From Octopus sinensis (lineage: Eukaryota): a stretch of 64,000 nt of DNA. The translations under genes were made by a program, and so were the position numbers. Shown in pieces: positions 1 to 64,000 of this stretch. Each line of letters opens with the position of its first letter. The first letter of the stretch is position 1. Where the stretch lies: contig NC_043000.1 in NCBI RefSeq assembly GCF_006345805.1, positions 85,374,001 to 85,438,000 on the forward strand. The letters are read 5' to 3'. The notes below the pieces were generated by a model. The model saw nothing but the letters and a program-made list of their open reading frames with translations. It searched no databases and was not told where the DNA came from.

Positions 1-887
1 GGGTCACACAAAATTCGTTGATGCAGATTTTTGTGGCTAGATGCCCTTCTTGCCAAATCTAATGTGTTTCTTAACAAGGTAATATTTTCCCTTGGCTGGA
101 CATTTTTTCATGGAAGAGTGGAAACAAATGAACTGCTTGTATGACAGTGACACCCACGACTATCACAAGGAAATACACATACACATTTTATTATTTTTAT
201 TTTTCCCTGTTGGATTTTTTTTTTTCTTTGTGATCCTGTTAAAAGTTTAATCTCAACAAGTTAGGAATTGTTAGGTTAAAACTAAGCCACTGGCAGCAAC
301 ATGAATCTAGCACTGCACACTGAAGAAAATCATTAACTGTGGCGGAGTGATTTTACTTCAAACTACAGTAAATTAAGGGAATTTATTACACCTGTGTGAA
401 CTGAACTTTAGAGACCTTGGTAATAGACACAGAAAAATGCCACTGATGGGAATTTGAAAAGTGGGCCTTCAAATCAAACTGTTCAACACCTTAGTCAATA
501 GCAATTTGTGGCTCTCATTATTTGCTCAAGATTTCTATGTTTTTAACAAAAATAAAATGAAAGTATCTTTCAAGTTGATATTTTTATGCCAATTGTACTA
601 AGCTGTACATTTGTACAATTACTGTCGAGATTGTTTCCATGGTGCTTTAAGTTAGTAACAAGACCAGTGTAATAAAATCACATTAAATTTGGAAAAATAT
701 CTTGCACAAATTTAAATTGGACTCCTACTTTTAAACATTCGTTTCTTCAAGTCTCTAATTACATAAAAATCATTGATGCTTGACATTAAAAATGTTTTTC
801 CTTCATTTTTGTGTAAGTATCCAGTGAAAGTTTGGACAAATTCAAAAACAATAAAAAAAATGTAAATTTAATTCTGCTTGCTATCTT

Positions 888-1175
888 CTCTTTTCTTGTT
901 TCAGTCATTGAACTGCAGCCATGCTGGGGCACTTCCTTGAAGCGTTTAGTCAAAGTAACATGTCTCTTTTGCTAAACTGCTGATTTATGGGGATGTAAAC
1001 AAAACACTGATTGTCAAATAATGGTAGCAGGGAGACAAACATAACACATAAATATTTATATATACACACAAAAGGCTTTTTTCAGTTTCCACCTACAAAA
1101 CTCCCTTCACAAGGTTCTGGTCAGCCCAAAGCTATAGCAAAAAATACCCAAGGTGCCATGCAGTATGGCTAAGCA
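888..1175 (-). mobile_element. older CORE-type SINE copy
   Basis: CTTGTTTCAGTCATT...GCAGCCATGCTGG...CCCAAGGTGCCATGCAG matches the family. Further partial copies at ~13735-13850, 21375-21530 and 24530-24700. Confidence 0.6.
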
Positions 1176-4100
1176 TTACATCACCCTAAGCATGTTTTAT
1201 CATTGTCTTTTTTTTCTTAATGAAAGCACTGGTGGCTGACACAATAGATTGCTAGACTAGCATTTTCCCTATGAAATGAAATCCTGAGTTGCTAACTTGA
1301 GTAACAGCAAAACTGTCCTTGATAGTAAAACCATAACCTTTTACAATGAATATTTTGATGAAGTGAATTCATTTTCCTTATTCTGCAAATATATTAGGAA
1401 AAAGTATGACCATATAAAAAAAAAATTTGATGAATGAAAATACCATTTCTACCTCTTCATCAATATCACTGAACCTAATCTAGTCAAAGAGAAAAATTAA
1501 GACTGTTGTAATATTGAGCATGGTTCTGATAAGAGTTGATTGCCTTTAAACATTTTGAAATTGTAGAAATAATTACTAGCAATATATTGCAGATGCTGTG
1601 CTCATTTTGTTACAGTAGAAGAAATCAGTGATAGAACAGGTTTGACAAATGTTTTTCCCATTCTTACTCTGTAGTATGTATATAGGAAGGTTTGGAGGAA
1701 AACAGCAAGCTAATCTAACATGCCATTGTATGTTAAGAACTGTCTAGTGTGGGACCATCTACATAGATGATTAAACATGATTAAAGTTAAAGGGATACAA
1801 GTGGAAGAAATATGTAGACAAAGCTATAATTCCAGCATGATGGCTTTTTTCAGGTTTTCAACCAGAGGTGAGTGGGTCATTGGATAAGAAAAGGAGTATA
1901 TGGATCATGAAGGACATGGAATGGAAACCTATTGCATTAAGGACTAGATAATTTTAAAATTAAGCACAATTTCAACCTAACTGGGTTCTTTCAACTTTGC
2001 TATGTTAATAAAAGTAATGTGTAGTTTGCTCAGACTTCAAATATCTATTTTATTACCATAATATATTTGTTGTTTAATATATTATGCAAATACTGAATGG
2101 AAATAGTTATTTGTTTTTGACTGAGATAAAGAGATACTACTACAGCAGCAATCTTTGATAGTTATAGTGAATAATCATCTCATCAACTCAGAAAACAGTC
2201 TGAGCCAATTAGGACTAATTATCAACTGACTTCAGTCATATTTTAACACATTTCAGCCTCATCAAACCTTTGAATTCACTTTTTTTATTTCATATATTTA
2301 CTATGTCTCAAACTCCGTCAGTTCTACATCAAATATTGAAAATTTTAGTGTAATACAGGTGCACCCTAAACCATATTGCCATAACTCTTAATGGTATCTA
2401 TGACTATAAATCTCATCTAGAATCTTTCTTGTGGCACTGATAGAACTGAATTTTGCTCAAACAAAGAAAAAAATCTATAGTTAAAAATTTACAAGAGACG
2501 CTAATAGTTACAATACCTGTACACTGTCTCTATAGACACTAAACATTATGACATCATCATTGGTTAATGCCCATGTCCTATGCTGGTTTGAGTAAGCTGA
2601 CCAAACAGGATCTGACATGTCTAAGGAGTGCATCATGCCCCAATGTCTGCTTTGGCATACGTTTCGTGACTGGGTGCACTTCCTAATGCTAACCACTTTA
2701 CAATAAGTATTGCAAAATGACTGACATTAAGATTTTCCTAAAATTTGGTATCTGATGTACCTGATACCAAATTCAGAAAAATTTTAGAAGTATGTTACGG
2801 TATTGACTCTATGGTTTGGGCTTCCCATGTCTTGAGGAGAAAGACAGAGAGGCTGCACAGTCTACTCAATTAAGAAAAGTGCCTCACGTGAAAATAGAGT
2901 GAAAAGTCTTTAAAAAATGGCATCCACTCTAAAATACGTGCTCCAATAATTCATGCATCTAAAGCCATCCTTGTAATGGTGGAATGGAAAAAAAAAAAAT
3001 GTTTTGAAGTGAATGAAAATGTGTAAGGACCAAGAAAAAAAATTTAATTTAATGAGAGTTACTATCAACATCTAGATACTAAAAAGCAATTTTCTTTGTT
3101 AATGTAAATGCTGTAATTTGAAAGTCTGAAGTTCAAATTTGGTAATATTTCAAAATATTTCAAAGTGAAAGATAGCATGTAGCTATGAAGGGTTTTTTTT
3201 TTCCTTCTTTCCAGTGAAAAGCAATTAAAGCAAGCAAACTTTGGTTGCACTGAAAATATCAAAATAAGTGGAACAAAGAACAAAAAAAAAGAACAAACAA
3301 GACAAAATTAGGCAGATATATTTAGTACATGCAAATATTACATATCACAGACCCGAAAATTTTTAAAACATGCACAGTAACATGTAGCGAAACCAAAGCA
3401 TCATTTGGTCGAAAGACTAAATCTTTCATTTTTCAAATCCCAGTACTTTATTATGTTTCATTATTATACCTGTGGCAAAAAAAAATCAGTTTGGTTTAAC
3501 AAATAAAACTACTTTAAATAAATATGATACATCCCCAAGTATAATAGATTCTGATTAAGAAATAAAAATGCATGAGAGATATAAAAATGTTTGGTGCTGC
3601 GATGAAATATATTTTTTTAAATAAATATATTTGGTAAGGCAATATAGTGTGTGGGAGTGGGAAGACAGGCTCTGAATTAAAAAATACATAGCAAATCTAT
3701 AATGCAAAATAGAATGCATATGGGCAAATTAGAAAGCCAGAAATGAATTGGAAATTAAAAAAAAAATAATAATAAATAAGCATATAGTTCATGAAAAAGG
3801 TATATAAAAACAATTCAGATCTCTTAATGTTGATGATATTCTCTGGGAATGCAAAATAAACTTAAGATTTAAACACCACATTTTAACTAATCCTAATATA
3901 AAACTAAATAAACGGCTGTAATGTGTAATTTCTATCTGTAAAAAAAAAAAAATTTTAAACTGAGCTTCTATGAAAATAATTGCAAATTATCTAATACTAT
4001 AAATTGTAACTTGAGAAATAATTCAACAAACAAAAAGTGAAAGAAAAGATTTCTTATAGATTTCAACTAGTTCAACTACTTTTTGAAAAGAAAACAAGGA

Positions 4101-4759
4101 ATTTAACTATTATCACTACAATTTAATAACCCTATGAATTCTAATTTAAGTACTTTAATATACCTGAAACGTTTGTAATTAGACTTCCTCATCAACAAAA
4201 TAAATCAGCTAGCCACAGCAATAAAAGACCAATCCAATGGATATTAAAAGTGGATGACAATTTTTGAAATTGGTGGGCAGGTGGAGCTCCAAATATTTTA
4301 GTGCTAACAGAATAATCTAGAAATGTCATGAAACACACACACATATAAAAGCCAAGTAGCTGAAAGAGTCACTTGTTCATATTCTATCAATGGGAAAAAT
4401 TCAACTTGTATTACACATACAACCTAAATAGACATCATAAAAGAGCCAATTCAATATTGCAAGCAGTGGGGAGCACTATATGATTAACAAGTGTTTTGTC
4501 AATTTTCATTGGTGGACTTCAATCCAACCTTATGTTGTGCTTCACTACAATGACAACCCATGGATCCACTACATAAAACCTATCATCTAGGCACACTTCA
4601 ATCATCCAAATGATACAACATACATGAGCATTTATTCCACACATTTCATACTGTATGTAGGCATTTTCATTTTCTATTTAGTTTGAGAGTTTCAAGTTGG
4701 TGACAGACTCTCCCAGAAAATATCAAATTGCTTCACAGGTCATAGCTAGACACACATGT

Positions 4760-5130
4760 AGAAAATAATAAATAAGCACGCACACACACGCGCACATATA
4801 AACACACAATACATGTATATTCATGCATAGGCATAAATATATATATATAATACAGCATATTGTGTATATAAATGTACACCACAATGTGTGTACATATATA
4901 CACATCTTATGTATATATATACAAACTATAGACTTTACACACACAGTATATATAACATTTATATATACACAGTATATAATAAACATGTACATATACAATA
5001 TATACACATATACATATATCATACAATAATATATATTTTATTTATATATTTATGTATATAAATATGTAAAACCCACACATTACCACATGCAAAATATATA
5101 CATTATATGTATAATATATATTATTTATAC

Positions 5131-5168
<38 letters not shown>

Positions 5169-5400
5169 TATATTGTCTACACATTTTATCTATATACATA
5201 TAATCATATATATACTCATACAAATATATATTGTCCATACATTTTATCTATAGTTGTCTGTACTATTATTCTATTATCTTGACACTTTATGTATTTAATA
5301 TAATTGTTATATACCATATGCACACACACAATGCATATATATAACCTTTATATGATTCGTTTATAAATACACATCCATATTATCTCACACACATACCCCT
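4760..5400. repeat. degenerate (TA)/(CA) microsatellite field
   Basis: Direct reading. Similar fields at ~8410-9050, 38062-38136, 38705-38815, 41245-41350, 43550-43673, 47170-47290, 56250-56600 and 61265-61305. Confidence 0.9.
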
Positions 5401-8400
5401 GTTCAGTATTTGGGCAGCCACTAACAAGATTTGATGCAGCCAAAAGACAAAACAAAAAATGTTTGTAGTGTTATATACTATATTCCAGGAACTTATGTAA
5501 AAAAAATTCTAACAACACATTATTTGAAATTTACCAAAGTAACTGGATTATTATTATATTGCATAGCAATATCTATTTCTGGTCATTTTAATTTTCTGGA
5601 ATTAATACAAATATCATCCTCATATTTGATCAATTTTGACTCAACACAGGAAAGGATCTTTATGGCTAACTTCTTTCCATACCAGAAAAAAAGAAAAAAA
5701 ACAGCAAATAAAAGCCAAAGATTTAAAAAAATCAAATTTTAAAAAAAAATCAATAACCTTTTCATAAATATGAATTTGTTGCAAATTTTTAATTATTATT
5801 TGCTCACTTCACACCAAGACAGCCAAACACAGCTGCTATGTGAAATAGTGAAATCATTTCAACTGCCAGCCTTAAGTAGCCATAATTTTAATTGCTTACA
5901 ACATGTAATTTATTGTACAGATTTAAATGGTTTTTGATAGAAGATATAGGGAAAAAGCAATCAAAACAGTGATAAAAGCAATCTAATTCAATAATCAAGA
6001 TGAAAAGGGGGATACAGTATTGCTACATGACAATGGGCACTGAAAATATGTAAATTCACATCAATAATTTATTTTTTAAATGCGAAATCTGGGAAAAAGT
6101 AAAAAACAAAAACAAAACTCAATTTTCATAAGAGGCCTGGCTAAGATTTTAACATGTAACCAAACCTTATTTGAGAGTTCAGGAAATTAAATAAAAGAAA
6201 TACCGAGTCTCAAAATTTAGAGATAAAAACAAAACTAAACTAAAAACTTCCTGAACACACAGCTTCAAATCACCTAATAAATTGTTTCATTGAAAAGAAA
6301 ACTGTAGTAACTGTAACATTAGAGCCAATGTGAAGTTTAGGGACAACCAGTCATATATACTATAATTATACTTGAACAGAGAAAAGAATATTTTAACATC
6401 AAAATGACAAATACAATGTACCAAACTGCAATGATTAAAAGAAAATTTATAAATAGGAGTTAGGCACTTAAAAGAACCTTAAGAATTACTTTTCAAAAAT
6501 TCTTTAAGAAACAAGAGTAAAAATTAAGGTCTAATGTTTATGTAAAAATTTACACTGATATTTTAGACCAAGGCCTAAAGTGTACAAATCAGTGTATTTG
6601 TATGTGTACATGCATATGTGCATATATATGTATACACATACACACATATGTATATATGTCTGAATGAGATGAGGGCATGCAGAAAGGTTTAATAAGAACC
6701 ACACCAAGGGTCCCCCCCTCACATTATAAACAGGATGGGCCTGAAACCAAAACATTTTGGTTTGGCAATAATCATTTCATTTAAGTTTAAAAGAATTTTA
6801 GTGGTCATTAAAGAGACAAAAAAGTGGTTGCAGCTAGCAGAAATTCATTAGCTAGGAAATCAAATGCAATTCTTTTACATCCACTTTGACATTTCAAATA
6901 TAAAATGCTGAATACCAATGATAATGGCAGTGTTTTGATTTTGATGCTCTTAAATTAAATAGTATACATCTTAAGGAACAACCAGCCCAGCAAAGGTTAA
7001 ATATTTCACTTGAAAAACACAAGATGGAGAACTGAATTTTCTGTCCAGTCTTTTCTGAATAAATGATGCATACAATTGAGTAAAGGATATTTTTTTTAAT
7101 TTTTTTTTTTTTGTAAGAAAAGAAGAAAATTATGATGGCACCAACATAGTTTGATGAAAGCCCTGAAGATATAGATCCTCATTTGTCAAGATATTGCACA
7201 CTTGGTCAGATTCCTTGCAAAATTCAATCATTCAATTTTCTTCTTATCCAAGTTTACTAAAGAACTTTAAAAATAAAATTAGGAGAAAGGCAAAGTGATA
7301 AAGCCAAGTGACACTTGGTAAATTCCAAGTAATGCCTAACAAATATGCATTCAGAAGGAAAAAAAAAAAGATTGAAAAGTCAGACTCAATCTCACTTCAA
7401 GAGAAAAACATAGTAAACTGCTGAAAAACTATGTACACTGTATTTCACAATGCTTCTTGTTTTAGTAGAGCATAGAAACCTAAGTTAATATATTTCAACC
7501 TTTGTCATTTTAATGATTATAGTCTTTAGAAAAAATAAAAGAAATACATGAATTTTATAAGTTTATAAATTTCAAACATTTACTCTTGGTGTTAAAGAAA
7601 GACTAGGTGAGCAACTCATAGCATTTGCCATAATCCTTGGAATAAGAAAGCACGAAAGAGAATAGAAATTCCCTTCATTTCAAGTTAGAAAATAAAGCCT
7701 CAAACCATTTTAGAAAATATATAGCCAGCTTCTAAATCCTAAATGCTTTCATAAAATTATTTGATACAATACAAAGTAATTTTTAAAGATTAAAAAAATG
7801 CCTGCGAGTCAAAATAATCTAAATTCCAAAGAAAATTATCTAAGCAGTGTATTAAGAATAAATTTTTGGCTAAAAACTGAAAATTAACATTTTCCATGAA
7901 GTTAGAACTAAATTCAAATGTTACTTAGCATTAAAATATATAAACACTTGTTGTATGGCAAATATAAACCTACTTCTATTCTAGAGAATTGTAATTAGAA
8001 ATAACTCACTAATTCAAGAAAATATCTTAAACATTTATGTCCTAAAAAAATAATTTAAAAAAACACAGAAAAACATAACTTCACGAAAATAACTGACATG
8101 TGACAAAAAAGGTAAAGAAAAAAATTCCACAGCTAAGAAATAGGAATACTACAAAAGATAGTAATAGGGGTCGATTTCTTTTTTCCTGGTGTGTTTTTCC
8201 CCCAATACTATTTAATGAATACTGCACTAAGCGAAACTTCTTTCAAATCATAATAGCGAAAATAAGAAACTTTGTCAAAATAAACAAAACTAGAATTGCA
8301 AAGTAAATTATATAGCAGAAGCTGCATTAACTAAGATTGTGAATCTTAATACAATTTTAAAATTACATTTATTGTATACACGTTTTACTAACTCTGTGCA

Positions 8401-8420
8401 AATACATAAAATGTATTACA

Positions 8421-8451
<31 letters not shown>

Positions 8452-8993
8452 ATACACACAAACACACACACACAAAGGACGTATATACATAACACACACA
8501 CGCGAGTATCAATACATACATGTATAGATATCACATATACATATATAGTTATGTGCATATTTTATATACATACACATTTATATACACATGCATGTATATA
8601 TATATGTGTGTGTTTATATACACACACACAAACATGTATACACATTTGTATACATATATTCATATACCTACATACACGTGCAGATACATACATGTACACA
8701 TATATACATATGCATATATATATGTTCATACATATATAAACATACATTTATGTATATAAATACACACAGATACACATAAACATACATTTATTATATATGT
8801 ATATTATATGTAACTTAACTTTTATCTACATAATATATTTAATATAAATATATATATACATAATACATGTATATTCAATACATATGTTGTATCATATGTA
8901 TTAAAACTATTATATATCTATATATATATATACATACACACACACACAGCTCTCAGTAAATTATATATACATATATACATGCATTGTATCATT

Positions 8994-9024
<31 letters not shown>

Positions 9025-9798
9025 CACACCCGTGTATGTGTGTATGATCATTCCCTTTCAGACATAAGTCTCTGAAGGTTTCATCAGCATGGATTACAAT
9101 AAATACTTAAGTTGTATTATTTCTATTTGAAGTTTAGAAAATCTTTACAAGAAACTTTCTCTAGAGAAAAAAAAAAACTATTTGAAAGAAATAGTCTAAA
9201 ACCTCATCTCCAAATGAAATTATGCCAAATGCACCTTCATAAAATGCCTGAGGATGCCTCTAGCCTGTCAATGGAAAACAGTTCACCGACTAACACTAAA
9301 GTATAAACAAGATGTTAATTTCTTAGAAGAATATAAGGTAAGAAGAAATATAGATTTCTATTAAAAATTTGTCTACTAACAATATTTACATAAGTTTTAG
9401 AATGGGAGAAGGGAAGGATATTTGAAAGCAATAAAAAATAAACCCCAATAATTTGGCAAATGCGAAAATATTTTCATTGAGATTCATTTAGATTGTGAAC
9501 AACCGAAATTAAACTGTCTAAGATGTAGACAGGCTAGAATAGTGAAGTTTGAAAATTCCATGAGATTAAGATATCAACATATTGGTGAATTCTGCTAATG
9601 TGGTGTTTTCTTTTACAATATCAATGATGCTCTTTTTCAAACAAGAAGACCATCATGAAATATAGTCAACTTTAAAAATTCTTGACAGTTGAAAGAAGTC
9701 TTTTTTTTTCCTCTTGAAGAAGATTCTACAAAATCAGTAATTTTGATTGTTGGAATTAACTTTTGCAGGCTATTTCAGGTCTTTTTTTTTTTTTTTCT

Positions 9799-9838
<40 letters not shown>

Positions 9839-10488
9839 ACAGTGTTCAGGGAGTATTCTTTCGAATACTTTCGCAACAAACTTTATTTCTTCAATTCACT
9901 AAATGAAAAAATTGTTCATTAGGGATAAAATCTTAAATACAAATTTTGAAATTCGAAACATTTTCATTTCAAAATTGCTAATCAAAGTGTTATTTTGTGC
10001 ATAAAGTTTACTTTTTTAATTTTTTTTTGGCTTTAATAGTTCAAAAATTTTATTTTTTAAATTTTTTTTTGTTTCTTTTGTTTTCATAAAGAAAAATGTA
10101 ATAGTTGTTAACAAGCATACGAGATGATTTTTGTCTTTAGAAGGCACATGAAACCAAAAAGGCAGGTAAACATCAGCCATACCTTCACAGATACAATGGT
10201 AAACATTGGAAAGAGGCCAAATCTTAGAGTATTTCAAGAGTATGTATGTCTTATGTACTAGCTCAGATGCAGGGAAGAAATTGGATTAAAAACTATAGCT
10301 TTAAAAGAAAAAAAAAATGAAAACAGATTTAAGAGGAAGATAACAAAAAATGACAAAATTAAATAATGATATAAATTAAATGTCATAAAGTTATCTAAGT
10401 AAGGAGTTTAGAAACTGAATATAGAAAATGTACATAGCCTCCCTGCTGCTTCACTTAACTCCTATAGCTAATACAGAATAACTAAGAG

Positions 10489-12330
10489 CTAAATACCTTC
10501 ATGAAAGAATTGTGTTGCAAGAATATCCCCAGTGACAATTGTCTGGCACGATGCATCAATTTGCTTTGTACAGCAATTATTATTGTTACCATTAGTTTGT
10601 TCGTTGCTCAAGTCAACATCAGCACCGTATTTATCAGCAGATTGCCCATTTAACATATCTCCATTCTCAAGTATTGTATTGGTGTTGCTGCTCAGTCCAT
10701 TCATGAAAGGTTCTTTTTCACCATTATGGCATCTGGAATCACGAGGACTGTCGCCAAGAACAGACTGATTCATGTAATATCGTTCAGCTACCATAGAAGG
10801 ATTCTGTGCATCACCACCAGCCTCATCACTTAGATCAAGATCATCTATGTCTTTCATTCCTTCTAATTCCACAGATTTGAAGTTCCAAACTGGCACTACA
10901 CCGGCACCACTAGGCGCTGCATCAAAGAAAGCATACCTCAAACCTCCCACAGTGACTGGTGAATTGAGGATGTTGTTGTCGTTTAAGTCAGGAATTACTT
11001 TCTTCAGTTCATCGTCTATGTTGCCGAGAGGAGTGCCAGGATCTCTGGATCTTCCATCCAAAGGCAAATGGAGTCTTTCAGCAAGACGGTCAATCATATC
11101 CTCAATAGATTCATTTTCCTTCCATACTCGAGTGGCACGCCACCTAGCTCGACTGCCCTTTGGAGCTGGGATAGCATCAAAGCAAACAGTTTCACCAACA
11201 GACAAAAGTCTATTCAAATCATCTATATGGCGGCCAAAGATGCAACGGTCAATAAAAACATGTTCATGCCTTCCTAAATCAATGATACCCCAAAGTTTAG
11301 CAACATGATATATCTTCCCTTTTCTATTGGTAATCGTTGGTTTATTTGGACATGTTGGTTTACTGCCAGTGATTACAACATTTAATCGAGTATTTTTAAT
11401 CACTGACACCGTCTCATCTTCAGATATTGCAAAGATGTTTGAGTGCTGCCTCAAGAATTTTTCCAATTCAGTTTTACTCCATCCAATTGTATTCCTCAAA
11501 CTCTCTGGTGCTTGACTAAAATGGCCACTAAGACTGTTAAGCTTTATGTCACCTTTCTTCTCAATAATATTTTTCAGAAACATAACAGCTTTGTATTCAT
11601 TAGCAGTCATTGTCATAGGCCCAGACTTGGAACTCAATATGCCAGGTGACTTCAATGGCTTGGCATCCATTATATTTAAGCTGCGAGGTCTATTTTTTAA
11701 TTTAGGTGTCAATGGCATAGAAAGCATACCAGGGTCCCCTGCAAACTGTCTACCGTCATCATCAGTCTGGTCTGATTCTGACTTTAAGGGACTACAAGCC
11801 ATATTGTCCTTAAGACAAACAATATCCCCTTTCACTTCAAAAATTAAAGGATGTTTATGCAACCAGTCTTCAAATTCATTCTGTGGACCAACACACTCAC
11901 GGATTTCTGCAGAAGCCTGAGACAGATGACCAGCTAGACTTTTGGTAGCCATCCATTTTTCGCCCTTTTTAAGAAATTTGCTACGAAAATATTGAACGGC
12001 TTCTGTTTCAATGGATACTTCAGGAAGACTGAAACTTGAGGAAGATGATGCTGGACTACTATCACGAACATTGTTATTTACTGAACTACTCCAACAAGTA
12101 CCATCTGTTAAACACACAAGATTACCATTTACAGTGAAAAGAGAAGGATATTTAAGCAGGAATTTTTTTAACCCAGCCTCATTGCCACCTGCAGCATGCC
12201 GCATTTCAGATGTAAAATTTCGACTGCCAAAGCGACCAGCCAACTGGCTAATACTGAGTGGTGAAGGGCTGTGGTTCATCAACACCTCAAGGAAATATAA
12301 CATAGCTTTGTGACCTGGATCCTCCGCCAT
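10489..12330 (-). CDS. Egalitarian/LIN-66-like RNA-binding protein, 613 aa, single coding exon: 3 winged-helix (Egl-type LOTUS-like) repeats + cold-shock/OB-like domain + low-complexity tail
   Basis: Uninterrupted ORF, ATG in AAATAATGG context, TAG stop. Three internal repeats (aa ~5-74, ~107-174, ~243-311) share a YF/FL...SL.GH/RF.....R...G......FL..HP..F.V....V pattern like the N-terminal repeats of Drosophila Egl as I recall them. aa ~335-405 (KGKIYHVAKLWGIIDLGRHEHVFID...VGETVCFDA...WRATRVW) has a cold-shock-like beta pattern. No exonuclease domain. Confidence 0.9.
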   Translation of the reverse strand: MAEDPGHKAMLYFLEVLMNHSPSPLSISQLAGRFGSRNFTSEMRHAAGGNEAGLKKFLLKYPSLFTVNGNLVCLTDGTCWSSSVNNNVRDSSPASSSSSFSLPEVSIETEAVQYFRSKFLKKGEKWMATKSLAGHLSQASAEIRECVGPQNEFEDWLHKHPLIFEVKGDIVCLKDNMACSPLKSESDQTDDDGRQFAGDPGMLSMPLTPKLKNRPRSLNIMDAKPLKSPGILSSKSGPMTMTANEYKAVMFLKNIIEKKGDIKLNSLSGHFSQAPESLRNTIGWSKTELEKFLRQHSNIFAISEDETVSVIKNTRLNVVITGSKPTCPNKPTITNRKGKIYHVAKLWGIIDLGRHEHVFIDRCIFGRHIDDLNRLLSVGETVCFDAIPAPKGSRARWRATRVWKENESIEDMIDRLAERLHLPLDGRSRDPGTPLGNIDDELKKVIPDLNDNNILNSPVTVGGLRYAFFDAAPSGAGVVPVWNFKSVELEGMKDIDDLDLSDEAGGDAQNPSMVAERYYMNQSVLGDSPRDSRCHNGEKEPFMNGLSSNTNTILENGDMLNGQSADKYGADVDLSNEQTNGNNNNCCTKQIDASCQTIVTGDILATQFFHEGI

Positions 12331-12410
12331 TATTTTAGGTTGGTAAGAGCCAAATGAGGAATCAAGATAAGTGTCTTGAAAAGAATCCCTAAAAATAGAA
12401 AAATAAAATT
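12331..12410 (-). other. 3' splice acceptor and 58-nt 5'UTR part of the coding exon
   Basis: Minus strand reads TTTTATTTTTCTATTTTTAG|GGATTC; AG is at 12390-12389 and the exon starts at 12388, so an upstream non-coding exon is implied. Confidence 0.7.
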
Positions 12411-13023
12411 ATATTTGAAGTATTAAAAAGCAAATTGGAACAAATTTTAAAATTAGTATAATTATAACTATTTTTGAAATTTTTTTAAAACTTAATTTAG
12501 TATTTGAAAAGTTTTGCCAAAATCTGAGTAAAATGAATGGTTAGCAAAATGTTTAAACAGAATGGAATCAATGTATACACAAAGATTATATTTGAAAAAC
12601 ATTTTAAAATTTAATTTTCTTAAAAAAGATTTTACAAAGATCAATTTCACATATTTCCAAGGAGAATAAAAATTTGAAGATGGCAAATGAATTAATAACT
12701 ATCAACCCAAACACACAGAATATAATTTGTGACAACAGTACATGGCAACAAAATTGTTGGGATGGGGCTTAGTTTATTGAATCAACCTTTGTACTCAAAT
12801 AGCACTTAGGTTTTCAACCTCAATGGAATGAAAGGTGAAGCCAATCCCAGCAGAATCTCTAAGCCCAGAACATCAACTTTTTTTTTCCTTCTCCACCACA
12901 AAATCATAGTATCAACTAAGAAAAAGTCACTGACAAGATTCTTTTAAATATTTTTTTATATCTAAAAACTTTTATATTGAGAGTGGAGTGATGGTCTGCA
13001 GCAGAAACAGTTTTTATCTAGAT

Positions 13024-13280
13024 CAGTGTTTCTCAACCATTTTTTACCTATGGACACTTCTGACTCCTATTTTATTCTATTGGTACCTCAGAGCCATGCA
13101 GTGATTAAAATATTGTATCATATTTTTATGATTAAATATTATTAGGAATTGTATTAAAACAGAATTGCTAAAATATTTTGTGAACTGTAAAAGTATAAAC
13201 AATTTCTTGCACATAAATTTTAACAAAAAAGTCTCATATGGATCCCCAAGGGCTATATGGATCCTAGTTGAGAACCACTG
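13024..13280. mobile_element. hAT (Charlie-like) MITE, 257 bp
   Basis: TIRs CAGTGTTTCTCAAC / GTTGAGAACCACTG. 8-bp flanks ATCTAGAT and ATCTACAC fit the NTCTAGAN target. Confidence 0.85.
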
Positions 13281-16089
13281 ATCTACACAGTAAAATAAAT
13301 AGAATATTTAAAAAATATTAGTTCAGAGTTCTAAGTTGATCAATACCTATTTTTAGCTTTTTTTTTCTTTTTCTTTTGTTCAGGAGAAGGGAAGACAGTG
13401 CCACAATCATATAACAGGGATTATTAGGTTAATAGGAGAAAGGTATCCTCAAACTGTCAAACTGGAAATCTGGCCTGAATTCTTTCAACACAGTGGGCTC
13501 CACTCAAATAGGCCTAGCCAGGATTTAAACTATGAACACAAAGAGCTGGAACTACCACAAAGGCACCAGGTTAAAAAATCTTACAGTTCTGCCAATCCAG
13601 TGCTCTGGACTGGTACTTTTGAACAATGCACTACTAACATGACCGAATCACTGCTTAAAACCAAAAGAACTTAGAATGAGAACTAATATTGAAAAACAAA
13701 TAAATACATAAGGACTTAACAAACAAGAGTTCACACTCCTGTTTACTGGCTTCAGTCTCTGGACTGTGGCCATTCTGGAGAATGCCCTTCAAGAGTCTTA
13801 GTCAATTAGATCAGATCCCATTTGGGTACTCATTTTATTGAATGTTTAAGTTTACCTTGAGTTATGTCCTTTTAACTTTAAATACCACATACAATTTACA
13901 CTGATGTATACAAATCCCAGCCACTTGGAGATATATACAATGCCCATCAGCAGTTTCTATTTGACATTTTCTGTATATAGAATCCCATGTTGTACATGGG
14001 ATCAAACCAAGAACTATGCTGCTGTGAAATGAACTTCTTAAAAACACAGCTTGCCTGCATCCAAACTTCAAACTTTTTATATTAGAGAGATTCTCATAAA
14101 CATTGTAAAAATTAATGAAATAAGGAAAAATGCTGGAAAGGTTTGGCAGGACCCAATATACCAGAGGATTTTATTTAATTGAACATGTGCACCATTTTTC
14201 TGAGGAAGGGGGTATATGTACACACACACACACATATTTGATGTGGGGGGTTTTTTCTTGCTCTGTTCTCAGCTGTCTAGTGCACCCTGTATATTTTAGT
14301 AAAATTTCTTTGATTTCCTGTCTACCTATATTAAATAGATGGCATCTAAAAACCTGCTGCAAAGTGATCTCAGTGGGATTTAAATTCAGAAAATAAAGGC
14401 AATAAATACCTTAACCTTTAGAATTATTTATATATAATGAAAACACAAGTGGTCAAGTGAACATGTTATAAGACAATCGATTGACACATTAATACTTATC
14501 AGTACTATATTGTATTCCCAACCAACATACCTCTCAATAAATGAGAGTCCACCTAACTCTAAACAAGTACTTTAAGATGGTGTAGTTCACAGCTGGAAAT
14601 AGTCGAGTTACAAAAATTAAATACTGATTTATTGGGTTGCAGTGCAAGTTCAATTCCTCTTGCAGGAAAAAGTTACCTATCTAAATAGTGAAAGGTTTGG
14701 CTCATTTGCTTACTGCTATAAAATGAGAAAAGCAGTAGCCAATCAAATCAAAGAGGTCTCCAATATAATAGTTTTACAGAATAAATCCACGAAAATATTT
14801 AATCATAAAATAAAATGTTCTTAGTAGTTGCTAATTCATAAAACATTACTAAAAGGAGTTTTTTTACTGGTCTTCTTGTAGTCACTTTGGTATATCCAAA
14901 ACTGAATTATCTATATTCATCTATTTTTAAGATGGAAGAATGTTTGAAAGTAGTATTGTTTGTACACTAAGGTGTACAAACAATACACTTGATCTATCAT
15001 GGATTATGCCAGTACTTCCAGAGAACCCAGTCTCTCCACAAACCAAAAATAGCTTTGCCATTAATTAGATCACTAGCTTCAAAGCTTGAATGCATAACAC
15101 CAATTATAAAAGCAGAGGAGGGACAGCAGCTGTTATGTTCAGACAGAGGCCACCCTGCTTGCTTCCACTGCTACCAGCACCAGAATCTAACAAGTTAACC
15201 AAGGCCAATGAGGAAACTTCAACATAGTCAGTTAACCTTCTAGAAAAGCAGCCACATCTCATTCAAATTGCACTCCCTCTTACAAGCCATTGGTCAGGGC
15301 CATGAAATATGTGTATGACTTTGTATAAATACTCCAACTTTCAATACTTGGAAATGTTTTTGTACTTCACATATCTGTAATTCTATGTATTCAATTCATT
15401 GTAGCAAATCGTAAGAAATTTACAAAAGCTTCAGGCAAGTGAATTGAGAAAAATTTTTTTTACATTTGCTGTAATGTATTTAAATTTACTAATAACCAAA
15501 AATTTCCATGTAAAGAATTAAACCAATTTTAGGAATTTTTTTGTTTTAAAACATAAGACACAACAACAAATTTTTTTGCTTTAGATTTATCAGAAAATAA
15601 GCTATCATCAGCATTAGGCCAATTTAGCAGTGTTTGATTTATGTTAAATGATCTTGCAATGCCAGCTAACATCTAAAGAAGCCTCTACACAATCTCTCAA
15701 CTTTAAAAAGAAACAGCAGTCAAATATCCATCAAATCATTGCCTAATATCTTAAAAAAAATACACAATGTAGTCATAGAAACTAAAAAAAAAGCACAATC
15801 ACAGCTGAAACACCTTACAGACTAGATAATATAACTTAAGTCAATGAGGGAATTTTTAGAGTCAACATACTAAAAATAGCAGCCAAATCTTTGTCAAATG
15901 ATACCATACCATTTAAAAATATGAAACTGGATACTGTAATATAGAATACAGTAGGTTTGAAAGAAAAAGAAAGTCGCAGCTGTAATAATACTTTTGATGT
16001 GTATAGTTCATTTCATGGTAGTTAACTTAAAGGTTAAATAATAACACAACCAAATGTAGTTATACCACCAGTATTAAAGACACCATCTT

Positions 16090-16600
16090 TTCAGGTTGAT
16101 ATAAAAGAGGAAGTGACTTATAGGAGTTTGGCTGGGTCCAACAGACTTAAATATCTGAGTGCATCCAAAAATTGTCCATTCAGCTGAATGCCATGAAGTT
16201 GCTTGTCAACACTCCCAACTTCTGACTCACAGGCATGATTCTTCACTACTTTTCTGATGCTAGCATAGTGCTTGTCAAAAAAAAAGCAGGTCTTGTGTAT
16301 CCCCCATTCAGACTTGCTCATCTCTCCTCTTCCTGCCACTTACATTATGCACCCTTTTCAGGAATTCAGGCTTAGCATTAACCATTTTCACTAGCCCATC
16401 CTTTGCCAAATGTCAACACTCTGAAGGTCCCTCCAAGCCCATGTTTTTGCTGCCACTGTTCAACAGAAACATTAACTGTGCCAATCTCACTGGTCTCAAG
16501 TGACCTGTGAAAGATATGGCCGCAACTGCACCCTATGAATATGAGACTTGGGGACTTCACACAGCTGACTTGGCAAAAATAAATGCATTCTAGATACAGA
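16090..16600 (-). mobile_element. old RTE-like LINE relic
   Basis: Frameshifted similarity to the younger RTE: GLVKMVNAKPEF, GIHKTC, IQLNGQFLDALRYL versus GLRVNLAKTK, WTHKRC, FQGEKLEIVDSFRYL. Confidence 0.35.
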
Positions 16601-19600
16601 ATCTAAAAAGGAAATTTCAAATTCTTTGAATATTTACAATTTTTGCTTGAGTACAACAAGTGACAATTTCTGCAAAGCAGTTTACACAGAAGACATGGTA
16701 ATCTCCAGAAATTAAAAAGAAGTAATAAGGTTTTGAATGGTAAGTTTTGATATGATACCAACAAGCAGAAGCAGCAAAGAGGAAAATAGAAAGTTAAAAG
16801 AAACCATAAGTTTTAATAGCTATCAGAGAGAAGAAATCTACAAATGAAACAGTTGCAGAAGCTGTGCAGGACTTCAATGAACCAAGAGAAATTCAAATTA
16901 CAGAACAATAAGATAAACAAAAGAAATACAATGGATCAAAAGAAAACAGAGATATAGAGTTACTTAAAAGAAGCAGTGTATGATACTATAGAGGAGAGAC
17001 AGTTTTAGTAATTGGAAGACAGATATGAAATAGAGATTGATCCTATGAAAGTAAAACTTTAGCAGGACATTAATTCACAAAGCACATTTCTTTTTTCTAC
17101 AAAATAAATAAATAAAACTGATTAAATCAAAATATTAAAAACACTAAACAAATGTGATTTTAAAGGAAATATATTTCGTTGCATTTAATTATTTTGGAGA
17201 TATATTACTTTTTGCTTAATATTTTCTGTCAGTTATAAATTTAAATGCAAAATTAGCTTTCTTACTAATTAGAATGACAAGGTCCTTTATAATTTCATAT
17301 AAATGCAACAACCTCTGTAAAGAAAATGTCTTGTTATTCAGTTTCACTCTCTCAACAAAATACTTAAAACAACAGAAGGAAAGGAATTTTCTAATAATCA
17401 AATCAAGCGATTGATTTACTTGCTAGTAAAAGACGACTGACAGTAGTGAAGAAAGAGTGATTCTAAGGCAGATCGTGAGTTCAGAGAACCCACTTCTCTT
17501 TACAGTCTATCCAAACAATCGATTATTCACACATTACATTGCTATAAAAATAATTTTCTTTTAAATTCATAAATCCCAAAAGAAACAACACAGTACTAAT
17601 GAAGATCCACACCAAACAAGTCTGATAGGTCACGGTTAAGACAATTTTCACCTTGCTCCAAATTATATTGTTTATTTCTATGATGAGATTTTCTTTCAGA
17701 CAAAAACCACAGCGTCATGCCTTTCAATGGTGTATATGCATTAAGTATGATGCACAGATGTCTGAGCAGAATTACATTTAACTGTAATAAGTCATCTGAA
17801 GGAATTAGAACATCTGTGAAAATGTTCTTATTCAGAATATTTAATGGGCACCCTAATTTGTCATTTTGCTTATAAACTTTACCAATTTTTAGTAATGGAA
17901 TAGCATTAGTTGGGTATAAAGTAATACAGGCAAACTCAAATTGTTTTTAGGATTAATAATATTACATAGAAATTTTGGAAAATTTTATATTTTCAGAATT
18001 ATCCTGATAGCATAAAGAACTTCACTGCAATAATCTACACTGATTTCATGTCACCTGATTAATTTGACTCATCAAGACATTATCCAAATGTTCCCTAATC
18101 TCAAAACTGCAACTAACATGTTCTTTAAAAGCTACACAGGCTTTCAATTCACCATGCTCAAAATAGCATCTCCCTGAAACTTCCTGCCCACCAAGCCTCT
18201 CTACTAAACTGAATATTAACTGCACTAAATATAGTTATTATAAGAGAATGTGAAAACAAAAGGGTTCCTTTCTTTGATACAATAACCAAGGACTAAAGAC
18301 CACCTTTTCATGTCATTTGTATTCAAATTAACAAATTTGTTTTACAATAACTAAACCATATTACTTGCAGTGGAAGCTTCCTGTCCGATAACTAAATTAC
18401 AGGATGTGCCAATGTGGCCTTTTCTGACCCACATTCTATTCATTTGATTTTAACTTGGAGTCCTTCACATACTGTCTCTTCATTAACAATGTGCTAGTAT
18501 TACTTCTAAACCACACATAAACAGACATTTCTTAAAGCACAGACAAAACACAAAGGATGGGCTTTTTCTTTAAAGATAGAAAATAGCTCAACTATAAATA
18601 GCAGCTGACCTTCTTTACAAGTGTCTTGAGAGACTAGAATGAAGATGAGTTAGTTAAAGATTTCACAAAAACTATCTAACCATTATTTCACTGTTCAAAT
18701 TGACAAAACATTGTTAGTGATTTGAAATAACCATTAAATGGAAAAAATTTCAACTCCATCCTCTCTGCTCAACCTTCCGTCCACATACATTTCATCTGTT
18801 ACCTGAGAGCAGAATAGGCACATACTACATCCCCACCCTGACTTTCTCAGTTATTTTTCTTTCCTCACCTCAAACCACTTCCCTTTGTCTTTCCTTGTTT
18901 ACTGTCTCCACTAATCATCTATCATCTACACGTCTACCCTGTGCTGTTCTCCATTATTAACACCACACTTACCAGCTATCACCCTCAAAACCCTCACATA
19001 TCAACTGCAACACTTGTCCCCAAGACTCTCCTATATTTCTCTCACATCATTTGCTAGTCACCTCAATCTTGCACACAGACCCAGTCCAAACCTCTGTATC
19101 ACCTCACTTATTCTCACCACCCCAAATGTCACTCAAGGTCATGTACCGACATCTTCACCATCACCCCTCTCGCTATAGCTTTATCTTACTCTCTAGTTCA
19201 CTATCCTTTTTTTCCCCAACAGGGATATTCATGTATCTACTCTATAGCAAAACATCTATCTGTCCCTCTTTAAACCTTTAATCTCTCAACTGGCACAAAA
19301 TTACACCCACTCAATACAACTCTCTGCTCCCAGTTGAGGGGGTTTTGTCTCTCAAAGTACTTGGTGACCCTGTCAGTGCCAGTACCACATAAAAAACATC
19401 CAGTACACTCTGTAAAGTGGTTTACATTAGGAAGGGCATCCAGCTGTATAAACCATGCCAAAACAGACAATGGAACCTGGTGTTGTTCTCAGCCTTGCTA
19501 GCTCCATGTCAAACCATGCCAGCATGGAAAACATTAAATGATGATAATGATGAGGAGTACACTTGAGCTGGATATTTATTACAGCTTCCAGGCCTGCTGG

Positions 19601-21028
19601 ACTTGAATGATTAAAACAAACTAACAAAATATCCTTACAGCTGCTAGTATGCACTGAAATTTATTCAGCAACCCTGAATAAAGTAACTTTGAAACTGTAA
19701 ACATTGCACTGTTTAACTACTTGGATGCTAGACAGACAACTAATTAATCTGACCATTTCCAACTGTCAATGAGTACATTAAAATATAAAAGATGTTTCAA
19801 GCAGAGCAACATGGTTAAACTTAAAATTTGTAAACGAACACTATAGATGAATTGAATTGATATTACATATGTTAATCAATATTTGCAAGACAATCCCCTT
19901 TACTCTGAATAGAATATATGAAAGAACATATAAGTGAAAACTAGTAGTGTGCCTGTGTGGTCTACATATAAGATGACACTGAATCAAAAGGAATGTTAAT
20001 ATACTGCACTGTAAATTCATGTAGGCTATGCCATATTAAGAAAAAAAAAATAAAGCCAACCTTCTTAATGATAACAATGGTGACTAACTAGAATACTATT
20101 ACTAATATACTAGTCAGGTCGATTTATGACTAATTGCAAGGATTTATTCTTCACATTAGGAAAGTATTTCCTTTACAATGACCTGAAAGACAATGGTTTT
20201 TCATTATTATTACTGCCTCATCTTAGCTATACAGTCTAGATTTCAATGATTATAAAGACAATGTTGAATATTCAACTATTTTTAATTACTAACAGCCGTA
20301 GTGCTGAGATTCTTACACAGATCATATATCTTCAGGCACTTGGTACAAATTTTAGAATATTCCAAATCATGTGTTACATATCTGTTAGTCAAGGCAACTC
20401 CACCAATGGTCTATCAGCTATGTACCTCAAGGGTCCACCCCAACACTCATCACCACTATTTTTATCTCTTTCCAGCTCCATCCCAGTTAGTCCCACATTC
20501 CGTTCTGAAATGTGAGTAACCATGTAGCTTCTCTGCAGCAAGAAACTTCTTCAGGTTTGGCTTCTTCTCTCATACTTTAACCCTTCACTTTCTAGCAGAG
20601 AGTTCTCTCCCGCGGTTAACGGTCTTGCAAGCTGCAAAGTAACCTAACTAGTGCTGTGGCATGAAAAAAGTACCTAGTACCTACTACTAAGTGGTTGGCA
20701 TTAGGAAGGGCATATCCAGCTATAGAAACCATGCCAAAGAAGATAGTGGTGCACCATGCAGTCCTTGGTGCCCATCAAATCTTGTCAAACTTTGTAACTC
20801 ATGTATGGAACATGGACATTAAATTATAAATATGATTTTGAAATCAGGCACACACAACAACCAACAAAGGAGCATGTGCATGGCCACTCAAACTGCCAAA
20901 TATAGCACACTGGTATCAATCAAATCACATTCCCTACCATTTTAAATAAGAACAGATTGTATAATATGGTGCTTAATTGGAAAAAAAAGACAAGCTGGTC
21001 GCCTCCAACACATTTTCACCATAGTTAA

Positions 21029-21249
21029 CCCTTTCGTTACTGTATTTATTTTGAGATGCTCTGTGTTTCTCTCAATTATTTTAGATATAACAAAGAATTT
21101 AGTAAAATAACTTGGTTATCATTAAGCTGGTGTTAGGAGCATAAATTATGAATAAGGTTTGGTGGAAGATTTTAATTCAAAACTTATGAAAACAAGATAT
21201 TTGTACTACAAAGCCAGAGCCAGTTTCAGCCAGGTTGGTAATGAAAGGG
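21029..21249. mobile_element. TTAA-flanked (piggyBac-like) MITE, 221 bp
   Basis: TTAA|CCCTTTCGTTAC...GTAATGAAAGGG|TTAA. Confidence 0.8.
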
Positions 21250-21982
21250 TTAATCAGAACTGACTATGCAGGGAGAGATGTAGCAACAACAGTTATGCTA
21301 TTTAAATCAACTTTAACTTTAAAAAGGAACCGAGTCTCTATAAGGGCAGTTGATATTTACAAATATATCTAAATGCAGGCATGGCTGTGCAGTTGAGAAG
21401 ATTGCTCCCCAATCATATGGTCTTCAGTTCCACATGGAACATAGGGCATCTATTATAGCCCCAGATTGAACCAAAGCTTTGTGCATAGATTCTGTAGAGA
21501 GAAAAAGAAAGCCCATCATGCAAGTATGTATATCCGAGTCTTGATAGCACGATAGTTATAAATAAGCATCACCATCATAGAACTGATGTTTGTTTCCTGT
21601 CTTCTGTGAAAAACATGTCTAGCCATAGGAAATATATGATCCTCAACTGTTTCTAACAGGTGAGGGTTGGCAAACAGGAAGTACGTCTACCTTAGAAAAT
21701 GTGCCTTGATAAATTCCAACCAATTAATGCAAGCATGGAAAAATGGACTTTAAATGATTACTTGGAAATTTATACAAATTTTTAAATTTCATATTGCAAT
21801 TTGTAGCTATTATTTCCAAGAGGCCAATCACTGATTTGCAGCATCTCTGATGGTGAGAGTGACAAGAGAATGTCTCAGTGCTGAACAAATATCAGAAAGA
21901 ACTTCATTTATATAGTATGTTTTTTTTTTAGTTTTCTCATGTTTACATACTTTACCAATATATATCGAAAACAGATATACTA

Positions 21983-22015
<33 letters not shown>

Positions 22016-22305
22016 TACATACAACAGGCTTCTGCAAACCAAATTCCAGTTGTTGCAAAAACATACTTGTTAACCTTATAGTCATGCCTGCTACATTATC
22101 CATCTAAGAGTCCAAGTAATAGACAAACCTCCTTCCTTACTTCCATTTGGTACACACAAAAATTTGTTCTTCACTATGCATGATATTAAATTATTAAGAC
22201 ATTGTTTCTATAAATCCTGTAACAATTACTTACAAAATAAAGAAGGTATATAAATTTATCTTTAAAATATATTTTCATTTAACAGAAGAGAGTTACATTT
22301 AAATA

Positions 22306-23565
22306 TTGGGTTGTCCGGAAAGTTCATGCTGATTTATAGTAGCTTACCTTTCAACTTATTTTAGAACATGGTTAAGTCCATAAAATAGGATTTGACTACA
22401 CCTCCATTTAGAGCACAGTTTAAATTATCTTTTCATGGAAGAAGGTTTATGTTCCTATACCCTGTGTTAATTCTGTAACCCTTTAAAATGGAAGATAAGA
22501 AAGTTCATTTTCGGCACTTGATGCTTTTCTTTTTCCGTAAAGGGAAAAATGCCCCACAAGCAACCAAAGAAATATGCGCAGTTTATGGTGGTGTTTCTTT
22601 ATCCGAAAGAACTGTACGGAAGTGGTTCGCAAGGTTCCAAGCTGGAGATTGTAGCCTTATTGATAAAGAGCGATCAGGCAGACCATCCACTACAGATGAT
22701 GACCAAATCAAGTCATTGAGAATAACCCACATTACACAACCTGAGAATTGGCAGAAAGCCTCAACCTATCAAAATCCATCATTCATGAGTACCTGGTAGA
22801 GCTTGGGTATCACATGAGTTGAGTGAGAAGAACCTTTTGGATCGCATTTCCATCTGTGATTCACTTTATAAACAGAATGAAAATGCACCATTTTTAAAGC
22901 AAATTGTGACAGGTGATGAGAAATGGATTATCTACAGAAATGTTCAATGAAAGCGATCCTGGAGAAAGCAACATGAGCCACCCTTAGCCAACCCAAAAGT
23001 GGGTCTTCACCCTAAAAAAGTCTTGCTTTGTGTCTGGTGGGATTGGAAAGGAATTCTGTACCATGAGCTTCTCCCAAGTAACCAGACAATTAATTCTGAG
23101 AACTACTGCATACAACTGGACGTGTTAAAAGCAGCAATTCAAGAGAAACGTCCAGAATTGGCCAACAGGAAGGATGTTGTTTTCCAACATGATAATGATA
23201 ATGCAAGACCGTACGTTTCTTTGGGAACCAGACAAAAATTGCTGCAGCTCAGCTGGGATGTGTTATCCCACCCTCCATATTCACCAGATATTGCTCCTTC
23301 GGATTTCCACTTATTCAGGTCTCTGCAGAATAGCCTTAATGGTAAAAATTTCAATTCCTTGGATGATGTAAAAAGATAACTGGATGGATTCTTTGCCATG
23401 AAACCATCTCAATTCTGGGAAGGTTATTTTCAAGTTAAAGGAAAGATGGAGACTCATTGTGCAACAAAATAATTCATATTTGGTTGATTAAAAATGTAAT
23501 GACAAGTATTTATTGACCTTTCTCTTTCCTTTCAAAAATCGGCACAAACTTTCTGGACAACCCAA
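22306..23565 (+). mobile_element. mariner DNA transposon, near full length (1260 bp), defective transposase
   Basis: TA flanks at 22304-5 and 23566-7. TIRs TTGGGTTGTCCGGAAAGTTC / GCACAAACTTTCTGGACAACCCAA. Transposase motifs: MEDKKVHFRH, HTH ERTVRKWFARF, WVSHEL, TGDEKW, HDN(DN)ARP, PPYSPDIAPSDFHLF (D,D34D type). Frameshifts and stops present. Confidence 0.95.
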
Positions 23566-26500
23566 TACATTGAAGTGGATTAGGCTGATAACAAACAATT
23601 ATAGAGGAAGTTCCTAAAAACTCCTACTTTCACAAAGTAACACCTGATCTTTGTAAATCAGATTTCAACTTACTAAATATTGTAACTAGTCTATCAGAAA
23701 AAGAACACTGAATGAAAAAATAAAATGACAAGAATAGATTTATGATTTAATAGGAAAGTTTCTATAAGTAGGTGAATGGCAGTATTCAGAGCAGGAAGGA
23801 TTTTATGGTTTTAGCTGACACCAGGCCAACACAGAACAAATTAAAACAGATTATGCAACTTATGTAAGCATGGAAAAATTACTGGTTCTCAACATTGAAT
23901 TTTGATAGTTCACATTCTGTTTTTCTCTAGGTTACACAGATGCACTTCCTGCTGTCAACCCTAATCAGTTTTGCAAGTAAGGGATCTCTCATTCCACAAG
24001 GCTTTGACGGTGCAAAGCGAGTGGATGATTTGTTGACAGGAAAACTAACATCAATGCTCATATACTGCTACTTTCATAAAAGCAAGCACACAAACATACA
24101 CACATCCTTCAATTTGGATCACCTTCTTTACTCAACAGTTAGCCTCTTTATGTATAACATGTCTACACAATCTCTACACTATGTCTAAATTCCTTTCACA
24201 TTCAGTTTTCTCTTATATTCGCCAACACTTACAAATCCAATAGAATATGCTTGCCTCAGTTTTTTCCTGTTTTCATATAGCTCATTTCATTCCTTCAACA
24301 ACATTTTGTATCCAGTTTCCCATGCTTGCATGTATCAGATGGAACTTAATGAGGTAGATTTTCTACAATTGGATGCCCATCCTGCTGACAAACCTCACTT
24401 GTTTCCAAATAAGATAATACTTCCCATGGCCAGAAATGCCTTACACTGAAGAGTGGGCATCGACATCCTCACTTCTATGAAGACAATGCTTGTTACAACC
24501 ATCATGTGATGTCAAAGGTATACACACACACAAGACAGGCTTCTTTTTGTTTCCCTCTACCAAATGCACTCACAAGGTTTTGGTTATCCTGGGGCTATAG
24601 TAGACACTTCATCAAGATTCCACACAGTGAAGCTGAACCCAAGACCATATGGTTAGTAAGCAAATATTTAAACCACATAGCATACCTACACCTATTAAAT
24701 ATACTTCGTTTCTTTCCAGCTTTCATATTATTTTCCACATTCACTAACTGTTTCACCACCAAGCAAAATCGCATTTCACACATAAGGCACCATATACTAT
24801 CAATTATTAGCAAAGGTAATAGCTTGCTGAACTTTTCCTAACTATTCTTATTCTAACTAGTATGCTCTGGCACACACTACTCAAGTATCACTTAGGTCAC
24901 TTAGTTAACATAAAATATCAACTACTACTAGGGAGCCCTCTGAACATTTAGGAAAAATAATTCTATGGGTCCCTTATTGCTAACTACTCATGCACACCTA
25001 AATGCTTCTCTATCAGCCTGCCTATGATCTCACTGCATCTCTTGTGTACCCATATTTTAAACTGAATACACTATGTTGCATTCCTACAAGCTACTTTTCT
25101 ATAAATTACATCATTGTTATAGAGAAGATTCCACAGACATCTTAAACTCCTGTGATACAGCCTGGAGAACTGTAACAAACAGGAGTAGAGTGATGTGTAT
25201 ATAATAAAAGTTTCGTTTTATGTCCCTTTCTAATATTGACAAGAGAGATGGAGAGAGAACCGTGAGATAATGTTAAAATAATACATGAAATAATTCACAC
25301 ACAGATACATAGTTCAAATTTAAGCTTACTAAGAAGCTAAACAATCCATGAAGGAAGTAAAAAGCCATAACAAAGCTAGTTGAGACTACAAACAACAAGA
25401 ATTTGAGTTTTTAGAACAAATACAATATTCCAGTAAGAAAGAACAAACAACTACCTTCGTTTGTTGAGCAAGGAAATGCTTTGAACAATGACCCACAATC
25501 TGCAGTCTGGTGGTCAATGGAATGGCTAAATATGGGCAACTGACTTGTAAAAACATTTCAGACATTGTAGAAGGAATCTAAAATTAAAGTTGGGATAAGT
25601 AATATGCAATTTAAGATATAAATGGGTGTATCAAACAACTTGGTTTCTCATCAAGTCATCAGCTCCGAAGCTGTGTTGGAAATTTGCAACAAAAATAGCT
25701 CCAAGAAAAATAACTGAAATAGTGACCATGACAAAATATTAAAAGCTAATAGCAGGTGCAGCTAAAAAACTATAACAAAATATAAGAAACTGGTTAATAG
25801 CAGGAGCACTTAAAACATAGAACTCAATGTAACAATTAAATGTCATTAACATATAAGGATTAACAATAAACCTAGAAATAAACATATTACACTGATATTG
25901 GTTCCTGTGAATTAATAGACAAGCCCTGTTCCTAAACTGATAATTATGAAGATGGAGTTTGTGATAAAATCGTCTCTAAACTTTGAAGAGTCAGAAAGTT
26001 TGAAGAATTACTGTGCTATTAGTAATGAAAAACCAGATTATATAGAATTGTGTTAATGTATGACCATTTCACACAAATGGATGAATTCAACTGGGGAGGA
26101 ATAAGTATGATGTGAACTTGAGGGAACAATTAATAAAGCAGCACAGTAACTAAAGTATTGGCTAATATAACTAAGAGACAACTATGGTATTATGTGAATG
26201 GATGACACATGTTAGGTGAAAATTATGTTAGTACATGTGATATAGACAGGATGAAGACAGAATAATTATAAAGGAGCTAATAGATTAGAACTCTTTGATG
26301 AGATATGGTAAAAATATATAGCAACTCATTGAATCAATACAGCTCAGGAAATCTTCAGGTTTACTAAATTAGAAAAGAGTAAAATATCAATAGTAATAGT
26401 TTGAGTATTCTAGAACCAGTTAACCAAATGTAGATAATAAAAAAAAGTAACAGAATCAAGTAGTTAGAAATAACTCCAAAAATATGGCATCTTTAAAGAA

Positions 26501-28295
26501 TAATAAGCATTCAAAAATATAGTTTTTCAACTTGTAAAATATAAAAATTACAATAGTCGATCACTTGAAGTGTAATATCTGATTTGAATATGGTAATTAA
26601 AAAAAAAAAGTAAAGCTAGTTAAACTGCTTTAGTAATGGAAGAAAAATTACTATTGCAAAGGGGAAAACAGATCAACTGAAATTACAACAGCTCTCAATA
26701 GGTTGGTAAATTTTCTCAGAAGTACAAAATTTCATGTTAAAATTAATCCTTGCACAAAAGGATTATGAAAAGATTATTTGGTATATAAAATTCTAGAATA
26801 TGAAAAATAAAAAAAACCATTGACAATTATTTTAACTAATTACACAGTATAAGACAAAATACAACATCAATACAAAGAAAAGAGAATCTTTAAATGTCCA
26901 TTATTATAAATTAGTATGTCTAAATGCCATCCAGTAAACCCACCACTCTACTCACTTAGGTCGAGCTATTTTTATCAAATATTTATACAGAGTGTGCTAA
27001 TACCTTCGTCCACCTTTTCTGCACTATTTATGTATAAATATACTGTCATTCAAACATATGGTATTTAGTCTATGAAATGATGTACAAGTTTAACTTATAT
27101 TTCCTTCACCCCTACATACAGGGATCCACTTGTGTTGAGTGCTGAATATCAAAGCTATAAAATGAACAGAGTTTAGTTCCACAAAATAAATATCTTTATA
27201 GATGATTGCCTAATTTTTAACACAAATGAAACCAATATAAAAAAATGTTCAAAAAGCAACATTTTCATTATAATACAAAATTTTTGTTTGCTACAAGAAC
27301 AAAAAAGAAAAAAATTAAGTATTCCATGCAAATAATAGCTTTCACTTGAAACAAAAACCTGTTGCTTAAAGACAACTATTAAATGACTAACCTTAAGCTA
27401 AATGACCTCCAGCACAAGTCATTTAGTTGGATATTTTTATGACTTGGTGTGAAACTTGTTTACTGAAATAGCATAAAAATCACCTCATAAGGCTTACTTA
27501 GTGTGTGGAAAAGTTACAGATTTTATTTGAATTTCAGGAAAACAACCTGAAGTCTCCTCTATTTAAAAATATGTTTAAAAAAATAAAATATTAGGAAAAG
27601 TAGTTCACAATTACAAAAGAAACAAGGCTATTGAAGGAAAAATTACCAAATGGTCATTAAAAGTTAAATAAACAGAGATTGTTCATAGAAATTTATATTT
27701 CAAGGTATAATAATTCAGCTGAATGGGTTTAACAAATTTGTGGTTTCAAACAAGATTCTAGTTCATGAATGGGCTATCATAATATACATATAAATAACTA
27801 TACAATTTATAGAAAGAATTTTTCTTTAATTACGTCTGTATAAACACACACATATAAATCTAAACTATGATGTTTAAATGTGTACAGAGAAGATATTTGA
27901 AAGTTCTCTTATTCAACAGCCTTTTACGAAGTAAACCTCTTTCAACGGACCTCCCTCAAATTCCTGACTTTAGAATTGTATTTTCAAGCAAAAACAAAAC
28001 AAATGAAGATAGATTTTGAGAGAGAAACAGAGCATAAACTGATAAAGGACACAACACTCCCAATTTACTTTCAAATTCTTAAGAGTATCGACGCTAGAAA
28101 ACCAGGCTTTTTTTAGTTTGCTGTTTTTCTTTTATATATATTTGCTGCTTCTATTATTTAATGTTTGGTAAGGAAACAAAAAGAAAACAGAGGACAACGT
28201 AGAAACGCAAACAGATTAAAGACAAAACTAAAGAATTGAAAACTTGGATTGCATAACACCAGACAACCTAATCGATAAAATAAAAGTTCGATTAC

Positions 28296-28700
28296 CTCAG
28301 GGAATAGAAACTAGACTAACTCGGGATTTAGTCTTCAATAAACAGCGTGTAGAAGAAACGTCGGGTAAGAAAATGGTGCTGCAACAGACATTTCAGAGAG
28401 AAAGAAAGAGAGAATGAGCTGCGTTCACAATAAAAGAAACGCGTTGGAAAAATTGAGAAACCAATTCTACCGTTAGAAGAATTTGAGAGCATGATTACAT
28501 AAGCAAAAAAAAAAAAAAAAAAAAAAAAAAGATCGGTAAGATTGAGACACGCTCTGGAGCTAATACGACAATCTTCATAAAAGAGAAAGATAGAAAGATG
28601 AAGTGAGGTTGGGTTAAAAATAAAGAGAGAAAGAATAAATGGAGGTGGGCGGAGAGAGAGGGGGGGAACGGAAGAAATCAGAGAGAGAGAGAGGAAAGAC
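28296..28700 (-). other. candidate 5'UTR exon of the Egl-like gene
   Basis: Minus-strand donor CCCTGAG|GTAATC (GT at 28295-28294) at the edge of a CpG-retaining region. Upstream boundary is uncertain. Confidence 0.4.
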
Positions 28701-30591
28701 AAAAGACGCAAATAGAGGTTTAATTAGTATTTAAAAAATACTGAGTCATACTAAAAAGAGGCTTAGTTCGTAGAAGTGCAAAAAAAGTGTCTTAGTTAAA
28801 AGACTGTCCAGTATGGTGTGTCGTTGTGTAAACCTAAGAAAACGTGGTGAGCATTTTTGGTAAGTGAAACACTGATAAATAGACAGATCATTCAATAAAG
28901 AGGATGGGTGTGTATGTGTATGAAATAAACCCTATTGTCACTGGTCCAATGAAGTGCTTTTCACTAGTATCTCCACGTAACACTAGAACGGTGCTTATGG
29001 TGTAGAACCAACCATTTAATATCCATCCATCCATCACTCTGGAGATCTGAGAAGGATAAAAACAAAATCTCGTAGATAATGGATAAAAGACACGTAAAAG
29101 TAAAATATCCAACCACATACATCATCTCCTGTGCATTCCAACGAAAGTCTAGCCTTAAATATATAATTATTAGTCATCAATGAACAAGGTTGCCTATCAG
29201 TAAATACAAAACTAAGAAACCTCGGTTATTTGCCAGTTAAAAACAAGATGAATTTACATAACATTTTACAAAAAAGAAAAGTTTTTTTTACAAGGTTTAC
29301 GAAAGTTAAGTTTAAAAACAGTAAAATGAGGATTAATAATTATGGATTATAACCAAATAGACCGGGTAAATGTCAAGTTTTACAAAGAAAGTATTTACAG
29401 ACATTGTTAGGGAGGGTGGTATTGTTTTAACATGTGACTATTTACATTAGGTGGAATTATTTGGCAAAATTATTTATTATTTGCAGTACAGATCTGTAAA
29501 CTGAACAAAACACAAGCGAATGCCATCAAATCGTATTAGTTTTCAAGGATATACATGATACTGTCTACTAAAAACAATGTACAGTGTTTGTTTATAGACA
29601 TTTAAGAATTAGGCAGTTCATGGTAAGTTGTCAGATATTTTCTTCTACGAAATTAAAGGGATTAATATATATATATATATATATATGACAAAACTGTGTC
29701 AATCACATTCCGTGTGTATTGAGGTAGAGAATACAAACAATGTGTGTGTGTGTACACACAGCCAACTGCGACCTAGTAGTCCGATGAACTATCTATCCTA
29801 CAGAGAACTGCACCTATCAAGTGTACAAATGTGTACATTACATTTTACTTTTTGTAACTAGGGGTGTGTGTTGGCGAGAGAATGTTTATCGGTGAGACTG
29901 CATGTGTATGGAAGGAAGAGTGCGTCAAAATAAAGAGGTGTCACTGTGTGGTAATATTGTCAGCATGTGGATTGCTGCAAGTGAAGAAGACTAAGGAATG
30001 GTAACATTCTACAAAAGTATTAAGAACCAATAAAATAAGCAGGACGAAAAAACGATATAAATAGTATGAATTGCTACGGCTAAAGAAATTTTAAACTTTT
30101 TCATATACATTTATTATACAATAAATTATGGTTTTTAAAAAATTAAACCGCGAATATAATGAATAAGAAATAAACAAATGGGGCAGCTGGTAGATTTACA
30201 AATGTTGAAGTTGAAGTAATAATAAAGTCAATGTCAAAAACACACATCCAAGTGTGACAGGCATTCGTCTGCATTTCCAATGTTAGTATCATAGAAGTTA
30301 AAGGTAAAACAAAAACAAAACTTAGGAATAAGAAAGAAATGAGAAATACAAAACTTAACAGTCATACATTGTTTATCGACTGTTCGATAAATTCACTATC
30401 TCCAATATCAGCACATACTTAAACATACAGATATAAATAGATATATATATACATTAGGATATATATATATATTTTGATTTTCGAGTAGTCGCACGAAGTT
30501 TGTGTGTTTTGTGATGAAGTACGAAATAAAGACAAAACAAAACAGAGCTGATACACGTTCAATTATGAGTGTACGCACGTGTTGGACCCAC

Positions 30592-30760
30592 CTTTTTATA
30601 ACAAATGTATGCGAATAAAGTACCAACAGCTTTCTTTCCCCCAAGCTCTTCTCGATTTAGTCATGATCTGCCATTTTGGAAGTGCGGCGGCAGATTCTGT
30701 TACTCCCAGCATGCACTCGGATGAAAGACAAGCCCAACTGAGCATGCGTCGATTCTTTCT
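30592..30760 (-). promoter_or_regulatory. candidate core promoter / first exon (NRF1-like and YY1-like motifs, splice donor)
   Basis: Minus strand: GACGCATGCTCAGT (NRF1-like), then CCAAAATGGCAG (YY1-like) downstream, then donor AAAAAG|GTGGGT (GT at 30591-30590). Locally CpG-rich. Confidence 0.4.
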
Positions 30761-32344
30761 AATTCTTCTTAACTCATTTCCTAAATTACCTGACAAGCTA
30801 TTTGTACGGTTATCAATATTGACCCAACTTAACCTTTCATCTACCTTTCTTTCTTACATAATTTCCTCTATCAGCTAGCTTCGGCATTTTTTTTTATTTT
30901 AAAGAAAGTAGCCTCCATTTTTTAATAATCTTTTCACTCAGATTCTTTTTTCCATTTAATCTTAAAATAACCTTTTGTGTAACCAAATCGCTATCAATAT
31001 TGTTAACGAGAAATCGATTTTAGAATTCTGTTGATGTTTTACATTGACTGTGAAAAAATAAAGTAAACCACCATGCTTTAGAAAAACGATGAGTTAGTTG
31101 ATCCGCTGTTTTAGATATTCCAAAGTTTTCTTCAAATTAGAAAATTGAATGGAGAAAAAGCAAAGCTGGAGTTGAAGTACCTAAGAATTTTAAAAAATAG
31201 TGTCATCAGATGGAGGTAGAATGGCTGTACAACTTGTTTCATAGAATGAAATTTCCTGAGCTGTCAGTTGTCAAATCACTTTAGCCACGGTTTGCAAAAA
31301 AATGCTTGAAGTAAATTATGTTTCTAAAAAAAATAAAGGTTAGTTGTAAGGCAATTGTATTTTTTCTTTATTTTCATACATTGTTTTGTCCATTATTGTC
31401 AGAGTTTCAACTTGCAGTTTCATAGTTTATTTAATTTGAAACCTGCTATCGAGTGACAAAAAGGCAAATTCAGATAAGAACATAACAAAATATCACTAGA
31501 TGTCTATGCATATGAATGAGAGGAGAGTTTGCTTCAAATTATGTCAAGTATTCATGCATGATTGCTGTTTTCCAGGTTATAACATAGCTTATTGTTAGTG
31601 TGCAAATCTTTTCCTAATAGTAGTGTTCATTGAAACAAAACCAAAGAAAGAGAAATCTTTAGTTTTCAAACCCTATAAAATAACTCAGTGGTTGAACATG
31701 TGAAAGTTGAGGTTTTAATATCTGAACCTTAAAATGAATAAATTAATGTCATCTGGAAACTAGCTACCTGTCTTTGCAGTTATTTAAGTTCCATTTTCTT
31801 CTGTATAATCTAAGAAAAGAAAATAATTATGTTTTACAGCTCTTCTAAGTCTAGGAATTGAGTTAACTGGGAGCACTAACCACTCCCATCATCATTATCA
31901 TAATATAACAGGCATTAAAGATGGAAGTAGATAGTACTATTAAATATTATGTTGCAACTCTTGGAACTAAACTTGGTTTGGGCATTTAGAATGAATTCTG
32001 GAAAATGAGTTTCAAATAAGAATGATCTTTGAAGATTAAAGCTGTTTAATAATTTGATCAGGAGAGAAAGGACTGTACTCAAAATTGATGTTAATATTCA
32101 TCTTGAACATCTACAGGCAAACATGGGTGAGGTAGAAAAGACCATGTCTGGGCTGTGTGCTTGCAACTGAGTGAACTCTACAGCCACCCAAGGATCAGGT
32201 GATGGACTTGGGCTGGATGTAAAGATTTGCAATAAATTGAATATCTAGACAAAATTTTAAATTTCCTATCACTTTATGCACTTTTTTAATTAGTTTGATC
32301 TGGAGGGAGAAGCTGTGCTCATACCTTTTGTAAATCCTCTGGGA

Positions 32345-32740
32345 CTGGTGAGATCAATACTGTTAAGTTTCCACTTGAACTGTGCAAGAAAATAGAGACC
32401 TAGAATTCCGGACAACTAATCTCTTGGGAAGGAAAGATTGAACATAATGTTTAGTGTGGGGTTGGATAGGAATACAAGGAAGTGCAGGTGATATGGATGA
32501 GTGGAAGTGATGTGGGACCTGCCAGCTATGAGGTGCAAAGTCCATTGTAGTGAGTGATTCCATACCAATCAATAAACTAGCTTTCTTTGCTTGTGATCTA
32601 GGATGGCTATACATATAGCAGCATACATCCTAGATGTGAGAGTCATCATAATACTCCATTGCGAGTCTAGAAAATCTTTGCATATAGCAGCAGCACTGTT
32701 CTTGATATGAAAACAATGCCTTCATTGTGGGCCTCACCTG
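32345..32740 (-). mobile_element. degenerate CR1/L2-group LINE 3' end
   Basis: Minus-strand frames give MEY...SHI*D, HTKHYVQSFLP, FKWKLNSIDL, resembling the MEYCSHIW / SFFPRT..LWNSLP / FK..IN.IDL C-terminus. Confidence 0.55.
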
Positions 32741-35220
32741 AGTTTTGTAAGAAATTAGTTGTTATTGGATCTGAAGTAGTTTTGCTGCATGTAAATCAGG
32801 TAAATGAATACATTTTAAAAGAAAATACTTAGGATAGATAACTGGAATTATATAGAATTAATTATGTAGAATTAGTCATTGCTCTTTATTTTATTGGTAG
32901 CTGCACTTAAATTAGTGTTAATGCTAAAAATGAAATCAATATAATAAAATAAAAACCATATAAATGAAGTTAGTGCCATCATATGATTGATGGGTGAGGA
33001 ATCAAATTAATACTTATGTGATGAGGAAAAGAAAACGTTAGTTAAATGACAAATATTTTAATTACTACTTAATTTGGTGGGGTTATTGGTGAATTGGAAG
33101 AGTTGTTAGAATGCTGAATAAAATGCTCTGAGTTCAAATCCTGCTGAGATCAATTTTGTCAGGGTAATGGATTGGCAGAACTGTTAGATGGTTGGAAAGG
33201 ATGTTTTGTTGTATTTATTCCAGCTCTGTATATTCTGAGTTAAGATCCCACCTCATCAACAAAAAATTGTGATACTTCTGTCAGGAATTGTGACTAACAC
33301 ATAAAATCAACAATTTGAAAAATCAAAGTGAGCATCATAATTTCCTTGGTTCAGTTGGAAGGTTGACTGGCACCACCACCAGGATGCATATGAGTTGGAT
33401 GGTCTTCAGCCAGTACATCTATCCAGGACCCATAAATCCAAGAAAAGAAAACTTGAATTTCAGATGGATGAAGGTCCCACTCTCTTCCAAGGTGGAGCCT
33501 GGAAAAAACCCTCCTTCCACCTAGCAGAATTTCTCTTGCAGGCCTTAGCCACTACTACCACCACCACCACCAACACTAATATAACCTTTTTTTTTTGTTC
33601 ATCTGGTGTCTCTGAAAAATTCCTCTCAATCATTTAATTTTAGATGCCTACAGCAATATAGCAATTTTCTTATCAATAACTTAGCAAGTACAAAGGTGAT
33701 CCTTCACTAACGAGAACCTGTAAGCTTGAAACATGTCTGAAGTTGAGCTGTCACTTGTAATTTGCCACAATCAGATTAAAATAACATTAATCGTTGAACT
33801 AAATTTCTCTTCTCGTTACCATATAAGAATTATCAATTAATCATATTGTTTTTTTCCCCACTCAGTGCATCAAGTATAATGTCCCTATTTCAATTGTATT
33901 TTTCATATGAATAACCACTACATAATCTATCTCCAGTTAATATGGAAAAGATACAACAAATATGAGGCTTTTCAAGGCCTCAAATATTGAATTAGTTATT
34001 ATTCAATATTAAATTATTCGATATATAACTGAAATATAAAACTATGATTCGTGGATTTGGAAATAAAATATTTCCCTTGACTGCAATTGGTCATGCCAGC
34101 ACAGTGCAAAACTTATCGCAAATTGACACTAAAATCTAAACCTGGTTACACAAGTGACCTAGATCATCTTATTTTATTAATAATGACTTCTAACTCAAAT
34201 ATAAGGAGCGAGGGAACGGATTGTCTCGATTTCAGCATTTGTTACTTAATATTTATTTTATTGAAACCCAGAGGATGAAAGGTAAAATATATCTTGGTGG
34301 GATTTTAACTCAGAATGTATAATAATAATAATAACAATAATAATAATCCTTTCTACTATAGACACAAGACCCCTGAAATTTTGGGAAAGTGGGTGAGTTA
34401 GTTACATCAACCCAAGAGCTTGACTGGTAATTATTTTATCGACTCCCCAAAAGATGAAAGGTGAAGTTGACTCTGGTGGAATTTCAACTCAGAATGTATA
34501 GCCTGACGAAATGCTGGGGTTTCAATAATTCATCACTGGAAACATGGGTGGTGTGTTCATCACCCTTAAACAACCCTTATTCAGGGATCTTTTGAGTGGA
34601 ATGGGCTACTCAACCTGAAGAAAATTCTGATCCTCACCTGCAAGGTCATGTACTGTTTATCTTGATATGAGGTCACCATATAATGTACGTGTTGTGATGC
34701 ATTGTACCCTTAGACAGGTAGTCACGATGGGTATATTGGGCTTCGTATATTTTATTCCAGTGTCACTTTGATGGTTTGTGCCACTCTTACTAATAATAAT
34801 TGATTCAAATTTTGGTATAAGGCTAGCAATTTTGAGGGAGGAGGTTAGTTGAGTACATCAATCCCAGTAAGTAACTGGTACTTCTTTAATCAACCTTGTA
34901 AGGAATGAAAGGCAAAGTTGACCTCGGTGGGATTTGAGCTCAAGAATACTGCTGAGCATTTTTTCTGACACTCTCACAATTCTGCCAGCTCGCTATCTTA
35001 ATAATAATAATAAAATCAATGAGCAAAGAAATCAATCAACTGAGTGACCTAATTCTGTAAGCGTTCAGCCATTTGAATATTGAAAACAACATAACTGCAT
35101 ATAAATATTAGTGTGCCGTGTAAAAATTAGTAGTCTCTCAGATTGTAAGCTGATTTAAAAAGCTAACATATGAAATGCTGAAATGCTTTTCTCTGTAATG
35201 TATTTACATATATATATATA

Positions 35221-38061
35221 TCATCATCATCATCATCATCATTTAGCGTCCGTTTTCCATGCTAGCATGGGTTGGACGGTTCAGCTGGGGTCTGTGAAGC
35301 CGGAAGGCTTCATCAGGCCCAGTCAGATCTGGCAGTGTTTCTACAGCTGGATGCCCTTCCTAACGCCAACCACTCCATGAGTGTAGTGGGTGCTTTTTAC
35401 GTGCCACCCACACAGGTGCCAGACAGAGCTGGCAAACGGCCACGAGCGGATGGTGATTTTACGTGCCACCGGCACGGGGGCCAGGCGAGGCTGGCAACGG
35501 ACACGAACGGATGGTGCTTTTATGTGCCACCGGCACAGGGGCCAGGCGAGGCTGGCAATGGACACGAACGGATGGTGCTTTTTACGTGCCACCGGCATGA
35601 GGCCAGTCGGGGTGGCGCTGGCAGCGGTCACAAACGGATGGTTCTCTTACGTGCCACCGGCACTGGTAACTCAGCTGCAATTTCTATTGATCGATTTCGA
35701 TTCTGATCCTCACTTGCCTCAACAGGTCTTCACAAGTAGAGTTTTGTGTCCCAAGAAGGGAAGGTATGCATACGTAGGCTGGCTCCATACCATGTAGAAG
35801 GCCACGGGTTATGGTCTCACTTGTCCTGCCGGGTCTTCTTGCGCACAGCATACTTCCAGAGGTCTCGGTCTCTAGTCATTTCCTCAGTGAGACCTAAAGT
35901 TTGAAGGTCGTGCTTCACCACCTCGTCCCAGGTTTTCCTGGGTCTGCCTCTTCCACAGGTTCCCTCAACTGCTAGGGTGTGGCACTTTTTCACACAACTA
36001 TCTTCATCCATTCTCGCTACATGCCCATACCAGCGCAAACATCTTTCTTGCACACCACAACTGATGCTTCTTAGGTCCAGCTTTTCTCTCAAGGTACTTA
36101 CACTCTGTCAAGTATGAGTACTGACATTACATATCCATCGGAGCATACTGGCTTCATTTCTTGCGAGCTTACACATATCCTCAGCAGTCACGGCCCATGT
36201 TTCACTGCCATGTAGCATGGCTGTTCATACACACGCATCATACAGTCTGCCTTTTACTCTGTGCAAGAGGCCTTTTGTCACCAGTAGAGGTAAGAGCTCT
36301 CTGAACTTTGCCCAAGCTATTCTTACTCTAGCAGTTACACTTTCAGCACACCCGCCACCGCTGCTGACTTGGTCACCTAGGTAACGGAAGCTATCAACTA
36401 TTTCTAGTTTTCCTCCCTGGAAAGTGACGGAAGTTGGTCTCAAAGCATTTTCAGTGTTTATTGTTCCTGAGCATCTGCCACATACAAAAACTATCTTCCT
36501 AGTTAGCCTTCCTTTGACATTGCTGCACCTCTTACGTGTCCATAGCTTACACTTGGTGCATCTTATAGAGTTTCTACCTACACCTTTTCTACAGATCGAG
36601 CAGGGCCATCTACCTGAAGGCGTTTGTGATTTGTCTACCTTCCTACTGATTACAACTTTGGTTTTAGCTAGATTGACTCTAAGGCCCTTCGATTCTAATC
36701 CTTGTTTCCACACCTGAAACTTCTCCCCCAGTTCTGATAGTGACTCAGCAATTAGAGCAAGGTCATCAGCAAAGAGGAGCTCCCAGGGGCATCCTGTCTT
36801 GAATTCCTCCGTTATTGCCTGGAGGACTATGATAAATAGGAGGGGGCTGAGGACTGAGCCTTGGTGGACCCCTACCTCTACCCGGAATTCTTCACTGTAC
36901 TCGTTGCCAACCCTCACCTTACTAGCAGCGTCCCTGTACATGGCTCGCACAGCTCTCACTAACCATTCATCTATCCCTAGTTTCCACATTGACCACCAGA
37001 TAAGGGATCGGGGGACCCTGTCGAAGGCTTTCTCCATGTCAACAAAAGCCAGGTACAGGGGCTTATCTTTGGCTAGGTATTTCTCCTGCAGCTGCCTTAC
37101 CAGGAATATAGCATCAGTGGTACTTTTCCCTGGCACGAACCCAAACTGCATCTCATCTAAACTAACTCTCTCTCTAATTAGTTGGGCTATGACCCTCTCC
37201 GTAACCTTCATCACCTGATCCAACAGCTTGATACCTCTGTAATTATTTGTATCTCGGGCGTCACCTTTACCTTTGTAGCAGTTGACTATTATGCTGCTAC
37301 ACCAGTCATTGGGTATGACTCCTTTGTGTATCACCTGATTAACTATACGGGTGACTAGGCTATAGCCAACACTACCAGACATTTTGAGCATCTCTGCAGT
37401 GATTCCTGATGGGCCTGGGGCTTTCCCTGTCTTCATGCTTCTAATTGCCTTAACTACCAAGGAACTATCAACTCGGATAGCTGGTCCCTCTGTTGGGTCA
37501 ACATTCGGCAGACTCTCTTTATCCCATTCATTTTCTTTATTCAGCAACCTTTCATAGTGGCGTCTCCAAACCTCTCTCTTTGCATCCTCATTTAGCACAA
37601 GTGAACCATCTTCCATGCGAACACACTTCTCTCCTACCATATCACGATTCTCTCTCACACACTGTCTTGCAACGCAAAACACCTCCAGTCTTTGGTCCTC
37701 ACGGCGCAGAACATTGGCAAATTTTTTCTTATCTGCTTCCCCTCTGGCTAAATAAACCTGTCTCCTAGCTTCTCTTTTGGCAGTCTGATACAATTCCCTG
37801 CTACCCCCATTTTTCCAGTCCTTCCAAGCCTGTCTCTTTTCTCTAATAGCCCTGTCTACAACATTGTTCCACCACCACGTTATTCTAGGTCGAGAGGGGA
37901 CTTTGCACCAGCCACAGATCTGGTCAGTGGATCTCAGCAGGTTGTCCCTTAGAAACGTCCAGTTGTCTTCTACCCCCTGTGATGCTCTATCCCCTTCTAC
38001 TTCGTCAAAGGCTTCAAGTAATATGTCCCTAAATCTCTGTTCAATTGCAGGATCTTTGGAC
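35221..38061 (-). mobile_element. RTE-clade LINE, 5'-truncated (~2.8 kb), RT nearly intact
   Basis: ORF 36225-38063 with RT motifs YRGIKLL, QFGF.PG.STTDAIF, FVDMEKAFDRV, GVHQGSVLSPLLF, LLFADDL, FRYLG. Continuation to QDK* at 35817 is broken by two TGA stops. 3'UTR tandem repeats and an (ATG)n tail follow. Confidence 0.95.
35401..35665 (-). repeat. 61-65-bp GC-rich tandem repeat in the RTE 3'UTR (5 GTGCC-NNN-GGCAC-type motifs)
   Basis: Motif starts at 35401, 35463, 35524, 35586 and 35651. Confidence 0.9.
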
Positions 38062-38136
38062 ATATATATATATATGTATGTATGTATTATATCTATCTAT
38101 ATATATATATATATATATGTATTATATATATTTATA

Positions 38137-38704
38137 AGGACAAGTGAGGCCATAACCCGTGGGCCCTACCTGGGACGTAGTCAGTCCACCTGTGCATACC
38201 TTCCTTCTTGGGACACATAACTCTACTTGTGAAGACCTGTTGAGGCAAGTGAAAATCAAAATCAAAATCAAAGTATCAAATCGAAATCGATCCACATCAT
38301 TGGAATTTGTAGTTTGTGGTACCAGTGCCAGTGGCACATAAGAGAACCATCCGAACGTAGCCATAGCCAGCACTGCATCGATTGGGCCCCGTGCTGGTGG
38401 CACGTAACAAACACCATCCGATCGTGGCCGTGCCAGCCCTGCCTGGCCTCCGTGCCGGTGGCACGTAAAAAACACCATCCGAGTGTGGCCATTCGCCAGC
38501 CTCATCTGGCACCTGTGTCGGTGGCACATAAAAAGCACCCACTACACTCACGGAGTGGTTGGCGTTAGGAAGGGCATCCAGCTGTAGAAACACCGCCAGA
38601 TATGACTGGCCTGGTACAGCCTTCGGGCTTCCCAGACCCCAGTTAAACCATCCAACCCATGCTAGCATGGAAAGCGGATGTTAAACGATGATGATGATGA
38701 TGAT
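38137..38704 (+). mobile_element. RTE LINE 3' fragment (3'UTR only), inverted relative to 35221-38061
   Basis: Begins at GGACAAGTGAG (ORF stop), carries the ~62-bp repeats and ends GCATGGAAAGCGGATGTTAAAC(GAT)n. Confidence 0.92.
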
Positions 38705-38711
38705 CTATCTA

Positions 38712-38759
<48 letters not shown>

Positions 38760-38778
38760 TACACACACACACACACAT

Positions 38779-38815
<37 letters not shown>

Positions 38816-39233
38816 GCAGTAATTAAAAGGGCAGGCAACAGGTTGCTCCGCCGCATACCGAAAGAATTCGAAATGGCAGTCAGAGACTGTTTAATTCCAT
38901 TTTCTACAAGTGGAGGCTCCATATACGATACAACCCTGCGATTCACGTACGCGAAATCGGAGTAGTAACTAAACGAAAACAATCTCTTACCGTTAATGGT
39001 GAACATGTTTCTTGATCGTAGGCTAGAAATTGCCTAAATTCTTTTGTCAGCACCATATTCGATAGATTTATCAAATGCCACCAGCCTCCACCTCTGACGA
39101 GGCGTCATCAGATAGTGGGGGGAAGTGTGCATAAGTTAAAACTAAGTAAACGACTGGGACCGTAAATTTTCCCTCTAAAATTCTGCTATGCGCGCCACCA
39201 GGATAATCGCAATGGAGTAAGAAATCCAATTGG

Positions 39234-39928
39234 TAATATAAAAAGGGTAAATAATTTTTTCGTGGTTTTTTAGACAACCAACAATTATTTACCGGTAAAT
39301 GAGATGGCCCTTTAGAAGTTACACAAGTGTTTTCTAATTCAGGGAAGAGAAGTGGAAACTTTGTGATTTTTTTAAAGAAATTCAAATGATATATGCATTA
39401 CCAATTTGAGCTCAAGTGGTTTCAGGTTCAGTCTCATGGTGCTACACCTTGGACAAGCACCTTCTAATCCTCAAGTTGATTAATGCTTTGTAAGTGAATT
39501 TAGTAGACTGAAGCTGTGTAGAATCTCGTTACCATTATCTTCAAACAGGTAAAGTCATATTTACCGAAATTTACCGGTAAATAATTGTTGGTTGTCTAAA
39601 AAACTACGAAAAAATTATTTACCCTTTTTATATTATATATATATATATACATATATTAAAAGTCAGGGTACAATATGCACCTGTTTGAAGATAATGGTAA
39701 CGAGATTCTACACAGCTTCTGTCTACTAAATTCACTTACAAAGCATTAATCAACTTGAGGATTAGAAGGTGCTTGTCCAAGGTGTAGCACCATGAGACTG
39801 AACCTGAAACCACTTGAGCTCAAATTGGTAATGCATATATCATTTGAATTTCTTTAAAAAAATCACAAAGTTTCCACTTCTCTTCCCTGAATTAGAAAAC
39901 ACTTGTGTAACTTCTAAAGGGCCATCTC
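39234..39928. repeat. interleaved inverted duplication X-Y-X'-Y'
   Basis: X 39234-39300 vs X' 39569-39635 (67 bp, 1 mismatch); Y 39301-39550 vs Y' 39679-39928 (250 bp, 1 mismatch seen). Confidence 0.93.
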
Positions 39929-40860
39929 ATCATTTTTGCTTTTGTTTGTTTTGTTTTTCTTTACTGATTTGATGAATCTCAGATTATATTATCTAATGTG
40001 TCTTTCCTTCTTTAAAATGGTAGAGTTTGATTTAAAGAAGATTTGGCTGCTATTTTCTAGCAGGTTGAGCAATCACATGACGGAATCTTTGTTGGCTGTT
40101 ATATTTTCATGAAGGTAAGAGTTGTGACAATTGTACCCTCCATAGTTAGGGATTGCTCTTTGGTAATCCATAGCAGCTGTTCAACCACCCTGCCTGAGAT
40201 ACAGTGAAGAGATGGGACTGCAGCATGGAGGATTTTTAAGAGGTCAGCTGAGCCAATGGTACTTCTTATATTGATTCTGAGTGGAGGAATCCTAGAAGGT
40301 CCACAGTCAGGATCACCGAACTCTATAAAGAAAGTAACAGCAACACATCCATAGGGATGGTGTCCATGGCTGTGTAATCAGTTAACGAAAGATTCATTGC
40401 AACTCAAGCTACAAATTCAAATAGAATTGGGTGGTGACAGAGAATCACGGGAATCTGTACTACCAGCACAACTGAATAATAATAAGGGTAGCAAGGCAGC
40501 CAGCTGGCAAAATGCTTAGTGGCATTTTGTTAGTCTTCACTTTCTGAATCAAAATTCTGCTGATGTTGACTATCTTTTATCCTTTTGGGGTCAATAAAAT
40601 AAGTACCAGTTGAACACTGGGGTTGGAACTTGCTGACCTTGTGCCAAAATTTGAAACCAATAATAAGGGTAGCATCAATGAGGCAGCACAAAAAAATGCT
40701 TTCAATATATTTTGCTATGTCCCTTTGCACTGTGTGTTCAAATCCTGCCAAGTTTGAAAAAAAATAAGCAGCACCAATAATAATTGTATAGAACACATCC
40801 CTCTCTCTTTCTCTTTCCCTTTTCCTTCTGCACCCACACGTGCATGCAGACAGATATATA

Positions 40861-41063
40861 CAGCGAGCTGGCAGAAATGTTAGCATGCCGGGCAAAATGC
40901 TTAGCAGTATTTCGTCTGTCTTTACGTTCTGAGGTCGACTTTTGCCTTTCATCCTTTCGGGGTCAATAAATTAAGTACCAGTTATGCACTGGGGTTGATG
41001 TAATCGACTTAATCCCTTTGTCTGTCCTTGTTTGTCCCCTCCTTGTGGGCTATAAAGAAATAA
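40861..41063 (+). mobile_element. second tRNA-derived SINE family (central CCTTTCATCCTTTCGGGGTC.ATAAA..AAGTACCAG domain, Deu/Nin-like)
   Basis: GCGAGCTGGCAGAA head; B-box region deleted between two GAG. Related copies at ~40492-40665 (+), 34321-34516 (-), 34791-35000 (-), 43900-44138 (-), 33095-33290 (+) and 12720-12875. Confidence 0.7.
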
Positions 41064-42188
41064 GATACATAATTTTATGACCTTCTGAAGAAGTTAGAGA
41101 TTTTGATTATGAAGCAGGGTCATAAAATAATTCATTTACGAACAATCAGACAATTTAAGATAAAAGTATAAAAAAAAACAAAGACCATAAAATTCCTGAC
41201 CTGGTTAAAGGTCAGGTATTCATATCAAAGTTACAGACAATTATATATATGTATGTATACATGCATATATAATTTATTTATATATATATATATACACATA
41301 TATACATATGTATATACTTATGTACATATATACGTGTGTGTGTATATATACTGATAATATTTATACTCAATTTCTAACAAAATATTTTTTGTTTAATTAA
41401 AAAGAATCAAGCCACGTTTGTGTGTGTGTGTGTGTTCTGTACAGTGTTTCTAGTTCTACATTATAGACAATCGCTATTGTATATTAATCCTAAATACTTG
41501 AGATTTACAGTTAATTTTAGGTCAGTTTGTTTACTTGCCCTTCAACCTCTTTTTGCAAATAGAAAAGATCTAGACATGTTTTCAGAAAATTTTCTGTCAT
41601 TCATTCATTCATTCATTCATTCATTCAGTTTTTCTCTCTCTGTTTCTTTCTTTCTTTCTTTCTTTCCATTTTGAATTTAATATTTGGGAGATGAAAGATA
41701 GAAAGAAAGAAGAAGAAAGAGAGAACAAATGCAGGAAAGAAAAAAATGAAGGAAGAAAGAAGGAACTGAAAGAAAAGAAAAAGACAGTAAGAAAAGCTAA
41801 AATAATAAAATCCAGCAGGTGTAATTTTCTGAACAGTTAACTCCATTGTTAGAGAGTATATGTTTACAATATCTTCTACATCTTGAGTAATTTGATCTCT
41901 GATCTTCATCAGGTGTCTCATTCCTTGATCTGTACCTAAAACTGGATAAAGAATTTGGAATAGTTATGGAGATCATATTATTATATTTTATTGCAGTGAA
42001 TATTTCTTTTAACATATAAAATTAAAAATCAAAATTAGAAATAATTATACAAGGAAGAAAAGACATTAAGCATTAAGGTTTCACAGTATTTTACTTATTC
42101 TGGCAAACATGGGAGATAACTTTGGACATGTTTCATTTTTACTTCAGTGTCCTTACCAAGGTAGTGGTAACAGCATCACTAAATAGAT

Positions 42189-42592
42189 ACTCTTTTACTT
42201 GTTTCAGTCATTTGAATTTGACTGTGGCCATGCAGGAGCACCACCTTTAGTCGAGCAAATTGACCCCAGGACTTATTCTTTATAAGCCTAGTACTTATTC
42301 TATCGGTCTCTTTTGCTGAACCGCTAAGTTACGGGGACGTAAACACACCAGCATCAGTTGTCAAGCGATGTTGGGGGACAAACACAGACACACAAACATA
42401 TACACTCACATACATATATATATATGCATATATACGACGGGCTTCTTTCAGTTTCCGTCTACCAAATCTACTCACAAGGTTTTGGTCCGCCCGAGGCCAT
42501 AGTAGAAGACACTTGCCCAAGGTGCCACGCAGTGGGACTGAACCCGAAACCATGTGGTTGGTAAGCAAGCTACTTACCACACAGCCACTCCT
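42189..42592 (-). mobile_element. tRNA-derived CORE-type SINE (octopus OR-like), bipartite with internal microsatellite
   Basis: Minus strand: GGAGTGGCTGTGTGGTAAG...GGTTCAGTCCC (A/B-box-like), CORE-like GGCACCTTGGGCAAGTGTC, (TA/TG)n, then second module ending GACTGAAACAAGTAAAAGAG. Confidence 0.8.
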
Positions 42593-42849
42593 TTTTGTAT
42601 AAAAGTAAACAAAAATGAACATACATTAGGGAATAAATTACTGAGAGAAATTATTTGGTGTAATAATGTTATATCCACTCGGTCAGCTTATGCAATAGTA
42701 ATCTCTTTATTAAGAATTTCATTACACTAGTTTAGTCATAAAGGTTCTTCATTTGAATCTGGTCTGAGATTCTTTATACAACCAGGAATAAGACACTTTA
42801 TGTACATCCAGGAGATCAAAACAATCGAAATTTAGTCATTGTCGTCATT

Positions 42850-43100
42850 ATCATCATCATCATCATCATCATCATCACTTAATATCCTCTTTTCCATGCT
42901 TGCATGGATTGGATGAAGTTTATTTGAGGCTGATTTTCAATGGCTAGATGCCCTTCTTGTTGCCAACCCTCACCTGTTTCCAGGAAAGGTAATATTTCCC
43001 AAAGCTAGACATGTTTTTGTGGAGTACTGGAAATGAATAACACTGCTTCTGTGACAGTAACACTCATTTACAACTGTCACTTGATGTCAAGACAAAGAGA
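42850..43100 (-). mobile_element. SINE-like element sharing the RTE 3' tail
   Basis: (CAT)n-TTAAT.TCC..TTTTCCATGCTTGCATGG...GATGCCCTTC matches the RTE 3' end, then diverges. Similar copies at 1-170, ~2555-2710, ~19270-19552, ~20540-20825, ~21560-21760 and ~24300-24530. Confidence 0.6.
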
Positions 43101-43571
43101 CATGAACACATACACACACACTTACACACATACATACATACACATACACAAATACACACACACATATATATATATATTAGACAGAGTGAGATAACAAACC
43201 CAAGACTGTGAGGAGTTTTCAAGACATTTATAATGAAATAGTCTTACATCTGTTTCTGGGATATTATGGATATCCCTTCATCAGAGACGATGTGAGTAAA
43301 TATCTGAGTTCAAATTATTGTGGAAATATAGGGAATATAGAGGGAAATAAGAAAATGAAAGTAGAAATAAGATATATAAAGATATTGTAGTTGCAGTTCC
43401 ATTATTCAAAGGAAATGGTGTAGAGAAGTGGTAAAAAATTTTCCTGTACATGGTATGTAAGTTCCAATAGCAGTTCATGTTTAGTCATTTCAAAGTATGG
43501 AGCCATGGAATCAGTGTTGCTCGTATGAAAAGGTTTTGTGGTATGTATGTATGAATATATACACACACATG

Positions 43572-43668
<97 letters not shown>

Positions 43669-43721
43669 CACACATGTATGCTAATAAAGTACCACCAGCT
43701 TTCTTTCCCCCAAGCTCTTCT

Positions 43722-43836
43722 AAGGCTTTGGCCAGCCTGGGGCTATAATAGGAGACAGATACCAAAGATACCATGCGTGGGACTGAACCCAGAACCATGT
43801 GGTTGGGAAGAAAACTTCTAATCACACAACCATGCC
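43722..43836 (-). mobile_element. CORE-type SINE 5' half fused to a foreign 48-bp segment
   Basis: Head and CORE present; the normal GTGAGTGGATTTGG continuation is replaced (see findings). Confidence 0.7.
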
Positions 43837-44436
43837 TAGTGTCTATAATTAATACCTATTGTCAATAGACACTAAATGATTCTGCCAACTGACCACTTTA
43901 ATAATAATAATAATAATAATAATAATCCTATCTTCCATAGGCACAAGGCCTGAAATTTTAGGGGACGGGATAGTCATTTAGATTGAATGCAGTGATCAGC
44001 TGGTACTTTTTATATTGAGCCCCAGAAGGATGAAAAGCAATGTTGAACTTGGTGAAATTTGGACTCAGTACATAAAGACAGATGAAATACTGATTAACAT
44101 TTTGACAGTGTGCTAAGGATTCAGCAAGCTCACCACCCTAACAATAATAATAATAACAATGATGAACTCACCTGTTGAAAGCAATGTATGAGCATTCAGC
44201 TTTTGCTGAATGGCCTGCACAAATGATTTGTTTATAGTGATCAAATGTTCATGCCACACATTAGCTCATTTCCTTCAGGTGCACTGTGTACCATACATCA
44301 GGTGTTGAGCAATGTGAGATGAAATGATTTGTTCAAGAACACAATGTACCACCTGGTCTAGAAATTGAAATCACAATCTAGCGATCATGAATGCAACACC
44401 TTAGCCACTAAGCCATGCACTCTTTATAATGATAAT

Positions 44437-44797
44437 AACAAGAGCACTCAGAGAGCACAAACCTCTGCCAAGGCAACACCAACAATTAGCTCAAGATGAA
44501 TTTTAAAATGAGAATATCTTAAATAAATTCGACTGTTCTCACAAACAAGAATACTAAAAATGAACCCAACTGCTCTCAAAAATCAAGTAAAAAAACAGAA
44601 AAATAATCCAGAATCCTTGTCAGGTACCAGATCAATCCCAAAATCTAATCAGCTCATGCCAGTCATGAGGTCAAACATTCCTGAAAGTTTCATCCAAATC
44701 CATCCAGCGATTCTTGAGATATCTTGTCCACGGACAAACAAACAAGCAAACATGGCTGAAAGCAATACCTCCACCTTTGCAAAGGTGGAGGTAATAA
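44437..44797 (-). mobile_element. Helentron-type non-autonomous element (HINE/DINE-like)
   Basis: One end has the 13-bp-arm palindrome TACCTCCACCTTT-GC-AAAGGTGGAGGTA (44766-44793) next to (TTTG)n; the other end has subterminal CCTTGGCAGAGGT...GAGTGCTCTTGTT (minus strand). Confidence 0.7.
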
Positions 44798-44899
44798 TAA
44801 TAATAACAACAACAAGAGTGGAAACCTCTGCCAAGGCAACACCTAGAGTCACAGCAAGACATAGGGAACCAAAAACCCAAATGAAGTTAAAAACCAGAA

Positions 44900-45762
44900 A
44901 ATAGAACAGAAATTATCTGACTGGCAGGAGAAGGTGTTGCATGGTAGATTCCCAAAGATAGTTGCAGAAAATAGTAGTAGTGAGATATGGCTATGGTTGC
45001 AGAAAGGAAAGCTGAAAAGGGAGACAGAAAGTTTGTTAGCAGCTGCACAAGATCAGGCATTAAGGACAAATTGGATAAAAACCAAGATAGACAAAAACAA
45101 AGTAGATTCCCAATGTAGGTTATGCAAATCAATAAGAGGAAAGCATTACTCATATAGTAAGTGAATGTAGTGTGTTGGCACAGAAAGAATACAAGAAAAG
45201 ACACAACAACCTAGGGAGAGTAATCCACTGGGAGTTATGTAGAAAGCTAGGATTTAAACATACTAATAAATGGTATGAACATTAAACCAGTAAAGTACTA
45301 GAAAGTAATAAATACAAGATGTTGTGGAACTTTAACATTCAACCTGACAGAGTAATAGAAGCTAGAAGGCCTGATTTAGTAGTAGCAGATAATGAGAATA
45401 GAAAATGCCAGGTAATTGACCTTACAGTCCCAAATGATTAAAAAAAATCAATATGAGAAGAATAGAAAAAATGGCAAAGTACCAGGATCTAGCCATTGAA
45501 TTATAGACACTATTGAATGTGCAGGTAAAATGTATCCCTGTAGTTATAGGTGCATTCGGAACTATCCCTAAAGATATGAACAGATGGATAGAGGAAATAG
45601 GCATAAAGCCCAGTTTAGTACAGCTCCAGAAACCAGTTTTATTAGGGACAGCTAGGATACTTAGGAGGGTTCCTGGCATCTATGAATATTTGTTGTAGCC
45701 CAATGTTAGGAGTTTTTCTTTCCCAACAATCTAATCTGTTGTGTGTATATGAAAATAATAAG
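44900..45762 (+). mobile_element. R4/Dong-like non-LTR retrotransposon 3' fragment (zinc knuckle + restriction-like endonuclease), degenerate
   Basis: LHGRF...TESLLAAAQDQALRTN...CRLC...THIVSEC...EYKKRHN...IHWELC, then RRPDLVV.D...ID..VP.D...KYQDLAIEL (PD-(D/E)xK) and PVVIGAFGTIP. Ends GAAAATAATAA. Confidence 0.85.
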
Positions 45763-46309
45763 ATGCGTGGTGGTGGTGAGGATGGGCAAGAAGAGGAGTG
45801 AAATAGGACAAGTGTGTGTATTATAACTAGTATAATGACCCTCACAACATACAACAAAATCTGTTTCAACCAATAGCTTCACATCAAGATTCTTGCAAAC
45901 TAAATACAAAAATGACATATCAATTATACAACATGGAAATCAATAGGAAAATAAGCTTTAGATTATGGAATTCCACATAATGGCAAGATTTTTAAGGATA
46001 TGGAATTAATTGATTGAGTAATTAATAGATCAATTTGTTTCTCAAAGTTCACCCATCACAGTGTCTGTTGACAATAAACCCCCTCCTACATCTTAGCACT
46101 ATTTCACATTGTCTCTTTTTCCTCTTTGCTATATGTCTGGTGAATTTGTGTTGTGTGTGTGTGTGGTTTTAATTGGGGTGGAGGAATGTTTCTGAGATTG
46201 CTTTTGTATGTGAGGGTAAATGTAGCAAAGTTGTGTGGAATTTGTGTTGAACTTTTGGTCTTGAGAATTTAAATTTTGAAACACACACATACCTCTGTGT
46301 GTGTGTATT

Positions 46310-46560
46310 TGTGGAGGGACATGCCTTAGTGGTTAAGGTGGCACTATTGATTGTAAGACTGGGACTTCAATTCCTGGATTGGATGATGCATAGAGTTCTT
46401 GTGCAAAATACTTCAGTACATGTTGCTCCAGTCCACTCAGCTAGCAAAAAGGAGTAATCCTGTGACAGACTGGCATCCCATCCAGGAGTGGGCAGAATAC
46501 CTATGCCACAGAATCTGAGAAACTGGCCTTACAAACCTATTGCTTAGGAAGGACCTTTCA
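46310..46560 (+). mobile_element. third tRNA-derived SINE family (V/Meta-like central region)
   Basis: CCTTAGTGGTTAAGG...TTCAATTCC head, then CTCCAGTCCACTCAGCT...CCTGTGACAGACTGGCATCCCATCCAGG. A related tRNA-headed SINE lies at ~44160-44421 (-). Confidence 0.55.
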
Positions 46561-46592
46561 TCTTTTTTCTTTATGTATGTAATATCAATGTA

Positions 46593-47166
46593 CTGGGTTA
46601 TCCGGAAAGTTCGTGCCAATTTATAGTAGCTTACCTTTCAACTTATTTTAGAACATGGTTGAATCCATAAAATAGGATTTGACTACACCTCCATTTAGAG
46701 CACAGTTTAAACTATCTTTTCATGGAAGAAGGTTTATGTTCCTATACCTTGTGTTAATTCTGTAACCCTTTAAAATGGAAGATAAGAAAGTTCATTTTCG
46801 GCACTTGATGCTTTTCTTTTTCTGTAAAGGGAAAAATGTCTCACAAGCAACCAAAGAAATATGCACAGTTTACAGTGATGTTTCTTTATCCGAAAGAACT
46901 GTACGGAAGTGGTTCGCAAGGTTCCAAGCTGGAGATTGTAGCCTTATTGATAAAGAGCGATCAGGCAGACCATCCACTACAGATTGTGACCAAATCAAGT
47001 CATTAATTGAGAATAACCCACATTGCACAACCTGAGAATTGGCAGAAGGCCTCAACCTATCAAAATCTGTCGTTCATGAGCACCTGGTAAAGCTTGGGTA
47101 ATGGCAAGTATTTATTGACCTTTTTCTTTCCTTTAAAAATCAGCACAAACTTTCCGGATAACCCAA
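46593..47166 (+). mobile_element. internally deleted mariner (574 bp), same family as 22306-23565
   Basis: TA flanks, both TIRs retained, 5' transposase ORF 46775-47035 nearly identical to the long copy. It jumps from GCTTGGGTA straight to the 3' subterminal ATGGCAAGTATTTATTGACC. Confidence 0.93.
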
Positions 47167-47290
47167 TATTTATGTGTGTATGCATATATGAATGTATGTG
47201 GGTATGTATATATGTGTATGTGTGTGTGTAGAGGGGAATAACTATTTTTATCAAAAATATATACGTATACATATATATATATATATATAT

Positions 47291-47581
47291 CATGGTTTAT
47301 AATCATTCAAAAAAAAGTAAGAAAATGGAGATGTAACATTTAATAATAATATCATCTACTAATGATTCTAAAATACAACACTTAAAAACCTAATGGTATA
47401 TCTTTCTTCTAGCTTCTGAAGAGAATTTGTCCAATATAATGATTTTATTAATTACTATTTAATCTATTAGGCTTAATTGAAGCGGTTGCAAGGGACCATA
47501 TTTGACTTTTGCAGATAATAAATTTCTATTAACTGATATATCTCCATTTTCTTACTTTCTTTTGAATGATTATAAACCATG
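47291..47581. mobile_element. foldback/MITE with 42-bp terminal inverted repeats
   Basis: 47291-47332 matches the reverse complement of 47540-47581 at 41/42; AT-rich interior; sits at a (TA)n edge. Confidence 0.8.
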
Positions 47582-47616
47582 ATTTATATATAAACCTATT
47601 GTTTTATGAATAATAT

Positions 47617-48650
47617 TGTTGTGAGTTCAACTTAAGGACAGAGCCGGCGACCTAGATTTGGCAATGAATCCATTGTTCTGCCGGATGCGGGTTGATTAAT
47701 TAGCTCTGGGGAGACTCCCCGACCCCTTCGGGTGAATTAGGGTTCATTTGGAGGGCTGCCCCCTTAAGTAAGCAGTTCAGTGTGTGAGAGACAGTGAAGA
47801 AGAGGAAGAAGAAAGTAGTGAGGAAGACAGATTAAGGAATCTGAGCGGCGATAGAGAGAGTATTAGAGCTAAGAGAGAGATTGAGGGTAGTGACAGAGCA
47901 AGAGGTTTTGGGCAGTCGGTATTTGGTCGTCAAGGTGAGCGGTTGGATTTAGGAGCGAGGATTTGGAATTCAAGGCAAGCGTTTAGCAAGTTGGAGTTAG
48001 CAGTACTGAGAGAGATGAGGTGCAATATGAGACACTGGCTATTCTAGTAGGAATAGGGGTACGTGAATTGTGTATTGATATGTGAAGAAAAAGAAGGAAA
48101 AAGAATCGATGTAAAGAGACTGTTGAAAAGAAATGAGACAGTGAAAAGAGCAATGTGAACTGTGTAAAAACATTGTGTACAGAGTTGTTGGAAAGAGAAC
48201 TGTGTAATGAACATTGAACTGTATAGGCCTTTAATGTCCTTTGAACTGTAACTTTAATGTGATTTGAAACAGAACTGTTGTCTCCGGACGTGTACTCTTG
48301 AAATGCTGTTGTTATTGAATTTAATGTGTTGTTACCGGACAGTTTAAATGCTTTGACCTGTATGATGTATTGAGTTGTTACTTGCATGTCCTCTTTTAAA
48401 TGTATCTGATATGTATTTGATGTTGTAACAATTAATAGTCATATAAACTAGTTGTTAAATGTAAGCCAATTGCCTTGCCTATTTGTGTCTCTCTCGATTG
48501 CCTCTGTGTGCCTCTATGCGGCTGCTGCTGCTGTTGTTGTTGTATCTCTCTCTCCTCTCCGAGTTTCCGTGGCAAACATTCGCTGCATCGAACGGGCCTG
48601 TGTGAGGGATTCCGTAACAGCTTTCGTTCGACGGAGGTCCCCTCGTAACA
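47617..48650. mobile_element. solo LTR (1034 bp), Ty3/Gypsy-like
   Basis: Termini TGTTGTGAG...CTCGTAACA (7/9 inverted), 4-bp ATAT duplication on both sides, CpG-richer than the flanks, no internal coding region. Confidence 0.75.
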
Positions 48651-48806
48651 ATATTATTATTCACAACAAGTATTAAGTATTAAACCAGTAATTCATTGTA
48701 TGATACCACACCTTAATGAGGCTAATTTAACCTTTAATTGAATGTATGTGTGTATATATATATATATTGTTATATGTAACAATAATTGTTATATATATGT
48801 ATATAT

Positions 48807-50099
48807 AACTCTATAAGATGCACCAAGTGTAAGCTATGGACACATAAGAGGTGCAGCAATGTCAAAGGAAGGCTAACAAGGAAAATAGTTTTTGTATGTG
48901 GCAGATGCTCAGAAGCAATAAACACTGAAAATGTGCAGAGACCAACTTCCACCACATTCCAGGGAGAAAAACTAGAAATAGTTGATAGCTTCCGTTACCT
49001 AGGTGACCAAGTCAGTAGCGGGGGTGAGTGTGCTGAAAGTGTAACTGCTAGAGTAAGAATAGCCCGGGCAAAGTTCAGAGAGCTCTTACCCCTGCTGGTG
49101 ACAAAAGGCCTCTCGCTCAGAGTAAAAGGCAGACTGTATGATGCATGTGTACGAACAGCCATGCTACATGGCAGTGAAACATGGGCCGTGACTGCTGAGG
49201 ATATGTGTAAGCTCGCAAGAAATGAAGCCAGTATGCTCCGATGGATGTGTAATGTCAGTGTTCATACTCGACAGAGTGTAAGTACCTTGAGAGAAAAGCT
49301 GGACCTAAGAAGCATCAGTTGTGGTGTGCAAGAAAGATGTTTGCACTGGTATGGTCATGTGACGAGAATGGCTGAAGATAGTTGTGTGAAAAAGTGCCAC
49401 ACCCTAGCAGTTGAGGGAACCTGTGGAAGAGGTAGACCCAGGAAAACTTGGGATGAGGTGGTGAAGCACGACCTCCGAACTTTAGGTCTCACCGAGGAAA
49501 TGACTAGAGACCGAGACCTATGGAAGTATGCTGTGCGTGAGAAGACCCAGCAGGACAAGTGAGACCATAACCCATGGCCTCTACCTGGGATGTAGCCAGT
49601 CCACTTATGCATACCTTTCCTTCTTGGGACACAAAACTCTACTTGTGAAGACCTGTTGAGGCAAGTGGAAATCAAAATCGAAATCGATCAACATCAATGG
49701 AAATTGTAGCTGTGATACCAGTGCCGGTGGCACGTAAGCAAACCATCCGAACTTGGCCGTTGCTAGCGCCGCCCCAATGGGCTTCCGTGCCGGTGGTACG
49801 TAAAAAGCACCATCCGATCGTGGCCATTGCCAGCCTCGCCTGGTCCCCGTGTCCATGGGATGTAAAAAGCACCATCCGATCGTGGCCGTTGCCAGCCTCG
49901 CCTGGCCCCCGTGCTGGTGGCACGTAAAAAGCACCCACTACACTCATGGAGTGGTTGGCGTTAGGAAGGGCATCCAGCCGTAGAAACATTACCAGATCAG
50001 ACTGGGCCTGGTGCAGCCTTCTGGCTTCCCAGACCCCAGTTGAACCGTCCAACCCATGCTAGCATGGAAAGCAGACGCTAAATGATGATGATGATGATG
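48807..50099 (+). mobile_element. RTE LINE 3' fragment (~1.3 kb) with open C-terminal ORF
   Basis: ORF NSIRCTKCKLWTHKRC...FRYLG...RGRPRKTW...QQDK* matches the 35-38 kb copy; 3'UTR repeats and (ATG)n tail. Confidence 0.95.
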
Positions 50100-50151
50100 T
50101 TGTATTTCAGGATGGTCTTTTTTTTTTTTTGCCAAATAAACACACACCTTA

Positions 50152-50605
50152 CAGCCTTGGCCAAAAGTATTAGGCCACCCCAATGTTTTATGGTTCAGCT
50201 ATGTTAAAGGAACTCGTGCACGTGGTATATTATGGCATATTTCACAATAGACATTAGTTTTAATATCTTGTTGACCCTTCTTAAGCATCAATTACTACTT
50301 TTATACTGTACTGTACATATGTAACCAATTATGAGTAAGACCAACGTCCAAAATTAACTTATGAATTCTCGATTATTTCAGAGATTTATGCTAAAATACA
50401 TTATAGATACAGTTAATAAACAGTAAAATGTCTAAAACAAGGGAGTTAAGTGAGCGTGAGTGAGATCAAATTGTAGATCATCATGAAGATGAAATGTCTC
50501 AAAGGCAAATGGCTCAGAAGATAAAATGTTCTTGATGTGCAGTGCAAACGACTCTCGAGTGCTTCAGAGAGACAAAAGATGTGAAGACTATATAAAGAAC
50601 AGGTA
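50152..50605 (+). mobile_element. Tc1-like transposon 5' fragment
   Basis: TA|CAGCCTTGGCCAAAAGTATTAGGCCAC left TIR. From 50428, MSKTRELSERE*DQIV...MSQRQMAQKIKCS*CAVQ is a paired-like HTH start with stops. No right TIR seen. Confidence 0.75.
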
Positions 50606-51778
50606 TGTGGGAATTAAAACAAACAGTCATGTATAGTCTATTATTATTGTTATCCCTACAAAAAATGCTTTTAGTTTCTTAAAAATGGTACTCTGGGTTT
50701 TTAAAGAAGCAGCAACTTTCTGATTGAACTGCTATGAATCAGCCTACAATTGGTATCTGGAAATTTTTAAACAAACAACCATTTTTCTAATGAAACAGAT
50801 TTTTATCTCTGTTCCAACAGCACAAGAGGCACAGTAGTAGCAGTATGAAAGCAAGTCATAAATATATTTTTACAAAATTTTAATATCATTGTTCATTTCA
50901 CCTGTCTGCAAACACATTTGTTTGAAAGCCCATGCTATATTGAATTTCTATAGATTCACTTGAGCTGTGCACACTCATGCACACAGACATTGATCTCACT
51001 TGTAGCTGGCACACACACTATGCAGATTTCTATATTGCACATTTGTAATTCTACTTTGAACCTTTTGCAACTTGTGCATACATATATGGTATTTTTCTGT
51101 TGCACTCTTGCATGACTAGTCATTTTTATCATTGAGTCCTGTTAGTACTTTTGCATTATAGTTCAATTTTCACTACCTTTGCTTTATGTTAATTCTCACT
51201 GAAGGCTGTTTTCCCAACAATCTTTGAGGAGTGGGTTAATGCAGCAACCTTTTGCAGATGACAGATTAGCTTCACCACCTTGTCACATGTGTTACCTGTC
51301 AGAAACTAGTAGTCTCTGACCCATACTCACCAACACATTAGTCTTAACATTGTCGGGTGTATTATTTTAGGCAATCAATGAATAGTAGTCTGTGAGTAAT
51401 TTTGGGGAGCTATTTAAACAGACCGTGTGATTGACTTTTTGATAGATTCACCTAACACCAAACAAGCCAGAGATTTGTACAATTTGCCAGCTGTTATTGA
51501 TAAATCTTCCAATATCCACTTTAGCTGATCAAACATTTTCTTTAAGCATTTGGTTGTTGTAAACAAAATCTATTAATTTGTACTGAACTCTGTTCTATCT
51601 CAAATTTATATTCACAAACTATGTGCACCAAACAAAATGCTTAGCAGCAGTACAGGGAAAAATTCAAATATAAAATGATAAATAAATTTAGAACATAAAA
51701 GATGTTAAATGGTCCCTTTTTTTTTATTCTTGAAAACATCAAATTTTGAAGATAACTGCTTAAGCCAGGCGAGGTTAA

Positions 51779-51980
51779 GCATTCAGATTTCTCTTTCAAA
51801 TATAATGCTTATTTATTTACATTCATTTGAATTAGTCATGCATTATCTTGTAGCTTTGACATTTCAACAACATAACAAATAATATTGTAGGATAAGTATA
51901 AGAGGCTGGATCTGGCCAGTTTGAAGATGAAAACAGGTGGATTATTTTGGCCAGATATGGCTAGTTTAAATGCTAAAGGG
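51779..51980. mobile_element. second TTAA-type MITE with damaged left TIR
   Basis: Right end GCTAAAGGG|TTAA. Left end TTAA|GCATTCAG appears to have lost CCCTTTA. Confidence 0.45.
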
Positions 51981-53143
51981 TTAAGCTCTTCAAATGTGAT
52001 CAAGTACATCAAGTCTACATGTTTGCATCACCAGTGCTATGGTATTCAGTGTCCTGTGTCAGTCATACAGTGTGCACTCCTCTTAGTTATGAATGTTTGT
52101 TGAATACATGCAGGAGCTGTAGCTTTATAATACACAGTCTACAATATATGATATTCAATAGGTTAGATTGTGATGATTCAGTTTTTTGCTAAAATATTAT
52201 CAAAACAATTACAGGAATTATTGTTGACAGATATGGAAACTAAGGTTAAGTTTTAAAAGAAAAGTGTAAAAATTTTTTCCCTCTTTTTTTTACATTCTTT
52301 GAAAATAACACAAACATGTATACACACACACACAGATATATATGTGCATATATGTGTGTGTGGGTGTGTGAGTGTGTGTTGTGTCTGAATGTATGTATGA
52401 ATGTATATATGCCCCTTTCATAATTCTGTTTATCACTAAATTTTTGTATTTTTAACTGGATTAAAATTTTTGTCTACATTGTTTACAATTTGTGTGAGAC
52501 CTTCAGATTTTAGTGCTGTAGGCAATTGTCTGGTTTGTCTACAGTGTGGCTCTTGAGCAGTATGTACAAATAATGTAGTTTACATCAGTGATTCTTAAAC
52601 AAACAACTATTCCACCCACCACAAAAAGAAACATTGGTTTCGGTAACTATTTACCATTCAAAGGCTGGTCTTAAGCCCTTCAGCATTTTTTTTTCCTGTT
52701 TGTAACAATATTTCTGTACAAACAAGGAATTTTCAGATCCTAACAGCCGTGGAACAGATTCCTGTATTGTCCAGACAAATAACTCGAATTTAAGTATCAG
52801 GAAGATTATTGGAAATGCTTTCTGAGGTATTGTCTTGTTTAAAAGCAAAACTATTATACATTGATGTTATATCTCCAATCAGCCATAGTACAGGCCAAGT
52901 TACCTTGATGTATCAGACAGATCCATCACTCCATACTAACTTCAGATATTCCATGTTTTGGGGTTTTTGAGGATTGTACAAATCTGGAATTGATCTATGG
53001 TTATTTAGCTTGAGAAAACCTGTAATCAAAGTTGGGCTAGTTATGATCCTCCCATTTTTCCCCCCAATGCATATCAAATTTAACTCTTTTTAAAGGTAGT
53101 AAGGTTGGCAGATATGGACACTAAAGTTAAGTTTTAAAAGAAA

Positions 53144-55884
53144 CTAGCAACATAGCCCGGAGTTGCCCGGGTATGTAAGAAACTTTGTTGATAAGCAATG
53201 CCCTTTACCCTTTTTTGTACTCATTGAACCGTTATTTTGTAAAATGAAGCCTAAAAGGCATTAAGGCATTCAAGGCACCGTTCCCTTGCATGCATGAAGA
53301 AAATCTATGACAGTCAAAGTGCATTTTCTGGTTTTGTTTAGCACACCCAACCCAGTTCTGCGGGATCAGTGTCGTGACGGGAACGTATGGGTTGGGAGTT
53401 TGACAGGCAGAGGTGATAAGTTTGCACATGCCGGCCCTTTTGACACTGCCCCCCCCCCCCCCGAACCCAAGTTGGGTTCGGACCACAGCTAAGCCCTACC
53501 TAATCCTAATCTAGTAGGCAACAACTAATCCCGATCTAGTCCTTTGAAAGTAGGCATCAAGCCTTCTCTAGAAGAATTTTTGGCACCGAAAGAGGTCATT
53601 TGGAATGAGCAGTTGTACTTTCAAATGATTTCAAGGAATTGTGACGATTCGGGGGTTAAACTCGCTGTGAGATCCTTCAACAGTTGAGGTGGTTCCCATA
53701 GGGGTGGCAGGTCCACTTTGTCACCAGAGCAGCACAAACCAGGTAGCTCTTCGGGCCATTTCTTGGTTTTGCAAAACTGGCATACAATTGTCATTGACCC
53801 TATCTTGATGTCGTCATGCAAGGAGAAATTAATTGTGGCGTTGTAGTTGAATGCTAGTGACAACCAGAAAGCGGGGGTAGGGGTACATACACCATGAATG
53901 ATATCCCGACGTTGGTTGATACTCTCAAGTCAAGTGTGCCATGCCTCAGCAGATTGAGATGTGCATGCGACAGCGGTAGCAGTGGAATTCCTTGAAAGCC
54001 TTTCAGCTCTCACCTCAGCACTCTCTGAAGCAGTGTTAATGACATCTCTGGATATCCGAATAGTTCGTTGGTCTGCAGTTTTGGCAGATCAGGCTATGGC
54101 TGTGTTTGCGGCGTTAGCAGCTTGGCGAGCTCTCCTCTGTTGAGGTGTTTCAGCAGATCAAGCCATGGCTGTGTTTGTGGCGTCTACAGCTTGGTGAGTT
54201 CTCCTCTGCTGTGGGGTTTCGACAGATCGTGTCCTGGCGGTGCTAGCCGGATTCCGAATGGCTCTTTGTTCAGAGTTCTTGTGAGCTCTGCGGATGGAAG
54301 CACAGGAAGAAGCCCGCATGTTTTGGCTGGACTGTTGCTCTTTCGTCAACCTCGAGTGGAGGGAAGATCCGTACGCTGCGGCCCTTGCAAGTCGGGTAGA
54401 CGGTCGCTAGTAGTTTCAGATGCCTGAGCAGCAGCAGAACGGGAAGCTTTTTGCGAGAGGCGCAAGGCGGTTTCCTCGTGGATCTCGCATACCCTTCTAG
54501 CCCTAGCAGCTGATGCCTTGGCAAAGGTGTAATAAAAAGGAACATGTGGGGTAAGTATCCCAAAATGTATAAAAATGTACAAAAATGGAAAAAAAGCGGG
54601 CAGCAATATGAGTGACAACAACGAAAAAGCAAAAAATGACCAAACTGAACAAACGAATGGAAAAGGTTTTTTGGTGCACACGACAAAAGCGGCTTATAAT
54701 AAACCAAGAGTTTGCAAGTACCTTAGGGTACATCAAAAATTTAAGGTAAAACGTTTGGGGTGGTAGTTATAAAGAAAGTTTAAACAAAAAAAGTATTCGC
54801 GGCTGCAGCAGCGATTAGCAGAAGTAGGCCAACTTGTGAAGCGAGCGGGTGTGAACCGAGAGAAGTGGGAGTCACAAACTATACGCGCACAACTGAGTGT
54901 GTCAGTGCATGTGATTGGCCAAAGGGTGTTTAATTGAGAGCATTGTTCACCATTTGGGGAACCAATGTGAAGAGCTGCAATCATCGTGTCAAGGACATGC
55001 ACGCACACAACCACAAACGCATCTACAGCCCAACATTGCTCGGATTTGAAGCAAAAGGAAAACATATGCCATTTCTAGTAACCTTTATGATAAAAGTGGC
55101 AAAAATCAACTAAATCGCCTGAAATCTGCCAACTATTTAACAAAAGTCAGTTTTATAGGTTCACATGGTCGGTCTCAAAGTGATATGGTTTTGTCGATTT
55201 CTCCCAATACTTGTTAACTGCATTGACAAAAGGTCGTTAGTTTGACATTTAATGCAAACTTGATGTCCAACATCGGTGTAGGGAAAATCTATGTGAACTT
55301 TAAAAAAATATCGCAGAAAAATCGGTTTGCTATGTGTGCCACATATAATGTAAGTATCCGATTTTTTTCCAGTAATAACATATCCGATTGGAATCAAAAG
55401 GGCCATATAGCTCCTTGGAGCAGACACGATGCTTGCTGTGAATTTCAAAAAAATTCCTGCCAATTTGTTAAAGATATTGTCGAAAATATGTCATCTTGAA
55501 TTTGAACGCGATTTCCCAAAATGGCATGATTTTATCGATTTTTTCTGATGGTAAAGTATTGCATGGAAGACTAACATCAGAATTAAGTTCCTTAGGGTAA
55601 CATTAAGCTTCACCATGAGTTTGGTGAAAATCGATTGCAAGTTGCGAAAACTACAACGGAAAATGTGTTGCATATGATAAGCTTAGATTCTCAACCCCAT
55701 GTCGAATTTATCGATTTTTTTCAGAACTAAGGGAACTTTTCAAAATTTTTGCTGCGTTAGTTTTGAATTATGACATTGGGCTATGTGTGTGTCAAGTTTC
55801 ATCAGAATCGGTTGAAAGCCGTGGTCAGGGTGAGGGTACAACCTGACAGACAGACAGACAGACTGCTTTTTATATATATAGAGA
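53144..55884 (-). mobile_element. Helitron, internally deleted (2741 bp), exact termini
   Basis: Minus strand: A|TCTCTATATATATAAAAAGCAG(TCTG)n 5' end; 3' end has a CCCGG/CCGGG hairpin (53156-53171) 8 nt before CTAG|T; no TSD. Confidence 0.9.
53541..54349 (-). pseudogene. remnant of the Helitron RepHel N-terminus
   Basis: RS.ETPQQRR repeats, then AFNYN...IGSMTIVCQFC...GLCCSGDKVDLPPL.EPP...KYNCSFQMTSFGA...MPTFK, typical of RepHel N-termini. Stops present; Rep and helicase core missing. Confidence 0.85.
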
Positions 55885-56337
55885 TGCGTAAGATTTTTTT
55901 CCCCCTTTTTTTACATTCTTTTTTACACACGCACACACACAGATATATATGGGTGTGTGAGTGTGTGTTGTGTATGAATGTATATATGCCCCTTTCATAA
56001 TTCTGTTTATCATTTAAATGAGATTTGCCTGCTATTTCTACCAAGTTAAGCACAACCACATAGTTTTTTTAATTTATTTTCTAATTGTAAATCACCTTAT
56101 ATAGTTTACCAAATATGTTGTAGAATCTTCTATTGTTCATCAAACAGGAATAACTACCTATTCCATCTCTTCTTAGATATACTGTTATAGAATTACTTTC
56201 TGCAATAGATATGTATTTTGGGGGCAGGGATTTCTTCATGTTCAGTTAATCCTATATGTGTGTGTGTGTGTGTAATGTATGCATGTTTCTATGTATGATT
56301 GCATGCATGCTTGTGTGTGTGCATGTACATTTGTTTG

Positions 56338-56481
56338 CAGGGACGGACTGAGAGTATTAAGGGCCCTCAGGCATAACTGTTCACCAGGCTCCTTAGCATT
56401 GATATGAAAGAGAGTTAACATGTAGAGTGTGGGCCCCTCAGAGTTCCGGGCCCAATTGACTGATGGCTCAGTCTACCCCTG
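56338..56481. mobile_element. small GC-rich MITE, possibly hAT
   Basis: Imperfect TIRs CAGGGACGGACTGAG / CTCAGTCTACCCCTG. Flanks TTTGTTTG / TTTGTACG partly match as an 8-bp TSD. Confidence 0.5.
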
Positions 56482-56897
56482 TTTGTACGTATGAATGGAT
56501 TGATACTTGCATGTATGTGTGTGTATGTGTGCATGTATATACATACATTCCTGTATGCATGTACATGTATACATTCATTTATATGTGTGAATGTGAACAA
56601 GTATGTGAGAATGGCTGAATGATTACTTATTTTTGATAAGTATTTTACTATATCTTCGTGTTGACCGGAGTGTTGTGAATTAATTCAGGTGGATGGATAT
56701 GTATAAAGTCCATCAGATGGGTTGTGCCTGAATTCAAAGGTACAGTCTTGTCTCACACTCACAGTCATACTAGTTCTCCTTGAGAATTATATTAAGAGTA
56801 TATATGTCAGTGGAATACTCAGCCACTTACATGCTAATTCAATGTGCAGATAATTTAGCGGATTGAAGAACTGAAAATTCATCACCAAAGCATATAT

Positions 56898-57330
56898 AGG
56901 CACAGGCGTGGTTGTGTGGTGAGAAACTTGCTTCCCAACCATATGGTTCCAAGTTCGGTTCCACTGCAGGCACCTTGGTCAAATGTCTTCTACTATAGTC
57001 CTGAGCTGAACAAAGCCTTGTGAGTGGATTTTGGCAATGGTGGCTAAAAGAAGCCCATCATATGTATGTGTGTGTGTGTGTATGTTAATGGGTGTGTGTA
57101 TGTGTTTGTCTTTGTGTCTGTGTCTTCCCCACCACCGCTAGACAACCAGTGTTGGTGTCTTTACATCCCTGTAACTTAGCAGTTTGCAATAGAAACTGAT
57201 AGAATAAGTACCAGGCTTAATTAAACATAAGCACAAGGGTCAATTCATTCGACTAAAAATTCTTCAAGGTGGTGCCCCAGCATGTCCGTAGTCTAATGAC
57301 TGAAGCAAGTAAAAAATAATAGATAAAAAG
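56898..57330 (+). mobile_element. CORE-type SINE, same family as 42189-42592
   Basis: Same head, CORE, microsatellite and tail modules. Confidence 0.75.
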
Positions 57331-57849
57331 AAAACCAACAAAGGTCTATTTGTGAGAGTGAGCATCCATGTCGAGCAATTTGTTTAATTTCCTAATTTTC
57401 GTAATCTGCCATCTACTTACATCCTATTGTCATTGTTCGTTTGTTAGAATTTATTAATTCCAGTGTGTATTTATGTTGAAGTTCATACTTCAACCCTTAA
57501 ACACATTTAATCTTTCCTTAACGGCAGATTCTCCCAAACAGAATGTAATCTAAAAAACACAAAAACTTCCCAAAACAGTATAACTTATTTTGCCAAGAGG
57601 AAAAATAGTCCAATATTTTGGACAGAACCCTTTGTCAGAGATGCAAGGGATAAGAGAGGACTTTCCCTCCTCATAGTTTGTAGGTGCACAAAATTTTCCC
57701 TTGCTCATTATACCTGTTAATTTTGACAAGGGTGCCAAAACTATCTTTGCTCCAAGGCGTAAAAACAATTTTTAACAAGTTGTCAATTCTTGTTACTCAG
57801 AAATCTTTTTGAAAACTAAGTGTATTTCTACAGAGTTACATTTCATAAA

Positions 57850-58054
57850 CAGTAATCCCTTGCCATATCACTGTTTAATATTTAAGCTTACGACGATTCC
57901 TTTGTGTTGTTGTTTTGCATTTATAATAAAATAAATATATACAAATTATAAAAATAAGTATATGGTACAGTACAGTTTCTACTTTGCGGATTTTCACCTA
58001 TCGCAGTGAGGTGGTTGTGGGAATGTAACACCAGCGATAGTCGAGGGATTACTG
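57850..58054. mobile_element. Tigger/pogo-like MITE
   Basis: TIRs CAGTAATCCCT... / ...AGGGATTACTG|TA. Confidence 0.7.
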
Positions 58055-60369
58055 TACGAACATGTGTATGAAAACAAGGCAATCGAAAATAGAAAAATAG
58101 GTAATTGGCGTATATGCATATTTCAGGAATTATTGCTCCTTCTTCAGCACCACATCCACCCCATTATCTATCCATGAATACATTGGTTAAATAGCCACTA
58201 AGTTTAGCGGTGCAACATATTTAAAAAAAGAGCAACATATACATTGCTATTACGATGTAGGAAACAGTAGTGACTTATAAACCTTTAACATACTTGATAG
58301 TATAATATGGATCCAAAACGAAATGCGATGTCCCTACCAGCAATAAATTCTTTTATTTTGTACATAAAGTAAAATAAACCATAAAAGCCTGATTTTGAAA
58401 AACGCCAGTTTATATAAACCTTGCTTCTTTTAATCTAGCAATTTATTACAAATGAATATTGCAAATTTATTTATATATCTTATTAACAACTGATATTGAC
58501 TTCAAAATGTTAGATACTTCTATTTACCATATTTTTTTAAAGCTGATACATAGAATAAAATAAACTAAAATAAGGTATTAAATATTGAAAACGCCAGTTA
58601 CTTAAAGTTGCGGAGCAGCTTTTGTTACTTGGCTTTAAATTACAATTCCCAAGATTCCTTGCACTATGTAACCACTGCGCATGTCAGTTAAAGTACGCCA
58701 TGTTGGTTACCAAATTCAAACCTAACTCATTGCTTCATGAATCCCCGTTCGCTTCATTTGTCGTGAATGGGTTATTTTATTTCAAAATGTTCATTTTACT
58801 ACCAATACATTTTAATTCGATCAGTCGTTAGCTCGAGAGTTTCAAAACAGTGAAATAAGAGGGACTACAAAATTATTGAGGATCTATTGCTGTTCATCTT
58901 TTCCCAGATTTCCCACCGATCTTTTATAATACCGTTTTATTTTTGGCGGTGTTCAAAGAGGATCTAACAATTATGTCCACATATTTATATCAGTTAGTTG
59001 CTGATTTTATAGTTTTTAAATTAATTGATTCCTTTGCAAAGTCAGCTATTCATGACGCTACGTAAGTTCTATTTAAAGTATTTTTTTTGCTTTGTTTTGT
59101 GTTCATTTGGTTGTAAGCTTTCATGAATTCTGCTGAAGGTTTTAAATATTTTGATCTGTCCTGTCTTTTGTCAGTTTGGCATTCCGACAGAGCAATTTCC
59201 TTAGGGTCGTCCCCTTCTTTTTCCCTATTGTTAGAATGTCCTCTATAAATACTGTTGTAGTAATAAGTGTTTAAGAACACGTGTTCTTTTGAAGTCATTC
59301 TTCCTAAGTTCTTGAAATTTAATAGCGATTCCAATTTTTTTTGTCCCATTTCCTTGTGGTTCCTGGAAGCCTCTTAAATAATTGTAAATATGTAAAATTG
59401 TGTGCTTTTCATCAGATTCTAGAGTGTCAGTGAAGAGTCCCTTAACGTTACTTCCTGCAATATTTTCCGTTTTCTCTCTGTCTCCCCTCTGACACTTTTA
59501 CATATCTTATAACATAAGAACAGATTATTGATTTATGATTTAAACCGATACAAATCATGGCTAGAGGAACATCGCTAAAAAAAAAATAACTCGTTCTCAC
59601 AGCATGCACCAGTGTATGTAAATAACAAACTACCTTAATGATGGTAGTTTACGCCGCTAAGGTTTAGGGTTACACAAGTTATTTCCTCTAAGGCTTTAAT
59701 GATAAATAGTTGCTTTGACTTAAAGAGTTCATTAACCGAGTTCTTAAAATATTTTCAGTGATTATACTAAAACATATCTGTTCTGAAATTCTAGCAATTT
59801 TTTTAAAAAATAAGCCCTCATTTGCAGATTTTGCAACCGGAATATTTTAAATAGAAATATTCTGTCAGATATTTTATGCCAAACGTTAAAAATTAAAGAA
59901 GATATCGCAGTAAAATCACTAAGACACCTAGAAACTGAAAGAATTCATGAATGTTTTTAGCATTGATTAGTTTGTATATATTTGACCCAATGTTAAATGT
60001 TCCTGTATGTACACCACACCCTTGTGTATTGAAACAACAGATTGTACTTATTATTATTACACCTTTTCTATAATTTTGCTGATAATAGTTCGATAATCGC
60101 CACCACATTCCATCAATAATAATAGGTATGTTTTGTAAATCAATTTTATGTGTGATTTCCAGCAATGTTACGATAAAAGATTAACGAAGAACCTGTAGTT
60201 CCTCTTTCCTCAAATCAGTGGATAACAACCTTTTTTTTTGTTATTCATTACTATTTTGTGTGTTATTTTTTTGTTTCGGACAAATAAAAATGTTTACATA
60301 ATCAAGCAAAATATTTGGTTTAAAACTTTTCATTTATTGCATGTGTATTGGGGTTTTGTTTTTGTTTTA

Positions 60370-61060
60370 CAAAATAGAATGTAATTGAGGTCGATTTAAT
60401 CGAGTGTGCCCATCCTCCAGAATTTGTGATGAGAAAACTTAGAAGGAAGGTAACCTTTGCTAATCTTCGAAGACTGTTTTCGTAGAATTTCTGTAGGAAA
60501 AAAAAATGAAGAAAAGACAGGAATGAATTTTAGGAGGACGTATCTCTGTAGAGGATTGATTGGGAGAAAGGTTTATTACGTGTCTTATAAAGAGGTATAC
60601 AGCAAGTGAGGCCTAGATGGGAGTTAACACGGCCGGTGTAATAGCGATTGAAAGAGACAAAACTGTAGAGTAGCATCGGCCAAAAATACTTTATGGGATC
60701 AAGGTTCTTTCATTTAAAATTATTATGGTCAGTTCATCGATTAGTTTAGAAGCAGTTTCTGAATTTAATCGATTCCTGGAAAGTCTTCGTCGACAACTAA
60801 GTATTTTCTAAGGAAATTTTGACTTTGTCCTTTGATCAAGGTATGAAGATTTTTATGAGAACAAAATATCTAGATCCAGCGGAACCATAGTTTGAATGGA
60901 TTACAAATTGCTTTGTCAAAACTTATTCGATGCACAACCCCACAAAGCTAAGCTTTCTCCAGACGTTTCTCATCTCAAGCCAATTGAAAATATTCGGTCA
61001 CTTCCGCTTGAATTGAACTTGGGACAGCATCAACTAAAAGTTGGTAGTGTTCCCATTGTG
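60370..61060 (-). mobile_element. degenerate CR1/L2-group LINE 3' end
   Basis: Fragments ID*IQK, FNRYYTGR and terminal ATTAAATCGACCTC like 32345-32740. A similar relic may lie at ~15000-15300 (+). Confidence 0.4.
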
Positions 61061-61275
61061 TTCACTTGATATAAATAACGTCTGGCGAAATAAAAATTAA
61101 AAATATCTAGTATATACCTCATTCAAACAAAATAATGCAATGCTTTCACTTTTGGGGCGCTATTTTATACTTATACAATGGGCATTTTTATCGAATAGAG
61201 TCGGAAATTATGTACTTTGTTCATAACTAGTTCTTAGGTTATGTGTTTTAAGCAGTTTACGAATCTCTCTCTCTC

Positions 61276-61306
<31 letters not shown>

Positions 61307-61677
61307 TCGTCTTGAGTTGCTTTCAGTTTTGACTTGCGAAAACTTTTTCAGATGTGTCTTAGGCATGCTAGATTATAATTCTTCAAAATATATGCAACAC
61401 TCTTAAAAACATATATGGAGGAGGAAAAAAATCGAAAGGTAATAAAAGGATAAGGATCTTTTGACACATTCTACCAGTATACAAAGTTTCAAATTGTTTA
61501 GTTAACTAGAAAATTCCGTCCATCAAAAGGAAAAGATCCAAGGATAATAAAAAGTTACAGAAAAGAAAAAGAAGAGCAGTTCCCGTAAAACATACACATC
61601 TGGAGGATTTTTTTGGGGGCTTTATTGATGATTTTAGACACTGTCCTGTTGGCACGATATATATATATATATATATA

Positions 61678-62027
61678 TTACTTGTTTCAGTCATTTAACT
61701 GCAGACATGCTGGAGCACCGCCTTCAGTCGAACAAATCGACCCCAGGACTTATTCCTTGTAAACCTAGTACTTTATCGGTAACTTTTGTCGAACCGCTAA
61801 GTTACGGGGACGTAAATACAACATCGGTTGTCAAGCGATGGTGGTGGTGGGCGGAAGAGATACACATACATATATATAATATATACTACTGACTTCTTTC
61901 AATTTCTGTCAATTGAATCCACTCACAGGCTTTGGTCGACCTCAGGCTACAGTAAGACATTTGCCCAAGGTGCCACGCAGTAGGACTGAACCCCAAGCTT
62001 CTTTACCATACAGCCATACCTGCGCCT
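61678..62027 (-). mobile_element. CORE-type SINE, same family
   Basis: Same modules with a small internal deletion in the head. Confidence 0.75.
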
Positions 62028-63429
62028 ATATATATAAACTAAGAGAAAAAATAACTCGGCGCTATGTATAAAAACAACATAGACAAATATCAATCAGAAT
62101 ATATCAAAAACTATGCTACATAAATTCTTGATTTTCTGTAATTATTTCCGCCTCTAAGGAATCTTTCGCAATTACCAAATGGCAACTGAGATCAGCTCCG
62201 TATGAGGAAGGGAGACAATTTCAAGACTTCACCAAAACATACTTTTGGACACATGTTCCTGCCTTAATAAGCGCTACCAACAAGGATGGCATTTGTCTTA
62301 CCTTACTTCCAATAGCTAAAGAACTTAGACTTATATAAGAGGGGTAGAACACATTTATGACTCAAGTAATTTGCATAATTTAATTTTAAAAAATGTGCTA
62401 AGAGAAATAACTCAGTGGCTATTGGCATGTTTATGAACAACATAAACAAATACAGGTATATTTATTACCATACGATATAAATTCTTGATTTATTAAAATT
62501 ATCTCCACCTCAAGGGAATGTGGTCTGGTTACATAAAATAGAATGTTTGTCCGTGTTCAGTGTACATAAGCTATGGTCAAAGTTCCAAATAGTTTTGAGT
62601 TTCCTTGGTTTGTTTGTAGTTATTTAACGTTAATAGAACTACATTTACAGTTTGAAGTATTATGATACCATGAACTCTATGTGTATGTGCCACACGCACG
62701 CACATACATATATTGTACTGTTCATTTTGTTGATGGGATCAGCAAAAACATACTTAGTTTAGTGAGAGATAAATATCATTTAATGAATTCAGGAGTTATG
62801 TGTGAGCTATCTAAAGTTTCATGCTCAGATAGGGCAGTAACAAGACTGGCTTGTATGGCATTGTAGTGTGTAGCCATTTTTAAATAATAGCGCCAATTTG
62901 TGGTAGCTGGCAATATGATGTAATGTCGTATTGCCGAAGAAATATGATTGTCGTTTTTCCTTTGGTTAATATAACTGCTGATATAGGAATTCTAAGAATT
63001 AGTTAAAGAATATTTGTATGTGATTTCGATTCTTTAAAGTCAAGTTGAGCAGTTATAAAAACCCTGGATTTTGGGGAAAACTTCAGTGTTTGTTGGATGT
63101 AACTAAACTCCACGACACTCACTCCTTTGAGACATTGGTTATTTTTTATGTCATGTCCAAGAAAAGTCCAACAGCATGAACATTTGATGGATTGTCCAAT
63201 TGCTGCACTACTTGAGCATGAAACTTGACGTAGCTCATGTATAGCCTCTGTATTCATTCATTTTATATATATAAAATCATCACAATTGTCCGAATGGGAA
63301 CATGAAACTGAGCGACAGTTTTGTGATAATTTTGCAGCTTTACTAAAAGCATATTACTCTACCTTTGGTATTCGAGTACTATTTTTTCCACCTTGTTTTG
63401 CACTCATGCTCACCTGCGTGTGTGTGAAT

Positions 63430-63492
63430 GTATATAATATATATATATCATCGTCGTTTAACGTCCACCTTCCATGCTAGCATGGGTGGGAC
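63430..63492 (-). mobile_element. very short RTE/SINE 3'-tail insertion in (TA)n
   Basis: TCATCGTCGTTTAACGTCCACCTTCCATGCTAGCATGGGT flanked by TA repeats. Confidence 0.7.
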
Positions 63493-64000
63493 TATATGCA
63501 TATATATATATATATATATATATAGGCCTGGTGTGTCTCGGCACAAGTTACTGTTGTATATGAGTAAGATATATATTTTAACATACCTATTTCACCCCTA
63601 GAAATGCATTCATATCTTATAAAAGATTAATATTATCTTGTATCTTAAAATCTGTGCGGAACTACTAATTTTTATTTTAGTTCTAGATCAGGGTAGCTGT
63701 TGTCCATTTTATATTCTATATATAGGAAGCATAATTAATAACACATGACATGCCTAACGTTTCTTATTTCATATATTAATTAATGGTGAGACATGCCTAA
63801 CTTTTAAACGCTTGGAGTATAGAATTAAAGAATTGAAAAAGATGCAGTTGCATGTTTTGTAATTTTAACTGCTACTAAGATGTATTGAGCAAATTTTAAT
63901 TAACTCCTATATAAGAAAATATTTTTAGCCTTGTTCTAAAACCGTTCGTAAGTTGAGCAAGTCTAGAACTACTTATACAGAAGTTTTGTTGAGTAGTGCT

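Follow-up and report, generated by a model that had tools for sequence, protein, structure and literature searches.

A 613-residue Egalitarian-like protein of Octopus sinensis with three winged-helix domains, a divergent cold-shock-type barrel and a C-terminal LC8-site motif

A 613-aa protein encoded on the reverse strand of a 64,000-nucleotide stretch of Octopus sinensis contig NC_043000.1 (hereafter the window) appears to represent a deeply conserved sister architecture to Egalitarian (Egl), in which the RNA-reading residues of the second winged-helix domain (ED2) and the LC8-site motif are kept, while a cold-shock-type barrel takes the place of the exonuclease homology domain and the XAD (ExoHD-XAD). 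Egl is the best-understood adaptor joining specific mRNAs to a motor and it is usually treated as a protein of insects and nematodes with an exonuclease-like fold. With moderate confidence we read the octopus gene as encoding an LC8-dimerised RNA adaptor of the Egl type, in which ExoHD-XAD is replaced by a single cold-shock domain (CSD)-type barrel and which is coupled to BicD and dynein. The family is already listed in databases, yet unstudied; no functional study of these proteins, which combine Egl winged-helix domains (ED) with a CSD-like module, was found in the literature, in line with an earlier annotation made from the DNA sequence alone (hereafter the original prediction), which knew of no functional characterisation in cephalopods.

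Gene structure, conservation and transcription

The gene contains one of only two open reading frames of more than 600 aa in the window, which has a GC content of about 33% (Table 1). The surrounding region is AT-rich and repeat-rich and it includes a reverse-transcriptase element. The database model P0001 is 100% identical to the 613-aa frame save for 20 additional N-terminal residues, for which P0001 translates the segment directly upstream of the ATG; the orthologues all begin with MA[ED]DPGHK. By inspection of the sequence, a polypyrimidine tract and an AG acceptor (12390/12389) precede the coding exon, and the acceptor would imply an intron-bearing 5'UTR. The match to a transcript of the nearest relative (L001) stops at 12350 on the 5' side, and on the 3' side L001 and the window share conserved islands with 73-79% identity in blastn, despite the saturated synonymous sites in the coding sequence.

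Table 1. Features of the gene in the window (all on the reverse strand) and in the encoded protein
Feature	Residues	Position	Strand	Basis
Complete CDS, single exon	613 aa + stop, ATG start	10489..12330	-	ORF list
Probable 5'UTR, coding-exon start 5' of the ATG		12331..12390	-	sequence inspection
3'UTR conserved islands, contiguous with the coding exon		9874..10186 (10062-10186 and 9874-10029)	-	blastn
ED1, winged helix-turn-helix	4-77	12100..12321	-	best WH_Egal stretch 7-76; pLDDT 87-96
ED2	105-176	11803..12018	-	alignment to Egl 99-174
ED3	238-322	11365..11619	-	third WH_Egal stretch; model elements 239-321, pLDDT >90
Divergent cold-shock-type OB barrel with helix 409-419	333-404	11074..11334	-	two independent AlphaFold2 runs
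Linear motif FDAAPSGAGVVPVWNF	469-484	10879..10926	-	predicted disordered, pLDDT <50
Linear motif MVAERYYMNQSVLGD	513-527	10750..10794	-	family consensus MVPExYxM
C-terminal motif CQTIVTGDILATQFF	595-609	10504..10548	-	alignment to Egl 957-981

Chance can hardly account for the feature: the 613-aa protein has 214 homologues (best E=0). The closest named relatives belong to gastropods and bivalves with about 62% identity, and orthologues from several phyla are 40-63% identical across the full length. The nearest relative, to which L001 belongs, shows 94% protein and 83% nucleotide identity with saturated dS, as might be expected for two cephalopod lineages that separated early. Pairwise comparison of the two coding sequences yields a dN/dS of 0.024 at a dS of about 1.5, with dN values of 0.006-0.014 in the folded domains; purifying selection on the gene is strong. 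A relative is transcribed, as the 94%-identical sequence is present on 125 transcript-sized assemblies. The single-exon coding sequence and its surroundings might suggest a retrocopy, a decaying pseudogene whose frame is open by chance or an annotation artefact. The low dN/dS, the intact frame of 613 codons, the full-length orthologues in several phyla, the intron-bearing 5'UTR implied by the acceptor, the conserved 3'UTR islands and the 125 assemblies all speak against such an origin, which was rejected on the grounds of dN/dS and conservation and which we regard as hardly credible.

Three winged-helix domains of the Egl type

The Pfam profile WH_Egal (PF23713) matches the protein with E=2e-68 in three significant stretches, and AlphaFold2 models three winged helix-turn-helix (wHTH) domains with pLDDT values above 90 (aa 5-74, 107-173 and 239-310). 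The three repeated helical domains of the original prediction are thus recovered, and its description of the protein as Egl-like is borne out both by sequence, with ED1-ED2 matching Drosophila Egl at E=6e-21 (phmmer against the PDB), and by fold, with Foldseek matching the Egl-BicD-RNA structures at about 1e-10.

ED1 shows the highest conservation of all domains, with a mean identity of 78% over 55 spiralian homologues, and it aligns to residues 12-79 of Egl in the phmmer search. Its helix 1, KAMLYFLEVLMN, resembles that of Egl (MLYFLEVLM and LLFFLERLL, respectively), helix 2 reads ISQLAGRFG, and the domain also matches Pfam wHTH_TTC3 with E=1.6e-6. In Egl, ED1 is the BicD-binding domain and its partner is the C-terminal coiled coil of BicD (PMC13186709). 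The base-contacting residues His31 and Cys35 of Egl ED1 are replaced by Ser28, which is invariant, and Gly32, present in 55/56 sequences of the spiralian alignment used for conservation; as these residues differ from Egl, RNA reading by ED1, if any, would differ as well.

ED2 carries the invariant stretch AGHLSQAS, the counterpart of Gly124/His125/Ser127/Gln128 of Egl, and none of the 56 sequences departs from the corresponding residues G134, H135, S137 and Q138. In the Egl-BicD-RNA structures, Gly124, Ser127 and Gln128 of ED2 are the residues that read the minor groove of the RNA (PMC13186709). ED3 contains the conserved strand LNVVITGSKP and a related GHFSQAP motif in helix 2. The linker between ED1 and ED2 comprises about 28 aa in the octopus protein and more than 300 aa in flatworm relatives; as the domain-swapped dimer of Egl is attributed to a short linker, this geometry need not hold here.

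The same winged helices could be read as those of a LOTUS-like germ-granule scaffold, in which they recruit a DEAD-box helicase (Vasa) or contact G-rich RNA, with the CSD as a further RNA binder in nuage or germ plasm. Egl and LOTUS domains are structurally very similar (PMC13186709), and one flatworm member of the family is named 'HTH OST-type domain-containing protein' in UniProt. Against this, the OST-HTH/LOTUS profiles of Pfam do not match the 613-aa protein at E-values up to 10, the top fold matches are Egl and not LOTUS proteins, the conserved helix-2 residues are those used by Egl for the minor groove of double-stranded RNA (dsRNA), and the LC8 motif is a feature of Egl. We consider a LOTUS-like scaffold quite improbable.

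An exonuclease domain, the absence of which had been anticipated, was found neither by Pfam at E-values up to 10 nor as a fold in the model, and it is absent from every scanned relative. In the AlphaFold2 model only about 90 folded residues separate ED3 from the tail. The tetrahelical XAD is absent too, with a single helix following the barrel and pLDDT values below 50 for the remainder.

The OB barrel

Behind ED3 both AlphaFold2 runs place a five-stranded barrel with pLDDT values of 84-93, formed by strands b1 (333-343), b2 (347-353, LWGIIDL), b3 (356-361, HVFID), b4 (381-388) and b5 (397-404), and within aa 338-403 thirty columns are invariant in the 56 spiralian sequences. Foldseek matches the barrel to bS1, the S1-like domain of DBC1, the S1 domain of NusA, the CSD of YBX1 and the CSDs of Unr. 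The best matches of the isolated domain model are S1 domains (bS1 with E=7e-4, the S1-like domain of DBC1 with TM 0.69), and CspB is matched with TMt 0.73 and rmsd 2.8. As modelled, the fold resembles S1 domains about as closely as it does cold-shock domains.

Sequence profiles of the region itself yield little. Within aa 306-500, Pfam CSD (PF00313) gave no match at E-values up to 10, DUF7930 was the sole Pfam match (E=0.24), and a sequence search of the PDB returned chance-level matches only. Aligned by hhalign to validated alignments, the barrel reaches E=0.003 and a probability of 10% with CSDs, and E=0.006 and a probability of 6% with S1 domains; with two weak scores of similar size, the profile of the module alone does not discriminate between them. 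The assignment to CSD and not to S1 was made because intermediate sequences link the barrel to canonical CSDs. The module profile retrieved 46 divergent relatives, of which 16 reach Pfam CSD (best E=3e-10) and 12 match DUF7930. The CSD HMM gives 24 domain matches in the family, 18 of which coincide with matches of the module HMM, whereas the S1 reference HMM matches no family member. Relatives carry tandem arrays of 2-4 CSD-like modules. Through this family, DUF7930 gains a probable function.

In the hhalign register, which covers beta1-beta4, F12, F18 and F31 of CspA are kept as Y/F341, W347 and F359, while W11, F20 and H33 are replaced by I340, I349 and D361. As only about 3/6 canonical stacking positions are kept, the ligand of the barrel may be a protein and not RNA. 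The barrel is further marked by a characteristic group of invariant His, Asp, Trp and Arg residues; His342, His355 and His357 are invariant. For the original prediction this means that the OB fold proposed for aa 335-405 is present in the model and among the Foldseek matches, and that the placement of LWGIIDL and HVFID at the RNP1/RNP2 positions of a CSD agrees with the register. Its cold-shock/OB domain stands in part: the five-stranded barrel and the link to CSDs via intermediates support it, but the Pfam CSD profile is not reached and about half of the stacking residues are kept.

Linear motifs of the tail and the putative LC8 site

The tail contains conserved linear motifs. In FDAAPSGAGVVPVWNF, D470 and S474 are invariant and conservation reaches at least 90% at A471, G477, W482 and N483; by HMM this motif was found in group-A family members only. 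The consensus of MVAERYYMNQSVLGD as well as E516 are at least 90% conserved, its HMM matches group-A family members, and AlphaFold2 models a short helix at 517-525. A reading of these motifs as eIF4E-binding (YxxxxL-phi) or similar sites was dismissed as a poor fit by inspection.

The motif at the extreme C-terminus, CQTIVTGDILATQFF, includes CQTIVTGD, which aligns residue for residue with the LC8 site of Egl, 965-SQTLSTGD-972, and which takes the form CQTxxTG[DE] in the family. Q596, T597, T600, A605 and T606 are invariant, each of the 62 matches of the motif HMM is at most 25 aa away from a C-terminus, and AlphaFold2 models the motif as a beta-hairpin. The family HMM scores the Egl peptide with 16.5 bits compared to a maximum of 12.7 in 2000 shuffles. 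In the phmmer alignment to Egl, the C-terminal match is not significant by HMMER's own statistics (i-E 450). For Egl it was shown that S965K+S969R abolishes LC8 binding, and that LC8 binding is dispensable for Egl-driven transport in vitro, so that LC8 may be a chaperone or dimeriser (PMC6056234). The RNA-reading residues of ED2 and the C-terminal LC8-site motif, the most mechanistically informative features of the protein, were absent from the original prediction.

Taxonomic distribution and relation to LIN-66

Proteins with EDs, CSD-like modules and the C-terminal motif are also present in flatworms, in Seison (a rotifer relative) and in Intoshia (an orthonectid), and furthermore in Priapulus (a priapulid), in chelicerates and in a myriapod. 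A tunicate protein combines ED, a ZNF598-type RING and CSD-like modules; the C-terminal motif was not detected in it. The ED + CSD-like family is widespread in protostomes and not restricted to lophotrochozoans, and the distinctly lophotrochozoan character assigned to it by the original prediction cannot be upheld. A search for a canonical, ExoHD-bearing Egl in spiralians, in which candidates of about 690-2200 aa were scored by ED1-ED2 alone, returned only ED + CSD-like members, but it missed Drosophila Egl too and is too insensitive to be informative.

The link between the Egl and LIN-66 families proposed originally was overstated, as it would rest on shared domain types and faint WHD_lin-66 matches only. 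The latter are precomputed matches on the 94%-identical relative and on 10 among the 120 homologues listed, and no nematode protein is found among 30 representative, nameable matches. Two proteins with the order CSD then ED (P0220 and P0258) were considered as LIN-66-type and discarded; their precomputed Pfam matches are to WH_Egal, weakly, and do not include WHD_lin-66. LIN-66 (UniProt O62020) is described in the literature as restricted to nematodes, BLAST having found no homologues in other groups.

Proposed function

For the octopus protein we infer LC8 binding, dsRNA binding, a role of the barrel and, with the greatest reserve, coupling to BicD and dynein. LC8 would bind the C-terminal CQTxxTG[DE] strand and the protein would dimerise, as for Egl. 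ED2 would enter the minor groove of structured RNA (stem-loops), and ED1 and ED3, which both carry the same Ser-Gln motif in helix 2, would probably do likewise. The CSD-like barrel may add a contact, either to single-stranded loop or bulge RNA or to a conserved partner, an accessory role corresponding to that of ExoHD-XAD in Egl. Finally, ED1 would dock on the C-terminal coiled coil of BicD, and the RNA would be coupled to dynein and move toward microtubule minus ends. The conservation of the ED2 residues and the LC8-site motif together with a different barrel implies that the winged-helix pair and LC8-driven dimerisation form the conserved core and that the third RNA-contacting module is interchangeable. 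Egl requires ExoHD-XAD to bind with high affinity, and the absence of this module here counts against a function as adaptor.

Alternatively, the protein might act in the cytoplasm as a post-transcriptional or translational regulator of the LIN-66 or Unr (CSDE1) type, whose barrel and winged helices bind mRNAs and control their translation or stability, with LC8 acting only as a dimerisation clamp and with no link to BicD and dynein. The connection of the barrel to CSDs, including the Unr and YBX1 matches, and the Unr-like tandem arrays of the relatives fit such a role, as do the action of LIN-66 via its CSD in translation and developmental timing, the faint WHD_lin-66 matches, the dispensability of LC8 for transport in vitro (PMC6056234) and the tunicate fusion to a ZNF598-type RING, a domain of the ribosome-quality-control type. 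However, the most conserved part of the protein is ED1, the BicD-binding domain of Egl, the arrangement of ED1-ED2-ED3, accessory module and C-terminal LC8 site follows the order in Egl and not that in LIN-66, and direct homology to LIN-66 is not demonstrated. Regulation of this kind is possible and deserves to be kept in mind, although we doubt it.

The Egl-type adaptor reading invites an evolutionary scenario, which is speculative and, taken as a whole, rather unlikely to hold. The Egl scaffold, i.e., ED1-3 plus the C-terminal LC8 site, might be ancestral to protostomes, with an exchanged accessory module that consists of one or more CSD-type barrels in Spiralia, priapulids, chelicerates and myriapods and of ExoHD-XAD in insects and nematodes. 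The 613-aa protein would then be the functional counterpart of Egl in spiralians, and LIN-66 a rearranged nematode offshoot of the ED + CSD lineage, which would give an evolutionary context to a protein at present regarded as nematode-specific.

We know of no trans-acting factor for centrosomal mRNA localisation in Ilyanassa or Spisula. In both genera mRNAs localise to centrosomes, and a literature link between an Egl-like protein and centrosomal mRNA localisation in spiralians was not found. The protein is a concrete spiralian candidate for dynein-dependent mRNA localisation. Under the speculative scenario above, it would be the trans-acting factor still missing between localisation elements and BicD-dynein, and a candidate both for the segregation of centrosomal mRNAs in embryos of molluscs and for the transport of mRNAs in neurons of cephalopods.

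Comparison with known systems

According to the literature and Pfam, LIN-66 has long disordered regions in addition to a CSD and a winged-helix domain (PF26288, WHD_lin-66); the combination of winged helix and CSD stated by the original prediction agrees with the Pfam entry, and the LIN-66 papers mention the CSD only. By description, to which the comparison is confined, the CSD of LIN-66 is canonical (KWF-type beta-1, RNP1/RNP2), unlike the divergent barrel of the octopus protein, and it occupies aa 101-171, on the N-terminal side of the remaining fold, whereas the barrel here follows ED3. Reports on LIN-66 describe no LC8 motif and no set of three EDs.

With Unr/CSDE1, YBX1, LIN28 and bacterial Csp proteins the barrel shares the five-stranded OB architecture, with beta1-beta4 in register with the CSD profile. 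The tandem CSDs of Unr are paralleled by the module arrays in the relatives, some copies of which reach Pfam CSD, while the barrel of the 613-aa protein does not reach this profile of the canonical CSD proteins. S1 domains (bS1, PNPase, NusA, DBC1) are the best structural matches, and the G.I..V...G.I.LG pattern of the barrel also looks S1-like; they differ in that the S1 HMM matches no member of the family and hhalign scores them no better than CSDs. LOTUS/OST-HTH proteins (Oskar, TDRD5/7, MARF1) and the wHTH domains of TTC3/DZIP3 show the same winged helix-turn-helix with an extra helix, but they have other partner domains (Tudor, NYN, RING/TPR) and lack the arrangement of ED, CSD and LC8 site.

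The closest parallel is Drosophila Egl, together with C. elegans EGAL-1, the mRNA adaptor of BicD-dynein, which likewise has three N-terminal winged-helix domains in the same order. ED1-ED2 of Egl are about 33% identical to those of the 613-aa protein and the GH.SQ minor-groove residues of ED2 are identical. The proteins differ in length (1004 aa for Egl), in the linker between ED1 and ED2, which is longer in the octopus protein, and in ED3, which is divergent in Egl and well conserved here. Where Egl has its 3'-5' exonuclease homology domain and the XAD (Drosophila Egl 557-816), the octopus protein has a CSD-like barrel of about 72 aa and one helix. In both, disordered linkers connect the folded domains, and, judged by alignment, the octopus protein has a putative LC8-site motif at the extreme C-terminus that corresponds to the LC8 site of Egl.

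Gene structure and selection

The Egl-like ORF is one of only two ORFs longer than 600 aa in the window (~33% GC). Every orthologue begins with MA[ED]DPGHK and therefore the ATG at 12330 is the likely start codon, with the complete CDS in a single exon. The database model of the gene, P0001 (633 aa), carries 20 additional residues that originate from a splice acceptor at 12390/12389 and a split start codon. Transcript-sized assemblies of a relative (94% protein and 83% nucleotide identity) align over the whole CDS, and comparison with this relative yields a dN/dS of 0.024 at a dS of ~1.5, with dN values of 0.006-0.014 in the folded domains. The gene is functional and constrained. A decaying retrocopy or pseudogene was excluded by the low dN/dS and by the alignment of the whole CDS and of 3'UTR islands with the relative's transcripts. 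These islands retain 73-79% identity despite the saturated synonymous sites, which suggests that regulatory elements are kept in the gene's own mRNA.

Features in the window (nucleotide positions)
Feature	Position	Strand	Remarks
CDS of the Egl-like protein	10489-12330	minus	intact ORF, 613 aa
Extra N-terminus of P0001	12331-12390	minus	probably 5'UTR mis-annotated as coding; orthologues begin at ATG 12330
Invariant barrel cluster	11248-11319 (aa 338-361) and 11116-11154 (aa 393-405)	minus	His342, His355, His357, Asp351, Glu356, Asp361; Trp347, Trp397, Trp403
Tail motif FDAAPSGAGVVPVWNF	10879-10926	minus	disordered tail
Tail motif MVPExYxM	10750-10794	minus	disordered tail
3'UTR islands	10062-10186 and 9874-10029	minus	aligned with transcript assemblies of the relative
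(TG)n-type microsatellite	~9689-9922	plus	appears as VCVCVCVCV in the translation of a spurious ORF; probable 3'UTR or downstream of the Egl-like gene
Reverse-transcriptase (RT) ORF	36228-38063	minus	612 aa; Pfam RVT_1, E=4e-31
Inverted-repeat arms flanking the RT ORF	35223-35759 and 38203-38704		~500 bp, 88-93% complementary; whole unit 35223-38704
61-nt tandem repeats	35435-35683		in the left arm
Truncated RT-related ORF	48786-49562	plus	258 aa; no Pfam match

Elsewhere in the window, a non-LTR-type RT is unusually placed between inverted-repeat flanks; it may have inserted into a repeat of foldback or palindromic type. The 258-aa ORF has a near-identical stretch (CTKCKLWT.KRCSNVKGRLTRKIVFVCGRCS...) in common with the RT ORF's C-terminal part, continues past it, and represents the same retroelement family as a truncated second copy.

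Winged helices and overall fold

Pfam assigns WH_Egal three times (E=2e-68) and aa 8-181 match Drosophila Egl in a phmmer search of PDB sequences (E=6e-21). The AlphaFold2 model, computed from an alignment of 56 homologues, contains wHTH domains (ED1-ED3) at aa 5-74, 107-173 and 239-310 and an extra conserved strand at 318-321 (pLDDT >90), followed by a five-stranded barrel at aa 333-404 and a helix at 409-419 (pLDDT 84-93), a long disordered tail and a C-terminal beta-hairpin (594-609). In Foldseek the N-terminal part matches the cryo-EM structures of Egl-BicD-RNA from 2026 (~1e-10). The three repeated Egl-like helical domains of the original prediction were thus recovered by HMM and in the AlphaFold2 model. 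The proposed replacement of the exonuclease domain holds as well: neither Pfam nor the model shows any likeness to the 3'-5' exonuclease domain or the tetrahelical exonuclease-adjacent domain (XAD) of Egl (PMC13186709), and the OB barrel is present instead. A minor alternative reading is that the protein acts as a LOTUS-like scaffold of germ granules. Both tail motifs are strongly conserved short linear motifs found only in the spiralian members, and no known counterpart was identified.

A divergent cold-shock-type barrel

The barrel is reproduced by an AlphaFold2 model of the isolated domain. Its nearest PDB structures in Foldseek are S1 domains (bS1, E=7e-4; DBC1 S1-like, TM 0.69; NusA; PNPase), with the cold-shock domains (CSDs) of YBX1, Unr and CspB close behind. 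It has no match of its own in Pfam besides DUF7930 (E=0.24) and no sequence relative in the PDB. Profile-profile comparison with reference alignments validated against the PDB gave weak scores that hardly differ, E=0.003 against CSD and E=0.006 against S1, both in correct beta1-beta4 register. An exhaustive profile search with the barrel retrieved 160 proteins. Among 46 divergent relatives, WH_Egal was found in 35, Pfam CSD in 16 (best 3e-10), DUF7930 in 12 and S1-like in one; with local HMMs, 18/24 canonical-CSD domain matches coincide with segments that an HMM of the window's barrel also detects, and the S1 HMM gave zero matches in the barrel-family sequences. Because intermediate sequences reach CSD and none is detected by the S1 HMM, the barrel is called a divergent cold-shock-type OB domain. 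The predicted cold-shock/OB domain therefore stands as an OB fold tied to CSDs via intermediates, but it lacks a Pfam CSD match of its own and half of the stacking positions: in CSD register, Y/F341, W347 and F359 are kept and I340, I349 and D361 are lost. An invariant set is added (H342, K345, D351, H355, E356, H357, R394, W397, W403), the rigidity of which suggests a specific ligand. The His/Asp/Glu and Trp cluster is atypical of cold-shock domains and may bind a metal or one particular partner.

Distribution of the family

Among the matches listed, orthologues that are full-length and 40-63% identical come from molluscs (gastropods, bivalves, a chiton), annelids, nemerteans and a brachiopod; they are named at most specifically 'Egal-1 winged helix domain-containing protein' or 'egalitarian protein homolog'. 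Domain order in relatives was mapped by local HMMs and name look-ups. Flatworms and Seison share the order ED1-ED2-ED3-barrel-C-terminal motif, with long insertions; the barrel is also found in the orthonectid Intoshia, and Priapulus has three EDs with 3-4 barrels. A second architecture, one ED with 2-4 barrels and often the C-terminal motif, is present in ticks, spiders, a scorpion and the centipede Strigamia. The tunicate protein XP_076823928 (Clavelina lepadiformis) joins an Egl-type ED, a ZNF598-type RING and three CSD-like barrels, extending the ED and CSD pairing to a deuterostome in an E3-ligase context. As it includes priapulid, chelicerate, centipede and tunicate proteins, the family is not lophotrochozoan-specific, and the proposal of a distinct lophotrochozoan adaptor has to be given up. 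No exonuclease domain was found among the members scanned. On whether the family is a paralogue of Egl or its replacement, a search limited to long proteins with similar ED1-ED2 returned family members only, but it missed Drosophila Egl itself, which makes the negative uninformative.

Comparison with LIN-66 and Egl

The protein is already in databases but uncharacterised, and is not categorically new. As anticipated, the literature yielded no functional characterisation: no paper was found that describes a member of the Egl family carrying a cold-shock-type domain, or that ties one to spiralian mRNA localisation. It should be of interest to mRNA-transport specialists.

The main rival reading is a LIN-66/Unr-like translational regulator using the dynein light chain LC8 for dimerisation only. 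LIN-66 is described as nematode-specific, with a canonical-looking CSD (aa 101-171) within a structured region (101-370) flanked by disorder; neither of the two papers on it mentions a winged helix, and BLAST found no homologues beyond nematodes. Current Pfam does assign it one, as the name of PF26288 ('WHD_lin-66') indicates, in agreement with the predicted combination of winged helix and CSD in LIN-66. PF26288 gives faint matches to the window protein and to 10 of the 120 homologues listed, and is absent from two checked relatives with the order CSD then ED. The suggested link between the families thus stands as shared domain vocabulary, but not as demonstrated homology.

An Egl-type RNA adaptor is the best-supported reading. 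The final 25 residues align to Egl 957-981 (C595-Q-T-I-V599-T-G-D against S965-Q-T-L-S969-T-G-D), where the published double mutant S965K+S969R no longer binds LC8, the position being described as 'a consensus LC8-binding site' (PMC6056234). This match alone is not significant (HMMER i-E 450); the likeness of CQTIVTGD to the LC8 site is supported by its invariance across the family, by a shuffle test (Egl peptide against the family's C-terminal HMM, 16.5 bits; maximum of 2000 shuffles, 12.7) and by its terminal position (≤25 residues from the C-terminus in 62/62 occurrences in relatives). Egl reads RNA bases in the minor groove via ED1 His31 and Cys35 and ED2 Gly124 (backbone), Ser127 and Gln128 (PMC13186709). 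In the phmmer alignment the ED2 residues correspond to G134, S137 and Q138, and Egl His125 to H135, all four invariant in 56 sequences; the ED1 pair is not conserved (Ser28/Gly32), and Ser-Gln recurs at the equivalent helix-2 position in ED1 (ISQLAG) and ED3 (GHFSQAP). Domain composition, fold, conserved residues and selection come directly from the analysis, whereas we infer LC8 binding, RNA binding and, above all, BicD coupling: LC8 would bind the C-terminal strand and dimerise the protein, ED2, plausibly with ED1 and ED3, would read the minor groove of structured RNA, and the barrel would provide an accessory contact at the position occupied in Egl by the exonuclease homology domain and XAD. 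ED1, the domain of Egl that binds the dynein adaptor BicD (PMC13186709) and the best-conserved domain of the family (mean identity 78%), would possibly couple the complex to BicD-dynein.
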